Origin: Longimicrobiales bacterium | Lineage (GTDB): Bacteria; Gemmatimonadota; Gemmatimonadetes; Longimicrobiales; Gaopeijiaceae | Assembly (NCBI GenBank): GCA_963422615.1 | Contig: OY730414.1 | Span: 806,001 to 870,000, forward strand | Length of the DNA: 64,000 nt | Direction: 5' to 3' | Shown: piece after piece, positions 1-64,000 of the stretch | Position numbering within the stretch: position 1 is the first letter of the stretch | Layout of the letters: every line of letters starts with the position of its first letter | Notes under the pieces: model-generated | Told to the model about the DNA's origin: nothing | The model's database searches: none | The model's input: only the letters and a program-made list of their open reading frames with translations | Program-made: the position numbers and the translations under genes

Positions 1-272
1 GGGCCGGCCGAAGGATGTCCTCCCCACCTCTCGTAGCTCCAGCCGGTCGCTGGCGGCGTCCAGACGCTGGAAGTACTCAATGGATTCCTCGAAGCTGGCC
101 AAATAGAAATCCTCGCCCACCGGGTGCCCCAGCACCGACTCCGGGGTGGGGATTTGGGCATGGAGAGGAAAACAGGAAACGACCGCCAACGCCAAGCCAA
201 CTGTTGTTACTCCGGGATGCATATGGGATTCCCTTCCAGGCTGATGAGCCTCACGCTTGTGTCTACGCCACC

Positions 273-1670
273 TCAAGCCGTGACGATGGGCCAGGCGGGC
301 CAGGAACGCCACCGACCCCGAGTGAAGTCCGGGAACGAGACCGGGGCGCTGCCCCGGGCCACGCTGATTTCGGAAAGTTCGCACACCGCGCTCAGAGCCG
401 CCGCATCGTAGACGTTCATGTCCGTGGGCAGCCCTTCGCGCAGACATTTTACCAGCCGGTAGTCCTCCATGAAATCCATGCCTCCGTGTCCGGCCCCGAT
501 GGAAGCGTCCCGGAGCGCGGTCCACAACGGGTGTTCGAAGGCCTCGTAGTAGGCCTCCGCGTCTTCCCAAAGGTGCTCCGGGCTCCGCCCTTCGATGTAC
601 ACGCGGTCCGGGTAGCCCTGGAAGATCCCCCGCGTTCCCTGCACTTGGTTGATGCGGCTGTAGGGCCGGGGGAGGTTGGTGTCGTGGGAGACGTAGATGG
701 TGCGACCCTGGGCGGTCTTGATGAGACTGCCGTTCACATCCCCCAGGGCAAAGGTTTCCGCCCGCTTCGGATGTCCTTCGGGGTAGTGCGCGGCAGCCCA
801 GTCCTGGAGCCCACGGGACGGGCTGCTCATGGACACCATCGACTCGAATCGGTCCCCCCGGTTGATGTCCATGCAATTGGCGACCGGGCCCAGCCCGTGG
901 GTGGGGTACAGGTTTCCGTTCCGGGTCCAGGCGTGGTCGCGCCGCCACAACCCTTCCCCATCATCGGCGAACTTGATCGCGCGGAGATCGTGGAGATAGC
1001 CGCATTCGGCGTGAAGGACTTCGCCCAACAGGCCCTGCCGGACCAGGTTGAGGCACAGGAGCTCGGCCCGCCCGTAGTTGACGTTTTCCATCATGACGCA
1101 GTGACGAGCGGTTCTCTCGGCGGTTTCCACCAGCTTCCAGCAGTCCTCCAAGGTGTAGGCGGCGGGAACCTCGGTTGCCGCGTGCTTGCCGTTCTCCATG
1201 GCTGCGATGCAGACGGGAACGTGCCAGCGCCAAGGCGTGGCGGTGTACACCAAGTCCAGGTCCTCTTGGGCGCACAGTCGCTCGAAATCGGTTTCCCCCT
1301 GAGTGTAAAGCATCGGCCTTGGATGCCCTGCTTCCTCGATGATGGCAGCGGCCCGCTCGGCGTGGGGAACCCGGATGTCACATACGGCTGTGATCCCGCA
1401 CCCTTCGATTCGCGCCAGATTCCGCACGTGCGCCGTCCCCATTCCCCCCGTGCCCACGAAGCCGATCCGGACCCGGTCAACGGGAGGGGCCGTAAGGGGC
1501 GCGCTGGGCGGGGGCTCCATTCCCCGGGGGACGACGGCCGTTCCAGACCCGGGCGGCGGGGTTCCCGACGGGACAGCTCCAGACCCTGCGCAGCCGGCGA
1601 TCGCGCCCGTGGCTGCCCCCGTAGCCCCCGCCTTCAGGAATTCCCTTCGGTCCATTCTCTCATTACTCAT
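273..1670 (-). CDS. Gfo/Idh/MocA family NAD-dependent glycoside hydrolase (GH109, alpha-N-acetylgalactosaminidase-like), Tat-exported
   Basis: Twin-arginine signal DRREFLK; Rossmann motif GFVGTGGMG; motifs ATPWRWH, MMENVNY, YPTHG and GHGGMD typical of GH109. The start may be 1655. Confidence 0.88.
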   Translation of the reverse strand: MSNERMDRREFLKAGATGAATGAIAGCAGSGAVPSGTPPPGSGTAVVPRGMEPPPSAPLTAPPVDRVRIGFVGTGGMGTAHVRNLARIEGCGITAVCDIRVPHAERAAAIIEEAGHPRPMLYTQGETDFERLCAQEDLDLVYTATPWRWHVPVCIAAMENGKHAATEVPAAYTLEDCWKLVETAERTARHCVMMENVNYGRAELLCLNLVRQGLLGEVLHAECGYLHDLRAIKFADDGEGLWRRDHAWTRNGNLYPTHGLGPVANCMDINRGDRFESMVSMSSPSRGLQDWAAAHYPEGHPKRAETFALGDVNGSLIKTAQGRTIYVSHDTNLPRPYSRINQVQGTRGIFQGYPDRVYIEGRSPEHLWEDAEAYYEAFEHPLWTALRDASIGAGHGGMDFMEDYRLVKCLREGLPTDMNVYDAAALSAVCELSEISVARGSAPVSFPDFTRGRWRSWPAWPIVTA

Positions 1671-1695
1671 GTCAAAATGCGGTTATATTCCGGTC

Positions 1696-2409
1696 ATGAA
1701 GACTCGCCGCTTGTACGGGCGCATCAACAGGGCCGCGGTCACCGTCGTATTTTTCATTGTTGTCCACGGGTGTGCCAGGGGTGGGAGTGGGGCGCCCGGG
1801 TTTGGGACTCGGCCCGGGGCGGCCACAGCGGACAGGCTGGGAGCTCTGTACCTGGCTCGCGCCGACAGTACGCTTCAGGACTTCCACGAGGCCGATGTCC
1901 GCTTCATGACGGGCATGATCGGGCACCACGCCCAGGCCCTGGTCATGGCCGGATTCGCCCCGGGTAACGGGGCGAGCTCGGCGATCCGGACGCTCTGTGC
2001 CAGGATCATCAACGCCCAGACCGACGAGATCGCGGTCATGCAACGCTGGCTGCGGGACCGGGGGCTGGAGGCGCCCAAATTCCACATAGACGGCGACAAG
2101 CTCACGATTCACGGTCCCGGACACGGGATGAACATGCCGGGAATGCTGAGTCCGGAACAACTTCGGGAACTGGGGCGGGCCCGGGGGCCCACTTTCGACA
2201 GGCTGTTTCTGGAGTCCATGATTATGCACCACAAGGGGGCCGTCACCATGGTGCGTACGTTGTTTGCGACCGACGGTGCCGCACAGAATGACTTCGTGTT
2301 CAAGCTGGCCTCGGACATCCACGTGGACCAGGAGACCGAAGTCGCGCGCATGGCGCTGATGCTGGAAGCACTCCCTTCCAGTCCACCCACATCCAGGAAG
2401 CAGAAATGA
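1696..2409 (+). CDS. DUF305 domain-containing lipoprotein
   Basis: Two copies of the DUF305 motif (ADVRFMTGMIGHHAQA; FDRLFLESMIMHHKGAV...QETEV); hydrophobic N-terminus ending in Cys. Start moved to ATG 1696 within ORF 1339-2409. Confidence 0.85.
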   Translation: MKTRRLYGRINRAAVTVVFFIVVHGCARGGSGAPGFGTRPGAATADRLGALYLARADSTLQDFHEADVRFMTGMIGHHAQALVMAGFAPGNGASSAIRTLCARIINAQTDEIAVMQRWLRDRGLEAPKFHIDGDKLTIHGPGHGMNMPGMLSPEQLRELGRARGPTFDRLFLESMIMHHKGAVTMVRTLFATDGAAQNDFVFKLASDIHVDQETEVARMALMLEALPSSPPTSRKQK

Positions 2410-4436
2410 TTTCGATCTTGACCGCGGGCCGCCGCCCGACCCGTTTGCGCATCTTCGCCATCTTTCCATTTGCTGCGGGGCTTGCCTCTCTGGCGGGTTG
2501 CGCTTCTCAGCCGTCAACTACCGGCGGAAGCGTGGCCGTCCCCGCCGCGGAATCCCCGGTTCCCCTTGTGGCGAACCCGCCTTCGCCGGATCCGCGCGAA
2601 GGCCTGTCCCCCGGATTGTTCGACGCCGGGGAGGCCGTGTGGAACCTGCGTATGGTATCGACCACGCCGCCGCCGGACCCCTTTGTGGGCGTGACGAATT
2701 CGGATCTCGCCTTCACCGGCGACTATGCAATTCAGGGAAACTATAACGGGATCCAGGTGTGGGACATCTCCGACCCGGCGAACCCGGAGTCCGTCGTTAC
2801 GCATGTGTGTCCCGCCTCCCAGAGCGACGTTTCGGTGTACGAGCACCTCTTGTTCGTTTCAGGAGAGGGTCTGGGAGGGCGGCTGGACTGTGGGGAACAG
2901 GGGATCGGAGAGGCGGTGAGCCACGACCGTCTTCGGGGTATCCGAATCTTCGACATCTCGGACATCACCCGCCCCGAGTACGTCGCCAATGTGCAGACCT
3001 GCCGGGGCTCCCATACCCACACGGTGCTGAAGCATCCGGGAGACGACGAAAACGTCTACATCTACGTGTCCGGCTCGGCTCCGGTGCGGCCCGCGGAAGA
3101 GCTGCCGGGGTGCTCCGCTGCGCCACTCGGCGAGGACCCGAATTCGGCCCTGTTCAGGATTGAGGTGATTCGGGTGCCTCTTGACGACCCTGAAAGCGCG
3201 GCGATCGTGAGCTCGCCCCGCATTTTCCAGGGTCTGGTGGCTCCGCCGACCCACGGCTTGGCACCGGACGACCTGGCAGTCATTGAGGAAGCGCGAGCCC
3301 GAGGCGCGTTTGTCGTGGAGGTGGCAAACCAGCCGTTCGTACTGCCCGACCCGATGGTCGGCAACATGCTGGACAGCATCGTGACGGCTCGGGGGGGCGA
3401 GGGCGCTCCAACTGCGGCCGACAGCACGGCGCTGCGCAGCGCGCTCCCGCGGATGGTGGCCGAAATGATGGGCCAGCCAGAGGACGACGACGAGGGACCC
3501 AGGCCGGGCCCGACCCAATGCCATGACATTACGGTGTACCCGGCCATCGGCTTGGCTGGGGGTGCGTGCGGGGGCTACGGGCTTCTTCTGGACATTCGCG
3601 ATCCCGTCAATCCGAGACGCCTTGCGGCGGTGGCGGATTCGAACTTTGCGTATTGGCACTCTGCCACCTTCAACAACGACGGAACCGCGATCCTGTTCAC
3701 CGACGAATGGGGTGGGGGTGGACAACCGAAGTGCCGGGCATCGGACCCGATGGAGTGGGGTGCCAATGCCATCTTCACCATTGAAGAAGGAGACATGGAG
3801 TTCCAGAGCTACTTCAAGATTCCCGCTGCCCAGACTCCCCAGGAGAACTGCGTAGCCCACAACGGATCCCTGATCCCGGTCCCGGGCCGGGACATCATGA
3901 TTCAGGGATGGTATCAGGGCGGAATCTCTCTGATCGACTGGACCGACGCCGGAAACCCGACCGAGATCGCGTACTTTGATCGGGGCCCGATAGACGGAAG
4001 CCGCATGAGAATGGGCGGAAGCTGGTCGGTTTACTGGTACAACGGCGTGATCGTCAACTCGGAGATCGCTCGGGGGCTGGATATCTTCGAGCTGATCCCG
4101 AGCCAAGTGCTTACCCGGAACGAGATCGATGCGGCCAATTCGGTTCGACTCACCTACCTCAACTCCCAGGGCCAGCCGATTTTCGAATGGCCGGCCACCT
4201 TCGCCCTGGGGAGGGCGTACCTGGACCAACTCGCGCGTTCGCAGGGACTCCCCACAGATCGGATCGCGGCGGTACGGAGCGAACTGGCAAGAGCCGAGAT
4301 GGTGTCGGGTGCGGCGCGCCAGAACGCCTTGCGCGCGTTGGCCGAAGCGCTGAACGGGGATCGCATCGATTCTCCGGACTCGGCCAAGGTCGCGAAGCTG
4401 GAGGACGCGGTGCGGCGCTTGGCGGAAGGCCCATGA
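2406..4436 (+). CDS. LVIVD-repeat-like secreted beta-propeller lipoprotein
   Basis: ATGA overlap with the DUF305 gene; lipobox LAGC; repeats IQVWDISDP, IRIFDISDI, LLLDIRDP; motifs GSHTHT, CHDITV, CVAHN. Confidence 0.75.
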   Translation: MISILTAGRRPTRLRIFAIFPFAAGLASLAGCASQPSTTGGSVAVPAAESPVPLVANPPSPDPREGLSPGLFDAGEAVWNLRMVSTTPPPDPFVGVTNSDLAFTGDYAIQGNYNGIQVWDISDPANPESVVTHVCPASQSDVSVYEHLLFVSGEGLGGRLDCGEQGIGEAVSHDRLRGIRIFDISDITRPEYVANVQTCRGSHTHTVLKHPGDDENVYIYVSGSAPVRPAEELPGCSAAPLGEDPNSALFRIEVIRVPLDDPESAAIVSSPRIFQGLVAPPTHGLAPDDLAVIEEARARGAFVVEVANQPFVLPDPMVGNMLDSIVTARGGEGAPTAADSTALRSALPRMVAEMMGQPEDDDEGPRPGPTQCHDITVYPAIGLAGGACGGYGLLLDIRDPVNPRRLAAVADSNFAYWHSATFNNDGTAILFTDEWGGGGQPKCRASDPMEWGANAIFTIEEGDMEFQSYFKIPAAQTPQENCVAHNGSLIPVPGRDIMIQGWYQGGISLIDWTDAGNPTEIAYFDRGPIDGSRMRMGGSWSVYWYNGVIVNSEIARGLDIFELIPSQVLTRNEIDAANSVRLTYLNSQGQPIFEWPATFALGRAYLDQLARSQGLPTDRIAAVRSELARAEMVSGAARQNALRALAEALNGDRIDSPDSAKVAKLEDAVRRLAEGP

Positions 4437-4480
4437 TGTAACAGCAGAATCGACCGATCCAGCCCCGGGGGAGAGTACGG

Positions 4481-5236
4481 TCAGGGCACCTCGATCGATA
4501 TCCCAACCCGGAAGGTGACGAGATTCGTTTCGCTCAGGACGGGACGGACGACCCACGAGCCCCTGCGCGATTGATGCAAGTCCCCTTTGGTCAGGTACTC
4601 GGTCTGTCCGTGGCGCTGGTATAGTGCCGACACGTCCAGGGAAACGGGTTTCTGTCCGCTGGACAGCCGGATGGCAAGACCACCCCCGGCCGTCAAGGCG
4701 AGGGACAGATCGTCAAAGTTGGTCGTAGAGGCGAATTCCTCAAAGTCGGAGGTCCCGCTCACCCCCGTTTTGGTTGCAAAGTACGAAACCCCCACGGTGC
4801 CGAAGATGTAGGGCCGAAGGGCTCCCTGCGCCAGGAAAACCTGGGGGCCTACTCCTGCAGAAGCGATATAGTTGGTGGTCCGCACATCAACATCCACAAA
4901 GGGAATTGTCGGACTCAGTGGGGCCTGAAAGGAATCGGTGCCGTAGATGATGAAGGCCCCTTCCATACGGAGGGCGGCGATTCCCTCCCCGCCCAGGTAG
5001 ATCAAGCCCCCCAGTCCTCCCCCTCCTCCGAGATCTACGTGGTCCCCGAACTGGCCGACGGGAACGGCCAGATTGCCGTTGAAGAAGAAACTGCCCCGGA
5101 TCGGTTCCTGCGCTTCGACGCAACTGTGGCATTTCCCCAAAGATCCGGCGGGGCCTGCGGCCGTCAGTGCCAAATCGGCGAGGATCACAACTCCCGCCAT
5201 CCCGACGATTCCAAACTTGCTTGTCGCTCCAAACAT
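4481..5236 (-). CDS. outer-membrane beta-barrel protein
   Basis: Signal-like N-terminus from ATG 5236; alternating amphipathic strands; C-terminal FRVGISI strand. Confidence 0.65.
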   Translation of the reverse strand: MFGATSKFGIVGMAGVVILADLALTAAGPAGSLGKCHSCVEAQEPIRGSFFFNGNLAVPVGQFGDHVDLGGGGGLGGLIYLGGEGIAALRMEGAFIIYGTDSFQAPLSPTIPFVDVDVRTTNYIASAGVGPQVFLAQGALRPYIFGTVGVSYFATKTGVSGTSDFEEFASTTNFDDLSLALTAGGGLAIRLSSGQKPVSLDVSALYQRHGQTEYLTKGDLHQSRRGSWVVRPVLSETNLVTFRVGISIEVP

Positions 5237-5496
5237 CGTTATCGCTCCTGCTCCGGGGTGCCGATGTTGCCGGTGATTTTCTCGGTCCGTGCGTCGGGCC
5301 TCCCGTGCACCCGCGCCCCAATGGCGTCTCACGCCGGGCCCGTTACGGCGAGGATATACCGCCGGACCCGAGCGTTTGTTTCAAAGGGGCGTCGTTTCCA
5401 TCGGGAAGGCTCCCCGACCGGTGGCCCCCTACCGTTGGTCCGATTCCCGCCGGTCCGATACGACACCGACCAGGGTGCCGGTCGACTTTCCGCCGT

Positions 5497-6681
5497 CTAC
5501 GGTTCGACGGCGTCGTCCGCCAAGCTGGGTGACCTCAAAGCATCGGTCAACTCCTCCAGGACTTCCGGGTCGGTTTCGGTTTCGAGCCGGTCCGCCAGGG
5601 CATTCCGGGCTTCTGCCGATGCGATCCGTCCCAACGCCCACGCGGCGTGACCTCGAACCAGGGGAACGGGATCGACGAGGGCGGCCACCAGTACGGGAAC
5701 GGCGCTTTCCGAACCCCAGTTTCCCAGGGCCACGCACACGCTCCGAAGCAGGCCCTTCCGGCCCGCCCGCAAGATCGGAGAGCGGCTGTACTCCCGTCGG
5801 AATCCCTTGCCCGACATGGAAAGGAGATGGCGGGCCAGGTCGATGAGCGGGAGTCCGTCGAGCCCCTCCCGGGGCGTGTACGCAGGCTCCTTTGCCGGGG
5901 TGGAGAACTTCTCGTTCCAGGGACACACCTCCTGGCAGATATCGCAGCCGAATATCCGGTTGGCGATCGCCGGACGGAGTTCCCGAGGGATGGGGCCCTT
6001 GAGCTCGATCGTCAGATACGAGATGCAGCGGGAAGCATCGATGATCGGAGCGCCCCCGTCGTCGTATCCCAGGAGGGCTCCCGTCGGGCAAGCCCGAATG
6101 CAGCGGTTACAGCTTCCACAGTGATCCTCACGAAACGGGACGGAGGGGGAGAGAGGCAGGTCGGTGAGCAAGACACCCAGAAAAAAGTAGGAACCCCGTC
6201 GGGGGTGGATCAGCATGGTGTTCTTGCCGAACCAGCCCAGTCCGGCGCGCCGGGCGAGCTCCCGCTCCAGGATGGGTCCGGTGTCCACGTAGGCACGCCG
6301 CTGCACGGGGCGTCCGGCGGCGGTTTCCAGGCGACGGCCCAGCTCCTCCAGGCGGGCCCCCATCACGAGATGATAGTCGAGTCCCCGAGCGTAGCGGGCG
6401 ACCCCGGCGGCGGACGGGTCGTCGGATGAGGCGGTCGGATCCGGATCGGCATAGGAGTGGGCCACGACCACGGCACTCTGGAAGTCGGGCAATGTCGCTT
6501 TCAGATCAGCCCGGCGCGCGACCGTGTCGGGCCGGGCCAGGTACGCCATGGTTCCGTGGAGCCCGGATTCGATCCACTGGCGAAAGCGGACCATGTGGTC
6601 GCTACGGCTGCGGGTCACCACGCCGGCCATGTCGAACCCGAGGACTCGGGCCTCCTCGGCGACTGTCTGTTTCTGGTCCAT
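5497..6681 (-). CDS. queG: tRNA epoxyqueuosine(34) reductase with C-terminal HEAT-like repeat
   Basis: ARYARGLDYH, YVDTGPILER, GLGWFGKN, CGSCNRCIRACPT, RCISYLTIE, FGCDICQEVCPWN. Start at ATG 6681 (MDQKQ). Confidence 0.95.
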   Translation of the reverse strand: MDQKQTVAEEARVLGFDMAGVVTRSRSDHMVRFRQWIESGLHGTMAYLARPDTVARRADLKATLPDFQSAVVVAHSYADPDPTASSDDPSAAGVARYARGLDYHLVMGARLEELGRRLETAAGRPVQRRAYVDTGPILERELARRAGLGWFGKNTMLIHPRRGSYFFLGVLLTDLPLSPSVPFREDHCGSCNRCIRACPTGALLGYDDGGAPIIDASRCISYLTIELKGPIPRELRPAIANRIFGCDICQEVCPWNEKFSTPAKEPAYTPREGLDGLPLIDLARHLLSMSGKGFRREYSRSPILRAGRKGLLRSVCVALGNWGSESAVPVLVAALVDPVPLVRGHAAWALGRIASAEARNALADRLETETDPEVLEELTDALRSPSLADDAVEP

Positions 6682-6806
6682 GGGGCCGTCGCGTCCGAAG
6701 GTGAAGTCGCTGAACGACGGAGTCCTCCACGTGGAAAAGGAGGGTAGTGGGGACCGCTGGAAAATGGGAATATCGAGCTGCGTAGGTCGCCCAACGAAAC
6801 AAAAGG

Positions 6807-6879
6807 CTCCCGCGGCAGGACTCGAACCTGCGACCCGACGGTTAACAGCCGTCTGCTCTACCAACTGAGCTACGCGGGA
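6807..6879 (-). tRNA. tRNA-Asn (anticodon GTT)
   Basis: Reverse complement TCCCGCG TAGCTCAGTTGGTAGAGC A GACGG CTGTTAA CCGTC GGGTC GCAGG TTCGAGT CCTGC CGCGGGA G gives a full 73-nt cloverleaf. It is followed by CCT, so CCA is not fully encoded. Confidence 0.97.
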
Positions 6880-6984
6880 CCGAATGATACAGCCCGGTAA
6901 GGTGGCCCTGGAAGGGAACGGAGTCAATCCCCGGTTTGTCCAGGGTTCCTCCATCGCCGGGAGGAGGACGGGAGACTGGCGCCC

Positions 6985-8025
6985 TTATATGTTGAACCGG
7001 ATGCGGAGAATGTCCCCGTCCTGTACCGGATAGCTCTGCCCTTCCACCCGAAACCGTCCGGCGTCCTTCACGGCCTGTTCGGAACCGCACGCCGCGAGGA
7101 CGTTGAAGGGCGTGACCTCGGCCCGGATGAACCCGCGCTCCATGTCGCTGTGGACCCGGCCGGCGGCGGACCGAGCCGGGGTTCCCCGCCGAATCGTCCA
7201 GGCCCGAACCTCCTCCTTGCCCACCGTGAAGAACGACACCAAGTCCATGAGGCCGTAGGCGGTTCGAATGAAACGGGGAAGCACGGGCTCGGAGAGACCC
7301 ATCTCCTCCACAAAGGCGCCTTGGTCTTCCGGTTCAAGACTTGCGATCTCGGCCTCGAGGCGGGCCGACAAGACCAGCCCCGCCCCGCCGACGGACTCGA
7401 TCTCCTTCAACAGACGAGGCTCTGCGGGATTTCCGACGCGCTCCTCGTCCGTGTTCACCACGACCAGGAAGGGCAAGTCGGTCAGCAGTCCGTAGCCCCG
7501 CAGAAATCCGCGATGAAGCTCGGAAGGCGCCATCCGCCTCAGGGGCCTCTCCGCTTCCAGGGCGTCGGCCATAACCTCAAAGGCCGCGATTTCCCGGACG
7601 TCCGCCCGCTCTTTGCGCGCTCGCTCCAAGCGCCGCTCCACGACACCGAAGTCCGCAAGGACGCACTCTGCGTGAAAGGCTCGGAGGTCGTCAAGGGGGG
7701 CCGGTTCACCTTCCAGGACGGGGTTCCGAAAATCCCGCAGGACGAGGCAAAGGGCGTCCCGGTCCCGGATTTGTTGCAGGGTCTCGGGCGAAAGAACCTG
7801 CTTTCCGGCACCGGGCTCCCCCGGGACATCCCGAAAGTTGAGGGTCGCGTAGGTGGTCTTTCGGGGAGAGAAGATTGCCGAAAGGGCATCGACGCGAGGG
7901 TCCGGGACCCGAACCGTGCCGAGGCGCGCCTTCCCCCCGTACCCTGTCGGCGTGTCCAGTCCGGTCAGGGCGTTGAAGAGCGTGGTTTTTCCCGACTCCG
8001 CAAAGCCCGTGAGTCCGAACCTCAT
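6985..8025 (-). CDS. ychF: YchF/OLA1-family P-loop NTPase with TGS domain
   Basis: GFAESGKTTLFNALT, VPDPRV, SFFTVG..EVRAWT, AGRVHSDMERGFIRAEV, VEG..Y.VQDGDI..RFN. Confidence 0.88.
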   Translation of the reverse strand: MRFGLTGFAESGKTTLFNALTGLDTPTGYGGKARLGTVRVPDPRVDALSAIFSPRKTTYATLNFRDVPGEPGAGKQVLSPETLQQIRDRDALCLVLRDFRNPVLEGEPAPLDDLRAFHAECVLADFGVVERRLERARKERADVREIAAFEVMADALEAERPLRRMAPSELHRGFLRGYGLLTDLPFLVVVNTDEERVGNPAEPRLLKEIESVGGAGLVLSARLEAEIASLEPEDQGAFVEEMGLSEPVLPRFIRTAYGLMDLVSFFTVGKEEVRAWTIRRGTPARSAAGRVHSDMERGFIRAEVTPFNVLAACGSEQAVKDAGRFRVEGQSYPVQDGDILRIRFNI

Positions 8026-8399
8026 AGTGTACGACGCCTTGTCATCCGACCACCCACGGATCCAGGTTGCCCAGAGGCCGGAGGAGGAGTTTCCAAGCCT
8101 CGTGGAAGATGGAGAGAGACCGACGTTACGGCAGCCTTCCCTAGGCTGGCAACCGATAAGAAGGACAATACCGATGATTGAAGCCGGACGGAAATGTCAC
8201 GTTTCGGCAAAGCGGGGACCCTCGAGTAGTCGCGCGGTGACGATGCGATGGCGGAACGAGCGAACATTCACATGGATGAGCACCAGCGCGACGGATACAA
8301 TGCCGTTCGGGTTTCGACCCCAAGTCTACAACACGACCTTTCGAGATTGACCGATGGGTCGAGAGTTGCAGGCCGTGCGGGTCCAGCGCCAGACAAGTT

Positions 8400-8434
8400 T
8401 TCACTGCCACCGAATTCACTGCCACTGTAATAAT
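8400..8434 (+). promoter_or_regulatory. 11-bp direct repeat next to a -10-like element, upstream of the acetamidase gene
   Basis: TTCACTGCCAC at 8400-8410 and 8415-8425, then TAATAAT at 8428-8434 and an RBS (GGGAGG) before ATG 8452. Confidence 0.4.
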
Positions 8435-8451
8435 TAGGGAGGCCCATTGCC

Positions 8452-9510
8452 ATGTTTGCTTCGTCCGAAACCCCGGCCCAGCCTTGGAAGTTCGCCGCCA
8501 CTGTTGCGGCTTGCATCGTCCTTCCGGGGTCGGTCATGTCATCTGCCTGCAGCATCGAGCCCATCGTGCAAGAACCAGAGGAGGAAGACGGGACCCAAGC
8601 ACCTGACTTCATCCTCGGCTCCGAGAGCACTCATAACCGATGGAGCGCGGCGATTCCGCCGGTCCTCACCGTGCCGTCCGGGGCCGTCATAGAGGTCCGG
8701 ACCAAGGAGGCGTCCGATGGCCAGATTACCGAGGCGACGAGGCCGGAGGAACTGGCCAACATAGACTTCGACCCCGTTCATCCGCTCACCGGACCCGTGT
8801 ACGTTGAGGGCGCCAAGCCCGGCGACCTACTCGCCGTGACCCTTCACGAGATCGAAGTCGAAGATTGGGGATGGGCTGCCATCATTCCGGGCTTCGGCTT
8901 CCTGGCCGACGAATTCACGGAGCCCTGGGTCCGGGGATTTGCCATGGATCCCGAGACCTCCGAAGTCCGCTTCAACGACAGCGTCACCCTTCCGCTGGCT
9001 CCCTTTGCCGGGGTCATGGGGGTGGCGCCGGACACGGATTCCATGCTCGTGACCATTCCGCCCAGGAGGAACGGGGGCAATATGGACAACCGTCACATGA
9101 CCGTAGGAACGACGGTCTACTTCCCGGTTCAGGTGGAAGGGGCGCTGTTTTCCATCGGCGATACCCACGCGGCCCAGGGGGACGGCGAGGTTTCGGGAAC
9201 CGCCATCGAGGCCCCGATGCGGATCGTGTACGAGGTGGAGGTGCTGGAAAACATTCGGGGGATGGTGGAGCCCCAGTATGAGACCGACGAGTACTACGCA
9301 GTCACCGGCTTCGCCACCACGATCGACGAAGCGGCCCGGAAGGCGACCCGCTACATGATCGACTATTTGGTGGCGGAACACGGGCTCACTCGGATGGAGG
9401 CCTATGTCCTCTGCTCCCTGGCGGGAGATCTGAAGATCTCGGAGACGGTGGATGTGCCCCACATGCTCGTGAGCATGCACATGCCCAAGTCCATCTTCGC
9501 GGCCCGGTAA
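8452..9510 (+). CDS. acetamidase/formamidase family protein (probable lipoprotein)
   Basis: HPLTGPVYVEGAKPGD, GGNMDN, GDTHAAQGDGEVSGTAIE, AYVLCSLAGDL; signal-like N-terminus with Cys. Confidence 0.92.
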   Translation: MFASSETPAQPWKFAATVAACIVLPGSVMSSACSIEPIVQEPEEEDGTQAPDFILGSESTHNRWSAAIPPVLTVPSGAVIEVRTKEASDGQITEATRPEELANIDFDPVHPLTGPVYVEGAKPGDLLAVTLHEIEVEDWGWAAIIPGFGFLADEFTEPWVRGFAMDPETSEVRFNDSVTLPLAPFAGVMGVAPDTDSMLVTIPPRRNGGNMDNRHMTVGTTVYFPVQVEGALFSIGDTHAAQGDGEVSGTAIEAPMRIVYEVEVLENIRGMVEPQYETDEYYAVTGFATTIDEAARKATRYMIDYLVAEHGLTRMEAYVLCSLAGDLKISETVDVPHMLVSMHMPKSIFAAR

Positions 9511-9623
9511 GCCCCGGGGGACCGCACCTATACCCGTCGGTGCGCCTTGGCCGCGTCCCTGGGGCCGGCCCGGATCCCGATAGTGGCGGGGCGCTGCCCC
9601 CCTATCCTCATTGCCGAAACGAC

Positions 9624-10259
9624 ATGGAAACGAAAGTCGGCGCCGAAAAGAAAACGGAAAGCTGGTGGGCCGAAGGACTCCTCTTCGAGAACTGCAATTG
9701 CACTGCGGTGTGCCCCGGCCACATCCACTTCAAACAGAAATGCACTCATGAAGTCTGCCACGGCTTCTGGGCGATCCGGTTCCAGGCCGGGTGGGTGGAG
9801 GGGGTGGATCTTTCGGGGGTGGACGCGGTGGTGGTCTACGAGACCCCCCAGGTGATGATCGAAGGTGGCTGGAAGCAGGTAATCATCATTTCGGATCAAG
9901 CGACGCCGGGGCAACGGCGGGCGATCGAAGCGATCCTCATGGGGGTGAAGGGGGGCCCCTGGAAGATTCTGGCCGGGTTCGTCTCCGAATCCCTGCCTTC
10001 CCGAACGGCGCCCGTGCGAATCGAAGAAGCGCCGGGGAAGAAGTCCGTCACGGTTGAGGGAATCCTCCGCGGCGCTGTCAAGGCGATCCGGGGCCGGGAC
10101 CGAAACCACCCTGTCACTTTTCGCAACATCTACAATCAAATCCATGACACCCGGCAGACCATCGCGCTGGGTTCCACCCACTACGACGACGGGGGACTCG
10201 TGATCGAAACCCGGGGAACCCACGGCCTCTGGTCCCGGTTCCGCTGGGCCGGGGGTTGA
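9624..10259 (+). CDS. DUF1326 domain-containing protein
   Basis: W..EG..FENCNC...CP N-terminal Cys motif, GVDLSG, M.EGGW, QR.AIEAI..G..GGPW. Start taken at ATG 9624. Confidence 0.8.
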   Translation: METKVGAEKKTESWWAEGLLFENCNCTAVCPGHIHFKQKCTHEVCHGFWAIRFQAGWVEGVDLSGVDAVVVYETPQVMIEGGWKQVIIISDQATPGQRRAIEAILMGVKGGPWKILAGFVSESLPSRTAPVRIEEAPGKKSVTVEGILRGAVKAIRGRDRNHPVTFRNIYNQIHDTRQTIALGSTHYDDGGLVIETRGTHGLWSRFRWAGG

Positions 10260-10325
10260 CGAGGTGCGCGAACCCGCCCGGTTTCCTGTTCCTCCGGCAG
10301 GACCAATTCCTCCGGCAGGACGAAG

Positions 10326-10928
10326 GTGAACCCGGTAACCTACCTGGGCGCCTTCGCCATGTGGCTTGCCATGACCGCCTTCATGATGGCGCCTGTGGTC
10401 TACCCCTGGCTTCGGGCCCTTGGCCGGATTCCCGCCGGCAAGGCCAAGGGCGTTCCGACGTCCATCGGGCCGTTTGTCACCGGGTACGGAGTGGCCTGGG
10501 CGGGATTCAGCGCCGTGGCGGCCTGGGCCCAAGTCTCCCTGTCAGCTCTGGGCATCCCCGTGCCCTTCGGGCTGGAAGCGCGGGCCCCTTCGGCGGCCGT
10601 TCTGATGCTGGCCGGAGGATATCAGCTCACGGGGTTCAAGAAGGCGTGTCTGGTCCACTGCCGTTCCCCGGCCGGGTACCTCCTTCTCCACTGGCGGGAC
10701 GGGGTCGTGGGCCGGGCACAAGTGGGACTGGGGCACGGCCTTTATTGCGTCGGGTGCTGCTGGGCCCTTATGGCGCTGGCCTTCGTGGCGGGGATGGCGA
10801 ACCTCGTCTGGATGGCCCTCCTCATGGCAGTCATGTTGGCCGAAACCACCCTCCCCTTCGGGTCACGTCTGACCCGGCCCGTCGGCATTGCGCTGTTGGC
10901 CCTGGGAGGGGGCGTCCTCGTCCTCTAG
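10326..10928 (+). CDS. DUF2182 family metal-binding integral membrane protein
   Basis: W..M...MM.P, GYQLT..K.ACL.HCR.P, G..HG.YCVGCCW.LM, GM.NL.WM; the usual partner of DUF1326. Confidence 0.88.
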   Translation: MNPVTYLGAFAMWLAMTAFMMAPVVYPWLRALGRIPAGKAKGVPTSIGPFVTGYGVAWAGFSAVAAWAQVSLSALGIPVPFGLEARAPSAAVLMLAGGYQLTGFKKACLVHCRSPAGYLLLHWRDGVVGRAQVGLGHGLYCVGCCWALMALAFVAGMANLVWMALLMAVMLAETTLPFGSRLTRPVGIALLALGGGVLVL

Positions 10929-13900
10929 GTCGACCACCGCGGCGGCCCGATTCAGCTGGAGTTGGAGCACGTCGGGATCGGCCAGGACGCGTTCCGGTTC
11001 GAAGTCGGTTCGGATCTCGAAGTCCGCCGACGCCCCCGCCCCCAGCTCCACCACCGTGCGGGACACGCGGTAGTCCACCGACACCCCGCTCCGATTCCCG
11101 TCGTTGTCTTCGTCCGACCACCGTTCCCCCGCGGTTACGCCCACTTCCAGGGCCGTGCGTCCGGTGCCCCGATTTTCCACCGTTCCCCGGACCACCCATT
11201 CGGTGCCAGACCGCTCCCGGGTCACGTCGGAGAAGCGATACTCGGGTACCACTACGTCGAAGAACCACTGTTCGGCGAAGGCGTCGAAGGCGGCCGGGTC
11301 GGGCGCGAAGTCCCGGATCACGGCCAGCATGTCCTGGATGACGGGGAAGTCCGGGTCCGGGTTGAACTTCTCAATGAAGGCCCGAAGACCAGAGAGGAGG
11401 TTCTCGCGGCCCATCTCCTGCTGGAGCATCCACATCACCCACCCGCCCTTGTTGTACGTGACGGTTCCGTCCCCTGAACGGGTGCCGTCGGTCTTCACCA
11501 GGGGGCGTTCCGTATCCACGAAGCGCTGGTCGCCGTACTCCTCCTCGATCCGCTTCGTGAATTCGATTCGGTACCGGTCCCCGTAGACCTGTTCATGCAG
11601 GAGAATCGTGGCGTAGTGGGCCAAGCCTTCCGAGAGGATGTTCCCCCCGGGGCCCCGGCCGGGCGTCAACAGGTTCCCCCACCACTGGTGCGCTGCTTCG
11701 TGGGCCACCACCAGAAACGCCACATGGGAGCGGGGGTCGCTCTTCGCCAAGAACCCGATGTTTTCGCTGAAGGTGATGTTGGTCGGGAAACCCTGGGCGT
11801 ACGTCGCGAACCCGGGAAACTCCGAAATCTTCAGCAGGTCCCAGGGGAAGGGGTAGAACCACTGGGAGTAGTGCTCCCTGGCCGCGTCCAGGGCGGCGGA
11901 CATCTCCTCTATGTTGTAGTCGTGCTCCGGGTGATAGTAGAGCGCGGTGCCCCTTCCCTCCCTGACCGCGTACTTACCGGCGACGACGTTGAACAGGCCC
12001 ACCGGGTGGTCCGTTTCCCAGACCACGGTGCGCCGGCCGTCCTTCGTCTCCTCGCTCACCCGCTGTCCCACCCCGTTGGCCGTGTACGCCTCCGGGGTCG
12101 TGATGCGCGTACGCACCCTGAAGGGTGTTCCCCCCCAACCGAACAGGGGTTCGGTGTTCCCTTCGTAGAAATCCTCCGGGTAGTCCGGTGAATCGTGGGC
12201 GTTTTCCTCGTCGACGCCGATGGAGGGGTTGTAGCCGGGGACGGGCAAGAAGGTGGGGGAAAAGGTCCCCAGCACGATTCCCGACTCCAGAATGAACTCC
12301 CCTTGGCCGCCGCCGAACCTGCTCATCCCTCTGGGGAAGCGGAGGTCGTAGTCGAAGCCGAGGGTGAGAGAGTCTCCAGGGTCCAGGGGATGTTCCGGGG
12401 TAAAGACGAACAGGTTCGACCGGTCTTCAGGCTCGTAGGGAACCCCGTCCAGGGTCCACTCGATGGGGTCCCAGGGTCCGGCGGTGACGGGGAGCTGGTC
12501 GTAGGCATAATCCCGGTCGTTGACGAAGGTGTAGGTGCCGGATACGGAAGCGGCGTGGGCCCGTGGCTCGAAGTCCAGGTCCAAATCCACCCGTGACACC
12601 GAAGGCATTTCGAAGTCGGTCCACGTCGCTGTGTTGCGTCGCCAGTAGTCTTTGCTCGCCTCCTCGGCGACCGGCCCCTGGTAGCCCGTCCGGCCGCTGA
12701 AGTGCAGCGCGGAGGCCAGAACCACGGCCGGCGCAGCGAAAGGGGCCAGACGGATCGCGCCCCTGAACAGGGACTTGGGCCTGATCCGATGAACGATCCG
12801 GGCGGGGTCGAAGTTCTGCCTGGGGAACCCCTTGACCGCCACAGCCATGAGGAGCGGGACCAGAGCCAGGTACAGCAGGCGGTTCAGGAGGAGCGGGAAG
12901 CCGTGAAGGGAGAACGCGCCCATGTCGCTCCACTGGAGCCCACCCCACGCCATCCAGTTGGTCACCCAGGAGAGGGGATCGCCTCCGAAGGACATGCGGG
13001 AGACGGTGTAGATGATTACGGCCATCCCGGCGCCGTACACGGTGTAGCGGTTGCGGAGGAGGGCGAAGAGGACGGTCACGAACGCGGTCCAGAAGATGAA
13101 CGTTGGGACCAGAATCGCGCCCCAGGCGGCGACGAAAGGAAAGAGGTCGAAGCCAACGGGGCTTCCTTCGAAGAGCTTCCGCCAGAGGACGAGCCCCCAG
13201 GTGGCGGCAACGCCCACGGCGAGGATCAGCCCCGCCATCACGCTGTTTCCGATGGTCTTGCCCAAGAGGATGGCCCCGGTCCTCACCGGTGTGGCGTAAA
13301 AGATCTCTGCCAGGCGTCGACTTCGTTCCTTGTGCAACGATTCGACGGTGTAGAAAAGCAGGAGGACGCAGACCAGCAGGCTGAGCGTGTTGAGTTGTCG
13401 CACGGCCGCCGCACCCGAGGTCAACAGAATCGGCGAATTGAAGGGCCCGGTGGCCAGGATGTTTTGGGACACCGACTGGATGATGATCAACGGGACGAAG
13501 AGGTACATGCCCGGGCGGAGGAGGAGGTCTCGGATTTCGGACCGTCCGATGGCCCCTACCGCCTCCCGGAAGCCCGGGGGTTCTGTCTCCATCCGGAGCC
13601 GCCCCAGCACCCGTTGCCCCAGAAGCGGGGACTCCCTGACGCCGGACGGAACCCCCAGAACCCCGTGGGTGCGCCTGCGCCGGAGGAACGGGAAGGCGGG
13701 TGTCTGCCCGGCTTGCAGCTGCCGGGCGTAGCTCTGCGCAGCCGCAGCCGTGGCCCCCAGTCCCGTCGCGGCAAAGACGATTCGGCTGAGTAGGAAACCC
13801 GGGTCGGGACGGAGTGGGGCGGTGTTGTAGAAATCCACCCCCCGGTCGACGGTGAGGAAGGTCTCGTTGAGCCAGCGAAACCCGGAAGGGTCAAGGAGCA

Positions 13901-14564
13901 TGAGCATCCGGTTCACACCGGGGTCGAGCCAGCTTGGCGACCACGTGGCGAGGAACCACAGGGTGAAGAACAGCACCACGACGGGGAAGACGAAGACCAC
14001 AATGGGACGACGAGTCCGGACGCCCAAAAAGAAAGGCACGCCGGCGAAGAAGAGGACTTGGGGAAGACCGAAAAGCAGGGTGGGGAAGAGGTAATTCGCC
14101 AGGGCGAAACCCCCGATGTGTTCTGCGTCTTCTCCGGCTGCCAAGACGTGGTTCAGTCCCGCGGACGCGCACAGATACAGCAACCAGATGACAAGAAAGA
14201 CGCACAGGGCCCCGGCGAACTTGCCCCATGCGTATTCTCCGGGGGTTAGTCGGGTCGAACTCAGGATTTCCTCCACCCGGAGTTCCAAGTCCCGGATCAT
14301 GGTCATGCCCGCCCCGATGGCCAGGAACCAGGCGCCGAAGACCATGATCAGGACGGACTGGATCATGCTCTGAGCAAACACCGAAGTGACGTGGGACCTC
14401 TCTCCGCCGACCGTCTGGTCTCCTGACGCGATGGTCACCGCCCCTTCGGAAAACCCCCACGCCATGAGGACCAGGATCCCGAAGAGAATCCAGTACGCCG
14501 GCCTGCGAAGCCCGGAGAGGAACTCCTGGCGGGTGATTTCCCGCCACCTCCGGAAAGCGTTCAC
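10863..14564 (-). CDS. ABC-2 type permease (duplicated) fused to an M1-family (gluzincin) aminopeptidase
   Basis: Two ABC-2 permease-like TM blocks, then a soluble domain with VAHEAAHQWWG...SEGLA zinc motif and Y.KG catalytic Tyr motif. Confidence 0.88.
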   Translation of the reverse strand: MNAFRRWREITRQEFLSGLRRPAYWILFGILVLMAWGFSEGAVTIASGDQTVGGERSHVTSVFAQSMIQSVLIMVFGAWFLAIGAGMTMIRDLELRVEEILSSTRLTPGEYAWGKFAGALCVFLVIWLLYLCASAGLNHVLAAGEDAEHIGGFALANYLFPTLLFGLPQVLFFAGVPFFLGVRTRRPIVVFVFPVVVLFFTLWFLATWSPSWLDPGVNRMLMLLDPSGFRWLNETFLTVDRGVDFYNTAPLRPDPGFLLSRIVFAATGLGATAAAAQSYARQLQAGQTPAFPFLRRRRTHGVLGVPSGVRESPLLGQRVLGRLRMETEPPGFREAVGAIGRSEIRDLLLRPGMYLFVPLIIIQSVSQNILATGPFNSPILLTSGAAAVRQLNTLSLLVCVLLLFYTVESLHKERSRRLAEIFYATPVRTGAILLGKTIGNSVMAGLILAVGVAATWGLVLWRKLFEGSPVGFDLFPFVAAWGAILVPTFIFWTAFVTVLFALLRNRYTVYGAGMAVIIYTVSRMSFGGDPLSWVTNWMAWGGLQWSDMGAFSLHGFPLLLNRLLYLALVPLLMAVAVKGFPRQNFDPARIVHRIRPKSLFRGAIRLAPFAAPAVVLASALHFSGRTGYQGPVAEEASKDYWRRNTATWTDFEMPSVSRVDLDLDFEPRAHAASVSGTYTFVNDRDYAYDQLPVTAGPWDPIEWTLDGVPYEPEDRSNLFVFTPEHPLDPGDSLTLGFDYDLRFPRGMSRFGGGQGEFILESGIVLGTFSPTFLPVPGYNPSIGVDEENAHDSPDYPEDFYEGNTEPLFGWGGTPFRVRTRITTPEAYTANGVGQRVSEETKDGRRTVVWETDHPVGLFNVVAGKYAVREGRGTALYYHPEHDYNIEEMSAALDAAREHYSQWFYPFPWDLLKISEFPGFATYAQGFPTNITFSENIGFLAKSDPRSHVAFLVVAHEAAHQWWGNLLTPGRGPGGNILSEGLAHYATILLHEQVYGDRYRIEFTKRIEEEYGDQRFVDTERPLVKTDGTRSGDGTVTYNKGGWVMWMLQQEMGRENLLSGLRAFIEKFNPDPDFPVIQDMLAVIRDFAPDPAAFDAFAEQWFFDVVVPEYRFSDVTRERSGTEWVVRGTVENRGTGRTALEVGVTAGERWSDEDNDGNRSGVSVDYRVSRTVVELGAGASADFEIRTDFEPERVLADPDVLQLQLNRAAAVVDLEDEDAPSQGQQRNADGPGQT

Positions 14565-15583
14565 GCTTCAGCGGTGGCCCGAGGCTCCCGGCCCGTTGCC
14601 GTCGTCCTCCCCGCGGCGCGGCGTCCTTCGCTTTCCCCTTCCCCTCCACCCCGTTCGCCTCCATCGTGGGCCGCGCCCTCGGCTGGGCCCTCCGGTTCGG
14701 TTCGGAGCGTCCTACCGTTCCCTCGGGTCAGGAGGAGGTATGCGTCTTCCAGGGTCGGTTCCACCGCCTCGAAACTGGCGGGGGGCAGCCCGTTGGTCAC
14801 ACGGACGCGAACCCGGTTCCGCCCCTCCACAAGCACCGCCTGGGTGACCTGGTAGCGCCGGTGGACTTCCGCCAAGTCCTGTTGTTCGACGGCGCCTTCG
14901 AATATCGTTCCTGCCAGGCGGTCCCGGGCTTTTGCCGGGGTGGTGTCGGCCACGAAGTGCCCTTCGTGCATGACCGCCATTCGGGGGCACAAGACCGAGA
15001 TATCTTCCACGATGTGGGTGGACAGGAGCACCGTTCGATTCTCTGCCAGCTCCGCGAGAAGCCGGTAGAAGCGAAGGCGCTCTTCCGGATCCAGTCCCGC
15101 CGTGGGTTCATCCACGATGATGATCCCGGGATTCCCGGCCAGGGCTTGCGCGATTCCCAGCCTCTGCTTCATTCCGCCGGAATAGCTTCCGACCTTGCGC
15201 TTTGCCGCATGCGCCAGGTTCACCCGTTCCAGAAGTTTGCCCGCAAGGCGCTTCGGGCCCTGGGGTGCCGTCACCCCCTTCAGCAAGAGCAGGAAGCGCA
15301 GCATGGCTTCGCCGGTCAGGTGAGGATAGAAGCCGAATTCCTGGGGAAGGTAGCCCAGTTGCCGTCGAATGCGCTGAGGATCGGACCCGATGTCGTCCCC
15401 GTTGAAGCGCACGACCCCGGAAGTCGGTTCCAGCAAACCCGCGACAATCCGCATCAGGGTGGTCTTGCCGGCCCCGTTCGGCCCGAGGAGCCCGAACATG
15501 CCCTTCGCAACGTTGAGCGACACGCCCTGGAGGGCTGCGACCGGACCGGGATACACCTTTACCAGATTCCTGATTTCGAGCAT
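14561..15583 (-). CDS. ABC transporter ATP-binding protein
   Basis: Walker A GPNGAGKTT, YSGGMKQR, IIVDEPTAGLD, STH. Start ATG 15583 (MLEIRNL); overlaps the permease start. Confidence 0.95.
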   Translation of the reverse strand: MLEIRNLVKVYPGPVAALQGVSLNVAKGMFGLLGPNGAGKTTLMRIVAGLLEPTSGVVRFNGDDIGSDPQRIRRQLGYLPQEFGFYPHLTGEAMLRFLLLLKGVTAPQGPKRLAGKLLERVNLAHAAKRKVGSYSGGMKQRLGIAQALAGNPGIIIVDEPTAGLDPEERLRFYRLLAELAENRTVLLSTHIVEDISVLCPRMAVMHEGHFVADTTPAKARDRLAGTIFEGAVEQQDLAEVHRRYQVTQAVLVEGRNRVRVRVTNGLPPASFEAVEPTLEDAYLLLTRGNGRTLRTEPEGPAEGAAHDGGERGGGEGESEGRRAAGRTTATGREPRATAEA

Positions 15584-15927
15584 CGTCCGCCTCGTGGTGC
15601 GGGAACCGCAACCCGCGGCGCCGATCGGGTCACGCTGGGCCATTTTCCCCAGGATGCTATACCATAAGGTGAACCCGCAATCGGTAACAACGAGCGGCAG
15701 CAGCGAGAACCAAGGTCGGCGCCTGCAGGGCGCGCAGAGGCCACGGCCTGGGAGGATAGCGGGAGCCCGTCCCACGCGGCTCCGGTTCAAGGCCCGGATC
15801 CCTGTTTCGAAATCGACGCGCCTCATGGAAGCCGAGCCCCGGTCCCGACGGCCCGAAAGTTCGGCGGGGCAGGAAAGCGCCGGTGCGGTTCACAGGGTTG
15901 ACTTCAGCGGTAAATGGAGGGATGAGA

Positions 15928-17235
15928 ATGGACGGGGACTATGATGTGATCGTCATCGGGGCGGGCGTAATCGGCGTCTGCTTGGGCTTTGAGCTTGCCA
16001 AACGGGGTCGCCGCACCCTCAACGTGGACAAACAGCCCGCCGCCGGGTCCGGTTCGACCTGCAATACCTGTGGCATCATCCGTTTCCACTATTCCACGCC
16101 CGATGGCTGTGCCATGGCCCGGGAGAGCTACTTTCACTGGTTGGACTGGGGGCGCTACTTGGGTGTGGCCGACGAAATGGGTCTGGCCCGATACGTAAAC
16201 ACGGGGTGCCTGGTCACAAAAACCGACCGGAACCGGCAGCTGGAAGGCGTCAAGCGCTCTTTGGACGAACTCCACGTCGCCTACCAAGACCTGACGGCGC
16301 GGGAAGTCGAAAGCCGCTTTCCGTGGATCGATACCCGGGCGTACGGCCCTCCCGTGACCCCCGACGAGGAGCATTTCGGTCGGCCCGGAAAGAAGGAGAT
16401 TGCCGGGGCGGTGTACATCCCCGAATCCGGGTACATCGACGACCCCGCACTGGCGTGTCACAATGTGCAGCGGGCCTGCGAAGCTTGGGGTGGAGACTTC
16501 CGGTTCAACGCCGAGGTCGTGGAGATCCTCAAGGAAAACGGGCGGGTTCGAGGCGTCGCTCTGTCCGGAGGGGAACGGCTGCGGGCGCCGGTGGTGGTCA
16601 ACGTGGCCGGGCCGCACTCGGCCATCATCAATGGCATGGCGGGGGTTCTGGAGGGGATGAACATCAAGACCCGCCCGCTCAAGCAGGAAGTGTGCTACGT
16701 GCAGGCCCCCGCGGGGCTGAAATACGACCAACTCGCGCCCCTGATTTCGGATGGGGATATCGGTTGCTATTCCAGGCCTGCCACTGGAAATCGCGTCCTC
16801 GTGGGATCCGAAGACCCGGAGTGCGATGTGCTGGCGTGGGTCGGAGATCCCGACGACTACGACGCCGGCTTCTCCCGCCAATGGGAAACCCAGGTCATGC
16901 GCCAGGCCCAACGGGTGAAGGGGCTGGGCATTCCGGCCCGGACGGGAGGCCGGGTAGACCTCTACGATGTGGCCGACGACTGGATCCCCATCTATGACAA
17001 ATCGGACCTGCCCGGCTTCTACATGGCAGTAGGAACGTCGGGGAACCAGTTCAAGAACGCCCCGGTCGCAGGCAAGCTCATGGCTGAACTCATCGAGAGG
17101 GTGGAGGGTGGACAGGACCACGACGTGGACCCCGTTGCCCTTCCCCTTCCCTTTACGCGCCGCGTCTGCAACACAAGCTTCTTCAGCCGCCGCAGGTCTC
17201 TCAATCCCGACTCGTCCTATTCGGTCATCGGCTGA
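15928..17235 (+). CDS. FAD-dependent oxidoreductase (DAO / sarcosine-oxidase-beta-like)
   Basis: GAGVIG FAD motif, VVNVAGPHS, YDV.DDWIPI, G.SG..FK.AP; RBS GGAGG at 15916. Confidence 0.88.
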   Translation: MDGDYDVIVIGAGVIGVCLGFELAKRGRRTLNVDKQPAAGSGSTCNTCGIIRFHYSTPDGCAMARESYFHWLDWGRYLGVADEMGLARYVNTGCLVTKTDRNRQLEGVKRSLDELHVAYQDLTAREVESRFPWIDTRAYGPPVTPDEEHFGRPGKKEIAGAVYIPESGYIDDPALACHNVQRACEAWGGDFRFNAEVVEILKENGRVRGVALSGGERLRAPVVVNVAGPHSAIINGMAGVLEGMNIKTRPLKQEVCYVQAPAGLKYDQLAPLISDGDIGCYSRPATGNRVLVGSEDPECDVLAWVGDPDDYDAGFSRQWETQVMRQAQRVKGLGIPARTGGRVDLYDVADDWIPIYDKSDLPGFYMAVGTSGNQFKNAPVAGKLMAELIERVEGGQDHDVDPVALPLPFTRRVCNTSFFSRRRSLNPDSSYSVIG

Positions 17236-17249
17236 CGACCGTTTCGTCC

Positions 17250-18470
17250 GTGGCGTACGCCAAGCTTCGAGCCCTGTGGAAGCCATCGCCGCCGAAGCGT
17301 CACTACGAAGCCGTGATCATCGGCGGCGGTGTTCACGGACTTGCGACCGCGTACTACCTGGCGAAGACCCATGGCCTTTGCGACGTGGCGGTCCTGGAGC
17401 GCCACTACATCGGCTTCGGCGGATCGGGCCGAAACACAGCGATCGTCCGCGCCAACCAGCGTACCCCCGAAGCCCTGCGTCTCTACGACGAAGCCCTCCG
17501 GCTGTGGCCGGTGCTCACGGCCGAGCTGGACTACAACCTCATGTTCTTCCCGTGCGGAAACCTGAATCTGGCCCACAGCGAAGCGGCGGTCGGGGCGCTT
17601 CGTCTCGCCGTCAACACCGCCAACTTCATGGGTGTCCGGTCGGAGCTTCTGGACCCGCTGCAGTGCAGGGATGTGCTCCCCGGCCTCGACATTTCGGACC
17701 GGCCCGCGTTTCCCGTTCGCGCCGGAATGTACCACCCTCCAGGGGGTACCGTCCGCCACGACGCGGTGGTGTGGGGGTTGGCGAAGGGAGCGAGCGCCCT
17801 GGGCGTGCACATTCACGAAGGCTGTGAGGTTCAGGGGATCGAGACCGATGGCACCCGAATCACGGGGGTCCGGACCCTTCGCGGGCGCATCGGCTGCGCT
17901 CGCCTGGGCATCATGGCTGGCGCGTACAGCCCGGCGGTGGTGGCCATGCTGGGGATCGAGCTTCCCATTCATCCCCTTACCATTCAGGCCATGGTTACCC
18001 AGCCCCTGAAACCATTTCTGCACCATGTCTTCAGCTCGGGTGCTTACCACGTCTATGCGAATCAGTCTCTCAAGGGGGAGATTGTCACCGGGGCCCACAT
18101 GGATCCCCAGGTGAACTACACCACGGACCCCACTGCGTACTATCTGAAGCATCAGGCCGAAGCCCTGACGGATTTGATGCCTGCCCTGAAGGGGGTTCGT
18201 TTCATGCGAATCTGGGGAGGCTTGGCCGACATGACGCCGGACATGGCCCCGATCCTGGACGGCAACGTTGCGTACGACGGTCTGTATCTGAACGCAGGAT
18301 GGGGATACTTCGGCTTCAAGGCCGGACCGGTCACGGGGAAGTACATGGCGGAATACATGGCGACGGAGGAGGCTCCGAAAGTCATCAGGCCCTTCCGGCT
18401 GGGCCGCTTTCTCGAAAACCGTTACCTGGGGGAAACAGCGGCGGCCATGAAGTACGGGCACTGGGACTAG
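17250..18470 (+). CDS. soxB: heterotetrameric sarcosine oxidase-like, beta subunit
   Basis: IIGGGVHGLATAYYLAK.HG, GGSGRNT.IVR.N, RHDAV.WG.A, DMTPD..PI, GW..GFKA.P. Confidence 0.88.
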   Translation: MAYAKLRALWKPSPPKRHYEAVIIGGGVHGLATAYYLAKTHGLCDVAVLERHYIGFGGSGRNTAIVRANQRTPEALRLYDEALRLWPVLTAELDYNLMFFPCGNLNLAHSEAAVGALRLAVNTANFMGVRSELLDPLQCRDVLPGLDISDRPAFPVRAGMYHPPGGTVRHDAVVWGLAKGASALGVHIHEGCEVQGIETDGTRITGVRTLRGRIGCARLGIMAGAYSPAVVAMLGIELPIHPLTIQAMVTQPLKPFLHHVFSSGAYHVYANQSLKGEIVTGAHMDPQVNYTTDPTAYYLKHQAEALTDLMPALKGVRFMRIWGGLADMTPDMAPILDGNVAYDGLYLNAGWGYFGFKAGPVTGKYMAEYMATEEAPKVIRPFRLGRFLENRYLGETAAAMKYGHWD

Positions 18471-18486
18471 ACCGGGGAGGCGGGTC

Positions 18487-18753
18487 GTGACGTTTCGGTT
18501 GACGTGCCCGGTATGCGGCAAACGGGACGTATACGAGTTTACTTTCGGCGGCGAAGAACGAGGCCCCCGTCCCCCGCAGGAGGGGCTGAGCGCTGAAGAT
18601 CACTTCTACTGGAGCCAGTTCCGGCTCATCGCTCCGGCACCCCGAGAGGAGTGGTGGTACCACGGACAAGGCTGCCGCGTCTGGTTCAAGACCATTCGGG
18701 ACCCGGTTACCAACCGGGAGGCGGGGAAGGATGATCTCCCTCCTTCTCCCTAG
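18487..18753 (+). CDS. soxD: sarcosine oxidase-like delta subunit
   Basis: CPVCG.R...EF..GGE and E.W.H..GC..WF...RD zinc motif. Confidence 0.9.
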   Translation: MTFRLTCPVCGKRDVYEFTFGGEERGPRPPQEGLSAEDHFYWSQFRLIAPAPREEWWYHGQGCRVWFKTIRDPVTNREAGKDDLPPSP

Positions 18754-18818
18754 GCGGAGCCCTGGTGGGCCCTGGACGTCTTCGTGACCTGCCTCGTCCC
18801 TGTGAGCGCCTGGGAGCG

Positions 18819-21800
18819 ATGACCTTGCGCCCTTCCGATAGGCGCGCGCCCCCCGGGATCCGGATGCGTCCGGCGGCCACTCACCGTGTGGACCCCTCCA
18901 AGCCGCTGGCCTTCGACTATCGGGGGCGTCCGCTGGTGGGTCTCGAGGGAGACACCGTGGCTTCCGCCCTATATGCAAACGGCGTCCGGATTTTCAGTCG
19001 CAGTCTGAAGTACCACCGGCCCAGGGGACTCTACACCATGGACGCCGAGTCCTCGAACACGTTCATGAACATAGACGGCGTGCCCAACGAGGCGGCCGAA
19101 ACCACCCGTCTGGAGGCCGGCATGTCGGTCCGTCCCCAGAACGTGTGGGGCAGTCCGGAGCGGGACCTGCTGGGGGGGATCGACCGCTTCGACCGGATGA
19201 TGCCAGCGGGCTTCTACTATAGGCACTTCCACCGTCCCTACCGCCTTTGGCCCTTCTTTCGAGACCGACTTCGGGCCATGGCCGGAATCGGCGTGTTGGA
19301 CCCGAACCGGAAGTACAACGAAGGTATACGCGCCGAACGCTATCTAAACGCCGACCTGGCCGTCGTGGGGGGTGGTGCCTCGGGGATGGAAGCGGCGCGG
19401 GTCGCAGCGGCCCGCGGTCTTCAAGTTTGTCTTTTCGAGACGCGGCCTTGGCTTGGAGGTCACAGGGCCTGGCGGGTCCGGGACTTCCGGGGCCTGCCTC
19501 TGTATCGGGGGGCGACGGTGCAATCGGCTCGCCTGAAGGCCACGAAAGGCGTTCGCGTCTTCACCCGGTCTCCGGTCACGGGGGTGTGGGGAGAAAACTT
19601 GCTCACGGGATTTACAGTCGGCGCCGCAGGGGATGCCTTCCGGGCGTGTCACTGGGAGTGCCGAGCCCGGGCCGTTGTGGTCGCCACCGGGGCCATGGAA
19701 CGCCCTCTCGTCTTCAACCACAACGACCGTCCCGGAGTGGTGCAGGCCGGCACCGCCTGGCGCCTTGCCCGCAGCTATGCCGTTCGGGTCGGACAGGCCG
19801 CCGTCTTCAGCGTTGGGGATGATCTGAGCCTGGAGGCTGCGCTGGACCTGTTCGATCTGGGACTGGAGGTGCGCGCGGTGGCCGACGCTCGCGCTGAGGG
19901 TCACGACCCGGAGCTGGTGGGGGCCCTGCGGGAACGCGGGATCCCCTTTCTGCCCGGTTGGGCAGCCTCTCTTGCGATCGGCCGGAAGTGGGTCACGGGG
20001 TGCGAGGTGCGCGCGCTGGCCGGGGCGGATTCACGGCGCTTTGAGTGCGACGTGGTCGTGGCCAATGCAGGGCTTCAGCCCCGCATCGGTCCCTTGGCGA
20101 CTGCGGGCGCCGCGCTTTCCTACTGCCCCCGAACCCACAGCTACCAGCCGGTTCGCCTTCCCCCCGGGCTCTTTGCGGCGGGAAGTATGACGGGGCGCCG
20201 GGAGCCCGGCTCCGTCGAAGCGTCGGGCCGCCTTGCGGGTCTTCGGGCGGCCCGGTGGTGCGGTCTTGCCCGGGAGGCGGAGGTGGCAACGGCGACCCGG
20301 GAAGTGGCGGCCGAGCCGGGCCCCGCACGGGGATGCGGGGTCGTTTACGGTCCCGCCATCGGGCAGGGTCGCAAGGCGTTCATCGACTTGGACGAAGACG
20401 GAACCTACAAGAACGCGTGTGAGTCGGCGGCTCAAGGCTTCGGTGCTCCGGAGCTGGCAAAGCGCTTCGGCGGCTTCGGTCTGGGTCCGGGCCAGTACCA
20501 GGTCGCTGGCCAGAACCTTGCCATGATCATGGCGGACCTGGCGGGCTCTCCCTTCGAGGCCGTGGCACCCACCACGATTCGCCCGCCTCTGGTTCCCCCC
20601 AGCCTCGCCACCGTGGCCGGGGCCTGTCACGATGTGCACAAGCGCACCCCTTTGCATCGGAAACAGGTGACCATGGGTGCGATCTTTCGCCGGGTGGGGG
20701 GGTGGGAGCGGGCCCGCTACTTCGGGTCAGGCCTAGCCGGTACCGGTGCGCCCCCTTTCGGTTCACGAGAGGACGAGACCCGGGACGAAATCCGTAACGT
20801 CCGGCGAAACGTGGGGCTTCTGGACAGTTCATCTTTGGGGAAGTTCAGGATTTTCGGCCCCGACGCCCTTCAAGCGCTTCAGCGCGTCTACATCTCGGAC
20901 ATGCGCAAGGTGGGGCCGAAGCGATGCAAGTACACGGCAATGTGTAACGACACGGGCAATGTCATGGACGACGGAGTGGTCGTCAAAGAAGGGGAGAACG
21001 ACTACTACTTCACCACCAGTTCGAGCCGGGCTGGAGACACCGCAGAATGGTTCCGCTACCACACCCGTTATGAAGCGTGGGATTACCACCTGGTCAACTT
21101 GACGGACGTCTCGGGGTCGGTGAACCTCGCGGGTCCCAACGCCCGCAAGGTTCTGGAGAAGGTGACCGCCGATGATGTTTCCAACCAGGCGTTCCCCTAT
21201 CTGGGGTATCGCCGGATCGTGGTCGGGGAAGGCGTGAAAGTCCGGTGCTTTCGCTTGGGCTTCGTGGGGGAGCTGTCCTTCGAGCTGCACGCGCCGTCCA
21301 GCCACTGTCCATACATCTGGGATCTACTCATGGAGGTCGGCGCGGAGTTCGACATCCGCCCCTTTGGCTTGGAGGCCCAATACTGCATGCGGGCGGAGAA
21401 GGGCCACATTATCGTAGGGGCCGAAACGGAGCAGCGCGTTACCCTGACGGACATCGGCATGGGGTTTCTGTGGGACGCAGACGACACGACGTCAAAGAAG
21501 GTGGGGGCACCTGCCTTGCGTGCCGCTTTGGAACAGCCGGGCCGAATGAAGCGGGTCGGCTTTCGCGTCCGGGACCCGGCCGGCCGTCCGCAGGACGGCG
21601 GGTTGGTCGTCCGGGACGGGGAGATCGTCGGATACGTATGCACGACCCGGTATAGCGAGACCTTGGGCTGGCAATACGGAATGGCCCTTGTGCAGGACGG
21701 GCATGCGGACTTGGGGGAGGAGATTCGCATCTACGAGAAAACGGGAAGAGGCAGGGAAGTCACCCATTGGGCGGTGGTGGTGCCGATGGAGTTCTATGAC

Positions 21801-22625
21801 CCGAAGGGAGAAAGGACGCGCGGTTCCGGGGACCGTCCCCCTCTCGGGGAAGCCGGGCTCCCGGAACGACCCCGAGTGCAGGTCCTGGAGAGGCAGCCCC
21901 ATCTTGGCGCCCTGGCCCAGAGGTCGGGGGCAGGGTCCGTTCCCGGGAACGGACCTTCTCGTGCCCTTCCCAAGACCCAGGTCCCTTTGCCGTTCCGGTG
22001 CTCCCCGGTCGCCTTCCCGGCGGCCCCGGCGGAGCAGGAGATCCGGGGCGGCTGGAATGTGGTGCGACGCTACCTAGGGGAGGAGGGGCACTCGGGTCCG
22101 TGGCTGGTCGACCTGAGCCACCTTCGCCGCTGGGACTACCAGGACGGAAAGGTGGAGACCCGAATCCCCCTGGGGCTCCCGGTGCCACGAGAAGTCGGCC
22201 AGGTCGGCGTTCACGGATCCGTGGTGATCGCGCGTATGAACCCGACCCAGGCGTCGGTGTGGCACATGGCCCCCGGTCCTCCGCCAGGCACCCCATCCGA
22301 AGCCTGCTGGACCGAAACCACGGACGGCCACTGCATGGTGGCCTTCGTCGGCCAGGGTGTTTCGATCGTGCTGGAACACCTGTCGGCCCTTGACCTCTTT
22401 GATCCCCAGCGTCCGCGACCCTTCCTGACCCAGGGGCCCGTCCTCCGCGTTCCGTGTCAAGTCGTCACCTTCGCCCAGGATCTGGTGGTCATGACGTTGA
22501 GCAGGGGCTACGGGAAAACCTTTGTCGCAGCGGCCTTGGAATCGGGTGGGCCGGCAGGGCTGGCCCCGGCCGGCGAAGGCGTGTTCATGGCCAGTATTGC
22601 CAACTGGGAAGCCCTGGGCTCTTGA
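18819..22625 (+). CDS. soxA: sarcosine oxidase-like alpha subunit with a fused C-terminal gamma-like domain
   Basis: GDTVASAL.ANG...SRS.KYHRPRG; VVGGG..G; ATGAMERP; GcvT-like part (D.S.LGK, DDGV, GF.GELS.E, FYDP.GER); about 210 extra aa after a Pro/Gly linker. Confidence 0.88.
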   Translation: MTLRPSDRRAPPGIRMRPAATHRVDPSKPLAFDYRGRPLVGLEGDTVASALYANGVRIFSRSLKYHRPRGLYTMDAESSNTFMNIDGVPNEAAETTRLEAGMSVRPQNVWGSPERDLLGGIDRFDRMMPAGFYYRHFHRPYRLWPFFRDRLRAMAGIGVLDPNRKYNEGIRAERYLNADLAVVGGGASGMEAARVAAARGLQVCLFETRPWLGGHRAWRVRDFRGLPLYRGATVQSARLKATKGVRVFTRSPVTGVWGENLLTGFTVGAAGDAFRACHWECRARAVVVATGAMERPLVFNHNDRPGVVQAGTAWRLARSYAVRVGQAAVFSVGDDLSLEAALDLFDLGLEVRAVADARAEGHDPELVGALRERGIPFLPGWAASLAIGRKWVTGCEVRALAGADSRRFECDVVVANAGLQPRIGPLATAGAALSYCPRTHSYQPVRLPPGLFAAGSMTGRREPGSVEASGRLAGLRAARWCGLAREAEVATATREVAAEPGPARGCGVVYGPAIGQGRKAFIDLDEDGTYKNACESAAQGFGAPELAKRFGGFGLGPGQYQVAGQNLAMIMADLAGSPFEAVAPTTIRPPLVPPSLATVAGACHDVHKRTPLHRKQVTMGAIFRRVGGWERARYFGSGLAGTGAPPFGSREDETRDEIRNVRRNVGLLDSSSLGKFRIFGPDALQALQRVYISDMRKVGPKRCKYTAMCNDTGNVMDDGVVVKEGENDYYFTTSSSRAGDTAEWFRYHTRYEAWDYHLVNLTDVSGSVNLAGPNARKVLEKVTADDVSNQAFPYLGYRRIVVGEGVKVRCFRLGFVGELSFELHAPSSHCPYIWDLLMEVGAEFDIRPFGLEAQYCMRAEKGHIIVGAETEQRVTLTDIGMGFLWDADDTTSKKVGAPALRAALEQPGRMKRVGFRVRDPAGRPQDGGLVVRDGEIVGYVCTTRYSETLGWQYGMALVQDGHADLGEEIRIYEKTGRGREVTHWAVVVPMEFYDPKGERTRGSGDRPPLGEAGLPERPRVQVLERQPHLGALAQRSGAGSVPGNGPSRALPKTQVPLPFRCSPVAFPAAPAEQEIRGGWNVVRRYLGEEGHSGPWLVDLSHLRRWDYQDGKVETRIPLGLPVPREVGQVGVHGSVVIARMNPTQASVWHMAPGPPPGTPSEACWTETTDGHCMVAFVGQGVSIVLEHLSALDLFDPQRPRPFLTQGPVLRVPCQVVTFAQDLVVMTLSRGYGKTFVAAALESGGPAGLAPAGEGVFMASIANWEALGS

Positions 22626-22702
22626 AGCCGGGGGCGGGGAGACGGGTTCCGGCCTGCCGCCCGCCCCCCTTTGCCCTCTGATCTACCCGAAACCGACCGC
22701 CG

Positions 22703-25700
22703 TTATCGGAGTGCGCCTCCCGTCCCCGCCGGCCGAAGCCCGGCCGCGGCGCTGCTGGCGTCCGCTTCCTGCGATCGCTGTCGCTCCAGCGGACGTGGCT
22801 CCGGGTACACCTCGCCAAGGGTCATCCCGTCGTAGAGGCGGCCGTCCTTCATCACATAACGGATGTCGACGGTGTTGCGCAGGTCCTCCATGGGGTTCGA
22901 ATTCAGAATCACGATGTCGGCGAACTTGCCCTCTTCGATACTGCCCAGCTGGGCGCCGAATCCGATGGCCTCTGCGCCCAGGAGCGTAGCCGCTCGCAGG
23001 ATGTCGTGATTCGCGGCGCCTCCGGCCGCCATGGCCCAGAGCTCCCAGTGGTACCCAATCCCCTGGATCTGTCCGTGGCTCCCGACAGCCATGCGGGCGC
23101 CATCTTCAAGCATCTTCTTGACGAACGCTCCGTGGCGCGGAAAGACGTATTCTTCCTTCAGGAACCAGCCGGCCTGACCCGGGCTTCCTCCGGCACCGGG
23201 GCCCCGTCGCCGGACCCGGGTGTCGATGTTGTCTCCGGGCACGAACATGTTGAGCTTCGCGTCGTCGTGGACGTTTTCCGTGGTGTAGAAATAGTTCTCG
23301 CCGAAGGGTCCACCGTAGGAAACGAGAAGCGTGGGAGTATTCGTGGTTTGTGATTCCTTGAAGAGTTCCACCACGTCGGAGTAGATGGGCGCGATGGGAA
23401 GGTTGTGCTCGATTCCCGGGTAACCGTCTATGGCATGGGTCATGTCGATCTTGAAGTCGAGCCCGCCTTCCGTGGTCGGCATGAGTTCGAGGCTTCGCGC
23501 CGCCTGGATGACCCACTGGCGCTGCTGACGGTTCCCCGTCATGTACATCTTGAGGGTTTTCGTGTCGAAGTACTCCGAGTAGCGCCTCAGGATCGTCTTG
23601 GCGTGGTCGGCGTCGCGAATGTTCTCGCTGACGAAAACGCCCGGTCCCGTCGAATAGATGCGGGGTCCGGTCATGCCCCCGGTGCGGACCCGATCCGTGT
23701 AGCTGAGAATATCCGTGAACGCCGTCTGGGGGTCCCGGGTCGTCGTAACCCCGTAGGACAGCGTCGTGAGGTACTGCCAGACTTCCTCGGGGTGGATTTC
23801 GGGGACGAGCCACTGGGCGTGGTAGTGCGTGTCCACGAAGCCCGGCACGAGGGTGTTTCCGGTAACGTCGATGACCTGTGCGCTGTCCGGAACCTCGACG
23901 GAGTCCGCCGGCCCTACCGCGACGATCTTGTTGTCCTTCACGACCACAACGCCGCCCTCAATGATGTGGGGCGCCCCGGTGGTATCCCCGGGTACGCTTG
24001 CCATCGTGATGATCCGTCCGCCCTGCAGGGCGACGGTGCCCCGCGGAATGTCCCGGGGCAGCATGACCTCGATCTTCCGTTCTTCGGCTTCGTACGCCTC
24101 CGTCGAATCCGCCAAGACTTCTTTGTCCCCGTCCCGAACCGCGTTCGCCTTGGCGGCGAATTCTTCCGCCGCTCGGCGGATGGAGTCGGCCCGCGCCATC
24201 AGGGAATCGGCGACCACTTGGACCGAATCCGCCGCCAGCCGCACGATCTCCGCATCAAGGGAATCGGGGACCTCTTCATCGGCCTTCTTCAGACTGTCGG
24301 CTTCGGCTCGCTTCTCCTTGAGAGTGTCCGACACGGCCATTGCCCGTACCCTGAGGAGGGCCCGGCCGTGAGCGGTTTCTTCTTCGGCAGCTTCTTCGGC
24401 TTCGACGTGGTCCAAGTCGTAAGTGAACAGGACGTTCCCCATGGCCCAGTGCAGAGCGGATCCGTCCGGGGCCCAAGACGGAAACTCCCCGCCGACATCC
24501 GTCACTTTTCGCACGGGCACCGGGGACGCCGCCAGATTGGCAAGGACGATGGAGGGGGGTGTTTCGCCCACTTCGGCGAGTTCCACAACGAAGACGTCCC
24601 GACCGAACTGGGCGAAGGCCCGGTCTCCTTCCGGAGAGAGCATCACCAGGCCTGCCGGCTGAGGCCCGCCGGGCTCGGCGGCGGGGTCGGGATCTGTCGG
24701 ATCGGGGGCCTTCCGCCACGGGAAAACGCGCCGGGGAAGGTACTCCCACTCCTCGGGGTGCGGGCTGCCGATCCCGGGAACTCCCTGGCGCCCGCGCACC
24801 ACCAAGTGGCGCTTCACGTCCGTGCCGTCCCAGCGGAAGGAAACCAAGCCTTCGATGGGGCTGTAGGCATAGATTCGTCCGGGGTCGTCCGACGCGAAGT
24901 GGGCCACGTCCCGAAATCCCGTGGGCGAGATCACCTCTGCCTCCGCGGGACCGGCCCCCTCGGAGGGCACCCAGACGAACTCCCCGCCGATGGGTCCGAA
25001 GAAGATTCCCGAGGCTTCCTTGAGCTCCCGAGCGGCACCTCGGGAGGCGACGATCCGCTCCCCGTCCGGGGACCAGGCCACGTTGTAGTACAGGGCCGCA
25101 GTGGTGGTGAGCTGCGTAGGCGGGCCCCCTTCGGCGGGCGCCTTCATGATGTGGCCGCCGTTGGCGTCGTCCCAGGTGGTGTAGGCGATCCACCGGCCAT
25201 CCGGGGACCACTGTGGATGGAATTCTCCCACATCGGCGTCCGTGAGACGGCGGGCTTCCCCATCGGGGAGATTTTTTGTCCACAGGCGATCGAACGCCGT
25301 AAAGACGATCTGACCGCCGCCGGGCGCCGCCGCCGGGTTTCGAATCTGGCTGGCCGTTACCATGGCGGTGGTGTCGATCGAGTAGGCGAACTTCACTTCG
25401 GGGCCGACGCTCAGCTCGACGGGCACTTCGAACTCGATCTCGGTCGCGTCTCCCCCGTCCATGGGCACGTTCCAAATCTTGCCGCCGTACGATACCACGA
25501 TGGCGGATCCGTCGGGCATGAAGGCGTAGCCGGGCAGCAGGTCCAGAGGTGCCCGCGATTCCTGCTCGTCGCGCTGCACGGGATAGGCCAGCCACGCCTC
25601 ATCTCCCGTCTCTAGGTCACGCTTGCGCAGCCCGGTGTCGGCGTTGTAGCGGGTTCCGTAGACAAGCCAGCGGCCGTCGGGTGAAATCGCGGGGCGGAAG

Positions 25701-26434
25701 GCAGATCCGTAGCGGTTGGTCATCCCCGTGTGGACGCCGGTCTCCCGGTCATACCGGTACAGCTGATAGCGGGGAAGCCTGGCGTTGTATTGCCAGTCCC
25801 CCGGGGCCGCAGCGTACCACACGTGCTGACCATCCGGGCTGAAGGCCGCGCCGACTCTCTTGAGCGCCGGGGAACCGCCCCCAAAGGCCAGGGGCGACCC
25901 GCGTTCGGCGTGGTACATGAAGAGCTGGGCCGCGCCGCCCAGGCCCCCGGACCGACTCACCACGATGAAATCCCCGTCGGGGGTCCATTCCGGGGACAGG
26001 AACAGGTTCGAGTTGCCCCGGGATACCTGGGTGGTATCGGTCTTGTCCAGGCGCATGGTCCAGAGGTTGTCCCCTCCGCTGCGGTCGGAGATAAAGGCCA
26101 CCGACTCCCCATCGGGGCTGAAGCGGGGCTGAACGTCGTACGCCATCCCGGTGAGGAGGGGGGACGCTTGACCTCCGGTGACGGGAAGGGTGTAAAGGTC
26201 TCCCAGAAGGTCGAAGACGAGGGTCTGCCCGTCGGGGCTGATGTCCAGGGAGATCCACGTGCCCTCGGTGGCGGTGAACTCCGCCGTGCGAGCGCTGTTC
26301 AGCGGCAAGGGGTTCGGTCGCGACCGCCCGCCGCCCTGCTGGGGCGACGCGGCTTCTGGCACAACGGTGACGGTCAGCGCAAGGGCCAGGAGGGTCCGGG
26401 CGGCGGGTCCGAACGCCCTTCCGCGGGGCCTCAT
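22703..26434 (-). CDS. secreted amidohydrolase family protein with N-terminal TolB/PD40 beta-propellers (paralog 2)
   Basis: PD40 repeats (SPDG), PGFVDTHYH metal motif, GVTTTRDP, GSIEEGKFADIVIL..NP; ATG 26434 overlaps the upstream TGA. Confidence 0.9.
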   Translation of the reverse strand: MRPRGRAFGPAARTLLALALTVTVVPEAASPQQGGGRSRPNPLPLNSARTAEFTATEGTWISLDISPDGQTLVFDLLGDLYTLPVTGGQASPLLTGMAYDVQPRFSPDGESVAFISDRSGGDNLWTMRLDKTDTTQVSRGNSNLFLSPEWTPDGDFIVVSRSGGLGGAAQLFMYHAERGSPLAFGGGSPALKRVGAAFSPDGQHVWYAAAPGDWQYNARLPRYQLYRYDRETGVHTGMTNRYGSAFRPAISPDGRWLVYGTRYNADTGLRKRDLETGDEAWLAYPVQRDEQESRAPLDLLPGYAFMPDGSAIVVSYGGKIWNVPMDGGDATEIEFEVPVELSVGPEVKFAYSIDTTAMVTASQIRNPAAAPGGGQIVFTAFDRLWTKNLPDGEARRLTDADVGEFHPQWSPDGRWIAYTTWDDANGGHIMKAPAEGGPPTQLTTTAALYYNVAWSPDGERIVASRGAARELKEASGIFFGPIGGEFVWVPSEGAGPAEAEVISPTGFRDVAHFASDDPGRIYAYSPIEGLVSFRWDGTDVKRHLVVRGRQGVPGIGSPHPEEWEYLPRRVFPWRKAPDPTDPDPAAEPGGPQPAGLVMLSPEGDRAFAQFGRDVFVVELAEVGETPPSIVLANLAASPVPVRKVTDVGGEFPSWAPDGSALHWAMGNVLFTYDLDHVEAEEAAEEETAHGRALLRVRAMAVSDTLKEKRAEADSLKKADEEVPDSLDAEIVRLAADSVQVVADSLMARADSIRRAAEEFAAKANAVRDGDKEVLADSTEAYEAEERKIEVMLPRDIPRGTVALQGGRIITMASVPGDTTGAPHIIEGGVVVVKDNKIVAVGPADSVEVPDSAQVIDVTGNTLVPGFVDTHYHAQWLVPEIHPEEVWQYLTTLSYGVTTTRDPQTAFTDILSYTDRVRTGGMTGPRIYSTGPGVFVSENIRDADHAKTILRRYSEYFDTKTLKMYMTGNRQQRQWVIQAARSLELMPTTEGGLDFKIDMTHAIDGYPGIEHNLPIAPIYSDVVELFKESQTTNTPTLLVSYGGPFGENYFYTTENVHDDAKLNMFVPGDNIDTRVRRRGPGAGGSPGQAGWFLKEEYVFPRHGAFVKKMLEDGARMAVGSHGQIQGIGYHWELWAMAAGGAANHDILRAATLLGAEAIGFGAQLGSIEEGKFADIVILNSNPMEDLRNTVDIRYVMKDGRLYDGMTLGEVYPEPRPLERQRSQEADASSAAAGLRPAGTGGALR

Positions 26435-29400
26435 CGTCCGTCTCCCGAAATGCCGGCCCGGACATCGGGCGCCGCGTGCCTCCACGGCTCGTCCGGCGCG
26501 GGTCGCATTCTCGGCCACAACTCGTCAAGCGTGTTCCCGTCGTAGAGCCTTCCGTTCATCATCACCTGGCTGACCGTGTTCGTGTTGCGGATGTCGTCCA
26601 AAGGATTGGCGTCCAGAATGACCAAGTCGGCGAGCTTCCCGGCCTCGATCGAACCCAGGTCGCGGCCAAGCCCGATCGCCCGCGCACCCATGATCGTCGC
26701 AGCCCGCAGGGCGTCGTGCTCCCTCATGCCCCCGCTCTGCAACGCCCAGAGCTCCCAGTGATAGCCCAGTCCCTGAAGCTGCCCGTGACTGCCGACGCCG
26801 GTCTTCCCGCCGTCCGCTACCAGCTGGGCAAGCCACCCGGAGTGCTTCCGGAAGGCATATTCCTCGTCCATAAACCACCCTCCGGGGCCCGGGCCCGTGG
26901 TTTGAAGGCGCCGGGCCTTGAAGTCGAGTTCCCGTTTCGGGGTAAAGTGGGTGAGCTTCTGGTCACCGAAGATGTCTTCGTGAGTGTAGAAGTAGTTTTC
27001 TGCCCAGGGCCCGCCGTACGAAACCAGCAGGGTTGGCGAATTCACCGTTCCCGAAGCAGCGAAAAGCTCCACAACATCCTGGTAGGCCGGAACGATGGGC
27101 ATCGAATGTTCGATCCCCGGGTAGCCGTCCATGGCATGGGTCATGTTGAGCCGGTAATCCAGGCCCCCTTCGGTGGTAGGCATCAGCTCCAGCTCCCGGG
27201 CAGCCATGATGAGCCATTGCCGCTGCCGGCGATTGCCCGACATGTACATCTTGAAGGTCTTGGTGTCGTAGTACCGGCTGTACTTGCGCAGTACGTCAAC
27301 GGCGTGTTCGTAGCTGCGCACGAAGTCGAAGGCGAAAACACCCGGACCCGTGTGATAAATTCGGGGACCCACGATCTCTCCGGCCCGGACTCTGTCTTCG
27401 TACGAGAGTACGTCGGTGGTGGCGGTCTGTGGGTCTCGCGTGGTGGTCACGCCGTAGGCCAGGTTCGCCTGGTAGATCCAGGGCCGGGACCAGTGAAATC
27501 CCCACAGGTTCCACATGTGGGCGTGGGTGTCGACGAAGCCTGGCACGATCGTCTTGCCGGCGACGTCGATCACTTCGGCCCCTTCCGGGACGACCCCCGG
27601 GCCGGCCGATACCGTCGTGATTCGGTTGTTCGTGATCACGATGTCGGCGTTTTCGATGACCTCGTCTCCGTTCATCGTGATGGCCCGGGCCCCCCGCAGG
27701 ACCACAACCCCCTGGGGGATGTCCCGCTGGGCCGTTACCCCGATCTGTTGCTCTGACGGCACGTAAGCTGGGTCGTTTTCGGCCGCGTCCAGGTCGTAGG
27801 TGAACAGGGCGTTCCCAAGGGACCAGTGAGCCGTGCGCCCGTCCGCGCCCCAGGCCGGAAACTCGATCCCGAGCTCGTTGAGCCTGCGAACCGGAACCGC
27901 GGCGGAGTCCGGCTTGAAAACGTCGACCTCCGGCAGCGTTGCGCCAAGTCCGGGCACGGTAACGGCGTACAAGTTGTCCCCGACCTGGGCGAGGGCCAAG
28001 TCACCCCGGGGGGCCATCATGACGAAGCCGGCGGACTGCCTGGGCACCAGCTCCCGGGGCTGGTCGTCGTCGAACTCCTGGGGCAACACAAGGTCGGAGG
28101 TCTCGGAGAGCCTGTACCCGTCAGGAACCCCACCTGCGGAAAAATCGATCCGGGCCGTGACTCTGAGATGAGACTTCACGTCAGTGTCATCCCAGCGGGC
28201 CGAGGTGAGCGCCAGGGTTCGCGGCGGCGCGCTCGGCGATCCCGGCACAGGGTCGGCCCGAGCGAAGCCGTAGTAGTAGATGCGGTCGGGGTCCGCCGTG
28301 AAGTGGGGCATCCTTCGTCCGCCGGTGGGACCGATGGTTGTGGCGTCACCCCCGTCGGCAGGAATCCAGACGAATTCGGAGTCGAGGCCGAAGCCGATGA
28401 ACGGGTCGATGGCCTCCTGGACATTCCGGCGGGAGGATCGAATCGACACGATCCGGCGGCCGTCCGGGGACCACGCGATCTGCTGATAATACGCCGGGGT
28501 CGTGGTCAGGGTGGACGTGGACCCGCCGTCGGCCTCCACGCGCCGAATGTGTCCCTCCCCCGAGTCGTCGTCCCACGTCACGTAGGCCACGTAACGCCCG
28601 TCGGGCGACCAGGCCGGGTGGTATTCCCCGACTGGGTCGTCGGTGAGCCGGCGCGGCGTGCCGTCCGGTAGGTCGGCGATGTAGAGGCGGTCAAGCGCCG
28701 TGAAGGCGATCCGCCCGCCGTCCGGCGAAGGGCGGGCATCCCGAATCTGCTTGACCGTAAAGGTCGGCGTGTCTTGAATCGGGTACTCGAATTCCACTTC
28801 CGGGCCGATCGCCACCTCGGCTTGGGCGGTGAACGGAATCTCGGCGGGGTCGGTGCCGTCAACGGGGACCCGCCAAATCCGACCGCCATAGGATAGAACC
28901 AGGGCGTCGGACCCGGGCGTGAAGGTATAGCCCGGCAAGACATCCATGTTTGCCGTCGATTCCTGGTCGTCGCGCTGCACCGGGTACGCGAGCCATCGCT
29001 CCTCTCCGGAGGCCAGTTCCCGAAGGCGAATGCCGGTTTCGGCGTCGTCTCTGCTCCCGTACGCGAGCCACTGTCCGTCGGGGGAGACGGCGGGGCGGAA
29101 GGCGGACCCGTAGCGGTTGGTCATCGGGGTCCGCGTCCCCGTGCGGCGGTCGTAGACCCAGAGTTGGTACTGGGGCAGGATCGCGTTGTAGCTCCACATG
29201 CCCATTCGCTGGGCGTACCACACGTAGCGCCCTTCGCTGTCCACAGCCGGCCCCATCATTCGCCCCGAGCCACCCACCATCTCCAGGCCGGTGCCGCCGT
29301 CGACATGGTAGAGCCACAGCTTCTCCAAGCCCCGGCGGGGGGCCGCCCGGGACACGACGATGTACTTTCCGTCCGGCATCCAATCGGGGGACAGGAAACG

Positions 29401-29796
29401 GCTTCCGATGCCCTTGCTCAGCTGCCGGGGTTCACCGCCAGTGGCAGGCATCAGCCACACGTTGTTGTCGCCGCTGCGGTCGGAGACGAAGACGATTCGC
29501 TCCCCGTCGGGGCTGAAGCGCGGCTGCATGTCGTGCGCCAATCCGCTGGTAAGACGGTTCGCTTCACCCCCTTCGGCTGGTATCGTGTAGAGGTCACCCA
29601 GGAGGTCGAAGACGATCGTGCTTCCGTCAGGGCTCATGTCCAGGGAGATCCAGGTGCCTTCGCTGGTCGTGAAACGGGCCCAGCGGGCAGCTTCCAGAGG
29701 AAGCCCCCGGTCTGGGTCCGCCTCCTGGGCTTGCGTGGAGAGCGGTGGAAGCAGAAAGAGGGCAGCCGTGATGAGGCCGCGGTCAAACAGACGCAT
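26431..29796 (-). CDS. secreted amidohydrolase family protein with N-terminal TolB/PD40 beta-propellers (paralog 1)
   Basis: Signal peptide, many SPDG repeats, PGFVDTHAH, GVTTTRDP, GSIEAGKLADLVILDANP. Confidence 0.9.
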   Translation of the reverse strand: MRLFDRGLITAALFLLPPLSTQAQEADPDRGLPLEAARWARFTTSEGTWISLDMSPDGSTIVFDLLGDLYTIPAEGGEANRLTSGLAHDMQPRFSPDGERIVFVSDRSGDNNVWLMPATGGEPRQLSKGIGSRFLSPDWMPDGKYIVVSRAAPRRGLEKLWLYHVDGGTGLEMVGGSGRMMGPAVDSEGRYVWYAQRMGMWSYNAILPQYQLWVYDRRTGTRTPMTNRYGSAFRPAVSPDGQWLAYGSRDDAETGIRLRELASGEERWLAYPVQRDDQESTANMDVLPGYTFTPGSDALVLSYGGRIWRVPVDGTDPAEIPFTAQAEVAIGPEVEFEYPIQDTPTFTVKQIRDARPSPDGGRIAFTALDRLYIADLPDGTPRRLTDDPVGEYHPAWSPDGRYVAYVTWDDDSGEGHIRRVEADGGSTSTLTTTPAYYQQIAWSPDGRRIVSIRSSRRNVQEAIDPFIGFGLDSEFVWIPADGGDATTIGPTGGRRMPHFTADPDRIYYYGFARADPVPGSPSAPPRTLALTSARWDDTDVKSHLRVTARIDFSAGGVPDGYRLSETSDLVLPQEFDDDQPRELVPRQSAGFVMMAPRGDLALAQVGDNLYAVTVPGLGATLPEVDVFKPDSAAVPVRRLNELGIEFPAWGADGRTAHWSLGNALFTYDLDAAENDPAYVPSEQQIGVTAQRDIPQGVVVLRGARAITMNGDEVIENADIVITNNRITTVSAGPGVVPEGAEVIDVAGKTIVPGFVDTHAHMWNLWGFHWSRPWIYQANLAYGVTTTRDPQTATTDVLSYEDRVRAGEIVGPRIYHTGPGVFAFDFVRSYEHAVDVLRKYSRYYDTKTFKMYMSGNRRQRQWLIMAARELELMPTTEGGLDYRLNMTHAMDGYPGIEHSMPIVPAYQDVVELFAASGTVNSPTLLVSYGGPWAENYFYTHEDIFGDQKLTHFTPKRELDFKARRLQTTGPGPGGWFMDEEYAFRKHSGWLAQLVADGGKTGVGSHGQLQGLGYHWELWALQSGGMREHDALRAATIMGARAIGLGRDLGSIEAGKLADLVILDANPLDDIRNTNTVSQVMMNGRLYDGNTLDELWPRMRPAPDEPWRHAAPDVRAGISGDGR

Positions 29797-29944
29797 GCGC
29801 CGACTCCGTGTGCGACGGTGAGTTGTGTTGCCGGTACCCGGGACGGATCGAAGCTCCCGGGGGCCACTGCGTAAATATGTACGAAGGAATACGTACGAGG
29901 GAAATCATATCATAGTGTCACGGATTGCCGGGGGCCACCAAGCG

Positions 29945-30224
29945 ATGTCACTGCCGCTTGGCGGAACGCCCCCCGGATCATCGAGCAACCCGGAGTTCCA
30001 GAACGCCAAGTCCCGGATCGGCCGAGGCCATTTCTACCTGGATCCGCCGCTGCGGCTCACCCGCAAGTTTTTGCGGCAACGACCTTGGGTATCGGCGACT
30101 GCCCGGCCAGCTGCTGCCGTTGAAAAAACTCGAACGCGAGATGTCTTGCGGATTGCCCTACGAGCGTGATCTCCTGAACGTCATCCGGCAGGCCGGGGGG
30201 TGCCGGCGGTTCAGCTCGTCCTGA
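29945..30224 (+). pseudogene. gene remnant of unknown identity
   Basis: Two offset frames with gene-like, GC3-rich codons (SNPEFQNAKSRIGRGHFYLDPPLRLTRKF / NDLGYRRLPGQLLPLKKLERE...ERDLLNVIRQAG); no intact gene. Confidence 0.3.
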
Positions 30225-30254
30225 TTGGGATCGTTCCGTGATCGGATTCGCCGC

Positions 30255-30921
30255 ATTGGTGCCCGCCCGGACCGCCGTGCCGCGAGTGTTGCGTCCCCGG
30301 GCGACCCATGAGTGCTGTCCGTTGTTCGAGACCGGGAGGGACAGGGGAGAGTTGTGGTCGGAGCGGCTAGCGTATAACGTGGCACGCCGGATCGGTTGGC
30401 GTCTTCCAACGAAAAGGCCCGAATGCTTTTACTCGCTGCGAGCTGTCTGGGGCCGAGGCTGTGAACACCCGGGAGAATGAACCGAGAACCTGCGAACAAG
30501 GCACCCGATGACCTCCTCCAAGTCCCTCCGCTGGCTCCTGACCGTCCTCGCCGCCTTGGCCTGCGAGGACACCCCTACCAAACTGCCGGTTTCGGCCGAA
30601 GACCGGGTTGTGCTGGAGGTGCTGTACGCGGCCACGGCCGGGCGGAACTGGTTGAGGAGCGCGAACTGGCTGACGGATGCGCCCCTATACGAATGGTACG
30701 GGGTGGATACCGACGACGCCGGGCGAGTGACGCGCCTGAACCTTGTCTCCAACCGTCTTACCGGGCCGATTCCGGCGACCTTTCTGCAACTTACCGAGCT
30801 CACCCATTTGCTCATCCAAAGAAACGATGGCCTGTGCGTCCCCGACACACCTGCCTTCCAGGCGTGGCTGAACGCCCTGGCGTACCATGATACCACGATG
30901 TGCCCCAAACTACTGTCCACT
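30255..30921 (+). repeat. copy 1 of the duplicated LRR-lipoprotein unit (~250-bp upstream region, signal, N-cap, C-cap)
   Basis: Near-identical to 31321-33037 apart from the internal repeats; both start ATTGGTGC and end ACTGTCCACT. Confidence 0.95.
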
Positions 30922-30981
30922 TCGACCGGAGGAAATGTGTTTCGCCTACACCCCGCAAAACGGCGTATCTCTATAGTATAG
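30508..30981 (+). CDS. short LRR lipoprotein (N-cap joined directly to the terminal repeat and C-cap)
   Basis: Lipobox LAALAC; DR..L..LY.AT.G.NW...NWL...P...W.GV N-cap; a single LTGPIP; LCVP..AF..WL C-cap. Confidence 0.75.
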   Translation: MTSSKSLRWLLTVLAALACEDTPTKLPVSAEDRVVLEVLYAATAGRNWLRSANWLTDAPLYEWYGVDTDDAGRVTRLNLVSNRLTGPIPATFLQLTELTHLLIQRNDGLCVPDTPAFQAWLNALAYHDTTMCPKLLSTSTGGNVFRLHPAKRRISIV

Positions 30982-31320
30982 CAGTGTTTCGGGGCCATGG
31001 GGGGGATCTGGAAGGCACAAGAGGGAGCCTACGCTCCTACGCTCCTAAAGGGAACGTACGGGGGGCTTCCCTGGAGGTCAGCCCCCGAAGTTCCTAAAGA
31101 CAACCCCTCCCGCCAAAAGTGGCAGCCCGGAGGGATTACCGGGGCTTGCCGGGTGGTAGTACCTTGCGAGGGTGCGGCAGGGCGGCGAAGCGGGCCGGGT
31201 GGCTGGCCGGGAGCTCGCGATGCGAGGACGATGACGAAGAGGTCGGGTGCGGATGCGGGTGCTTCATGTTTGTTTTGTTCTTGTGGTTTGGGTGCTCTTA
31301 AGCGGGTAAGGGGGTTGTGG

Positions 31321-33037
31321 ATTGGTGCGCGCCCGGACCGCCGTGCCGCGAGTGTTGCGTCCCCGGGCGACCCATGAGTGCTGTCCGTTGTTCGAGACCG
31401 GGAGGGACAGGGGAGAGTTGCGGTCGGAGCGGCTAGCGTGTAACGTGGCACGCCGGATCGGTTGGCGTCTTCCAACGAAATGCCACGAAAGGCCGAATGC
31501 TTTTACTCGCTGCGAGCTGTCTGGGGCCGAGGCTGTGAACACCCGGGAGAATGAACCGAGAACCTGCGAACCTACAAGGCACCCGATGACCTTCCCCAAG
31601 TCCCTCCGCTGGCTCCTGACCGTCCTCGCCGCCTTGGCCTGCGAGGACACCCCTACCGACGAGGACACCCCTACCGAACTGCCGGTTTCGGCCGAAGACC
31701 GGGTTGTGCTGGAGGTGCTGTACGCGGCCACGGACGGGCCGAACTGGTTGAGGAGCGTGAACTGGCTGACGGATGCGCCCCTACACGATTGGTACGGGGT
31801 GGATACCGACGACGCCGGGCGAGTGACGCGCCTGCACCTCGTTGGAAACTATCTTACCGGGCCGATTCCGGCGGAACTCGGCGACCTCGCCAACCTGGCA
31901 TACTTGCACCTCTACTCCAACGATCTTACCGGGCCGATTCCGGCGGAACTCGGCGACCTCGCCAACCTGGAATACTTGTACCTCGGCTCCAACGATCTTA
32001 CCGGGCCGATTCCGGCGGAACTCGGCGACCTCGCCAACCTGGAATACCTGAACCTCAGCTACAACGATCTCACCGGGCCGATTCCGGCGGAACTCGGCGA
32101 CCTCGCCAACCTGGAATACCTGAACCTCAGCAACAACGATCTCACCGGGCCGATTCCGGCGGAACTCGGCGACCTCGCCAACCTGGAATGGCTGAACCTC
32201 GGCTCCAGCCGTCTTACCGGGCCGATTCCGGCGGAACTCGGCGACCTCGCCAACCTGAAAACCCTGGGCCTCGGCGCCACCGATCTTACCGGGCCGATTC
32301 CGGCGGAACTCGGCGACCTCGCCAACCTGGAATACCTGGACCTCGGCTACAGCCGTCTTACCGGGCCGATTCCGGCGGAACTCGGCGACCTCGCCAACCT
32401 GGAAGGGCTATACCTCGGCGGCAACGGTCTTACCGGGCCGATCGGTCTTACCGGGCCGATTCCGGCGGAACTCGGCGACCTCGCCAACCTGGAATCCCTG
32501 GGCCTCGGCGGCAACGGTCTTACCGGGCCGATTCCGGCGGAACTCGGCGACCTCGCCAACCTGGAATCCCTGGACCTCGGCTACAACTATCTTACCGGGC
32601 CGATTCCGGCGGAACTCGGCGACCTCGCCAACCTGAAATACTTGCACCTCGGCGGCAACGATCTCACCGGGATTCCGGCGGAACTCGGCGACCTCGCCAA
32701 CCTGAAATACTTGCACCTCGGCGGCAACGATCTCACCGGGATTCCGGCGGAACTCGGCGACCTCGCCAACCTGGATTACCTGAACCTCGAGGACAACGGT
32801 CTTACCGGGCCGATTCCGGCGGAACTCGGCAACCTCGCCAACCTGAGAGTCCTGCGGATCGAGGACAACCATCTTACCGGGCCGATTCCGGAGACCTTTC
32901 TGCAACTTACCACGCTCGAGGTTTTGTACATCCAAGGAAACGATGGCCTGTGCGTCCCCGACACACCTGCCTTCCAGGCGTGGCTGAACGCCATTGCGTT
33001 CCATAAAACCACGATGTGCCCCAAAGTACTGTCCACT
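31321..33037 (+). repeat. copy 2 of the duplicated LRR-lipoprotein unit
   Basis: Same boundaries as copy 1, with 14 internal LRR repeats inserted. Confidence 0.95.
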
Positions 33038-33145
33038 CAGCCCCGCGCTGCTCTGCGAAGTGCGACGGTCAGGGCTTGGACGCGGCCCCCCCCCTGTCGT
33101 CTCGCACGTGAGGGTTTTCCGCCACCGTTTTGTGGACCACTTTAG
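31586..33145 (+). CDS. leucine-rich repeat lipoprotein (24-aa plant-receptor-like LRR, 16 beta-strand units)
   Basis: ATG 31586; lipobox LAALAC; repeats xxLxLxxNxLTGPIPAELGDLANL; Cys-containing C-cap. Confidence 0.95.
   Translation: MTFPKSLRWLLTVLAALACEDTPTDEDTPTELPVSAEDRVVLEVLYAATDGPNWLRSVNWLTDAPLHDWYGVDTDDAGRVTRLHLVGNYLTGPIPAELGDLANLAYLHLYSNDLTGPIPAELGDLANLEYLYLGSNDLTGPIPAELGDLANLEYLNLSYNDLTGPIPAELGDLANLEYLNLSNNDLTGPIPAELGDLANLEWLNLGSSRLTGPIPAELGDLANLKTLGLGATDLTGPIPAELGDLANLEYLDLGYSRLTGPIPAELGDLANLEGLYLGGNGLTGPIGLTGPIPAELGDLANLESLGLGGNGLTGPIPAELGDLANLESLDLGYNYLTGPIPAELGDLANLKYLHLGGNDLTGIPAELGDLANLKYLHLGGNDLTGIPAELGDLANLDYLNLEDNGLTGPIPAELGNLANLRVLRIEDNHLTGPIPETFLQLTTLEVLYIQGNDGLCVPDTPAFQAWLNAIAFHKTTMCPKVLSTQPRAALRSATVRAWTRPPPCRLAREGFPPPFCGPL
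31856..32845 (+). repeat. intragenic ~72-bp tandem array: 14 scaffolds (42 bp) alternating with 30-bp variable windows
   Basis: ACCGGGCCGATTCCGGCGGAACTCGGCGACCTCGCCAACCTG: 11 exact copies, 2 lacking one CCG codon, 1 with GAC>AAC. Confidence 0.97.
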
Positions 33146-33224
33146 GAGGCCGGAGGCCGCTTCCTGCCCTCCAAGCAGCGACTTGATCCGCGCGGCGATC
33201 TCATCCGAGATGGCCCTGATGTCG

Positions 33225-34337
33225 TCAATCCTCACAGGGGAATGCCGTGTCATCATAGTCGAGTACCGGCGGGCAAGAGATAATCCTGCCGTTGCGGTTG
33301 GCCACGCCGGCAATGATGCTCCTGTCAATGTCGTCCCTGGGCTTGTTGGCGCCAGCCCCGGCAAGCGTGGCGCTTTCGGTCCACTCGTCGTAATCCGTCC
33401 TCCAGATCTCCCATAGCGGCTCGCACGGCGACGAGTCCCGCTCGGGCCGCAAGGGCGGGGAGCCCGAGTTGGGGTCGCAGTCACCGAATGCCCAGTCGGG
33501 CACGTTGCCGCAACAGAACAGCTGTGAGCCTACCGCGAGGTTATCGATGAAAACGGGCTTTGCGGAAGTATCACGGCCGGGCACGTAGTGGTTCCGCATG
33601 ATCTGGGCTTTGGTCGGGGATCCATGAGCGTTTGAGTTTTGGATCTCAATCGCCTTTCTCCCCGGGTTAAAGATGACGTTTCCGATCACCTCGACCTTCG
33701 TTCTGCCGTCGATGCGCGGGTTGCGTTTGTCGTTGGAAGCGAAAACGTTCCGAAGCACGCTCACGCCTTTTGCTCCGGGCCCGATGAGCAAGCCCATTGA
33801 ATGCGGCCCGTAGCGGTGTTCGGCCTCGTGGAGGCCTTGCGCGATTAGGCAATTCGAAATCGTCACGTTCTCGATGGCGTACGTCGTGTTTTCGTTCCAG
33901 AGCTGGATGTTTTCGTCCGTGGCCCATGTCGCCGAGCATTGGTCGATGACGACGTTTCGGATGCCGGATTTGGCCTTGCAGGTAAGGTAAATGGCGATCC
34001 CGTCCCGGGTGTCCGGCGATCCCCCCGTGCGACCGGGCCTGGTGCGCATATGCCGCACGATTACTTCGCTTGCCCGGATCGAGATGCCCCTGCCTACGAG
34101 AGTGATTCCGGGCGCGGGAGCGGTCTCGCCGTCAAGAGTGATGTACGGGCTTTCGATGACGAGATCGCTCTCCAGCCTAATGACCCCGCCGACGCTGAAC
34201 TCGATCTTCCTGCGTCCCGTGCTGGCGCACGCTTCGCGAAGTGAGCCCGGCCCGCTGTCGCTAAGGCAGGTGACCTTGACGGCCTTGCCGTCTTTGCCAC
34301 CAACTGTATTTGCGCCGAAGCCTTCGTATGAAGTCAT
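33225..34337 (-). CDS. pectate lyase-like (PL1-type) right-handed beta-helix protein, no signal peptide
   Basis: EGFGA.T.GG..G...V..L.DSGPGSLR.A, ITLDGETAP.PGI, VIDQCS..WATDE, RNP; RBS AAGGAG. Confidence 0.88.
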   Translation of the reverse strand: MTSYEGFGANTVGGKDGKAVKVTCLSDSGPGSLREACASTGRRKIEFSVGGVIRLESDLVIESPYITLDGETAPAPGITLVGRGISIRASEVIVRHMRTRPGRTGGSPDTRDGIAIYLTCKAKSGIRNVVIDQCSATWATDENIQLWNENTTYAIENVTISNCLIAQGLHEAEHRYGPHSMGLLIGPGAKGVSVLRNVFASNDKRNPRIDGRTKVEVIGNVIFNPGRKAIEIQNSNAHGSPTKAQIMRNHYVPGRDTSAKPVFIDNLAVGSQLFCCGNVPDWAFGDCDPNSGSPPLRPERDSSPCEPLWEIWRTDYDEWTESATLAGAGANKPRDDIDRSIIAGVANRNGRIISCPPVLDYDDTAFPCED

Positions 34338-34410
34338 TCTGGTTCTCCTTCTGTTTGAGTTCCGTTTGCGAAAATCGTGCCTGGATCCAGTGCGACAACG
34401 AAGATGGATA

Positions 34411-34528
34411 TCAGAGCCTCAACGCGTCGATGCGTTCTTTGAGAGCAAGGCGTCGGTTCGGTGGTTCAACTCGTTTGAGTCCTGATGATCGCGGCACGGG
34501 TGTACTTCAGCAGGTAGGACGACTCCAT
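34411..34528 (-). pseudogene. RelE/ParE-like toxin N-terminal remnant (frameshifted, truncated)
   Basis: GGAGG RBS and ATG 34528: MESSYLLKYTRAAI, continuing in a shifted frame as GLKRVEPPNRRLALKERIDALRL*. This fits the RelE N-terminal pattern (Y.L.Y...A...LK.l....R..l...I..L). Confidence 0.55.
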
Positions 34529-34535
34529 CCTCCAC

Positions 34536-34750
34536 CTAGTCGACGATCTCTCGGAGCGCGGCTTCCAGTTCGGCTCCTTCGACCAGCTGGCCGGGGTTGC
34601 GGTCGATTTCCGCGATCCGCTCCCTGGCCACCTGTGCGTCGGCCTGTGGCCCCGTACATCTTCGATGATCCGAATCAATGGTATGGCCTGGATGGCCGAC
34701 TGCGCAACCTCTGCCAAGTGGACTTCACGGCTTTTGCGGGCGAGCTTCCC
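34536..34750 (-). pseudogene. type II antitoxin remnant (frameshifted)
   Basis: ...AIPLIRIIEDVR then, after a frameshift near 34650, QADAQVARERIAEIDRNPGQLVEGAELEAALREIVD*; ends 7 nt before the toxin-like ATG. Confidence 0.5.
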
Positions 34751-34753
34751 TGA

Positions 34754-35668
34754 ATGACTTCCCCTGTACCCAGGAACATCGCACTGATTTCCGTGTCCAT
34801 CGATCTGGGCGCCGGCCGCCGAGGCGTCGATATGGGTCCCTCGGCGCTGCGGATTGCGGGGATCACCGAACAGTTGGAATCCATCGGACACCGGGTGATC
34901 GAGACCGGCACGGTCACGGCGGGTGGACTCGAGACCGTCGCCGCGGGCGAAAGCGGGCTCCGCTTCCTGGACGAGATTGCCGACGTGGCCCAGCGCACCC
35001 GGACACTGGTCAAAGGTAGCCTTGAACGGGGCTATACGCCCCTTATCCTGGGCGGGGACCACTCTCTCTCCATCGGTTCGGTCGCGGCGGTGGCAGATCA
35101 CTACCGGAAGGACGAAGAGCGGATCGGGGTCATCTGGGTCGATGCCCACAGCGACATGAACCGGCCCCACACCACCCCGAGCGGCAACATCCACGGGATG
35201 CCCCTCGCGATCCTTCTAGGCTACGGAGAAGAACGGTTGATGGGGCCATTGCCGAGCGTCCGCCCGGAAAATGTGAGCGTTCTGGGTGCGCGCGAAGTGG
35301 ATCCGGGGGAGAAGAGGCTGATCGCCGAGCTGGGGGTACGGGTCTTCACCATGTCGGAAATCGATGAACGGGGTGTGAGTCCGTGCATCGACGAGGCCCT
35401 CAAGCGCGCCAACGCCGGGACCCGGGGCTTCCACCTTTCCCTGGATATCGACGCCCTCGACCCCCGGCTGGCTCCCGGGGTGGGAACCCCGGTGCAGGGC
35501 GGCCTGACCTACCGCGAGGGCCACTTGGTCTGTGAAAAGGCGTCGCGCTCCGGGCGGCTGGTGAGCCTGGAGGTGGTCGAGCTCAACCCCGTCCTCGACG
35601 ACCGCAACCACACGGCCGTCCTCGCGGTTGGCTTGGTCACGTCCGCTCTCGGCAAAACAATCCTGTAG
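34754..35668 (+). CDS. rocF: arginase
   Basis: GAGRRGVDMGPSALR, LGGDHS, WVDAHSDMN, SGNIHGMP, HLSLDIDALDP..APGVGTPV.GG, VELNP. Confidence 0.95.
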   Translation: MTSPVPRNIALISVSIDLGAGRRGVDMGPSALRIAGITEQLESIGHRVIETGTVTAGGLETVAAGESGLRFLDEIADVAQRTRTLVKGSLERGYTPLILGGDHSLSIGSVAAVADHYRKDEERIGVIWVDAHSDMNRPHTTPSGNIHGMPLAILLGYGEERLMGPLPSVRPENVSVLGAREVDPGEKRLIAELGVRVFTMSEIDERGVSPCIDEALKRANAGTRGFHLSLDIDALDPRLAPGVGTPVQGGLTYREGHLVCEKASRSGRLVSLEVVELNPVLDDRNHTAVLAVGLVTSALGKTIL

Positions 35669-35688
35669 GCGTAGTCGAGCACGGGTCC

Positions 35689-37680
35689 GTGATCTCGGTG
35701 GCCGGCCTCGAAAAGTCCTTTGGTGACCGGACCCTCTTCGCCGGCGCTTCCTTCCTGCTGAACGCCGGCGAGCGCTACGGACTGGTGGGCGCCAACGGCT
35801 CTGGGAAAACCACGCTTCTGAACATCCTTGCGGCTGACATGGAGGCAAGCGCGGGCTCCGTTTCCATACCCAGAGGGGTGCGTCTCGGGGTCCTCCGCCA
35901 GGACCGGTTCCTCTATGAGGACGAAGAAATCCTCCCCGTCGCGCTGATGGGCAACGCCGAGCTCTGGGCGGCCATGGCCGAGAAGGAGAAGATCCTGGCC
36001 CAGTCAGAGCGGCACTTCGACGCCAACCGTTTCTCCGAGCTGGAAGACGTCGTCCAGCGTCACGACGGCTACATGGCCGAAGCCCGGGCCGCGGCGATTC
36101 TGGAAGGGCTCGGGATCCCGGCGAATATTCACCGGAACCCGCTTTCCACCCTTTCGGGCGGTTTCAGGCTCCGGGTACTCCTGGCCCAGGTGTTGGCGAG
36201 TGCTCCCGATGTCCTCCTCCTGGACGAGCCCACCAACCACCTGGACATCCTTGCCATCCGGTGGCTGGAGAAGTTCCTCCGCGGCTTCTCCGGCGCCGTG
36301 GTCGTCATCAGCCACGACCACCGCTTCCTCGACAACGTGGCGACCCACATCCTGGACGTGGATTACGAGACCGTCCTCTCCTACCCCGGCAACTACAGCC
36401 GCTTCCTGGAGGCCAAGAAGGCCGAACGAGGGCGGAGGGAGAAGGAAATCGTCGCCCGCCAGAAGGAAATCGTCCACCACCAGAAGTTCGTGGACCGGTT
36501 CCGGGCCAAGGCGACCAAGGCACGACAAGCGCAGAGCAAGCTCCGCCTGATCGAGAAGAAGGCGGCCGGGCTCGACCGGCTCCCTCGCAGCTCCCGCCGC
36601 TATCCGGCTTTCCGTTTCGAGCAGAGACGCCCGAGCGGACAGGAGGTCGTCAAGGTCAGCGGGGTCGCCAAGTCCTTCGGCGACAACCACGTCCTTCAGG
36701 GGGTCGGTCTCAGGGTCAATCGGGGTGACCGGATCGCCATCATGGGACCAAACGGGATCGGGAAATCTACTCTGCTGAAGATCATGATGGGCCGCCTGGA
36801 GGCGGACGAAGGGTCGGTCGAATGGGGATACGAGACCCATCCCGGGCACTTCGCCCAGGACTACGGGGACCACTTCCGTTCCCTGGACCGGAGCGCGGAG
36901 GCGTGGATCGAGGACTTCTGCGACGGGAAGGGAAGGGGATACGCCCTGAGCAGGATGGGGATGGTGCTCTTTTCCGGAGACGACGCCGAGAAGCGTCTCG
37001 GGTCCCTCTCCGGAGGCGAGGCCGCACGTTTGGTCTTTTGCAGCCTCATGATTCGGATGCCGAATGTCCTCGTCCTGGACGAACCCACGAACCACCTGGA
37101 CCTGGAGGCCATCGAGGCCCTGGTTGAGGGCCTTCGGGGCTATGATGGCACCTTGGTCTTCGTCTCCCATGACCGCTGGTTCGTGAGCCGCTTGGCCAAC
37201 CGGATCGTGGAGATCACTCCCGGGGGGATCCGGGACTACCGGGGCAGCTACGAGGAGTACGTCCACTTCTGCGGAGACGACCACCTGGATGCGGATACCG
37301 TCGTCCTGAAGGCAAAAGTCCTGAAGGCAAAAAAGGACAAGCGCAGGCGCGCCCGTTCGGGCCCCGGGAAGGGCCAGGCGACAGTCGGGGGCCGGTCCCG
37401 GAGTGGGCGCCGGACCGGACCGAAGGGCGGTGTGGGTCGCCCGAGTCCGGAGCGCGGTCGGAAGGAAATGGAGGCACTCCTTGGGCGAATCACCAGCCGC
37501 ATTGAATCGGCGGAGGTGAGGATCTCCGAAATCGACGCCGTTTTCGCCAGCGCATCGTACTCCGACAAAGCCCGCCTGGAAGAGATACGCGCCCTCAAGC
37601 TGGAACGCTTGGAACTTGTGGAGGAAGTGGCTCGCCTGATGAGCGAATGGGAGGAAGTGGAAGCCGAACTTGCGCTCTGA
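35689..37680 (+). CDS. ABC-F family ribosome-associated ATPase
   Basis: Two NBDs (GANGSGKTT/LSGG/LLLDEPTNHLD and GPNGIGKST/LSGGE/LVLDEPTNHLD); no TM segments; C-terminal coiled coil. Confidence 0.95.
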   Translation: MISVAGLEKSFGDRTLFAGASFLLNAGERYGLVGANGSGKTTLLNILAADMEASAGSVSIPRGVRLGVLRQDRFLYEDEEILPVALMGNAELWAAMAEKEKILAQSERHFDANRFSELEDVVQRHDGYMAEARAAAILEGLGIPANIHRNPLSTLSGGFRLRVLLAQVLASAPDVLLLDEPTNHLDILAIRWLEKFLRGFSGAVVVISHDHRFLDNVATHILDVDYETVLSYPGNYSRFLEAKKAERGRREKEIVARQKEIVHHQKFVDRFRAKATKARQAQSKLRLIEKKAAGLDRLPRSSRRYPAFRFEQRRPSGQEVVKVSGVAKSFGDNHVLQGVGLRVNRGDRIAIMGPNGIGKSTLLKIMMGRLEADEGSVEWGYETHPGHFAQDYGDHFRSLDRSAEAWIEDFCDGKGRGYALSRMGMVLFSGDDAEKRLGSLSGGEAARLVFCSLMIRMPNVLVLDEPTNHLDLEAIEALVEGLRGYDGTLVFVSHDRWFVSRLANRIVEITPGGIRDYRGSYEEYVHFCGDDHLDADTVVLKAKVLKAKKDKRRRARSGPGKGQATVGGRSRSGRRTGPKGGVGRPSPERGRKEMEALLGRITSRIESAEVRISEIDAVFASASYSDKARLEEIRALKLERLELVEEVARLMSEWEEVEAELAL

Positions 37681-37817
37681 GGTGCCACCCGGTACCGCCG
37701 GCGAGCCCTGCTAGCGCCGTAAGCCGGCATGGGAACCATGATTGGTCTTCTGTGGTATCCGTTGATTTGAGGCTCGCCCGATGGCGCGAGCACGGATCAA
37801 GACAGGAGGGACAAGCT

Positions 37818-38275
37818 ATGTTTGCATCAAAGCAATTTGCATGGATCGCTGTCGGCGCAACGACCCTTGCGGGGCCGTCGGCATTGGATACCTGCCAGGC
37901 CGGTTCTCCCACGGGGTGGAGTCCGGAGGTGGTTTCGGTTCGGGGTGCCTCCGGCCCTGCGCTTACATTCGCGCTCTCCGAAGTCGGCAGTGATCCACAC
38001 GGGGGTCGACATTCACGGGGTTCGGGTTGAGCCACTTGGTGGGGCGGAGTGTGACCCTACCGGCGGAGCTGAACCCTGAAGAATACTCCAGACTCGTCGA
38101 AGCAGGCGCACCATCCAGCGTTGGTAAATGCAACGGGGGAAAAGGGTCTACATCCTGCGGTGTAAGTTGTGGCGGCGATGGTTGCTCTGTAAGCTGTAGC
38201 CCAGGGTACACCCCGTGCTGCAAATGCGGATTTACAGGAGTTTCGTGCTATTACGTAAAAGAGGCACCCAATTGA
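37818..38275 (+). pseudogene. secreted Cys-rich small protein split by a frameshift (37818-38030 and ~37994-38275)
   Basis: Strong RBS AGGAGG with ATG 37818 and a signal-like N-terminus; the -1 frame is open from 37994 and ends in a 9-Cys domain. Confidence 0.55.
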
Positions 38276-39396
38276 ACACCTTGCCCATACCTGGCGAACG
38301 TTGCCCGAAGGCGTTGGCGGTGGCTTTTGCCTGGTTTGGGGTGACTTTTGCGATAGGCTTGCCCCCGCCCCTCAAGGCCCAGATCGCCGAGTGGCGCCTG
38401 GCGGATCTCCCGGTCTTCGAAGTCGGTCGGGACGACGGCGTGTGGCTTCACGGAGTGACCGACGCGGTTTTCTCGGCGGGCGGAGTTTTGCTCATCGCCG
38501 ACAACGGGAACAACAGGGTGCTTCGCCTGTCGCCCGAGGGGGAGGTCGTCGATTCTTTGGGCAGGGAGGGGGCAGGGCCTGGAGAATTCGAATCGGTAAC
38601 CAGGGTCTTCACGGCAGGCGACACCGCCCTCGTTTACGATGTGGTTCAACACCGTGTCACTTCGTGGGTATCCGGCCAGAAGCCGGTGGTTCGCCAACTG
38701 CCTCAATGGAACGGATTCCACACGGTCATGAGGGGTGTCGTTTCGCCCGGGGCTTGGCTTCTCTCGACGCATGAGACGTCTTTCGAGGGCCAGACGGCCT
38801 TCCGGGAGGTGTGGACGGACGTGCTTTCCTTCGATCCCGTCGCACGGACGACGACTCCGCTTGGCCGGCGCCATATCAACTACGAGTACTTCGTCAGAGA
38901 ACAATACGGACCCGAGAATTGGGGAACAACGACCTACGGAATGGATTTTCTCGGCAGCGCCCATCTGGCGGCGGCGGACGGTAGCTGGATGTTCGTACCG
39001 ATGGACCGGGCGGTGGTCGAAGTCCACGCTGTCAACGGCTTGAGCTCTGCCTTGGTAGCGTTACCCGTCGAGCTGAAGCCGTACAGCAAGGAAGTTTGGG
39101 AGCCGACGAGAGATAGGTTGCTTTCGGGGACGAGTGGCCGGAGTAAAGCCCGTGCGGTACGAATTAGCGAAGAACTGTGGGTGGAAAAGTTCGCGGTTGG
39201 TGCTCCCGCGGGAGAAGCCGAAGAAACGGAGTGGATCGTGACGAATCCCCTGAGGGGCGATGTGGGCGCGACCGTGGTGGTTGAGCCGGGCGTGAAGTTG
39301 CTTGGCGGCGCGGGCGAGCTCGCGGTGGTCGTCGTGCACACCGATCTGGACGAAGAGATCGTCCAGGTGCGAAAGATCCTCCGCGGGGAAACGTGA
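38272..39396 (+). CDS. secreted 6-bladed beta-propeller (NHL-like) protein
   Basis: TTG 38272 overlaps the upstream TGA; signal-like segment; LLIADNGNNRV, GREGAGPGEF, GDTALVYD, D.DE..V.V tail. Confidence 0.75.
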   Translation: MNTLPIPGERCPKALAVAFAWFGVTFAIGLPPPLKAQIAEWRLADLPVFEVGRDDGVWLHGVTDAVFSAGGVLLIADNGNNRVLRLSPEGEVVDSLGREGAGPGEFESVTRVFTAGDTALVYDVVQHRVTSWVSGQKPVVRQLPQWNGFHTVMRGVVSPGAWLLSTHETSFEGQTAFREVWTDVLSFDPVARTTTPLGRRHINYEYFVREQYGPENWGTTTYGMDFLGSAHLAAADGSWMFVPMDRAVVEVHAVNGLSSALVALPVELKPYSKEVWEPTRDRLLSGTSGRSKARAVRISEELWVEKFAVGAPAGEAEETEWIVTNPLRGDVGATVVVEPGVKLLGGAGELAVVVVHTDLDEEIVQVRKILRGET

Positions 39397-40355
39397 TGGC
39401 TGACGGCGCTCCGCACCACAGGGTGTTCGCTGCGGTTGCACTCGCCGCCGCCGCGGGTTGCTCGTCGGAGCCGTGGCCGGAGCCGCTTCCAATCCCCGCC
39501 GAAGTTCTTGCGGCCGACCACGAGGAATGGCGCCTGAACCGACGGAGCCGACTCACGGATTCCGAGGGCGGCGTCGTCAGTTGGATCGGTCTCTGGGAGC
39601 TGGGTCAAGGGCCTACCCGGTTCGGTGCCGACTCTGCCCAGGACATCGTGTTGCCAGGCAAAGATTCCCCGCCCTTTGCAGGAACCCTTCGCCGGGCGGG
39701 GATGGAGGTGCGCTTGGAGCCGGAGAAGGGAAGCGGCTTGCGCGTCCGGGGCGGCGATGTCGTGACGGCCCCCGTCGTGCTGGAAAATGATCGCGCAGAC
39801 AGCGTGACGGTTTTGGCCCTGGGGTCCCTGGGCATGAGAATTCACGCCGAGAGGGGCACGGACCGGCTGTGGCTCCGGGTCTGGGACGAGGACTCCCCGA
39901 AGCTGGCGACCTTCCAGTTGCCGGAGTACTACCCGGTCAGAAACGAATGGCGGGTTGCGGCGCGGCTGGACCCGTTTCCCGAACCTCGAGTCATGGAGCT
40001 GGCGGACGTGACCGACGGCACCGTTGAGAACGTGTCGCCGGGGGAGCTGGTCTTCCGCGTCCGGGGAAGGGAGCACCGGTTTGTTGCGTTCGCGACGTCC
40101 GAGCGGAGGGATTACTTCGTCATGCTGTGGGACTCAACGGCAACGGTTGACACGTACCAGGCGGGCCGATATTTGCGCGTTCCATTCCCCGGCGAAGACG
40201 GTTGGACGACCATCGACTTCAACCGGACCTACAACCCTCCCTGCGTCTTTACGCCGTATTCCGTGTGCTCCCTCCCGCCCCGAGAAAGCCGACTTGAGCT
40301 TGCCGTTATGGCAGGAGAAAAACGACCGGTTGGCCCCGAACAGATGGGATGCTGA
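39393..40355 (+). CDS. DUF1684 domain-containing lipoprotein
   Basis: D.T....TY.AGRYL and IDFNRTYNPPCVFTPYSVC.LPP...L...V.AGEK signature; lipobox AAGC. Confidence 0.9.
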   Translation: MMADGAPHHRVFAAVALAAAAGCSSEPWPEPLPIPAEVLAADHEEWRLNRRSRLTDSEGGVVSWIGLWELGQGPTRFGADSAQDIVLPGKDSPPFAGTLRRAGMEVRLEPEKGSGLRVRGGDVVTAPVVLENDRADSVTVLALGSLGMRIHAERGTDRLWLRVWDEDSPKLATFQLPEYYPVRNEWRVAARLDPFPEPRVMELADVTDGTVENVSPGELVFRVRGREHRFVAFATSERRDYFVMLWDSTATVDTYQAGRYLRVPFPGEDGWTTIDFNRTYNPPCVFTPYSVCSLPPRESRLELAVMAGEKRPVGPEQMGC

Positions 40356-40419
40356 CCCGGACCGGTACGTTTTATCCGGGCACTACGTGCCCACGAGATG
40401 TTCGCCCAGCGGTTACCGC

Positions 40420-41019
40420 TCAGTCGTAAGGACTGTCCAGGTACCGGGCCGGGATCGGTCCCGCATCCGGTTCGTGTTGCCAGAAGATGGTCAGCACCCA
40501 CCACCGTTCTCCGTCGTTCAGGAGCTGGATGGAATTGATGCCCCGGTTGAAAGGCTCCGGGTCTTCTTCGGTTCGGTAGGAGGCGTAGCTGCTGAACCGG
40601 TGAGCGATATTCCCGTAGACCTCGGTCACATTTCCGATTTCGATCTCGTAGAAGCCGTTTTCCGTGAAGGACTCGTCCGCCAAGGTCACGAAGTCCTCCG
40701 GCGACATGCCGTTGGCGACCCAGCGGCCATCCTGGTTGGCGCCCACGGGGTACAACCGGGCGTTTGGAAGAAAGAGGGAGTGCCACCGGTCCCAGTCCCG
40801 CGGGGTGCCCGCCGGACCCGAGATCACCTCATACACGGCCGCAGTGATCGCCTCAACGGACGCCACATCGGCAGGGTCGGCTTCCGGAACCGCCATGACT
40901 TCGGCCACCTCCGGCTCGGGCGGGGGCGCCTCACTGCTCTCGGTTTCCCCGCATCCCACCGCAAGAACGACTGCTGCGATCAGCCAGACTCCCGGCTGGG
41001 CCTTTCTGCGTATGGTCAT
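40420..41019 (-). CDS. lipoprotein with NTF2/SnoaL-like fold
   Basis: Lipobox AVGC; YEVISGPAG..RDWDR...LF, F.E.E, RGINSIQL..DG.RWW. Confidence 0.75.
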   Translation of the reverse strand: MTIRRKAQPGVWLIAAVVLAVGCGETESSEAPPPEPEVAEVMAVPEADPADVASVEAITAAVYEVISGPAGTPRDWDRWHSLFLPNARLYPVGANQDGRWVANGMSPEDFVTLADESFTENGFYEIEIGNVTEVYGNIAHRFSSYASYRTEEDPEPFNRGINSIQLLNDGERWWVLTIFWQHEPDAGPIPARYLDSPYD

Positions 41020-41038
41020 GAAATCCTCACCTCCGATC

Positions 41039-41100
41039 CTGAAAAGGTCCGTGTGAACTGAAAGTCTCCGCGTGACCCGATCCTGAAAGTCTCCGCGTGA
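41039..41100. repeat. three 18-bp direct repeats in a divergent intergenic region
   Basis: CTGAAAAGGTCCGTGTGA (41039), CTGAAAGTCTCCGCGTGA (41058), CTGAAAGTCTCCGCGTGA (41083). Confidence 0.85.
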
Positions 41101-41269
41101 ATAGACATCAGAGAATCATAAGGGAGCGCGGGAATTTGGACCATGATTTCGTATCCGCAAACTAGCAAGGATAGCTCGCGACGGGCGGGTATGTCCCCTA
41201 ACGTCATGCGCGGCGTCGGCGTTTCGTCGCCTTGTGTCCCCGGGGGGAGATCTGGCGCAAGCGATATCT

Positions 41270-41285
41270 TGGCGCGACTTTGGCA
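41270..41285 (+). promoter_or_regulatory. candidate sigma-54 (-24/-12) promoter
   Basis: TGGCGCG-ACTT-TGGCA keeps the GG-N10-GC spacing of consensus TGGCACG-N4-TTGCW; about 150 nt upstream of the DUF4399 gene. Confidence 0.35.
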
Positions 41286-41432
41286 AATCCGCCTTGCCGG
41301 CATACTGATAAGCAAGCGGTTGAGCGGGGGCGGGCGGTTCGGGCCCTGCCGGCTGGACCCTGTCGGCTGGGAAAATTCCGTTATCTCTTGCGAGGCGAGA
41401 GATCTCGGCGTTCACACGACCGGAGTGGCTGA

Positions 41433-41873
41433 ATGACGCGAAGCATGGTTGGATTCGGGACCGCGGTGGCGGTCATGGGGTGTGGAGGAGGAACAGGAGA
41501 GAGGACGGAAGAGCCGCCCTCGGAGGTGGGATCGGCCGCCTCGGTGGAGATCGTGCAGCCCGCGGACGGAGCGGTTCTTGATTCGGGGCCGGTTCTGGTG
41601 GTCATGGAAGCGGAAGGTGTGACCATCGCCCCCGCGGGAACGATGGACACGGGTACGGGCCACCATCACCTTATCGTAGACGGCGATGTGGACTGGACGC
41701 TGCCGATCCCCAACGACCCCGGAGTCCACTACCACATGGGGTTGGCCCAGACCGACTTCACCCTGGAAGAACTCTCGCCGGGGGAGCACCGGATCATCGC
41801 GGTCGTGGCGGACGGGGTACACATTCCCCTTGATCCTCCCGTTAGCGACACGATCACCGTCACCATCCGCTGA
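41433..41873 (+). CDS. DUF4399 domain-containing lipoprotein
   Basis: I..P.DGA, PAG....TGHHHLIVD, H.G.AQT....L.PGEH.I, D..H, S..IT.T. Confidence 0.85.
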   Translation: MTRSMVGFGTAVAVMGCGGGTGERTEEPPSEVGSAASVEIVQPADGAVLDSGPVLVVMEAEGVTIAPAGTMDTGTGHHHLIVDGDVDWTLPIPNDPGVHYHMGLAQTDFTLEELSPGEHRIIAVVADGVHIPLDPPVSDTITVTIR

Positions 41874-41890
41874 ACCCGGCGGGACCGTCC

Positions 41891-43252
41891 ATGCGCCGGG
41901 GCCGCCCCTGGCTTCGCGTTGCCGCCGTTCGTGTTGTCGCAAGGTTCTTTCTGCTGGGCACCGGATTGCTCTGCCTGGCCGGATGTGGTGACTACGCTGC
42001 CGGCCGGGGACTGGCGGCTCGGGCCGGAGACTGGACCCTGACGGAAGACCGCCTCGCCGAACTCCTCGTTCTTGCCCAGCCCTTTCCCCTGGATACGGGA
42101 TCGGTTTTCGACTTGGTCCGCCACTGGCAGGGTGCTGCCGCGCTTGCCCTCCGATCCGCCGCAGGCGACTCCCTCCTCGTCGCCGACGCCCTTGCCACTT
42201 CGACTTGGCTGGACCGACGGGAGGCCCTCCTCGCCGCCGACCGGGACGACCGCCTGAGCGAAACCGTTGCCCTGTCTCCCGCGGTGGTGGAGGACGTCTT
42301 TCGGGAAGGATCGCTTCGCTTGGTCGCCCATGTCCTTCGCAGGGTTGGCCCCATGACCTCTTCCAACGAAAGGCTGCTGCAGCAGCGCACGGCGGAACGG
42401 ATCCTTGGCGCGTTGGTTGAAGGCGGTTCCTGGGACCAAGCCGTGTCCGAAAGCGAAGACGTCGGATCTCGGCAGGCGGCGGGGATCCTCGGGCTTGTCG
42501 CAGAGGGAGAACTTCCTTCGACCCTGGACCGGGCCGCCTTTCGTCTGGAGCCGGGCCAGGTTTCGGCCGTGGCCCAGACCAGCCAGGGATTTCACATTCT
42601 GTATCGGCCCCGTTTCGAAGACGTGGAGGGGCTCTTTGGGAGCCTCTTGCGGAACCGTCGCTTGGCGGAGGCGGATGCGGTGGCCGGCGAAGAGGAGCGG
42701 TCCGCGAAGGGCTTTGAAGGGGTATCCGGGGCCACAGGCGTGCTGGAGCGGATCGCGGCGGAGCCCCGGGCGTGGTTGGAATCGCGCCGTCCCATGGCGA
42801 CGTGGGAGGGCGGGTCCATGGACGCGGGCGTCTTGGCCCGGTATCTGCTTTTCTTCCCGGAGGCGTCTCGGGCCGAACTTGCTGGGGCCGACGACGCGGC
42901 CAGGAGGAAGCTGATCCTCGAGCTGGGAACCCGTGAACTCCGCCTTGGTGACGCCCGGGAGCGGGGCCTGGTCCTCGTTCCCTCGGTGGAGGACGGTTTC
43001 GTGCGCGCCCACGAAGCCGAAATCGAGTACTGGACCCAGGTGCTGGAACTGGCCGGGCCGCAGGGATCGCGCCGGGCGGCCCTGAGTCGCTACATGGAAC
43101 GGGTCGTATCCCGACAGGAGGAAGCTCGGTCCCTGTCGCCCCTTTTTGAAGCTTGGCTCCTGGGCCGGGTGGATGGTCGGATCCGGGAGCGGGGGGTTCT
43201 TGCGGCAAGCGTCAAGGCGCAACGGATGATTGAAGGCGCGGGAGGATCGTGA
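41891..43252 (+). CDS. PpiC/parvulin-type peptidylprolyl isomerase lipoprotein (PrsA/SurA-like)
   Basis: Lipobox LAGC; HVL...SED.GS...G.LG......L...AF.L.PGQVS...T.QGFHIL rotamase motif. Confidence 0.78.
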   Translation: MRRGRPWLRVAAVRVVARFFLLGTGLLCLAGCGDYAAGRGLAARAGDWTLTEDRLAELLVLAQPFPLDTGSVFDLVRHWQGAAALALRSAAGDSLLVADALATSTWLDRREALLAADRDDRLSETVALSPAVVEDVFREGSLRLVAHVLRRVGPMTSSNERLLQQRTAERILGALVEGGSWDQAVSESEDVGSRQAAGILGLVAEGELPSTLDRAAFRLEPGQVSAVAQTSQGFHILYRPRFEDVEGLFGSLLRNRRLAEADAVAGEEERSAKGFEGVSGATGVLERIAAEPRAWLESRRPMATWEGGSMDAGVLARYLLFFPEASRAELAGADDAARRKLILELGTRELRLGDARERGLVLVPSVEDGFVRAHEAEIEYWTQVLELAGPQGSRRAALSRYMERVVSRQEEARSLSPLFEAWLLGRVDGRIRERGVLAASVKAQRMIEGAGGS

Positions 43253-44550
43253 CGGGCCTGCAAGACGGGTTGGGTTGGGGAGGGGGTCCGCACCCGTACC
43301 CATTCGGGCCGCCCCTCGGGTCGCGCCTTGAGGGAAGCGCGAATCGGGGTGCCCGATTGCGCCGCGGACGTAGACGCGTCCGACCCTGCCGCTTCCTTGT
43401 CGTCGGCTTCGTCCTCTGGGGATGCGGAGATGCGGGACCCGGAGTCCCGTCGCTGGAACCAGGCGAACCCTTTCGGGGCCTCGATTCGGGAGACAGGGGT
43501 CGCTTTTTCCTCGGTCGCGCCCTTTTCGAGCGCCTCGCCACTGTGGATGAAGGCCTGGGTCCCCTCTACAACGCCCAGCGGTGCAGCAGCTGCCACGACC
43601 AGCCCGTCACCGGGGGTGGTGGTACTCGGGTGCTGGTCCTCAAGGCGACGCGCTTCGCAGACGGCACGTGCGACCGACTCGAATCGGAGGGGGGAGACAA
43701 CATCCAGCGGCGCACGACGGATCTCATGGCCGCTCTCGGGTGGGGACCGGAAGAGATCCCCGGGTCTGCCACGGACACGGTGCGGGTGACCGCGCCCCCG
43801 TTGCTGGGCCTGGGCTTGGTCGAAGCGGTGCCCGACTCGGTCCTGGAAGAGATCGCCGACCCCGGGGATCTGGACGGCGACGGGATCTCGGGTCGGCTGC
43901 CCCGTTTGGCGAACGGCGGTTCCGCCCGTTTCGGGCGCAAGGGAGACGCGTCCACCCTGGAGGACTTCGTGGACACCGCCCTCCGTTTCGAGCTGGGCTT
44001 CACCACGCCGGGCCACCTGGCCGAAGAGACCCGAAACGGGGTTCCCCTGCCCCCGGAAGTCGACCCCGCCGCGGACCCGGAGATCGACGGAGAGGCGCTG
44101 GGCATCCTCGTCGCATACATTCGCTTTCTCGCCCCTCCGGATCCCGAGGTGGCGTCGTCCCCCGCGGCGCGGGACACAGTCTCTCGGGGTGCCGCGCTGT
44201 TCGGCCAGATCGGGTGCACCTCCTGCCACCGCGAGACGGTGCGAACGGGCCGGGATGCTCATCCCGTCCTGGCGAATCGAACGATTCGACCGTATTCGGA
44301 CTTCCTGCTCCACGATCTGGGCGCCGGGCTGGCCGACGTGTGCGGCGTGGATGCCGCCCCCGGGGAGCTCCGTACGGCGCCCCTCTGGGGGATTCGGTAC
44401 CGCGACCGGCTTCTGCACGATGGCCGCGCAGAGACCGTCACGGCGGCGATCTCGGCCCACGGGGGCGAAGCGGTCGCGGCCCGGGACGCCTTTGCGGCTC
44501 TCCCAGCGGAAGCCCGGACCGCCCTTGTACGTTTCCTGAAGTCTCTTTGA
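43249..44550 (+). CDS. di-heme oxidoreductase (DHOR) family c-type cytochrome, copy 1
   Basis: GLGPLYNA..CSSCH, P.L.GLGLVEAVPD, DPGDLDGDGISGR, RFGRK, GCTSCH, YSD.LLHD.G, RTAPLWG, LHDGRA, HGGEA. The start is uncertain. Confidence 0.9.
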   Translation: MTGLQDGLGWGGGPHPYPFGPPLGSRLEGSANRGARLRRGRRRVRPCRFLVVGFVLWGCGDAGPGVPSLEPGEPFRGLDSGDRGRFFLGRALFERLATVDEGLGPLYNAQRCSSCHDQPVTGGGGTRVLVLKATRFADGTCDRLESEGGDNIQRRTTDLMAALGWGPEEIPGSATDTVRVTAPPLLGLGLVEAVPDSVLEEIADPGDLDGDGISGRLPRLANGGSARFGRKGDASTLEDFVDTALRFELGFTTPGHLAEETRNGVPLPPEVDPAADPEIDGEALGILVAYIRFLAPPDPEVASSPAARDTVSRGAALFGQIGCTSCHRETVRTGRDAHPVLANRTIRPYSDFLLHDLGAGLADVCGVDAAPGELRTAPLWGIRYRDRLLHDGRAETVTAAISAHGGEAVAARDAFAALPAEARTALVRFLKSL

Positions 44551-44707
44551 GGCTCTGACTTTGGTAGGATAGAACCCCAAGGGGTAGAACATTGCGGGGG
44601 GTGCGGGAAAGACGTTAGGTACGTAAAATCGTCTGCGGTCGGAAGGCGCCTTCTATCCAGTGTAAGACGCCCATAGCCCGGTTAAGGCTTGAGCAAGGGA
44701 GGGTAAC

Positions 44708-45442
44708 GTGCCCCACATCACGAAACGGCGGAGATGGTTTGTGGCCTTCGGGGTCGTGCCGGGACTGAAGGGGGGCGTTGGGGTTTTCGCGTGGTTGTTG
44801 GCGTTTCCGGTGGTGGGGGTGGCACAGGCGGGGGAGGGGATGACGGAGGAGGGGGCGGTGCGGGCACTGTTGGACAGCCGCTTGACGCCGGAGCGGGCGC
44901 GGGCGGCTTCGTATGCCTATGACCTGGGTCCTAGGGCGGGGTACGAGCTTCGGGGTGCGGTGACTGCAGCGGCGTGGGCGGAGTTGCGGGAGACGCCGCT
45001 GACCGGTTCCGGCAAGTCGGACGCGCTGGCGGACCTGGGGGCAGCGGCCTTTCCGGCCGTGCTGGAGTTTGTCGCCAACCCGGATACACGTCGCTCCGGC
45101 GTCACAGATGGCCTTGTCGCGCTGCGGTTCATGCTGGAGGACGGTTCCCTCGGCGAGGCCGAGGTGGTGCGGGCCCGGTTGTCGGGCACCCAAGATTATT
45201 CCATCGTGAAGGCTGGCCTGCATTTGGCGGTCGCGCTGGAGGACCCGGAGCTGCGGCAGATCGTGCAGGAGATTGCAACCAACGGCGCCGCTGCGGCCGC
45301 GCGGGTGTCCCGCTATTTTTCCGACGGAACGATCAGCCGCAACTACGAAAGAAATGTGAATAACGTTCAGGACCATGCGCGTGCCCTGCTGCCCGACCCG
45401 GACGAAGTCCTTCCGCGGCGGCGGCCCTATCCCCGCCGTTGA
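44708..45442 (+). CDS. hypothetical secreted helical protein
   Basis: 244-aa ORF with a signal-like segment (…VVGVAQA); no family recognised. Confidence 0.5.
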   Translation: MPHITKRRRWFVAFGVVPGLKGGVGVFAWLLAFPVVGVAQAGEGMTEEGAVRALLDSRLTPERARAASYAYDLGPRAGYELRGAVTAAAWAELRETPLTGSGKSDALADLGAAAFPAVLEFVANPDTRRSGVTDGLVALRFMLEDGSLGEAEVVRARLSGTQDYSIVKAGLHLAVALEDPELRQIVQEIATNGAAAAARVSRYFSDGTISRNYERNVNNVQDHARALLPDPDEVLPRRRPYPRR

Positions 45443-46422
45443 GACCGATGGTCCAGCTGACCGACGTCACAAAATACTACGGCCCCAAGAGAGCCCTGGG
45501 TCCTGTGTCCTTCGAGATCGCGAAGGGCGACACGGTGGGGTTCCTGGGCCTGAACGGCGCCGGAAAGACCACGCTCCTGCGCATCCTTGCGTGCGGCCTG
45601 CGCCCATCGGCCGGATCGGTCAGGATCGCCGGCTTGGATGTGCTCCAGGCCCCCCATGAGGTGAGGAAGCGGGTGGGGTATCTTCCCGAGACGCCCCCCG
45701 TCTACGGCGACATGACGGTGAGGGACTACCTGACCTTTGTGGGGCGGATCAAGGGACTGGCGCCCGAGGTGGTGGCCCGGCGAGTCTCGGAGGTTGAGGC
45801 GTACACCCGAATCACCGAAGTGCACGATGTGCCCGCCCGCCACCTTTCCCAGGGATACCGCCAGCGGGTGGGCGTGGCCCAGGCGATTGTCCACGACCCG
45901 GAACTCCTGATCCTTGATGAACCGACCCACGATCTGGACCCGGTTCAAATCATGGAGATGCGGGGCTTGATCGGAACGCTAAAGGACTCCCACACGATCT
46001 TGATCTCGAGCCACATCCTTCCCGAGATCAGCCAGACCTGCGACCGCCTCCTGATCCTGAACGATGGGGAGGTCGTCGCTTCCGGCAGCGAAGCCGAACT
46101 GGGTGGAGGACTGCTCCGTTCTCGGAGGATGGCCGTCACCGTGCGGGTTCCCGAGGACGGCAATGGCGCTCCCACGGACCGCCCCGAATCCGTCATCCGG
46201 GGTGTGAACGGCGTCACGAAGGTTGAGTCTTCGCAGAGTCCCCCCCAGGCGGCTGGAGAGCCGAAAACCGCGACTTTCCACGTGGAAGGCGAAACCGACC
46301 TTCGGGCGCCGGTATGTCGAGCCCTGGTCGAAACCGGACACGACGTGGTCACCCTGGCCCGGACCGAACGGGAGTTGGAGAGCGTCTTCGTCGGTCTGGT
46401 CGGTGGGGGGGCGAGGACCTGA
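45439..46422 (+). CDS. ABC transporter ATP-binding protein (GldA-like)
   Basis: GLNGAGKTT, GYLPE..P.Y..M.V, LSQGYRQRVG.AQA..HDP.LLILDEPT..LDP.QI. The start may be ATG 45448. Confidence 0.92.
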   Translation: MRPMVQLTDVTKYYGPKRALGPVSFEIAKGDTVGFLGLNGAGKTTLLRILACGLRPSAGSVRIAGLDVLQAPHEVRKRVGYLPETPPVYGDMTVRDYLTFVGRIKGLAPEVVARRVSEVEAYTRITEVHDVPARHLSQGYRQRVGVAQAIVHDPELLILDEPTHDLDPVQIMEMRGLIGTLKDSHTILISSHILPEISQTCDRLLILNDGEVVASGSEAELGGGLLRSRRMAVTVRVPEDGNGAPTDRPESVIRGVNGVTKVESSQSPPQAAGEPKTATFHVEGETDLRAPVCRALVETGHDVVTLARTERELESVFVGLVGGGART

Positions 46423-46425
46423 CCC

Positions 46426-47157
46426 ATGGGGGCTACGGGCGTCATTTTCCGTCGCGAATTCGCAGCATACGTCCGTTCGCCCATGGGCTACATCGTAGCT
46501 GCCGCCGTGCTCCTCCTGGACGGGCTCCTGTTCTACGCCCAGGCGCTGGGGCCGGATGCGGGGGAGCGCCTCTCGGGGTTGGTCCTCGCGGGCTTCTTCT
46601 ACAACGCCAGCGGCTTGACCGCGATCGCAGCCGTTGCCCTCTCCATCCGCCTCATCGCCGAGGAGCGCCAGACGGGCACCCAGCTCCTGCTGGACACCTC
46701 GCCGGTACGGGACTGGGAGATCGTCCTGGGCAAGTTCCTGTCGGCGCTGGCGTTCCTTTCGGCGATCACGATAGCCACCCTCTACATGCCCCTCCTGGTC
46801 GTCGTAAACGGGAAGGTATCCGTGGGCCACGTCCTCATCGGGTATCTGGGGCTGACCTTCATTGGGGCGGCCATTCTTGCCGTCGGCCTCTTCGCCACGG
46901 CCCTGACCCGGCACCAGTTGGTCGCGGCCGCCACGGCCTCGGTCATCACGGGAACCCTCTTCCTTTTGTGGCCCCTTTCTCGCGTCGTCGGTCCTCCCGT
47001 GTCCCGGGTTTTCGCAGCCCTCGCGGTCCACGGCCGCCACTTCGCCGGCTTCCAGTCGGGACTCTTCCACATTCGGGATGTGGTCTACTACCTGGCGATC
47101 ACCTACTTCTTCCTGTTTGCGGCTACCAAGGTCATGGAGGCGAAGCGGTGGGAGTGA
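46426..47157 (+). CDS. ABC-2 permease (GldF-like)
   Basis: RREF..Y..SP.GY, AEERQTGT..LL.TSP....IVLGKFL, T..Q.VA, H...F..G......YY. Confidence 0.88.
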   Translation: MGATGVIFRREFAAYVRSPMGYIVAAAVLLLDGLLFYAQALGPDAGERLSGLVLAGFFYNASGLTAIAAVALSIRLIAEERQTGTQLLLDTSPVRDWEIVLGKFLSALAFLSAITIATLYMPLLVVVNGKVSVGHVLIGYLGLTFIGAAILAVGLFATALTRHQLVAAATASVITGTLFLLWPLSRVVGPPVSRVFAALAVHGRHFAGFQSGLFHIRDVVYYLAITYFFLFAATKVMEAKRWE

Positions 47158-47284
47158 AGGCGAAGCGCGTTCTCCATTGGTTCGGGGTTACGCCCGGCGG
47201 GGAGCTTCAGCCCGGGGCCGGACGGCGGGAGCTCTACCCCGGGGACGACTCGGATGCGAACTCTGGGGCGCCCGGAGCCCGGCC

Positions 47285-49255
47285 GTGAAGCGTCCCTGGC
47301 TGACCTGGGTGTTGTTCGGCGGCCTCCTCGCCGTTTTTGCTGGGGAGCGCGTTTTCGAAGGCGTGCCGCTTCTGCGCCCGGCCTTGCTGCTGTTCGGCAC
47401 TGCCGCCGCCCTCACTGCGGCGGGATGGCGCATCGCGATCTGGCGGAGTTCGGAGGGGGAGTCGCGCCCGGTCGAGGCGGTTTTCGCCCTGGCAGGCACC
47501 GGCTGTGTGGTTGCGCTGGCCGGATTCGTCTTCGGAACGGACGCTGGGGTTCACTGGCTGAACCTCGAATTCGACGCCATTCGGGAAGAGTTGCGCTTCA
47601 AGCGATTCTTCCTGGTTTCCTCCTCGATTCTGATGGCCGGATCCCTCCTTCCGGCGGCAGCAGCCCGGTGGGCGTTGCGCAAGGGGGGCAGCGAAGGGTC
47701 GCTTCGGGTCGACACCATCCGGGTTCGGGAAACGGCGGCCAATGCTTTGAACCTGGCTCTGGCCGGGGCCGCCTTGATGCTCATCGGGTACGTGGCTTCG
47801 GCCCGGAACCGAACCGTCGACTTCAGTTACTTCAAGACCTCGAGTCCCGGGGAAGCCGTCCAGGAGATCGTCCGCAACCTGGGCGGACCCCTCCGGGTGG
47901 CTCTTTTCTTCCCTTCGGTCAGCCCGGTCAAGGACGAAGTGCTGACCTATTTGCAGGCCCTGAAGCGGGCCACCGGCAACGTGACCATCGAAGAATACGA
48001 TCGCTTTGCGGACCCGGAAGCCGCCGCCGAATACGAGGCTAGGAGCGACGGGAGCGTGTTCTTCCGGGTGGGGAACCGGAAGGAGCGGATCGGCTTCCCG
48101 GAAGAGCTGAACGCCGCGCGATCTCGCCTCCGGGTGCTGGACGGCCAGGTACAGCAGGCCTTGCTCTTGTTGGCGCGAGAAGAGCGGGTGGCCTATTGGA
48201 CCACCGGCCACGGGGAGCTGAACGATCCTCTTTCGGGGAGCGCACTGGAAGAGGAAGAAGCCCGGTCTTCGGAGCCGTGGCTCCCGTCCGATGGGCCCCG
48301 CAGGCTCGACAGCCCTCGACTGGCCGCCCTCCGCCAGATGCTGGAGCTCCTCAACTACGAGGTTCGAGACATCGGTCTGCGGGAGGGGCTCGGGGACCGG
48401 ATCCCCGACGACGCGGCGATGGTCATGATCCTGGGGCCGGAGCGGCCCTTCCTGGAACCCGAAGCATCCGCCGTTCGCGACTACCTCGACCGGGGCGGGT
48501 CGCTTCTCCTGGCCCTGGAATCCGGTTCGGACTTCCGCCCGGACGATTTTCGAGGCCGCCTGGGCATCGACTACGATCCCACCATGACGGTCGACGACCA
48601 GCGCCATCTCCGGGAGCGGGGCACCGTTGCCGACCGCCGCCTCATCGTCACCAACCGTTTTTCCACCCATCCGTCCGTGACCACGGCGAGCCGCCAGGGG
48701 GCAGGGGTGTTGCTCATCGGGGCGGGCACCGTCCGCGCGGCCGAAGACGTAGAAGGGCTCCGAACGAGCGTGGTGGTTCGCTCCATGCCGTCCAGCTTCG
48801 CCGACCGGAACGGCAACTTCCTCTTCGATGAAGACGACGAAACCCGAGAGAGCCGGGGGCTCGCGGTTGCGATCGAGACGGAACCTTCCGTGAGCGGCGA
48901 TGAGGAAGCTGCGGATGCTGCGCAGGAGGCCGGGGCGGATCCATCGCAGGAAGGGGGCAACGGCCCTCCGGGAATGCGGGCGCTGGTCTACGGCGATGCG
49001 GAGATTTTTTCTGACCGGGTGCTCACCAGCCTGGGACTCAACGCGGCCCTGGCCGCCGATGGGATCCGCTGGCTCGGCAAAGAAGAGGCCTACGCCGGGG
49101 AGGTCGTGTCCGAAGAGGACGTACCCATCGTTCACACCCGCTCCCAAGACGTGGCGTGGTTCTATGCGATCATCTTCGGAGCCCCGGCGCTGGTTTTGGG
49201 GGTCGGGATCGTGGTTCTGTACGGTCGCCGAACGAGAGGAAGGGGAGCGGCATGA
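47285..49255 (+). CDS. GldG-family ABC auxiliary membrane protein
   Basis: N-terminal TM segments; AYWTTGHGE, IP.DA.MVMILGP, YL.RGG.LL; C-terminal TM; GTG start at 47285. Confidence 0.8.
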   Translation: MKRPWLTWVLFGGLLAVFAGERVFEGVPLLRPALLLFGTAAALTAAGWRIAIWRSSEGESRPVEAVFALAGTGCVVALAGFVFGTDAGVHWLNLEFDAIREELRFKRFFLVSSSILMAGSLLPAAAARWALRKGGSEGSLRVDTIRVRETAANALNLALAGAALMLIGYVASARNRTVDFSYFKTSSPGEAVQEIVRNLGGPLRVALFFPSVSPVKDEVLTYLQALKRATGNVTIEEYDRFADPEAAAEYEARSDGSVFFRVGNRKERIGFPEELNAARSRLRVLDGQVQQALLLLAREERVAYWTTGHGELNDPLSGSALEEEEARSSEPWLPSDGPRRLDSPRLAALRQMLELLNYEVRDIGLREGLGDRIPDDAAMVMILGPERPFLEPEASAVRDYLDRGGSLLLALESGSDFRPDDFRGRLGIDYDPTMTVDDQRHLRERGTVADRRLIVTNRFSTHPSVTTASRQGAGVLLIGAGTVRAAEDVEGLRTSVVVRSMPSSFADRNGNFLFDEDDETRESRGLAVAIETEPSVSGDEEAADAAQEAGADPSQEGGNGPPGMRALVYGDAEIFSDRVLTSLGLNAALAADGIRWLGKEEAYAGEVVSEEDVPIVHTRSQDVAWFYAIIFGAPALVLGVGIVVLYGRRTRGRGAA

Positions 49256-50313
49256 ACGTTGCCAAGGGGATTCGGGTCCACGGTGTCCTCTTTGCGGTGG
49301 TGGTGTTGTGGGCGTTTCAGACCTGGAGTCGGGATGCGGTCCGGGATGAGGAAGGAAGCCGCATTTTGGTCTGGGAACACGACACCACCGATGTGGTGGC
49401 GGTCCGCTACCGTGGTCCCGGCAAAGCGCTGGAAATTCAGCGCCGAACGGATGTAGCCGGCGCGTTCTTGTGGGGCACGGAGATCACTAGTGTGGAATCG
49501 GACGGTGCGGGATTGGCCCCTTCCGTGGGGGACGTGACCGGCTCGGATCCTCCGAGTCAGGGTGCAGTAGAGCCCCCTGCCACCCCGGACACGCTGGCGT
49601 TTCCGGTCGGAGCGCCGGGCCACACTCTGGTCGCCCGCCTCGCGGTCATGAGCGTCATCCGGGATTTGGGGCCGCTCTCCCCGGAGCAGAAGGCGCGGTT
49701 CGGCCTTGCGGAGCCCGCCGAGCGGATCCAGGTCGAATTCCGGGACGGCCACCGGGAGCTCCTGCTGGGCGACACTGCGTACGGCGGATCGGACCGGTAT
49801 GCGGCTGATTCCTCTTCGGGCAAGGGGTACGTGGTCTCCAGCGATGTGACCCGCCCCTTGAGCATCGGGGAGGGGGCGCTTCGGGAGCGGTGGCTCCATC
49901 ACTTTTCGGACGCACAGGTGAGCCGGGTTCGGGTGGAAGCCGGAGGTGGGGAGCGGATCATGGCGCGAACCGCCGAAGGGGAATGGACGGCGGATGGCGG
50001 AGCGGCAGGCCAAGGGAGCCCGGACGCCGCATTCGCAAACTTCATGCAGCGGGTGGACCAGCTGGCCATCGCCGGATATGGTGCCAGTCCGCCCCTTGCC
50101 GGGATTCGTCTCCTGCTCCGGGTGGACTACATGGCCGAAGACGGGGACCCTTTGGGCTTCGTAGAGCTCGTGCGGGTTGACGGAGCCGAGAGGGACCCGT
50201 ACTACGTCAGGAGTGAACGGACCCGGACCATGGCGAGGGCAGTAACGGCCCTTGCGGAGCGGGTGGAGGAGGGGATGGGGGACATCTTTATGGCGCAACG
50301 GGACTCCGAGTAG
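49252..50313 (+). CDS. DUF4340 domain-containing protein
   Basis: ATGA overlap; N-terminal TM; FGL.EP, L.LGD...GG..RY, V.......L....LR pattern; usual position after gldG-like genes. Confidence 0.7.
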   Translation: MNVAKGIRVHGVLFAVVVLWAFQTWSRDAVRDEEGSRILVWEHDTTDVVAVRYRGPGKALEIQRRTDVAGAFLWGTEITSVESDGAGLAPSVGDVTGSDPPSQGAVEPPATPDTLAFPVGAPGHTLVARLAVMSVIRDLGPLSPEQKARFGLAEPAERIQVEFRDGHRELLLGDTAYGGSDRYAADSSSGKGYVVSSDVTRPLSIGEGALRERWLHHFSDAQVSRVRVEAGGGERIMARTAEGEWTADGGAAGQGSPDAAFANFMQRVDQLAIAGYGASPPLAGIRLLLRVDYMAEDGDPLGFVELVRVDGAERDPYYVRSERTRTMARAVTALAERVEEGMGDIFMAQRDSE

Positions 50314-50543
50314 TACTATTGGGGAGGGTTCATTCAGCCCAATGCGCCATAACTCCGTTGATTGCGAATGCGGAAACGTTGGCTGGCGGTCCATCGCTTG
50401 TAGGTCAGGATGACGTAACGCGTATTGGATGGATAAGGACTCAGTTGGCTCAATCCGGCAAGTCGGCCGTCGGAGCATCTGCCCCGCTCCGAAGTGTTTC
50501 GGCTTGACTCCTCAACACAAATAAACAAGGAGGAAGAAACAGC

Positions 50544-53516
50544 ATGAACCAACGCTACAACTTCATTTCCAGAGGGGGACTCATCCGCGGCGCATGGGTT
50601 GCCGTGGCCCTTCTCCTGCCGGGGAGCCTGACGGCCCAGGACGGCACCGTCATGGGATCGGTCACCGCGGCCACCTCCGGGCAGCCCATCAATGGCGCCC
50701 AGATCACGATCATGGACACCCAACTGAGTGGGCTTTCCAACTCCAACGGCCGGTTCTTGATCACTCGCGTACCGGCCGGGAGCTACACGGTCCAGGTCGT
50801 GTACGTAGGCTATGCGACGGCGACCCAGGAGTTTACCGTCTCCCCGGGCGGCACGGCGATGGTGGAGTTCGGGCTGGAAGTTTCGGCCGTGGACCTGGAC
50901 GAGATCATCGTAACCGGTACAGCGGGAGCGGTGGAGCGGCGCAAGCTGGGCGTTTCCGTGGCGTCCCTGGATGTCGGCGACGTCTCGGAGGCGGTCCCAC
51001 TGGAGAGTTTCGGCCATGTTCTCGAAGGCCGCATCCCGGGGGTCCGCTCCATTGGTTCGGTTGGCGGAGTCGGTGCCTCTCGGGTCCTCACGATCCGGGG
51101 CAACGACTCGTTTTCCCTGGGCCAGCGTCCGGTCATCTACATTGACGGGATTCGGGTCGACAATCGGGCTCAGGAGTGGGGAAGCGGAGCGGGAGCCACG
51201 TTTCATACCACCTGTTGCGCCTTCAGCGGCGGGGCCGGCGAAGATCGTCTTTCCGATCTGGACCCCGACGAGATTGACCGCATTGAGGTTCTCAAGGGGC
51301 CGGCGGCGGCAACCCTTTACGGATCGGAAGCCTCGGGCGGGGTAATTCAGGTGTTTACGAAGAGGGGCCGAAACAACAGCCCGGCCAACTTTACCTTTTC
51401 GACCAGCGCGGGCTTGAACCGCCACCGTCCGAATTTTCCGACCAAACTTCGGTCGAATTTCCGAGGCCAAGACGGCACGGTTGCCCTGGATCCCAACGAA
51501 TCCCTCATCGAGAACGGTTTGATCAACAGCTACAACATGACCGTGGATGGGGGAGGGGAAGCGGTAACCTATTTCATTTCAGGAGGGTTCAGCTACGAAG
51601 AGGGTTCCATCAAGCCCAACGACCAGAAGCGGGCCAACTTCCGGGTCAACTTGAACTGGACCGCGGCGGATAACCTCACGGTCGGTGTCACGTCTGCATA
51701 TGTGAGGAACCGGGTTTGGGCGCTTCAGTCCGGAAACAACTGGCTCGGAATCTATACGAACGCGTTGCTTACCAACCCTCTCAACGCAACAGCCGAAGAG
51801 CCCTACGGGGGTGGACTGGACGTCAACGTAGAAAACGCCAAGGCGATTCGGACCTTTTCTGACACGGATCGGTTCACGGGTTCGGTCAACTTGACCTACA
51901 ACCCTCGTCCCCACTTCACCCATAGTGCAAAGCTCGGCCTGGATCAGGTATCCGACCAGAAGTCGCGGTACATGCCCTTCGGGCGACACTACACCTACAT
52001 CGGGACCCTGGGGGAGGCGAACATGGGGTACCGGAGTGTCCGGACCTTCACGGCTGACTACATCGGAACCCTGGATTACACGCTTCCCATTCTCAACGAT
52101 CTGGGCGGAACCGTCTCCTTTGGCACGCAGGGGTACTGGGACCTCCAGGACTTCTCTATGGCCACGGGTAAGGACTATGCGGGTTCGGGCGTCACGGTGG
52201 TGAGTGGTGCGGCTCGAACCTTCGGCGCCCAGACCGCATTTGAGGAAATCAACCTCGGCTTCTTCGGCCAGAACCGCTTCGACATAGGAGATCTATTCGT
52301 CACGACGGCCGTTCGGATGGACGGGAACAGTGCGTTCGGCGTGAACTATGGATTTCAGGTATACCCGAAGGCCGATCTGGCCTACAACTTGAGCGAAGAC
52401 ATGCTTCCCGATTTGGTGAGCAGCGCCAAGGTGCGGGCGGCGGTCGGAATGGCCGGAAAGGCGCCGGGTGCTTTCGACCAGTTCCAGACCTATTTGCCCA
52501 ACACGGTTCTGGAAGACGTGGCCGGGGTTTCACCATCAAATCCGGGCAACACCGACCTGGAGCCCGAGGTCAAGCTGGAGTACGAGGCCGGCTTGGATTT
52601 GGGTCTTTTTGACAACTTGGTTGGGGTAGAGGCTACGTACTGGCACGCCACTACGCAAAATGCTCTGCTCAGTATTTCGCTTCCTCCGAGTAAGGGTTTT
52701 TCGTCGGCCCAGTTGCGCAACGTCGGCGAGATCCTGAACAGGGGAGTAGAGCTGGGTGTTAACGTCAATGTTATTGACAGAAGTATTCTGCGCTGGTCCA
52801 GCGGCGTGAATTATGAATGGACCCACAACGAGATTCTGAGCTTGGGCGAGACGGCAATTCAGGACTCACTGCCGATATATGAGGGGACGGAACTGACGGG
52901 CTGGACCTATCACAAGCGCCTTGGGGGCTATTGGGAAGGGTTCCCGATCAGTGAGATCATCCGGACCAATATCATTGGCTGGGACGCGGAAAATCGAGTT
53001 CACATTCGCTCCACCTACGGATTCTACCAGGGCCAGGGCTTTCCGGATCACCTGGCGTCCTGGAACAACGACTTTTCCATAGGCCAGTCGCTCCGCCTGT
53101 CGGTTCAGTTCCGCGGGGAGTGGGGTGCGTCCATGGTCAACTCGGACCGGGGGTACGGGGTTCGGCAGCTGGCGTACGACGAATTTCTCATGCATTTGGG
53201 TCCCAACGGAGAAGAAACGCCTGCAAGCGACTCCGTTCTAAACCGGCACAGGTTGGCGTACCCGGTGGATTCCCGGGACCATATCCGTCTGCAGGAGGTG
53301 TCGCTGAACTATACGTTGCCCGAATCGCTGACCGGTTCAATCGGGCTCCAACGCTCCACGCTGACGCTTTCGGGCTACAATCTGCACTGGTGGGATGACT
53401 GTCATTGCCCGGATCCCAATCAGCTCTACCAGGGGGGGCGCGATTTTGCCACGTCTCCCTTCCTGGGGCTCCCGCAGCCGAGACGGTTCCTTCTGTCGTT
53501 TAAAACGAGGTTCTGA
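50544..53516 (+). CDS. SusC/RagA family TonB-dependent receptor
   Basis: RBS AAGGAGG; carboxypeptidase-regulatory-like N-domain; LDEIIVTGT; IDRIEVLKGPAAATLYGSEA..GVIQVFTKRG; GN.DL.PE; terminal Phe. Confidence 0.95.
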   Translation: MNQRYNFISRGGLIRGAWVAVALLLPGSLTAQDGTVMGSVTAATSGQPINGAQITIMDTQLSGLSNSNGRFLITRVPAGSYTVQVVYVGYATATQEFTVSPGGTAMVEFGLEVSAVDLDEIIVTGTAGAVERRKLGVSVASLDVGDVSEAVPLESFGHVLEGRIPGVRSIGSVGGVGASRVLTIRGNDSFSLGQRPVIYIDGIRVDNRAQEWGSGAGATFHTTCCAFSGGAGEDRLSDLDPDEIDRIEVLKGPAAATLYGSEASGGVIQVFTKRGRNNSPANFTFSTSAGLNRHRPNFPTKLRSNFRGQDGTVALDPNESLIENGLINSYNMTVDGGGEAVTYFISGGFSYEEGSIKPNDQKRANFRVNLNWTAADNLTVGVTSAYVRNRVWALQSGNNWLGIYTNALLTNPLNATAEEPYGGGLDVNVENAKAIRTFSDTDRFTGSVNLTYNPRPHFTHSAKLGLDQVSDQKSRYMPFGRHYTYIGTLGEANMGYRSVRTFTADYIGTLDYTLPILNDLGGTVSFGTQGYWDLQDFSMATGKDYAGSGVTVVSGAARTFGAQTAFEEINLGFFGQNRFDIGDLFVTTAVRMDGNSAFGVNYGFQVYPKADLAYNLSEDMLPDLVSSAKVRAAVGMAGKAPGAFDQFQTYLPNTVLEDVAGVSPSNPGNTDLEPEVKLEYEAGLDLGLFDNLVGVEATYWHATTQNALLSISLPPSKGFSSAQLRNVGEILNRGVELGVNVNVIDRSILRWSSGVNYEWTHNEILSLGETAIQDSLPIYEGTELTGWTYHKRLGGYWEGFPISEIIRTNIIGWDAENRVHIRSTYGFYQGQGFPDHLASWNNDFSIGQSLRLSVQFRGEWGASMVNSDRGYGVRQLAYDEFLMHLGPNGEETPASDSVLNRHRLAYPVDSRDHIRLQEVSLNYTLPESLTGSIGLQRSTLTLSGYNLHWWDDCHCPDPNQLYQGGRDFATSPFLGLPQPRRFLLSFKTRF

Positions 53517-53581
53517 TCTTGAGACCGAAATTCGGAGAGAGAGAGATCGGAAAACGACTGGAAGCCAGGAGGCACAAGAAA

Positions 53582-54892
53582 ATGAAAGGAATGAAAAAAG
53601 GATGGATGGCGATTTTGATCCCCATCCTGGCTCTTGCGGGTTGCGACGACCTGTTGACGGTTTCGGACCCCCAGCGGTACACATCGGAGGATCTGAACAG
53701 CGCCCTCCCTGCCGTGGCCAACGGCGTGGAAGGAAAAGTCCATGAGGTCGTGGATTCCTATGTGGTCTATCAGGCCCTACTTGGGGACGAATACCAGCAT
53801 ACGGGAACATGGAGCGGATACGACGAGACCGACCACGGCTGGTTCCAGTACGGCACGAGCCCGATGGATGGAACGCATAGTGCGTGGCTCAGGGCCCAGT
53901 GGTTCGCAGAAGATGCCGAGCGGCGTTTCAAGGATGTGATGGGAGAAGCTGAAGCGGCGTCCAGCGAACTCACCGCTCAAGTCCGCATGGCCGGGGCTTT
54001 TGCCGACCTGTACATGGGCATGGCATTCTGCGAGTCGGTTGACGGATCGCACGGCACTGATCAATTGGGCCAAGTAATCCCGGACGACCAAGCCCTTCAA
54101 CAGGCGGTTCGAAAGTTTACCGACGCCATGGAGACGGCTCAGGCGGCTGGACGGCAGGATTACGTTACGGCATCACGGGCGGGGAGAGCGCAGGCTCATC
54201 TCCTTCTTGGAGACCTGGCCGCGGCGGCGACCGACGCAGCGTCGATTTCCGATGGCTTTTCCTACGACGCGGTGTTCAATCAGCAGAATACGAACTGGAT
54301 GGTTGTGGTTACGACCAAGACCTACAACGAAGCCGCCGGCTTGTTGCACAAGTGGTGGGACCAGATCGAAAAGAGCGACGAGTCTGGCTTCATGCGGGAT
54401 CCGTGGACCGGCAAATTCGATAAGAGGATCCCCGTGTTCTTTGACGGGGAGGTGGCGACGGACAACGAGACGCCCCACTACAGCCAGTGGAAGTACAACA
54501 ACCTTACCGACAACATCCCCATGGTGCATTCGGATGCGATGCGCCTGATTGAAGCGGAGGCGAAGGCTGCCACGGGCGATTACGCCGGCGCGACGGCGAT
54601 CCTGAACAAACTGCGAGGATCCGTCGGACTGGCTCCGTTCGACCCGCCAACGGATGCGACGGCAATGAGAAATTACCTGCTCTCGGAGCGCTTCGCGGAG
54701 TTGTTCATGGAGGGCCAGCGCGCGGTGGACCTTCACCGCTTCGGATTGACCCGGGAGATTTTCGACGCCTTGAAGGATCCGGAACGCCCGGGCACTGGAC
54801 GGCCCACGAAGTTCTCGATGACGGATACCGAAGCCCTGTACAATTCGAACATCGACAACGATCTGACCAAAAGGTGCTTGCCGAAGAGCTGA
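53582..54892 (+). CDS. RagB/SusD family outer-membrane lipoprotein
   Basis: Lipobox LAGC; LIEAEA, LN.LR...GL, ER..ELFMEGQR..DL.RF. Confidence 0.9.
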   Translation: MKGMKKGWMAILIPILALAGCDDLLTVSDPQRYTSEDLNSALPAVANGVEGKVHEVVDSYVVYQALLGDEYQHTGTWSGYDETDHGWFQYGTSPMDGTHSAWLRAQWFAEDAERRFKDVMGEAEAASSELTAQVRMAGAFADLYMGMAFCESVDGSHGTDQLGQVIPDDQALQQAVRKFTDAMETAQAAGRQDYVTASRAGRAQAHLLLGDLAAAATDAASISDGFSYDAVFNQQNTNWMVVVTTKTYNEAAGLLHKWWDQIEKSDESGFMRDPWTGKFDKRIPVFFDGEVATDNETPHYSQWKYNNLTDNIPMVHSDAMRLIEAEAKAATGDYAGATAILNKLRGSVGLAPFDPPTDATAMRNYLLSERFAELFMEGQRAVDLHRFGLTREIFDALKDPERPGTGRPTKFSMTDTEALYNSNIDNDLTKRCLPKS

Positions 54893-55045
54893 AGAAATGG
54901 CGAACGGGCGGGGGTCTGAACGCTGGGCCTTCCCGTCATGAGGTTTGAAAAAAAAGTAGCACATGAGATCGGCGCGGTTGCTCGGGATTTCGGGCGGCCG
55001 CGCCGATTTTCGTTGTGACGGCGCGTCACCGTTCTCCCGCCGGTC

Positions 55046-56251
55046 TTACAGAGACCGGAGAAAGTCCAGCACCTGCGTTCTTGCTTCACTCGTGAGGCGT
55101 AGGAAGACATCTCGGGAGGTCTCGGCTTCCCCTCCATGCAGCAAAATCGCCGCCGCAATACTCTTTGCCCGACCGTCGTGAAGGAACGCGTGACGGTGTC
55201 CCAAGCCGACCAAGCGCGCGGTCTTCCATTCCGAAGGTGTCGTGCCCGGTGTGCACACATCGGCCAGCTCCGGTCCCATGTCGTGCAGCAGAAGGTCGGA
55301 GTAGAGGCGAAGTCGCTTTCCATCCAGGGCCGGGGACTCGCTCCGTCCCGTCGTGAAGAATGGGATGTGGCAGTCGGTGCATCCCATGAACTCAAAGATC
55401 CGTTCGCCCTCATCAACGTCGGATCGGGCGTCCGCTTCGGCGGGCCAAAGGCGCTGCGTCGGCGCCAAGAAGCGAAGGTAGTCCACGAGTAACGCGAGCG
55501 CCGACTCTTCTATTTCCGGGTCGGGAGCCGGGTCCGCGAGCTCCGGCAACGAAGCTCCGTTGGGGAGTTCCTCCCCGGGGTGGCTGGGCGTCGTGATTCC
55601 CATCTCGGATCTGACGGCCTCCTCAACGAAGCCGTACAAGGTCGCGTGCTGGGCCTTTCGCCCGAACCGGCCGGCGCGGCCGTTGGCGTCCATGTTGGGA
55701 CGGCCAGAGATGCCGTCGCCGTCAGCGTCGGTCGGGTCCTCGTTCCGCAGGATGTCCGCTTCGGGGATCGCAGCCACCAACCCCAAACCGTAGACGGCGG
55801 AAGGGCGGATGTCGGAGGTCGCTGTGGCCCCGTTGGGGACGCTCTCGGGTCTCACCCCCAGTTTGCGGGCCGTTTGGGTGACGATCTGTTGCAAGACGTC
55901 GCCTCCCTGTTCCGGGAGCGTGCTACAACCTTGGACGGGATCGAAACGGCTCGCCTTGGCAACGGGCTCGGCACCGTGTCCGCCGCTGGTAGGCAGGTCG
56001 TGGCAAGAACTGCATCTGTCTTGGTTGAAGAGGGGTCCCAATCCGTCCTCGGGGGTGAAGGGCCGGTTGAATAGGGCTTGGCCCAAGGCAAACCGCTGGA
56101 TCTGGGACGGGCTCAGATCGGGCAGGGGATGGCCCGGCTCCGCCTCGGTGTACGGAAGCCGGGAATCGCACGCGCCAGAACCCAACCCGAGAAGGAAAAG
56201 GCCGACCGGGCCGACTCCCGTCCAGCCCCTGAATCCCGCTTCGGCCTTCAG
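55046..56251 (-). CDS. di-heme oxidoreductase (DHOR) family c-type cytochrome, copy 2 (lipoprotein)
   Basis: GLGPLFN...CSSCH, DPTDADGDGISGR, GRFGRKA, GCTDCH, YSDLLLHDMG, FLHDGRA, HGGEA. A complete signal peptide needs a start upstream of 56185 (CTG 56251 proposed). Confidence 0.9.
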   Translation of the reverse strand: MKAEAGFRGWTGVGPVGLFLLGLGSGACDSRLPYTEAEPGHPLPDLSPSQIQRFALGQALFNRPFTPEDGLGPLFNQDRCSSCHDLPTSGGHGAEPVAKASRFDPVQGCSTLPEQGGDVLQQIVTQTARKLGVRPESVPNGATATSDIRPSAVYGLGLVAAIPEADILRNEDPTDADGDGISGRPNMDANGRAGRFGRKAQHATLYGFVEEAVRSEMGITTPSHPGEELPNGASLPELADPAPDPEIEESALALLVDYLRFLAPTQRLWPAEADARSDVDEGERIFEFMGCTDCHIPFFTTGRSESPALDGKRLRLYSDLLLHDMGPELADVCTPGTTPSEWKTARLVGLGHRHAFLHDGRAKSIAAAILLHGGEAETSRDVFLRLTSEARTQVLDFLRSL

Positions 56252-56751
56252 TTGGGGAGGGTCGCCCGAGTGTACTGATACACGAAGCGGAGCGTCTCGG
56301 GCTCACCGTCGTCGTTTTCCGGCTGCAGGGCACGGGAGCCGTTGTACCATTCCTTGTCGTCTAAATCCACCCTTAGAGAAAGGGTGGCGACTTCGGGTTC
56401 AACTGGAAACGTCTCGGCGAAGAACTGGAGTCGAAAATTGAACGGATAGCTGCCCTCGAAGGGGAGGGACACCTTGGAGGTATCGCTCTGGACCAATTGG
56501 ATGGTGGCTTCACATGCGGTGGGACACTCGGGGTTTGGTTGGTGGATAAACCATTGGGAGATAATCAGCGTGACTTCGCTTACGTCGGTACTTCTGATCC
56601 AGATGTGCGCGACCTCCGGTTCCCGGTTCCCGGTCAGGGTGTCACACGCCCCCGATAGCGAAACGAAGGCCAGGGCGAGGACAAAAGAAGTCCGGCGACC
56701 CCGCCTCGGGCTCGTCTGGTCTCTGCCCTTTGGCTTGCGGAATGACTGCAT
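56248..56751 (-). CDS. hypothetical lipoprotein
   Basis: Basic N-terminus, hydrophobic stretch and SGAC lipobox-like site; beta-rich body with CPTAC. Confidence 0.65.
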   Translation of the reverse strand: MQSFRKPKGRDQTSPRRGRRTSFVLALAFVSLSGACDTLTGNREPEVAHIWIRSTDVSEVTLIISQWFIHQPNPECPTACEATIQLVQSDTSKVSLPFEGSYPFNFRLQFFAETFPVEPEVATLSLRVDLDDKEWYNGSRALQPENDDGEPETLRFVYQYTRATLPN

Positions 56752-56995
56752 GGTTCTTGACTCCTGCGACTCGTTTCGGACGTTATCTCAAATTATGTTT
56801 CCCGTTCCCCAACCAGGCAAGCCGGGCGGGCGTCGGCATGTCGCCCCGAGAGAAGGGCCGGGACCCGCGTTCCCTGGCCATTCGATCCCCGGGGAAGGTG
56901 GCGCAGGGAAGTTCCCCCACCTTCTTGAGGAGGAGTTTGAGTGATCATCTTGAACCCTCCCCTCCCGATTCAATCTTGCTGACCCGCGCCCTTCC

Positions 56996-58459
56996 GTGAC
57001 TGGGACGTTGGACGACCGGCCTGACCCGCTGCCGGAGGAGGGAACCCGGGCGGGGGAGGGCGCTTCGTCCCCCGGAGAGCGGTGGTGGAGCGTCTTCCTT
57101 CACGCCGTAAAGGGGACGGGTGGCGACCCGACTCGGGGTCCCCTCAAGCGAGCGATCGTGCTCCTTGCGATTCCCATGGTCCTCGAGATGGTGATGGAAT
57201 CGCTCTTCGCGGTCGTGGACATCTTTTTCGTCTCCAGGCTGGGGAACGCCGCGATGGCCGGCGTCGCCCTCACGGAGTCGGTCTTGACGTTGGTCTATAC
57301 GGTGGCGGTGGGGCTGAGCATCGGGGTCACGGCCATGGTGGCTCGACGTACGGGGGAAGGCGACCGGGACGGGGCCGCCAGAGCCACGGTGCAGGCCGTC
57401 GTTCTGGGGATCGTTTTGGCGGCCCTCTTCGGGGTGGGAGGGATCCTTTATGCGGCCGACATCCTTCTCCTCATGGGCGCCGACGAGACGGTCCTCGCCA
57501 CGTCCCTTCCCTACACGCGAGTGTTGCTGGGCGGGAACGTGGTGATCATGCTTCTCTTCCTCCAGAACGCCGCCTTTCGCGGAGCCGGGGACGCGGCGAC
57601 CGCGATGCGGGTGCTCTGGTTGGCCAACGGCCTGAACATCCTTCTTGACCCCTGTCTGATTTTCGGCTGGGGTCCGTTTCCCGAGCTGGGCGTGCAGGGG
57701 GCCGCGGTGGCGACGACGATAGGTCGGGGCACCGCCGTACTCGTTCAAATGTACACGCTGCTCCGCAGGGGACGAAACCTCCGGGTCCGACGGCCCCACC
57801 TGGGGATCCGCCCGGCTGTCATGGCGCGCCTGGTCCGCCTTTCCGCGACTGGGACCCTCCAAGTTCTGATCGCCACGGCTAGCTGGATCGGCTTGGTTCG
57901 GGTCACCTCGGCATTCGGGGCGGATGCCCTGGCGGGCTACCTGATTGCGATCCGGATCGTGCTCTTTGCGCTCTTGCCGGCATGGGGACTCTCCAACGCC
58001 GCGTCCACCATGGTCGGCCAGGGTCTGGGCGCTGGGGAACCAGACCGGGCCGAGCGCGCCGTTTGGATCGCCTGCAGGATGAACCTGATCTTTCTCGGTG
58101 TCGTGGGGATCCTCTTTTTCGTTTTCGCTCCCGGGATTGTGAGCGTCTTTGGAGGGACGGGGGAAGCCAAGACGTTTGCGGTCAGCTGCCTCCGCATCGT
58201 TTCTGCAGGGTTCTTCTTCTACGCCTACGGCATGGTTCTTACCGCGGCGTTCAACGGGGCGGGCGCCGTGTGGACGCCCACCGTCATCAACTTCTTCTGT
58301 TTCTGGCTATGGGAAATTCCCCTCGCCTGGCTTCTGGCCTTCCCACTGGGGTTGGGTCCGGATGGTGTGTTCACGGCGATCGCGATCGCGTTTTCCACCC
58401 TGGCGGTAATGAGCGGTATGCTCTTCAAGCGGGGGGCTTGGAAGGAGGCCGCGGTCTGA
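56996..58459 (+). CDS. MATE family efflux transporter
   Basis: LAIPMVLEM, VDIFFVSRLG, FRGAGDA, NILLDP.LIFG.GPFPELGV.GAA.AT, GLSNAASTMVGQ.LGAG. Confidence 0.95.
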   Translation: MTGTLDDRPDPLPEEGTRAGEGASSPGERWWSVFLHAVKGTGGDPTRGPLKRAIVLLAIPMVLEMVMESLFAVVDIFFVSRLGNAAMAGVALTESVLTLVYTVAVGLSIGVTAMVARRTGEGDRDGAARATVQAVVLGIVLAALFGVGGILYAADILLLMGADETVLATSLPYTRVLLGGNVVIMLLFLQNAAFRGAGDAATAMRVLWLANGLNILLDPCLIFGWGPFPELGVQGAAVATTIGRGTAVLVQMYTLLRRGRNLRVRRPHLGIRPAVMARLVRLSATGTLQVLIATASWIGLVRVTSAFGADALAGYLIAIRIVLFALLPAWGLSNAASTMVGQGLGAGEPDRAERAVWIACRMNLIFLGVVGILFFVFAPGIVSVFGGTGEAKTFAVSCLRIVSAGFFFYAYGMVLTAAFNGAGAVWTPTVINFFCFWLWEIPLAWLLAFPLGLGPDGVFTAIAIAFSTLAVMSGMLFKRGAWKEAAV

Positions 58460-58594
58460 TCCCGCTTCCGGGGAGCGTTCCCTGCCCGGGGCAAAGGGAA
58501 GCCGGAATGAAAGAGCCCCGCCGCGCCGACAGGGGGCCACGAGCCAAGATGGCTCCCCCGGACGAATGTCAGGAGGGTCAGGCAAACGTGCACC

Positions 58595-60106
58595 TTACCG
58601 AAAGTTCCCGAAGTTGACCTCCGCCACCGTGTCGCCGTCGCTCCAGTCCACCACCACAAAGGCCGACGCTTCCACAGGGATGTTCGCGATCGGGTAGTCC
58701 ACCAACGCCGATACCCGGGCGTAGGCGGTGGGCTGGTAGCAGATGTTGGCGCCGAAGCTGACGATGCCCACCTGGATCCAGCGATTTCGGAACGGAACCA
58801 TCAGAGGGCCTCCGGAATCCCCCCTGCAAATTGAATCGGTGGCGCCCCGCTTCCCGGCGCAGATGGTTACGTCCAGAATGTTGTCGTCCAACTGGGTCTG
58901 GCATTCGGCGTTGGTGATGATTTCGGATTCGAACTTCTTGAGGACGTCCGATCCCGAGCCGCCGTCCGACGTAAGGCCCCAGCCGACTGCGGTTGCCAGG
59001 GTCCCCGGGGCCGAAAGGGTCACGTTCGCGGGCGTGAGGAGTTCAACGCGCGGGTACATGTATTCGCCCTTCAGTTCCAACAGGGCGATGTCGCTGGATA
59101 CGAAGGCTTCTGAGGCGTAGGCGGGGTGAATGAGGATGCGACTGACACTGATGAGCTCTCCCCCGCTCGTCAGATCGTGGGTCCCGGCCAAAACCCGGAT
59201 GGCCGCCGGGTCCGAGCCGTCAACGCAGTGAGCCGCTGTCATGACCCAGCTCCTTGAAATGAACGTCCCGCCGCAAAACTGAAACTGGCTGGAAGCCGTC
59301 ACCAGAGCCACCTGGAAGGGGAATTCGCCGGCTTCTGCAAATTCTCCGCCGATGATGGGCAACGTCCCGGGTTTGGGCGCGGACGGTCCGGCAGAGGTGA
59401 TCCGCGAGCCGGCGGTTCCCGGTGCGGTGTTGGTCCAGCCCAGGGTCAGCTCCTGGGTGACGGTGTACGCCCGGTTCCCGTCCAGTCCTTCGAAGAGGTA
59501 TTTCCCCTCCTCGTTGGTGATGACCGCCGTCTCTGTGGAGTCCTTTTGGCCGTCCCCGTCTTCGTCCAGGAAGACCACGAAAGCCGGAATGGTTTGCTCT
59601 TCCGGATCCCTCTCCCCGTCGGCGTCCGCATCGTGCCAGACCACACCGCTGATTTCGTTCTCACCAGTGCCAGGCGGGCTGTTCACCGTGATCGCCGTTC
59701 CGGTTTGCGTGTGGGATGCCCCCCGTTCATCGGTGACCGTCAGCTCGGGTGTGAATGAGCCCGGGCTTTCGTACGTGTGGTCAACGGTCCGACCCGATCC
59801 GGTCTTTCCGTCGCCGAAGGCCCAGGCGTAGCTGACGATGTTGCCGTCGGGGTCGCTGGACGCGCTGGCGTCGAATCGCACGACAAGGGGCGTGAAGCCC
59901 TCCGAGAGGTCGGCGGTGAAAGACGCCACCGGAGGAAGGTTCGGCGTGCCCGAGGGTGGGGGTGTCATTGAGCTGTCCCCGCAGGCGGACGCCGAAAAGA
60001 AGCCAAGGACGGCCAGTGCGCGACGGGAAATTCCCGCCCATCCTGCAAGCCGGCGCGTGGGGTAAGTCCTCCGGGGTGCGGTCTTCGGTGATTCTCGGGT
60101 GTGCAT
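58595..60106 (-). CDS. lipoprotein: PKD domain + SdrD-B-like domain + S1 (trypsin-family) serine protease
   Basis: PKD (FDASASSDPDG.IVSY.W.FGDG); ISGVVWHD...DG..D..E; IIGG, TAAHC, SDIALL, GDSGGP, GIVSFG. Confidence 0.92.
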   Translation of the reverse strand: MHTRESPKTAPRRTYPTRRLAGWAGISRRALAVLGFFSASACGDSSMTPPPSGTPNLPPVASFTADLSEGFTPLVVRFDASASSDPDGNIVSYAWAFGDGKTGSGRTVDHTYESPGSFTPELTVTDERGASHTQTGTAITVNSPPGTGENEISGVVWHDADADGERDPEEQTIPAFVVFLDEDGDGQKDSTETAVITNEEGKYLFEGLDGNRAYTVTQELTLGWTNTAPGTAGSRITSAGPSAPKPGTLPIIGGEFAEAGEFPFQVALVTASSQFQFCGGTFISRSWVMTAAHCVDGSDPAAIRVLAGTHDLTSGGELISVSRILIHPAYASEAFVSSDIALLELKGEYMYPRVELLTPANVTLSAPGTLATAVGWGLTSDGGSGSDVLKKFESEIITNAECQTQLDDNILDVTICAGKRGATDSICRGDSGGPLMVPFRNRWIQVGIVSFGANICYQPTAYARVSALVDYPIANIPVEASAFVVVDWSDGDTVAEVNFGNFR

Positions 60107-60258
60107 CGGGCTGTTCCTTTCAGGGGTTGTTCGGGTCGTGGGAATTCGGGACGGACTTTCGCTCCTTGGGCATCATTGCAGAGTGCTGCCGGCAGAGGCT
60201 ACGTTACCTCAACATGCACAGTTTACCTTGATACTCGTGCTCCCGTTCCCCGATCCGG

Positions 60259-60984
60259 ATGAAGATGATGATCACGAAGGTTCGAACTTCCGGCCCATGG
60301 GTTCCCGCCCTGTACTTTGCGACCGCGGCTTTCGCGCCGACAGGCTGTGGTAGCGACGGCGGCGAAAATGAGGGGGGGCCTGTTGAAGACGACCCCCCAC
60401 CCAACCCGCTGTACCGACCCGCCGAACTGGCCGAGACGGCCCCGGGAACGTTCCAAGCCCGCTTCGAGACCAGCAAGGGCGCCTTTGTCGTTGAGGTCAC
60501 CCGAGCGTGGGCGCCTGCCGGAGCCGACCGCTTCTATACCCTGGTCAAGAACGGCTACTACGACGGCGTCCGCTTCTATCGAGTGCTGGACGGCTTTGTG
60601 GCCCAGTTCGGCCTGCACGGGGACCCCTTGGTGACCCGAGCGTGGCGAGATTCGCCGATCCTGGACGATTCTGTCGTGGCTTCGAACACCCGGGGGATGG
60701 TGACCTACGCGATGGGTGGCCCACACACCCGAACGACCCAGATCTTTGTGAACTACGGGGATAATTCCCGATTGGATGCCCGCGGTTTTGCCCCCTTCGG
60801 CCGGGTCACGGAAGGCATGGACGTGGTTGACCAATTCTACTCCGGATACGGCGAGGGCGCTCCCTCGGGGACCGGGCCCTCCCAGAGGAGCATCACGGCC
60901 GCCGGCAATGCGTACCTGGAGGAGAACTTCCCTGAGCTGGACTCCGTGATTTCGGCCACTCTGATAGAATCCGAGGCGCGATAG
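60259..60984 (+). CDS. cyclophilin-type peptidyl-prolyl isomerase (lipoprotein)
   Basis: FETSKG, AP..A.RF..LV..GYYDG.RF.RV..GFVAQFG, RTTQ.F.N..DN..LD..GF.PFG.V.EGM.VV. Confidence 0.92.
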   Translation: MKMMITKVRTSGPWVPALYFATAAFAPTGCGSDGGENEGGPVEDDPPPNPLYRPAELAETAPGTFQARFETSKGAFVVEVTRAWAPAGADRFYTLVKNGYYDGVRFYRVLDGFVAQFGLHGDPLVTRAWRDSPILDDSVVASNTRGMVTYAMGGPHTRTTQIFVNYGDNSRLDARGFAPFGRVTEGMDVVDQFYSGYGEGAPSGTGPSQRSITAAGNAYLEENFPELDSVISATLIESEAR

Positions 60985-61112
60985 GTCTGCTCAGTCAAGC
61001 CCTGTCCGCTCCGGTCTGTCCGCCCGCGGCGTCGGCGGCGTCGCAAAGCTACGGGGGTAGACCCCGGCACGTGGGCATTCTTGCCGGCTTCGTGCCCCGG
61101 ATGGGCCGATTC

Positions 61113-61874
61113 ATGACCGAAAAAAAGTACCCGGGGAGCTCCCCGGTGACGGACGCGCTGCGGGGGCTGCGTCGGGACGTGACCTCCTGCAGGAAGTGTC
61201 GCCGCCTCGTTGCGTGGCGAGAACGGGTGTCCCGGGAGAAGCGTGCCCAGTACCGGGAAGCGCGGTATTGGGGCAGGCCCGTCCCGGGCTTCGGCGACCC
61301 GAGGGCTTCCGTCCTCGTCGTGGGGTTGGCCCCTGCCGCCCATGGGGCCAACCGGACGGGGCGCATGTTCACCGGTGACCGCTCCGGGGACTGGCTGTAC
61401 CGGGCCTTGCACAGAGCCGGGTTCGCCAATCGGCCGACCAGCCGGCACCGAAACGACGGCCTGGCTTTGAAGGACGTGTACGTTACTGCGGGCGTGCGTT
61501 GTGTGCCGCCCGGCAACCGGCCTTCCCCCCGGGAACGAGACCGCTGCACCCCGTTTCTGCACCGGGAAATGGATGTCCTGGGAGGCAACCTGCACACGGT
61601 CGTCGCCCTGGGAGGGTTCGCGTTTACTCTTGTCCTGGGAATGTTCACGAAGCGTGGGATGCCCGTGCCCCGGCCGCGGCCCCCCTTCGGCCACGGTGTC
61701 GAAGTGGATCTCGGGTCACTGGCGGTGCTGGCGTCCTACCACCCCAGCCAACAGAACACTTTCACGGGCAAGCTCACCGAGCCGATGTTTGACGCGGTGT
61801 GGCGGCGGGTGGCGGAGCGGGGGCGGGTAGAGAAGGAAGGAACGTGTGTGACGGGGGCCGAGGGAGAGCGGTGA
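61113..61874 (+). CDS. uracil-DNA glycosylase, family 5 (UdgB-like, Fe-S)
   Basis: C..C.RL..WRE, YWGRPVPGFGD, GLAPAAHGANRTGRMFTGDRSG, RC.PP.N.P, YHPSQQNT.TG.LT. The start is uncertain (61071-61113). Confidence 0.93.
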   Translation: MTEKKYPGSSPVTDALRGLRRDVTSCRKCRRLVAWRERVSREKRAQYREARYWGRPVPGFGDPRASVLVVGLAPAAHGANRTGRMFTGDRSGDWLYRALHRAGFANRPTSRHRNDGLALKDVYVTAGVRCVPPGNRPSPRERDRCTPFLHREMDVLGGNLHTVVALGGFAFTLVLGMFTKRGMPVPRPRPPFGHGVEVDLGSLAVLASYHPSQQNTFTGKLTEPMFDAVWRRVAERGRVEKEGTCVTGAEGER

Positions 61875-62410
61875 GCCATCGACCCGGGCCGAGTGCCCAG
61901 GCGGAGGGTGTCGCCAACGCCGAAGGAGCGAAGAGAACCGGTGGAGCTTCCCGAGTCCCCGAAACGGCTTCGGGTGTCGGGGCCGTCCGGTCCTCGCAAG
62001 CCGCGCGAAACTGCTTCGTCTGCGGGCCCGATAATCCCGTCGGGCTCCGCTTGGAGTTTCGCCTGGAAAAGGGAGCGTGCGTGTCGGAGTTCACGCCCGG
62101 GGAGGATCACGTGGGGTATCCCGGTGTGGTTCACGGAGGGATGATCTACAGTGCCCTGGACGACGTCATGGCCAACTGGTTGTACCTGCAGGGTGCCCGC
62201 GCTTACACCGCCCGTTGCGAGATCCGGTACCGGGAGCCGGCGGGGGTGGGTGACGCCCTCCGTTTGGTCGGGCGACCCGAGTCGCGAAAGCGCAACTGGG
62301 TGAAGATGAAGGCAACGGCCAGCAGGATGGCCGACGGAAAAGTGGTGGCGGACGCGGATGCCACCTTCGTGATCATCAATGAGGCGGAATTCGCGGACGT
62401 CGGTTCCTAG
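61871..62410 (+). CDS. PaaI family (hot-dog fold) thioesterase
   Basis: CFVCGPDNP.GL.L.F, H.GYPGVVHGG....LDD.M; GTGA overlap with the UDG stop. Confidence 0.9.
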   Translation: MSHRPGPSAQAEGVANAEGAKRTGGASRVPETASGVGAVRSSQAARNCFVCGPDNPVGLRLEFRLEKGACVSEFTPGEDHVGYPGVVHGGMIYSALDDVMANWLYLQGARAYTARCEIRYREPAGVGDALRLVGRPESRKRNWVKMKATASRMADGKVVADADATFVIINEAEFADVGS

Positions 62411-62551
62411 TGACCATGAGTTCCGTACCTCTCCCCGGCTGCCTTAACTCCCCTGCAGCCGCCCAGTTGTCAGACCTTAACACCGCCTCTGGCGGATTCG
62501 CCTGTCTCCCCTGATCAGCTAGGACGCAGGACCCGCAAATGGCGATCCGGT

Positions 62552-62725
62552 TTACGTCGGGTTGTCTTCGCAGTGCACATGCAGCTCCCCGGATTCCTTA
62601 AAGTGTTCCGTAACGACCACCAGGCAAGAAGGGTCATCTTCTGCGGATTGATGGCAACGCGCAAACTCCTCAAGCTCCTCTTGGGTTCCGTGGAGATTCC
62701 CGGAACACCTGGGGTCGGGATCCAT
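62552..62725 (-). CDS. small Cys/His-containing hypothetical protein (57 aa)
   Basis: MDPDPRCSGNLHG...HCEDNPT, downstream of and co-oriented with the GH2 gene; no family recognised. Confidence 0.25.
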   Translation of the reverse strand: MDPDPRCSGNLHGTQEELEEFARCHQSAEDDPSCLVVVTEHFKESGELHVHCEDNPT

Positions 62726-62892
62726 GGCGGCAATAGCTTCCCCTGTGGCAGCGGCCCGTATTTCCCGAAAGTACCGAGCGAAATAGTTCCGGCATCGGTT
62801 CCCCGGAGATGCGCTTCGCGCCCGCATTCGATGGCAAGCCTTTCGGGAAGCGCTGACCGTTCTTTTTCCTAAACGCGCGTATCCCGCCAGAA

Positions 62893-64000
62893 CTACCGCA
62901 CGATGATTTCGTCCACGTAGGTCCACGCGGTCTGTCCCCCGGCAGGCCACCCTCCCGGCACTGTGCCCAGCCCCGTGATTCGGACCTGCACGGTACGCAC
63001 TCCCGCCCACTTGACGGGGATCTCGACGTAACGGCGGCCTCCCGGAGGCGGGGTGGCTCCCTCCGGCCGGGGTTTCTCCTGCAACGTTCGGACGACGGGA
63101 TCTCCGAAGGACATGCCCTCTTCGCTGGCCGCGACCTCCATACGCAGAGGGAAGTAGACAGCGGAGGCCGGGTGTTGCAGGAAGCCGACCTTCACCGATC
63201 GGACCGAAACCGGACCATTCAGGTCGATGCGGGCGGTCACGGTTCTGGCCTGGTAGCCTTGCCAGTGGCCGCCCCGCCGGTCGATGGAGCCTCGGATTCC
63301 ATCGACGAGTCCAGCGTCTCCGGCTGCGGAATAGAGGGACGACTGGGCGGGATCGACCCGGACTGGACGATTCCGCGCCAAGTGCGCGACGCGGTTGCGC
63401 TCTCCAAAGTGATGAAGCGCCAGAGAACGCTCCGTGGCAGCCCGAACGGCGTTGGAATCGGGCAGGGAGGTTCGCGCCACCTCGCCCGGATCTTCACCTG
63501 GCCTCATGGGGCGCAGCAGGTACCGGAAGCCCATTTCCTGGGGCCAAAGGGTGTACTCGTGATGAGGAACGGCCCCCCAGGAGTCGTCCCCCCCGACCCC
63601 GGTCTGGCGGTAGTCGATCAGGAGGGTGATTTCGTTCCGGGGTTCCAGATCGGTCCAGTGACGCTGGGTCTTCCGTTCTCCGGCGTCCAGGTCTGAGAGA
63701 CGGTAGGGCAGAGCGGAGAAGGAAACGGCGGGCAATCCGGTCACCAGCAGGCCCGCCCCCGTCGCGTCGGCCATCGCCACCCAGCGGGTGTCCGACCGGG
63801 TGCCCGTCTCCTGGGGTCGCACGTAGGGGTGCGCGAGCTGGGAGACCGGCGCGGCGTAGCGGCCGACGGCGGCCCCGGTGCGGCGGTCCCAGTAGTTCTC
63901 GAATGGCCCCCGCCCGTACCACTGGACCCGGTTGAAGTCTCCCGGAAGGGTGAGAAGCGTTCCGAAACGAGGCATCTCGGGGAGATCCTCGTCCACCTCC
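62893..64000 (-). CDS. beta-galactosidase (GH2) C-terminal part: small-chain domain plus discoidin/F5-8-like domain; 5' end outside the window
   Basis: WYGRGPFENYWDR, Y.RPQE.G.R.D.RW, D..Q.GVGGD.SWG; then Y.A.G...L.DG..G, W.G, IDL, F.Q, W..VDEI. Confidence 0.9.
   Translation of the reverse strand, partial: EVDEDLPEMPRFGTLLTLPGDFNRVQWYGRGPFENYWDRRTGAAVGRYAAPVSQLAHPYVRPQETGTRSDTRWVAMADATGAGLLVTGLPAVSFSALPYRLSDLDAGERKTQRHWTDLEPRNEITLLIDYRQTGVGGDDSWGAVPHHEYTLWPQEMGFRYLLRPMRPGEDPGEVARTSLPDSNAVRAATERSLALHHFGERNRVAHLARNRPVRVDPAQSSLYSAAGDAGLVDGIRGSIDRRGGHWQGYQARTVTARIDLNGPVSVRSVKVGFLQHPASAVYFPLRMEVAASEEGMSFGDPVVRTLQEKPRPEGATPPPGGRRYVEIPVKWAGVRTVQVRITGLGTVPGGWPAGGQTAWTYVDEIIVR

What the first reader, a model, noticed from the sequence alone, without database searches (positions are those of the whole stretch)
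30255..33037. 'Empty' and 'loaded' copies of the same LRR-lipoprotein cassette side by side
Seen: both copies share ~250 bp of upstream DNA, the signal/lipobox, N-cap and C-cap, with sharp common ends (ATTGGTGC... and ...ACTGTCCACT). Copy 1 joins the first LRR strand directly to the terminal repeat at CTTACCGGGCCGATTCCGG, while copy 2 has 14 repeats there. The shared unit has no stop codon, so each ORF ends in unrelated flanking DNA. Inference: a duplicated or mobile cassette whose repeat content is gained or lost by recombination at the scaffold, loosely analogous to germline versus assembled lamprey VLR genes.
Basis: partly seen in the sequence, partly recalled or inferred. Interest (0 to 1): 0.78.

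Follow-up and report, generated by a model that had tools for sequence, protein, structure and literature searches.

The report
Duplicated LRR gene, one copy collapsed
A bacterium carries two neighbouring copies of a gene for a predicted surface lipoprotein with plant-receptor-like leucine-rich repeats, one with 14 more repeats than the other, likely because ordinary recombination between near-identical repeats shrank one copy, which is a known way of varying binding proteins rather than lamprey-style gene assembly.

Summary
Two copies (30255-30921, 31321-33037) share upstream DNA and both caps; copy 2 has 14 more 72-bp repeats. They are the only copies in the genome, and contigs of 4 of 4 public runs cross copy 1's junction with no differences. 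The VLR analogy fails: copy 1 is an in-frame gene, there is no donor-cassette pool and no reverse transcriptase. The same minimal two-strand module occurs inside other proteins and is predicted to fold (pLDDT 87). Mobility is unsupported, although the pair sits in a lineage-specific 5-kb insertion. Best reading: a recent local duplicate of a widespread modular plant-type LRR protein, whose array likely contracted to zero inner repeats by recombination at its 97.5% identical scaffold, while face codons diversify (pN 0.37, pS 0.04). It works like fungal HNWD repeat arrays but is not a member. The scan noted the same scaffold/face pattern before on other DNA (e1-5317260). Repeat-number variation within the population was not tested. 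New member of a known kind; modest interest.

The parts
29797..34753 (.). Lineage-specific insertion (about 5 kb) between the amidohydrolase and arginase genes; holds both LRR copies and a beta-helix gene
   Evidence: In 54 of 80 relatives' arginase loci the amidohydrolase lies divergently upstream, median gap 228 bp, 52 of 54 at most 1.2 kb; none of the 80 has an LRR or beta-helix hit in that interval
30255..30507 (+). Copy 1 upstream DNA (shared, presumed promoter/leader)
   Evidence: 93.6% identical to 31321-31585 with indels, 3 mismatches in 252; no Rfam match, fold z 0.93, no sigma-70 consensus site
30508..30981 (+). Copy 1 ORF, 157 aa: predicted signal peptide and lipobox-like Cys19, N-cap, one LRR strand, C-cap strand, C-cap with two Cys, private tail
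   Evidence: AlphaFold2 pLDDT 87, pTM 0.77; fold hits Bacteroides LRR proteins, PGIP and plant receptor ectodomains
30727..30777 (+). Copy 1 single LRR strand and junction (19-21 bp homology at 30757-30777)
   Evidence: Strand codons 4-11 differ at 3 bases from inner unit 32183 but at 8 from copy 2's first strand; crossed by contigs in 4 of 4 runs
30922..31320 (.). Unique 399-bp spacer
   Evidence: No other match in the genome or to the flanks; its 126-aa ORF has no Pfam hit at E 1e-8
31321..31585 (+). Copy 2 upstream DNA
31586..33145 (+). Copy 2 ORF, 519 aa: same signal, caps, 15 LRR strands plus C-cap strand, private tail; 18-bp duplication at 31642-31677
   Evidence: best solved-structure hits are plant receptor kinase ectodomains GSO1, FLS2, MIK2
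31823..32914 (+). 72-bp repeat array: near-invariant scaffold, variable beta-strand face; slippage scars (18-bp duplication 32425-32460; two identical 69-bp units at 32633 and 32702)
   Evidence: Scaffold 97.5% and face 69.3% identical among 13 inner units; face pN 0.366, pS 0.044; scaffold pN 0.004, pS 0.073; 28 of 91 site pairs four-gamete incompatible
33225..34337 (-). Right-handed beta-helix (pectate-lyase-like by recall) gene in the same insertion
   Evidence: Weak Pfam Beta_helix hit below the curated cut-off; match in 1 of 150 family genomes at E 1e-20

Best explanation
These are two recent neighbouring paralogs of a modular plant-type LRR protein, predicted to be lipoproteins, and copy 1 likely lost all its inner repeats by unprogrammed recombination or slippage between near-identical 72-bp units. 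Shown: both copies exist side by side in several samples; the array has a homogenised scaffold, a face that changes almost only at amino-acid-changing positions, mosaic units and slippage scars; the family varies from 0 to over 17 inner repeats; the minimal module is a natural building block. Inferred: (1) an LRR gene arrived in a 5-kb insertion and was duplicated locally, and a later deletion removed one flank, which gives two sharp ends without a mobile element; (2) unequal exchange at the scaffold adds, removes and shuffles units (RecA is present); (3) selection favours new residues on the concave ligand-binding face, so the long copy is a variable surface binder, probably for host, phage or neighbour molecules; (4) copy 1 is the contracted end state, a foldable mini-LRR under partly relaxed constraint, not a precursor waiting to be loaded.
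For: Two copies only. Junction real in 4 of 4 runs. Exact matches of 42-62 bp between most consecutive units; neighbours more alike than shuffled order, p 0.012; 28 of 91 site pairs incompatible. Face pN/pS about 8, scaffold pN 0.004. Copy 1's strand is closest to an inner unit (3 differences) and keeps the inner-type GCG codon at the junction, as expected of a deletion product. Relatives: 79 modules from 19 genomes span 1-17 inner repeats; tandem paralogs sharing 5' DNA at 84-95% with different repeat counts occur in G128 and G111; G005 has arrays with 95-97% scaffold identity. Zero-repeat module in P0146 with the same cap, and 17 similarly short modules with a related cap in 4 other proteins. 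At 4 of the 5 differing sites with a common family residue, copy 2 keeps it and copy 1 departs. Repeat loss is the commonest event in fungal HNWD arrays (PMC2873952, section read).
Against: The order of events and the direction (loss from copy 1 versus growth in copy 2) are not fixed, because no same-genus genome exists as outgroup. The copies differ by 21 amino-acid-changing versus 2 silent codons (pN 0.094, pS 0.037, one-sided p 0.041), more than a simply decaying copy would give, so copy 1 may be under selection itself. No face or length variants were listed in four runs, although those contigs break in the array and drop rare variants. A plain tandem duplication does not by itself explain a unique spacer; a second event must be assumed. 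No ligand, expression or localisation data.
Confidence: 0.72

Rival explanations
1. The zero-repeat gene is ancestral or independently functional, and copy 2 expanded its array after the duplication; both are selected, diverging binders.
For: Minimal modules exist in other proteins and the model is confident; amino-acid-changing excess between copies, also outside the face (pN 0.060, pS 0.015); the very uniform scaffold points to recent amplification in copy 2.
Against: 0 of 79 modules in 19 related genomes and 1 of 483 same-cap modules among distant hits have zero inner repeats; an array cannot easily start without a first inner scaffold, which copy 1 lacks; copy 1's strand resembles an inner unit.
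Confidence: 0.12
2. The pair is an exchange system: copy 2's array donates face strands or whole units to copy 1 by gene conversion, giving variable short binders (contingency-locus or loosely VLR-like).
For: Copy 1's strand is 3 bases from inner unit 32183 and 8 from its positional counterpart; shared upstream DNA is less diverged than the coding caps, which fits ongoing conversion; RecA is present.
Against: Copy 1 pieces are identical to the window in 4 of 4 runs; no donor pool, no dedicated recombinase nearby, no reverse transcriptase; the arrangement does not recur in 19 related genomes.
Confidence: 0.1
3. The unit is a mobile cassette inserted twice.
For: Sharp common ends, unrelated flanks; lies in a lineage-specific insertion.
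Against: Two copies only, 399 bp apart; upstream DNA not matched in 150 family genomes; no mobility gene in the window; no terminal repeat or target duplication seen.
Confidence: 0.05
4. Copy 1 is a collapsed assembly of the array.
For: Near-identical repeats are hard to assemble; the short-read contigs do break in the array.
Against: 33 base differences between the copies in coding caps; junction crossed with 0 differences at depth similar to the flanks in 4 of 4 runs.
Confidence: 0.01

Closest known systems
Fungal HNWD / NLR repeat arrays with high internal conservation (het-d, het-e, het-r of Podospora; PMC1805685 abstract, PMC2873952 abstract and one section)
   Same: Near-identical tandem units, concerted evolution, diversifying selection on a few residues of the binding surface, frequent loss and gain of units, paralogs with different unit numbers.
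   Different: Bacterial, LRR instead of WD40, predicted exported lipoprotein with no NTPase or death domain; allelic polymorphism and exchange between loci not shown here.
Plant-specific 24-residue LRR ectodomains (GSO1, FLS2, MIK2, PGIP) and Bacteroides LRR proteins 4ECO/4ECN
   Same: Repeat class and capped solenoid fold.
   Different: No kinase or membrane span; units almost identical at DNA level; own N-cap/C-cap module that is chained in larger proteins, often before an HExGH peptidase-like domain.
Lamprey VLR germline and assembled genes (PMC3308329, passages read)
   Same: N-cap and C-cap shared by a short and a long form; short homology at the scaffold; variable concave face.
   Different: No non-coding intervening sequence, no pool of donor cassettes, both forms are separate fixed genes in one chromosome.
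Eukaryotic-like LRR proteins enriched in sponge symbionts (PMC11706023, passages read)
   Same: Multi-copy LRR genes in an uncultured bacterium whose neighbours by sequence are Gemmatimonadota MAGs named Longimicrobiales and Candidatus Palauibacter.
   Different: The host of this genome was not established here; the sponge link is recalled for those clades. The passages read count domains and do not describe repeat-level evolution.

Membership tests
VLR-type germline/assembled LRR locus | Incomplete germline gene with a non-coding intervening sequence between the caps | tested here: not met
   Copy 1 is a continuous 157-aa frame, predicted to fold; feature from PMC3308329 passages
VLR-type germline/assembled LRR locus | Many flanking donor LRR cassettes | tested here: not met
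   tblastn of two units: six clusters, five inside intact genes, one single weak hit
VLR-type germline/assembled LRR locus | Assembled forms differ between cells | tested here: inconclusive
   No variants listed in 4 runs, but these are contigs that drop rare variants and break in the array
VLR-type germline/assembled LRR locus | Dedicated cytidine deaminase (recalled) | not tested
   Not searched
Diversity-generating retroelement | Reverse transcriptase and template repeat | tested here: not met
   No PF00078 match in the 98% complete genome; no other copy of the region
Diversity-generating retroelement | Adenine-specific mutagenesis | tested here: not met
   0 of 91 scaffold consensus-A cells changed, silent ones included
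Mobile cassette (IS, integron cassette) | Mobility enzyme nearby | tested here: not met
   31 window ORFs against Pfam
Mobile cassette (IS, integron cassette) | Terminal repeats, target duplication or attC site; dispersed copies | tested here: not met
   Ends inspected by eye, no inverted repeat of 25 nt or more at the ends, two copies only; no attC model was run
HNWD-type repeat arrays with high internal conservation | Concerted evolution of units | tested here: met
   Scaffold 97.5% identical; mosaic sites
HNWD-type repeat arrays with high internal conservation | Diversifying selection on binding-surface codons | tested here: met
   Face pN 0.366, pS 0.044 over non-independent pairs of 13 units; face position assigned from the LRR consensus (recalled)
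HNWD-type repeat arrays with high internal conservation | Repeat-number polymorphism between alleles | tested here: inconclusive
   Differs between paralogs; not resolvable between samples
HNWD-type repeat arrays with high internal conservation | STAND NTPase plus WD40 architecture | tested here: not met
   Pfam shows LRR families only
Plant-specific LRR class | 24-residue unit LxxLxLxxNxLxGxIPxxLGxLxx (consensus recalled) | tested here: met
   Units; top solved-structure hits are plant receptor ectodomains
Bacterial lipoprotein | Signal peptide II with lipobox Cys | not testable with these tools
   Basic start, hydrophobic stretch and LAALAC by inspection; the box is not canonical and no predictor was available

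The most novel reading that the evidence does not exclude
The long copy acts as a reservoir that feeds variable face strands or whole units into a functional two-strand mini-LRR next door by gene conversion, so the bacterium makes a changing set of short and long surface binders from one locus: an unprogrammed bacterial counterpart of variable lymphocyte receptors, within a very large and little-described family of modular plant-type LRR proteins.
Probability: 0.1. Interest if true: 0.68.

Novelty: new member of a known kind. Interest (0 to 1): 0.3.

Why it matters
It is a clean natural snapshot of both ends of repeat-array dynamics in one locus, and shows the fungal-NLR style of diversification (uniform scaffold, selected face) in a predicted surface LRR protein of an uncultured Gemmatimonadota bacterium. 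The family is very large (28,752 representatives at E 0.001, many through the LRR units alone), and eight literature searches listed no paper describing its repeat-level evolution; the library lacks most subscription journals. The 122-residue two-strand module may interest LRR-binder engineers. It does not show a new diversification mechanism.

Tried and rejected
Assembly collapse: rejected. DGR: rejected. Structured RNA upstream: no Rfam match, fold z 0.93. Promoter consensus: 0 sites. Protein pattern scan of genome contigs with copy 1: no confirmed relative. No RNA holder listed. Raw or long reads over the locus were not seen, so variation between cells stays open. The joint 31492 to 30419 in run X4 and the two 'other letters' in X1/X2 mix alleles of the two copies at summed depth and are read as assembler collapse, not as recombinants. 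Raised depth in X3 affects pieces specific to both copies, so it is not taken as copy-number change. A strict pattern for the second cap type found 0; the 17 short modules are read by eye. The first synteny check on 7 loci found no amidohydrolase and was superseded by 80 loci. The window's scaffold identity of 0.927 includes mis-registered units; 0.975 is the registered value. One search's codon table contains one misaligned codon, corrected.

Full report
Observation. They encode a 157-aa ORF (30508-30981) and a 519-aa ORF (31586-33145). Both begin with a signal-like stretch and a lipobox-like Cys (by inspection), then an N-cap, LRR strands and a C-cap with two cysteines. Copy 1 has one strand plus the cap strand; copy 2 has 14 more units. 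The window lies in a single-contig genome of 2.57 Mb, 98% complete, and upstream DNA, N-cap and C-cap each occur exactly twice in it. The neighbouring arginase is 70-81% identical to those of 80 records named Gemmatimonadota, Longimicrobiales or Candidatus Palauibacter; a sponge host is my recall for these clades and was not shown here.

Not an artefact. The copies differ at 33 bases in 138 shared codons. In 4 of 4 public runs laid (2 studies; 4 of 16 listed runs), contigs cross copy 1's junction with no differences, at depths near those of the flanks (89 vs 71-91; 71 vs 50-52; 308 vs 191-192; 19 vs 8-17), and pieces specific to copy 2's N-cap are present too. One run may be the source sample. 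These contigs break inside the array and drop rare variants, so repeat number per cell could not be read.

The array. Among 13 inner units the scaffold is 97.5% identical in DNA and the seven face codons 69.3%. Face pN is 0.366 against pS 0.044; scaffold pN is 0.004 against pS 0.073 (pairs are not independent). Most consecutive units share 42-62 bp of exact match, neighbours are more alike than shuffled order (p 0.012), and 28 of 91 informative site pairs fail the four-gamete test. An 18-bp duplication, two identical 69-bp units and an 18-bp duplication after the Cys are slippage scars. A retroelement is excluded: no reverse transcriptase and 0 of 91 scaffold adenine cells changed.

Copy 1. 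Its junction sits in a 19-21 bp homology and keeps the inner-type GCG codon; its strand is 3 bases from inner unit 32183 and 8 from copy 2's first strand. Both fit a deletion product of a once-loaded gene, though conversion from copy 2 would look the same. The copies differ by 21 amino-acid-changing and 2 silent codons (pN 0.094, pS 0.037, one-sided p 0.041; against silent plus upstream sites p 1.5e-5). Both lineages carry rare residues, and at 4 of the 5 sites with a common family residue copy 1 is the one that departs, which hints at relaxed constraint; the invariant core residues are intact. AlphaFold2 with a 25-row alignment of longer modules gives pLDDT 87, with matches to Bacteroides LRR proteins, PGIP and plant receptors; the alignment favours a folded model, so this is a prediction only.

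The family. Copy 1 has matches in 24 of 120 family genomes, up to about 30 per genome. In loci chosen from the best hits, 79 distinct modules from 19 genomes carry 1-17 inner repeats and none carries zero. Among 150 best distant proteins, 801 N-caps were found, 483 with a detected C-cap; 1 of these 483 (P0146) has exactly copy 1's spacing, and 17 more N-caps in four proteins are followed by the next within 112 residues and read by eye as two-strand modules with a related cap. So the 'empty' form is a rare but natural minimal module. Tandem paralogs with shared 5' DNA and different repeat counts occur in G128 and G111. Scaffold identity in 35 relatives' arrays has a median of 72%, with face pN above overall pS in 20 of 35; G005 reaches 95-97%. 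The window's array is thus at the uniform end of a continuum. Single-module relatives end 2-12 residues after the last Cys, so the shared unit ends about where such genes stop.

Context. In 54 of 80 relatives' loci the amidohydrolase gene lies just upstream of arginase (median gap 228 bp; 52 of 54 within 1.2 kb), whereas here the gap is 4957 bp and holds both copies and a beta-helix gene found in 1 of 150 family genomes. No mobility gene was found among 31 window ORFs; three tyrosine recombinases lie more than 480 kb away; no serine recombinase was found; RecA is present. The upstream DNA has no match in 150 family genomes, no Rfam family and no unusual fold.

Mechanism. Most likely (0.72) a recently acquired LRR gene was duplicated locally, a later deletion removed one flank, and recombination at the scaffold contracted one array to zero inner units while the other keeps shuffling a selected face. 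The duplication path, the direction and the ligand are inferred. Rivals: copy 1 ancestral or independently selected (0.12), an exchange system between the copies (0.10), a mobile cassette (0.05), an artefact (0.01).

Comparison. It works like the fungal HNWD arrays: concerted evolution, selection at the binding surface (PMC1805685, abstract seen) and repeat loss as the commonest event, 87% and 79% of mutants (PMC2873952, abstract and section 6 read); it is not a member, having no NTPase. [quoted passage not shown] LRR enrichment in sponge symbionts is known (PMC11706023, passages read). Eight searches listed no paper on this module family; other listed papers were seen only as listings, and no supplements were opened. 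The scan's note e1-5317260 reports the same scaffold/face pattern in a bacterial Roco LRR arm; I did not test it.

Verdict. Real, neatly illustrative, and explained by known processes: new member of a known kind, interest 0.30.

Noticed in passing
window 32633-32770 and G000:C1:6358-6909: 23-residue LRR units (one residue shorter after LTG) occur in two separate loci of this genome (2 and 8 units) with different DNA, but in 0 of 48 LRR frames from relatives: convergence or old exchange between loci.
   Followed up: partly
G000:C1:5242-9009, 2147739-2150654, 2543274-2543831, 2476-4500: Four other LRR genes: two chain the same modules in front of an HELGH peptidase-like domain, one is a short single-module lipoprotein-like gene, one has a different LRR class.
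   Followed up: partly
window 33225-34337: Beta-helix gene of lower GC (60.6%) in the same insertion, rare in the family.
   Followed up: partly
window 22703-29796: Two tandem beta-propeller plus amidohydrolase paralogs, conserved next to arginase in many relatives.
   Followed up: partly
window 30355 and 30374 (copy 2: 31421, 31440): Two of the three upstream substitutions fall in or beside a weak TTG-N-TAACGT promoter-like element; the consensus scan did not call it. Speculative.
   Followed up: no
P0014 (2901 aa), P0068: Proteins built largely from tandem minimal N-cap/two-strand/C-cap modules (11 and 4 short modules).
   Followed up: partly
L062 (G111:C1:1856000-1872000): Tandem repeat of a three-gene unit with an LRR-peptidase gene; the small third gene and its flanks are 94-95% identical between three copies.
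   Followed up: no
L066 5891-9886 (G123): Two inverted near-identical transposase-like copies directly behind a single-module LRR gene.
   Followed up: no
window 33004-33700 in run X4: Contig depth right of copy 2 is about half of that on the left (8 vs 17), unlike in X1-X3; possible strain difference.
   Followed up: no

Follow-up and report, generated by a model that had tools for sequence, protein, structure and literature searches.

The plant-specific class of LRRs has units of 24 residues with the consensus LxxLxLxxNxL(t/s)GxIPxxLGxLxx, whose xxLxLxx positions contact the ligand and are under positive selection in plant receptors and R proteins. The TAL effectors of Xanthomonas are built from tandem units that are near-identical in DNA save for a short patch which sets specificity, and they evolve by recombination between units. 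In the Mtd diversity-generating retroelement (DGR) of Bordetella phage, in vlsE of Borrelia and in the lamprey VLRs, variation falls in defined patches between invariant flanks; the VLRs vary the inner face of their LRRs.

Repeats with high internal conservation (HIC) occur in NLR/STAND proteins of fungi and of some bacteria (WD repeats in the HNWD genes het-d, het-e and het-r of Podospora, as well as ANK and TPR repeats). Their units are near-identical, and the definition given in the sections of the article used here requires repeats to exceed 85% identity to one another over 100 amino acids or more (PMC4986451). Hypervariability is limited to a few codons per unit, which map to the binding surface, a pattern which the accessible text of the two sources explains by concerted evolution, repeat reshuffling and positive diversifying selection (PMC4986451; bioRxiv 10.1101/2020.01.06.895854). 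The same text states that LRRs are absent from the NLRs of fungi and prokaryotes (PMC4986451; bioRxiv 10.1101/2020.01.06.895854). Sponge-associated bacteria possess eukaryotic-like LRR, ANK and TPR proteins, and the LRR proteins have been postulated to mediate host-microbe interaction; within the accessible part of this source LRR genes appear as counts, and DNA-identical scaffolds with hypervariable strands are not described (PMC6306507).

The locus described here lies in a stretch of 64,000 nucleotides, to which all coordinates refer; its features are listed in Table 1. Tandem Repeats Finder (TRF) reported a 72-bp period with 14.3 copies between 31847 and 32891, and cutting at the anchor CTCGCCAACCTG delimited 14 constant segments (scaffolds), which alternate with variable segments of 30 bp (windows).

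Table 1. Features of the LRR locus and of the adjacent paralog
Feature	Position	Strand	Basis
LRR lipoprotein-like CDS, 519 aa	31586..33145	+	translation, Pfam, AF2
Putative signal peptide ending LAALAC; putative lipidated Cys is residue 19	31586..31642	+	translation
Exact 18-bp tandem duplication (DEDTPT twice), linker after Cys	31642..31677	+	TRF, 2.0 copies, 100%
N-terminal cap (N-cap), residues 37-80, ...WYGVDTDDAGRV	31694..31825	+	phmmer, alignments
Window w0 (TRLHLVGNYL), first LRR strand	31826..31855	+	translation, AF2
Array: 14 scaffolds (TGPIPAELGDLANL) alternating with 13 windows (xxLxLxxNxL)	31856..32845	+	TRF, anchor cutting
Exact 18-bp tandem duplication within unit 8 (GLTGPI insert), just before one scaffold	32425..32460	+	TRF
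Two identical 69-bp units (KYLHLGGNDLTGIPAELGDLANL), both without CCG	32636..32773	+	pairwise difference 0
Window w14, last	32846..32875	+	translation, AF2
Last window w14 (RVLRIEDNHL) and C-cap (TGPIPETFLQL...GNDGLCVPDTPAFQAWLNAIAFHKTTMCPK)	32846..33025	+	translation
Tandem paralog, 157 aa, single LRR	30508..30981	+	ORF list, alignment, blastn
Upstream region, read as non-coding	31314..31585	+	duplicates paralog upstream 30255-30507

Eleven of the 14 scaffolds were the exact 42-mer. The scaffold at 32804-32845 differed by a single non-synonymous G to A change (GAC to AAC, Asp to Asn), and two, in the units starting at 32636 and 32705, lacked CCG and were 39 bp long. A preliminary description of this DNA had reported 14 scaffolds of 42 bp free of synonymous change; the number of synonymous changes was indeed zero, but the uniform length does not hold. 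The array lies where that description had placed it, but the repeat region extends by one window on each side (w0 and w14). All of the windows it had listed were found, with EYLNLSNNDL and ESLGLGGNGL in addition and KYLHLGGNDL occurring twice, and so were the sub-blocks said to recur, namely AGCCGT in the windows at 32186 and 32330 and GACCTCGGCTAC in those at 32330 and 32564. The units read xxLxLxxNxLTGPIPAELGDLANL or near variants; 12 of 15 comprised 24 amino acids, two had 23 and one had 30. The identical pair of 69-bp units marks the most recent duplication within the array. All five length changes (18, 18, 3, 3 and 69 bp) were multiples of three and in frame.

The protein is composed of a putative signal peptide with a candidate lipobox, an acidic Thr/Pro linker, an N-cap, 15 LRRs, a Cys-containing C-cap and a tail modelled with low confidence. 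Its Pfam matches were to LRR families only (LRR_1, E = 3e-54, 169.6 bits against a cut-off of 20.6; LRR_8, E = 4e-51, 171.1 bits against 27; LRR_14, 124.3 bits against 40), with no NACHT/NB-ARC or effector domain. The structure prediction which the preliminary description had called for was run as a single-sequence AF2 model (mean pLDDT 75) and gave a solenoid with one strand per window. By DSSP a beta-strand was present in 15 of 15 windows, that of w0 spanning E80-86, and a short helix (AELGD) lay within the scaffolds. Between residues 70 and 470 approximately, pLDDT averaged over blocks of ten residues was mostly 76-98, with 67-70 in three other blocks and a dip to 53 at the GLTGPI insertion, where residues 281-285 fell below 50. 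By analogy with known LRR structures, in which the strands lie on the inner (concave) face, we assign the windows to that face. Long open reading frames in other frames or on the minus strand across the array (e.g. 31789-33006 on the plus and 32408-33484 on the minus strand) were rejected as by-products of the GC-rich repeat, since both the Pfam matches and the fold belong to the LRR frame.

At the N-terminus, MTFPKSLRWLLTVLAALAC was read from the translation and is presumed to fit the loose lipobox pattern; paralogs carry LVAC and LAAC at the same place. The earlier suggestion of a lipoprotein agrees with this putative signal, and the protein is probably extracytoplasmic and lipid-anchored, lipidation and surface exposure being putative, and built as a plant-type LRR solenoid. 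The 18-bp duplication in the linker was absent from the small paralog and from the contig of sequencing run X1 that reaches scaffold 1. The N-cap is common to the small paralog and to homologues, and the C-cap is of the same type as in one related array (L045).

The top PDB sequence matches were ectodomains of plant LRR receptor-kinases (GSO1, 6s6q, 1e-178; FLS2, 4mn8, 1e-132; with PEPR1 and BRI1, E = 1e-178 to 1e-79). Unit length and consensus are alike, and the N-cap aligns with that of the plant proteins, the phmmer alignments beginning at query residue 37 (7odk) or at 61-68. By its Pfam matches, its unit consensus and the one predicted strand per unit, the array is a member of the plant-specific 24-residue LRR class. 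Unlike the plant receptors, however, the gene is bacterial, encodes no transmembrane or kinase part and has other cap cysteines, and while the plant arrays are old and their scaffolds diverged, the scaffolds here are identical in DNA.

The preliminary description had stressed the uniformity of the scaffolds relative to the windows; this point was upheld, and window variation was mostly non-synonymous at the x positions. The ten regular 72-nt units had 19 variable columns, of which 18 fell within the 30 window columns (hypergeometric P ~3e-8, worked by hand), and the scaffold part was 100% identical in nine, the tenth being the Asp to Asn unit. The 13 windows differed on average by 7.5 of 30 bases in pairwise comparison. 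NG86 estimates were pN 0.273 and pS 0.179 for windows, and pS 0 for scaffolds over ~12 synonymous sites each. Changes in the windows fell on the first and second codon positions of x residues, with the L, L, N and L codons kept, and Gly, Tyr, Asp, Ser and Asn made up 57 of 78 residues at x positions. The units at 32042 and 32114 were one base apart, the difference being non-synonymous. This pair, the identical pair of 69-bp units and the greater likeness of adjacent windows show successive steps in the origin and divergence of units.

In these respects the gene resembles, by analogy, the HIC repeats of fungal NLRs: solenoid units are near-identical and the hypervariable codons lie on the strand-bearing face. 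There are several differences. Mean identity between the regular units was 79% for amino acids, below the 85% cut-off of the HIC definition (PMC4986451), and 89.6% for DNA. HIC repeats are WD, ANK or TPR repeats in cytoplasmic receptors with a NOD domain, whereas the repeats described here are LRRs in a secreted, lipoprotein-like protein without NACHT/NB-ARC. In this genome scaffold and windows are unique to the locus, which rules out exchange with other members of the family, and RIP does not apply. TAL effectors, for their part, consist of 34-residue helical DNA-binding repeats with two variable residues and are type III secreted; they have no relation in sequence or fold to the LRR array.

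The tandem paralog possesses the same putative signal peptide, N-cap and C-cap as the large gene, and its layout is that of the first window joined straight to the last scaffold and C-cap. The upstream regions of the two genes were 93.6% identical over 265 nt and the N-caps 89% (blastn, indels counted), with few substitutions, roughly 3-4% by eye on the alignment; the C-cap DNA was 89.5% identical. In contrast, 8 of the last 24 bases, counted by eye, differed between w0 and the window of the paralog. The segment from 31314 to 31585 is taken to be non-coding because the upstream reading frame is broken there by indels of 8 bp and 4 bp. A scan for promoters revealed no sigma-70-like site upstream of the LRR gene, and terminator-like sites amounted to one, far upstream, fewer than in shuffled sequences. 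Between 29800 and 33300 no Rfam family reached its threshold; the one match, to a miRNA, scored 22 bits where the threshold is 100 and was put down to chance. A joint that 'skips 1026' and half-depth variants at 31570-31789 and 32912-33007 had been considered as alleles and were rejected, since the paralog alignment shows them to be paralog cross-mapping.

Other strains and samples were compared through Logan contigs, which break at scaffolds, and most of the array had no contig coverage in this comparison. One case of a window differing between strains was found: in an orthologous contig from run X1 (31383-31902) 7 of 13 substitutions fell inside a 16-bp stretch of w0, where they changed H to D, V to D, G to Y and Y to N, all at x residues, while the flanks were near-identical and scaffold 1 was unchanged. 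Contigs of run X3 (32464-32565 and 32808-32966) and run X6 (32309-32404) showed 0 differences from the reference. One of the matching runs may be the source sample. Searches for exact copies of the scaffold gave 0 matches for a 42-mer in public metagenome contigs and 0 for a 36-mer in public genome contigs. No N-cap at least 90% identical was among the matches listed, the best reaching 70% (120 of 975) or, for short proteins, 67% (120 of 708), in lists ranked by bit score, where closer but shorter matches could rank lower. A DNA search of the genomes of 40 relatives found no orthologous array; seven of the 40 had LRR genes of ~67% identity.

The nearest named homologues came from MAGs of Gemmatimonadota, Longimicrobiales, Ca. 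Palauibacter, Dehalococcoidia, Caldilineaceae and Tectimicrobiota, groups which we take to be associated with sponge microbiomes. Among 62 related arrays, which are not independent and include near-duplicate loci from one MAG (e.g. L015/L016 and L013/L018), pN of windows exceeded pN of scaffolds in 62 of 62. The uniformity of the scaffolds described here stands out against the 61 other arrays as well. Scaffold DNA is private to each array; in one of them (L009) 6 of 10 scaffolds were identical, and L011 and L040 were similar. Regression over the 62 arrays gave pN_window = 0.296 + 0.198 x pS_scaffold. Window diversity is thus near 0.3 regardless of scaffold synonymous diversity, being already full while scaffolds are young, and the array studied here stands at the extreme of the range.

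We think it fairly probable that the array expanded recently and evolves in concert, while selection diversifies its binding face. The array would have grown by recent duplication of single 72-bp units, and unequal crossing-over and gene conversion between the identical 42-bp scaffolds, both of them ordinary homologous recombination, would maintain its uniformity, while strong purifying selection would hold the scaffold protein sequence. The ten codons of each beta-strand and the following turn would be kept different or driven apart by diversifying selection, and conversion tracts ending inside windows may contribute to their mosaic look. The inner face of the solenoid would bind a partner, the ligand being putative, and the process would involve neither a dedicated mutator nor a cassette donor. 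As a result the binding face would change rapidly from strain to strain and from paralog to paralog, while the scaffold stays frozen. The roles given here to recombination, as homogeniser, and to selection, as diversifier, are what we infer from the pattern of differences. Homogenisation of the scaffold and a very young array under strong positive selection are inseparable, because the strictly synonymous contrast (three purely synonymous variable columns, 7, 9 and 30, in windows and none in scaffolds; P ~0.05-0.09, estimated by hand) is too weak for use alone.

A rival reading is active reshuffling within populations, the identical scaffolds acting as built-in recombination sites; gain, loss and exchange of units would create new alleles that differ in repeat number and window order, and with them a standing repertoire of binders, a bacterial LRR parallel to the HNWD/NLR repeats of fungi. 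Stretches of 42 bp are about the length that RecA-type recombination needs, and the identity of the scaffolds, the identical pair of units, the in-frame slippage events of 18 bp and 3 bp and the X1 orthologue without the linker duplication but with a recoded w0 would all fit, as would the same regime in the arrays of other MAGs. Non-adjacent windows share sub-blocks, and homoplasy among them was high (40 of 171 site pairs incompatible; parsimony length 42 against a minimum of 28), for which convergence could also be a source. On the other hand, a PHI-like test in which positions were permuted gave no significant sign of recombination inside windows (P = 0.17), only one allele of the array was directly observed, the X3 contig over 32464-32565 and that of X6 matched the reference exactly, and close N-cap alleles were missing from the matches listed. 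Reshuffling of this kind is in our view unlikely.

We rate as rather less probable still that the array is simply a young tandem expansion whose windows then drifted, neutrally or under relaxed constraint, with neither selection for diversity nor homogenisation. Adjacent windows were the most alike (6.25 differences, compared with 8.7 for windows seven apart) and one pair of units is identical, as such drift would predict; moreover structure constrains the scaffold residues of all LRR proteins, which by itself would lower the number of changes there, and window pN was in excess in every one of the 62 arrays. Drift should, however, also strike the ~12 synonymous sites of each scaffold, and none was changed in 14 scaffolds while windows diverged by up to 25%. 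Nor would it spare the L/L/N/L codons and leave nearly all window changes non-synonymous at x positions. In two independent comparisons, with the paralog and with run X1, window divergence (8 of 24 bases; 7 within 16 bp) was about ten-fold or more above that of the flanks.

The sharp limits of the variation, confined to 30-bp windows between invariant flanks, might suggest a dedicated diversifier such as a DGR, gene conversion from silent donors in the manner of vlsE, pilS or the lamprey VLRs, or targeted hypermutation. The genome searched (2.57 Mb in one contig, 98.1% complete) makes this highly improbable. It contained 0 matches to the reverse transcriptase family RVT_1, while the same search was positive in 3 of 14 control genomes. 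Neither the scaffold (up to 8 mismatches) nor any of 14 window sequences (up to 4 mismatches) was found outside the locus, and sharing of windows between loci, a check proposed in the preliminary description, therefore gave nothing. Since these sequences occur nowhere else in the genome there are no donor or silent cassettes; the only paralog with shared flanks is the complete small gene with its one window. Reverse transcriptase, template repeat and silent cassettes, the parts on which DGR and cassette systems depend, are thus all absent. The four flanking ORFs scanned (26431-29796, 33225-34337, 34754-35668 and 35689-37680) included no recombinase, their matches being to families of enzymes or transporters, namely PD40/amidohydrolase, arginase, ABC-F and, below the cut-off, Beta_helix (21.8 bits against 25.9), and an inverted-repeat scan of 29800-33400 revealed nothing resembling an invertible switch. 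As the variable columns hold all four bases, the pattern is not adenine-specific. A dedicated diversifier is largely refuted for the genome studied.

That the uniformity is an artefact of assembly or polishing is scarcely credible: near-identical units do fill 1 kb of the locus, and short contigs cannot confirm how many copies of the identical 69-bp unit it has, but other runs reproduced 32464-32565 and 32808-32966 (X3), 32309-32404 (X6) and scaffold 1 (X1), the windows stay distinct and the frame is open over 1.5 kb.

The locus reveals no new molecular mechanism of diversification. It looks like the work of ordinary repeat homogenisation and of selection for a varied binding face, not of a dedicated diversity machine. 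The preliminary description had spoken of a system with a repertoire of binders, which the genome does not bear out, as it holds one gene of the expressed type. In a broader form, plant-type LRR arrays in surface proteins of uncultured bacteria from several phyla would be a fast-evolving recognition repertoire with private, DNA-identical, self-recombining scaffolds, a continual turnover of units and many alleles per population; we regard this as unlikely. Were it true, the arrays would parallel, in prokaryotes and outside the cell, the HIC repeats of fungal NLRs, with an outcome comparable to that of the lamprey VLRs, and would serve in the recognition of hosts, phages or competitors.

If the reading of a recently expanded, homogenised array with a selected binding face holds, the gene would be a natural version of the engineered consensus-repeat binder libraries, in which the scaffold is frozen and surface positions are randomised. 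It would also widen the regime of high internal conservation with hypervariable sites, described so far in intracellular NLRs with WD, ANK and TPR repeats, so as to include LRRs and proteins that bacteria secrete. The trend across the family suggests that a frozen scaffold with a varied face is a common evolutionary mode in uncultured, possibly host-associated bacteria, and the locus would then provide a concrete case for how the surface proteins of symbionts may track a changing partner.

The array lies in a gene that encodes a 519-aa protein in the plus frame, from an ATG at 31586 to a stop at 33145, and Tandem Repeats Finder reported a 72-bp period in 14.3 copies at 31847-32891. The only families matched in Pfam were LRR families (LRR_1, E = 3e-54; LRR_8, E = 4e-51). 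The top solved-structure matches were plant LRR receptor-kinase ectodomains (GSO1, 1e-178; FLS2, 1e-132; the repetition inflates these E-values), with Leptospira LRR proteins lower in the list. Structure prediction, which the preliminary description had recommended, bore out the LRR reading: a single-sequence AlphaFold2 model placed an LRR strand in all 15 windows and a short helix (AELGD) in every scaffold. Over residues ~70-470, 10-residue blocks mostly had a mean pLDDT of 76-98; the value fell to 53 where unit 8 has its insertion, and three further blocks reached 67-70. Other long ORFs over the array were rejected as by-products of the GC-rich repeat; those at 31789-33006 (+, 405 aa) and 32408-33484 (-, 358 aa) are off-frame, Arg/Pro/Gly-rich repeat translations by which gene callers could be misled.

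Elements of the 519-aa LRR protein in N- to C-terminal order
Element	Position	Strand	Remark
Signal peptide	N-terminal, first part	+	ends LAALAC
Acidic Thr/Pro linker	after signal peptide	+	includes exact 18-bp tandem duplication 31642-31677
N-cap	after linker	+	...WYGVDTDDAGRV
15 LRRs	between N-cap and C-cap	+	
C-cap	after LRRs	+	two Cys (GNDGLCVP...TTMCPK)
Tail	C-terminal	+	~40 residues

Cutting the array at its anchor sequence delimited 14 scaffolds without a single synonymous change, the number and the invariance that had been noticed at first sight; the supposed uniform length of 42 bp did not hold, because two of them lack CCG and give 23-residue units. The exact 42-mer is present in 11 scaffolds, and one carries a G>A change (Asp>Asn). 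Unit 8 has gained GLTGPI by an exact 18-bp duplication (32425-32460). The 13 scaffold-flanked windows, in contrast, differ on average by 7.5 of 30 bases, which confirms the alternation of invariant and variable parts, and the recurring sub-blocks cited earlier were also found in windows of the array. Among the 10 regular units 18 of 19 variable columns fall in windows, where variation affects codon positions 1 and 2 of residues 1, 2, 4, 6, 7, 8 and 9, while the Leu, Leu, Asn and Leu codons are conserved and purely synonymous variation is limited to columns 7, 9 and 30. Gly, Tyr, Asp, Ser or Asn occupy 57 of the 78 variable (x) positions of xxLxLxxNxL.

Stages of expansion and divergence are visible in the array, since units 32636 and 32705 are identical, units 32042 and 32114 are one non-synonymous base apart, adjacent windows resemble each other more than distant ones and all five length changes are in-frame. 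What is seen agrees with an array that expanded recently, is homogenised by recombination and is under diversifying selection at its strand residues. The data accommodate both a history in which scaffolds were homogenised while old windows persisted and one in which the whole array is very young and strong selection pushed its windows apart. At strictly synonymous sites the contrast between windows and scaffolds is only 3 against 0 (P about 0.05-0.09, a hand estimate), and replacements of several bases in one codon inflate the NG86 pS of windows (0.179). There is much homoplasy, with 40 of 171 site pairs incompatible and a parsimony length of 42 where 28 is the minimum, but a positional test for recombination inside windows was not significant (P = 0.17), so mosaic recombination there is only possible.

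The whole gene head, comprising upstream region, signal peptide and N-cap, is tandemly duplicated (30238-30981 and 31314-31855), with 1 and 15 LRRs respectively. The smaller gene (30508-30981, 157 aa) has signal peptide, N-cap and C-cap as in the big gene and reads as the first window fused directly to the last scaffold and C-cap. It has the look of an unexpanded ancestor or, alternatively, of the product of a recombination collapse between the first and last repeats. In blastn, with indels counted, the duplicated 250 bp upstream of it are 93.6% identical and the N-cap 89%; substitutions in both are few, roughly 3-4% as estimated by eye on the alignment. In the first window 8 of 24 bases differ, two of them synonymously.

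Parts of the stretch were present in seven public sequencing runs, of which four were compared. Contigs from 31-mer graphs break at scaffolds, as is to be expected, and no read of the raw-read run could be placed, so the comparison covers pieces of the array, most of which has no depth. An assembly artefact is argued against by the pieces 32464-32565 and 32808-32966 in run X3 and 32309-32404 in run X6, all with 0 differences from the assembly; one of the runs, however, may itself come from the source sample. Many apparent variants, as well as a joint that "skips 1026", were rejected as alleles after a letter-by-letter check against the paralog alignment, which traced them to cross-mapping of the small paralog. 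A 501-bp contig of run X1 (31383-31902) runs on through an unchanged scaffold 1 and is therefore the big gene's orthologue. Because 7 of its 13 substitutions cluster inside 16 bp of window w0 (LHLVGNYL to LDLDYNNL), this window changes far more quickly than the sequence around it between strains too, possibly by one conversion-like replacement. The orthologue is without the 18-bp linker duplication (31642-31659) and has the small paralog's letters at 31758, 31784 and 31789, a pattern that points to gene conversion between the big and the small gene or else to an old polymorphism.

No dedicated diversifying machine was found. Scaffold copies were absent elsewhere in the 2.57-Mb single-contig genome at up to 8 mismatches. 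The windows had been thought to be shuffled or mutated, with sharing between loci proposed as a check; none of the 14 window sequences searched recurs elsewhere in the genome at up to 4 mismatches, so there are no donor cassettes and no inter-locus sharing. RVT_1 had 0 matches in the genome (98.1% complete), the identical search matching 3 of 14 control genomes. A scan of four neighbouring ORFs gave a PD40/amidohydrolase protein, an arginase, an ABC-F ATPase and a beta-helix model below cut-off (21.8 against 25.9 bits), and around the locus the searches for switch-like inverted repeats, promoter-like sites and Rfam families were negative. The first of these neighbours (26431-29796, -) is a secreted-looking protein of 1121 aa that carries PD40 beta-propeller repeats and a DPPIV_N-like region, with an amidohydrolase domain at its C-terminus. 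The pattern is striking and real; its mechanism is probably ordinary.

Homologues are numerous (6606 of 7999 scored proteins at E <= 1e-3), and the MAG labels of those named include Gemmatimonadota, Longimicrobiales, Ca. Palauibacter, Dehalococcoidia, Vicinamibacterales, Rhodothermales, Caldilineaceae and Tectimicrobiota. From homologous loci and three stretches of the same genome, every run of 5 or more regular 24-residue units was cut, where a unit had to agree with 10 or more of 11 conserved positions; irregular and 23-residue units were skipped, leaving 10 of the 15 target units. The 62 arrays obtained include some near-duplicates that come from one MAG. Windows exceeded scaffolds in pN in all 62 and in pS in 45. 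The regressions (pN_window = 0.296 + 0.198 x pS_scaffold; pS_window = 0.119 + 0.858 x pS_scaffold) therefore place window diversity near its plateau already in arrays with almost identical scaffolds. With its pS_scaffold of 0 the target array stands at the far end of a continuum; the next arrays are L009 from a same-family genome, in which 6 of 10 scaffolds are identical (pS 0.039), and those in L023, L040 and L011. Each array has private scaffold DNA, the mark of either concerted evolution or independent recent expansions. The metagenome contig L045 encodes the identical scaffold protein LTGPIPAELGNLANL in different codons, with synonymous variation present.

Several relatives deserve mention. 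In L011 (2679-3690, a Dehalococcoidia-labelled MAG) the scaffold DNA is near-identical except for two varying residues, IP[A/T/M/P]ELG[S/D/G/N]L, which could make up another variable patch away from the strand face. The close relatives L011-L044 (45-59% identity) occur in MAGs labelled with at least 9 higher taxa (Dehalococcoidia, Vicinamibacterales, Longimicrobiales, Rhodothermales, Caldilineaceae, Spirochaetia, Tectimicrobiota, Thioploca and Rickettsiales), a distribution that looks habitat-linked or horizontal rather than vertical. The 841-aa protein P0121 reached 450 bits when the query was an N-cap region of 86 residues, implying several N-cap modules and hence several LRR arrays in one protein. 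Outside the window, the same genome encodes a protein of >1080 aa (L010, G000:C1:5242-8499) which, to judge by its translation, begins with a lipobox and an Ig-like region, followed by an N-cap and an LRR array whose units mostly have 23 residues (LTGIPPEIGNLxxL); a second N-cap with short LRRs then leads to a C-terminal part that bears a zinc-protease-like motif (HELGHNMNLLH). A gene resembling it is found at C1:2150498-2148501.

The array has analogies in TAL effector arrays, lamprey VLRs and DGRs; the components that define DGRs and cassette systems were looked for in this genome and were absent. The closest described regime is that of WD, ANK and TPR repeats of fungal NLRs, where "high internal conservation" is associated with concerted evolution, repeat reshuffling and positive selection at few surface codons (PMC4986451). 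It is also noted for bacterial NLR WD/TPR repeats (bioRxiv 10.1101/2020.01.06.895854), and according to both papers LRRs are absent from such NLRs. Judged against them, the target works like this regime and is not a member of the family, because its repeats are LRRs rather than WD, ANK or TPR, the protein is secreted and lipoprotein-like without a NOD domain, there is no exchange between loci in its genome, and its units share 79% amino-acid identity against a threshold of 85%. Bacterial DNA-identical LRR scaffolds with hypervariable strands were not found described in the titles and abstract openings of the open-access papers that the literature searches listed.

In function the protein is most likely a binder, lipid-anchored and extracytoplasmic, of a bacterium that may, by taxon labels, be linked to sponge symbionts. 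LRR proteins of the kind have been discussed as eukaryotic-like and mediating host interaction in sponge symbionts (PMC6306507). The array is best read as a new form of a known evolutionary regime.
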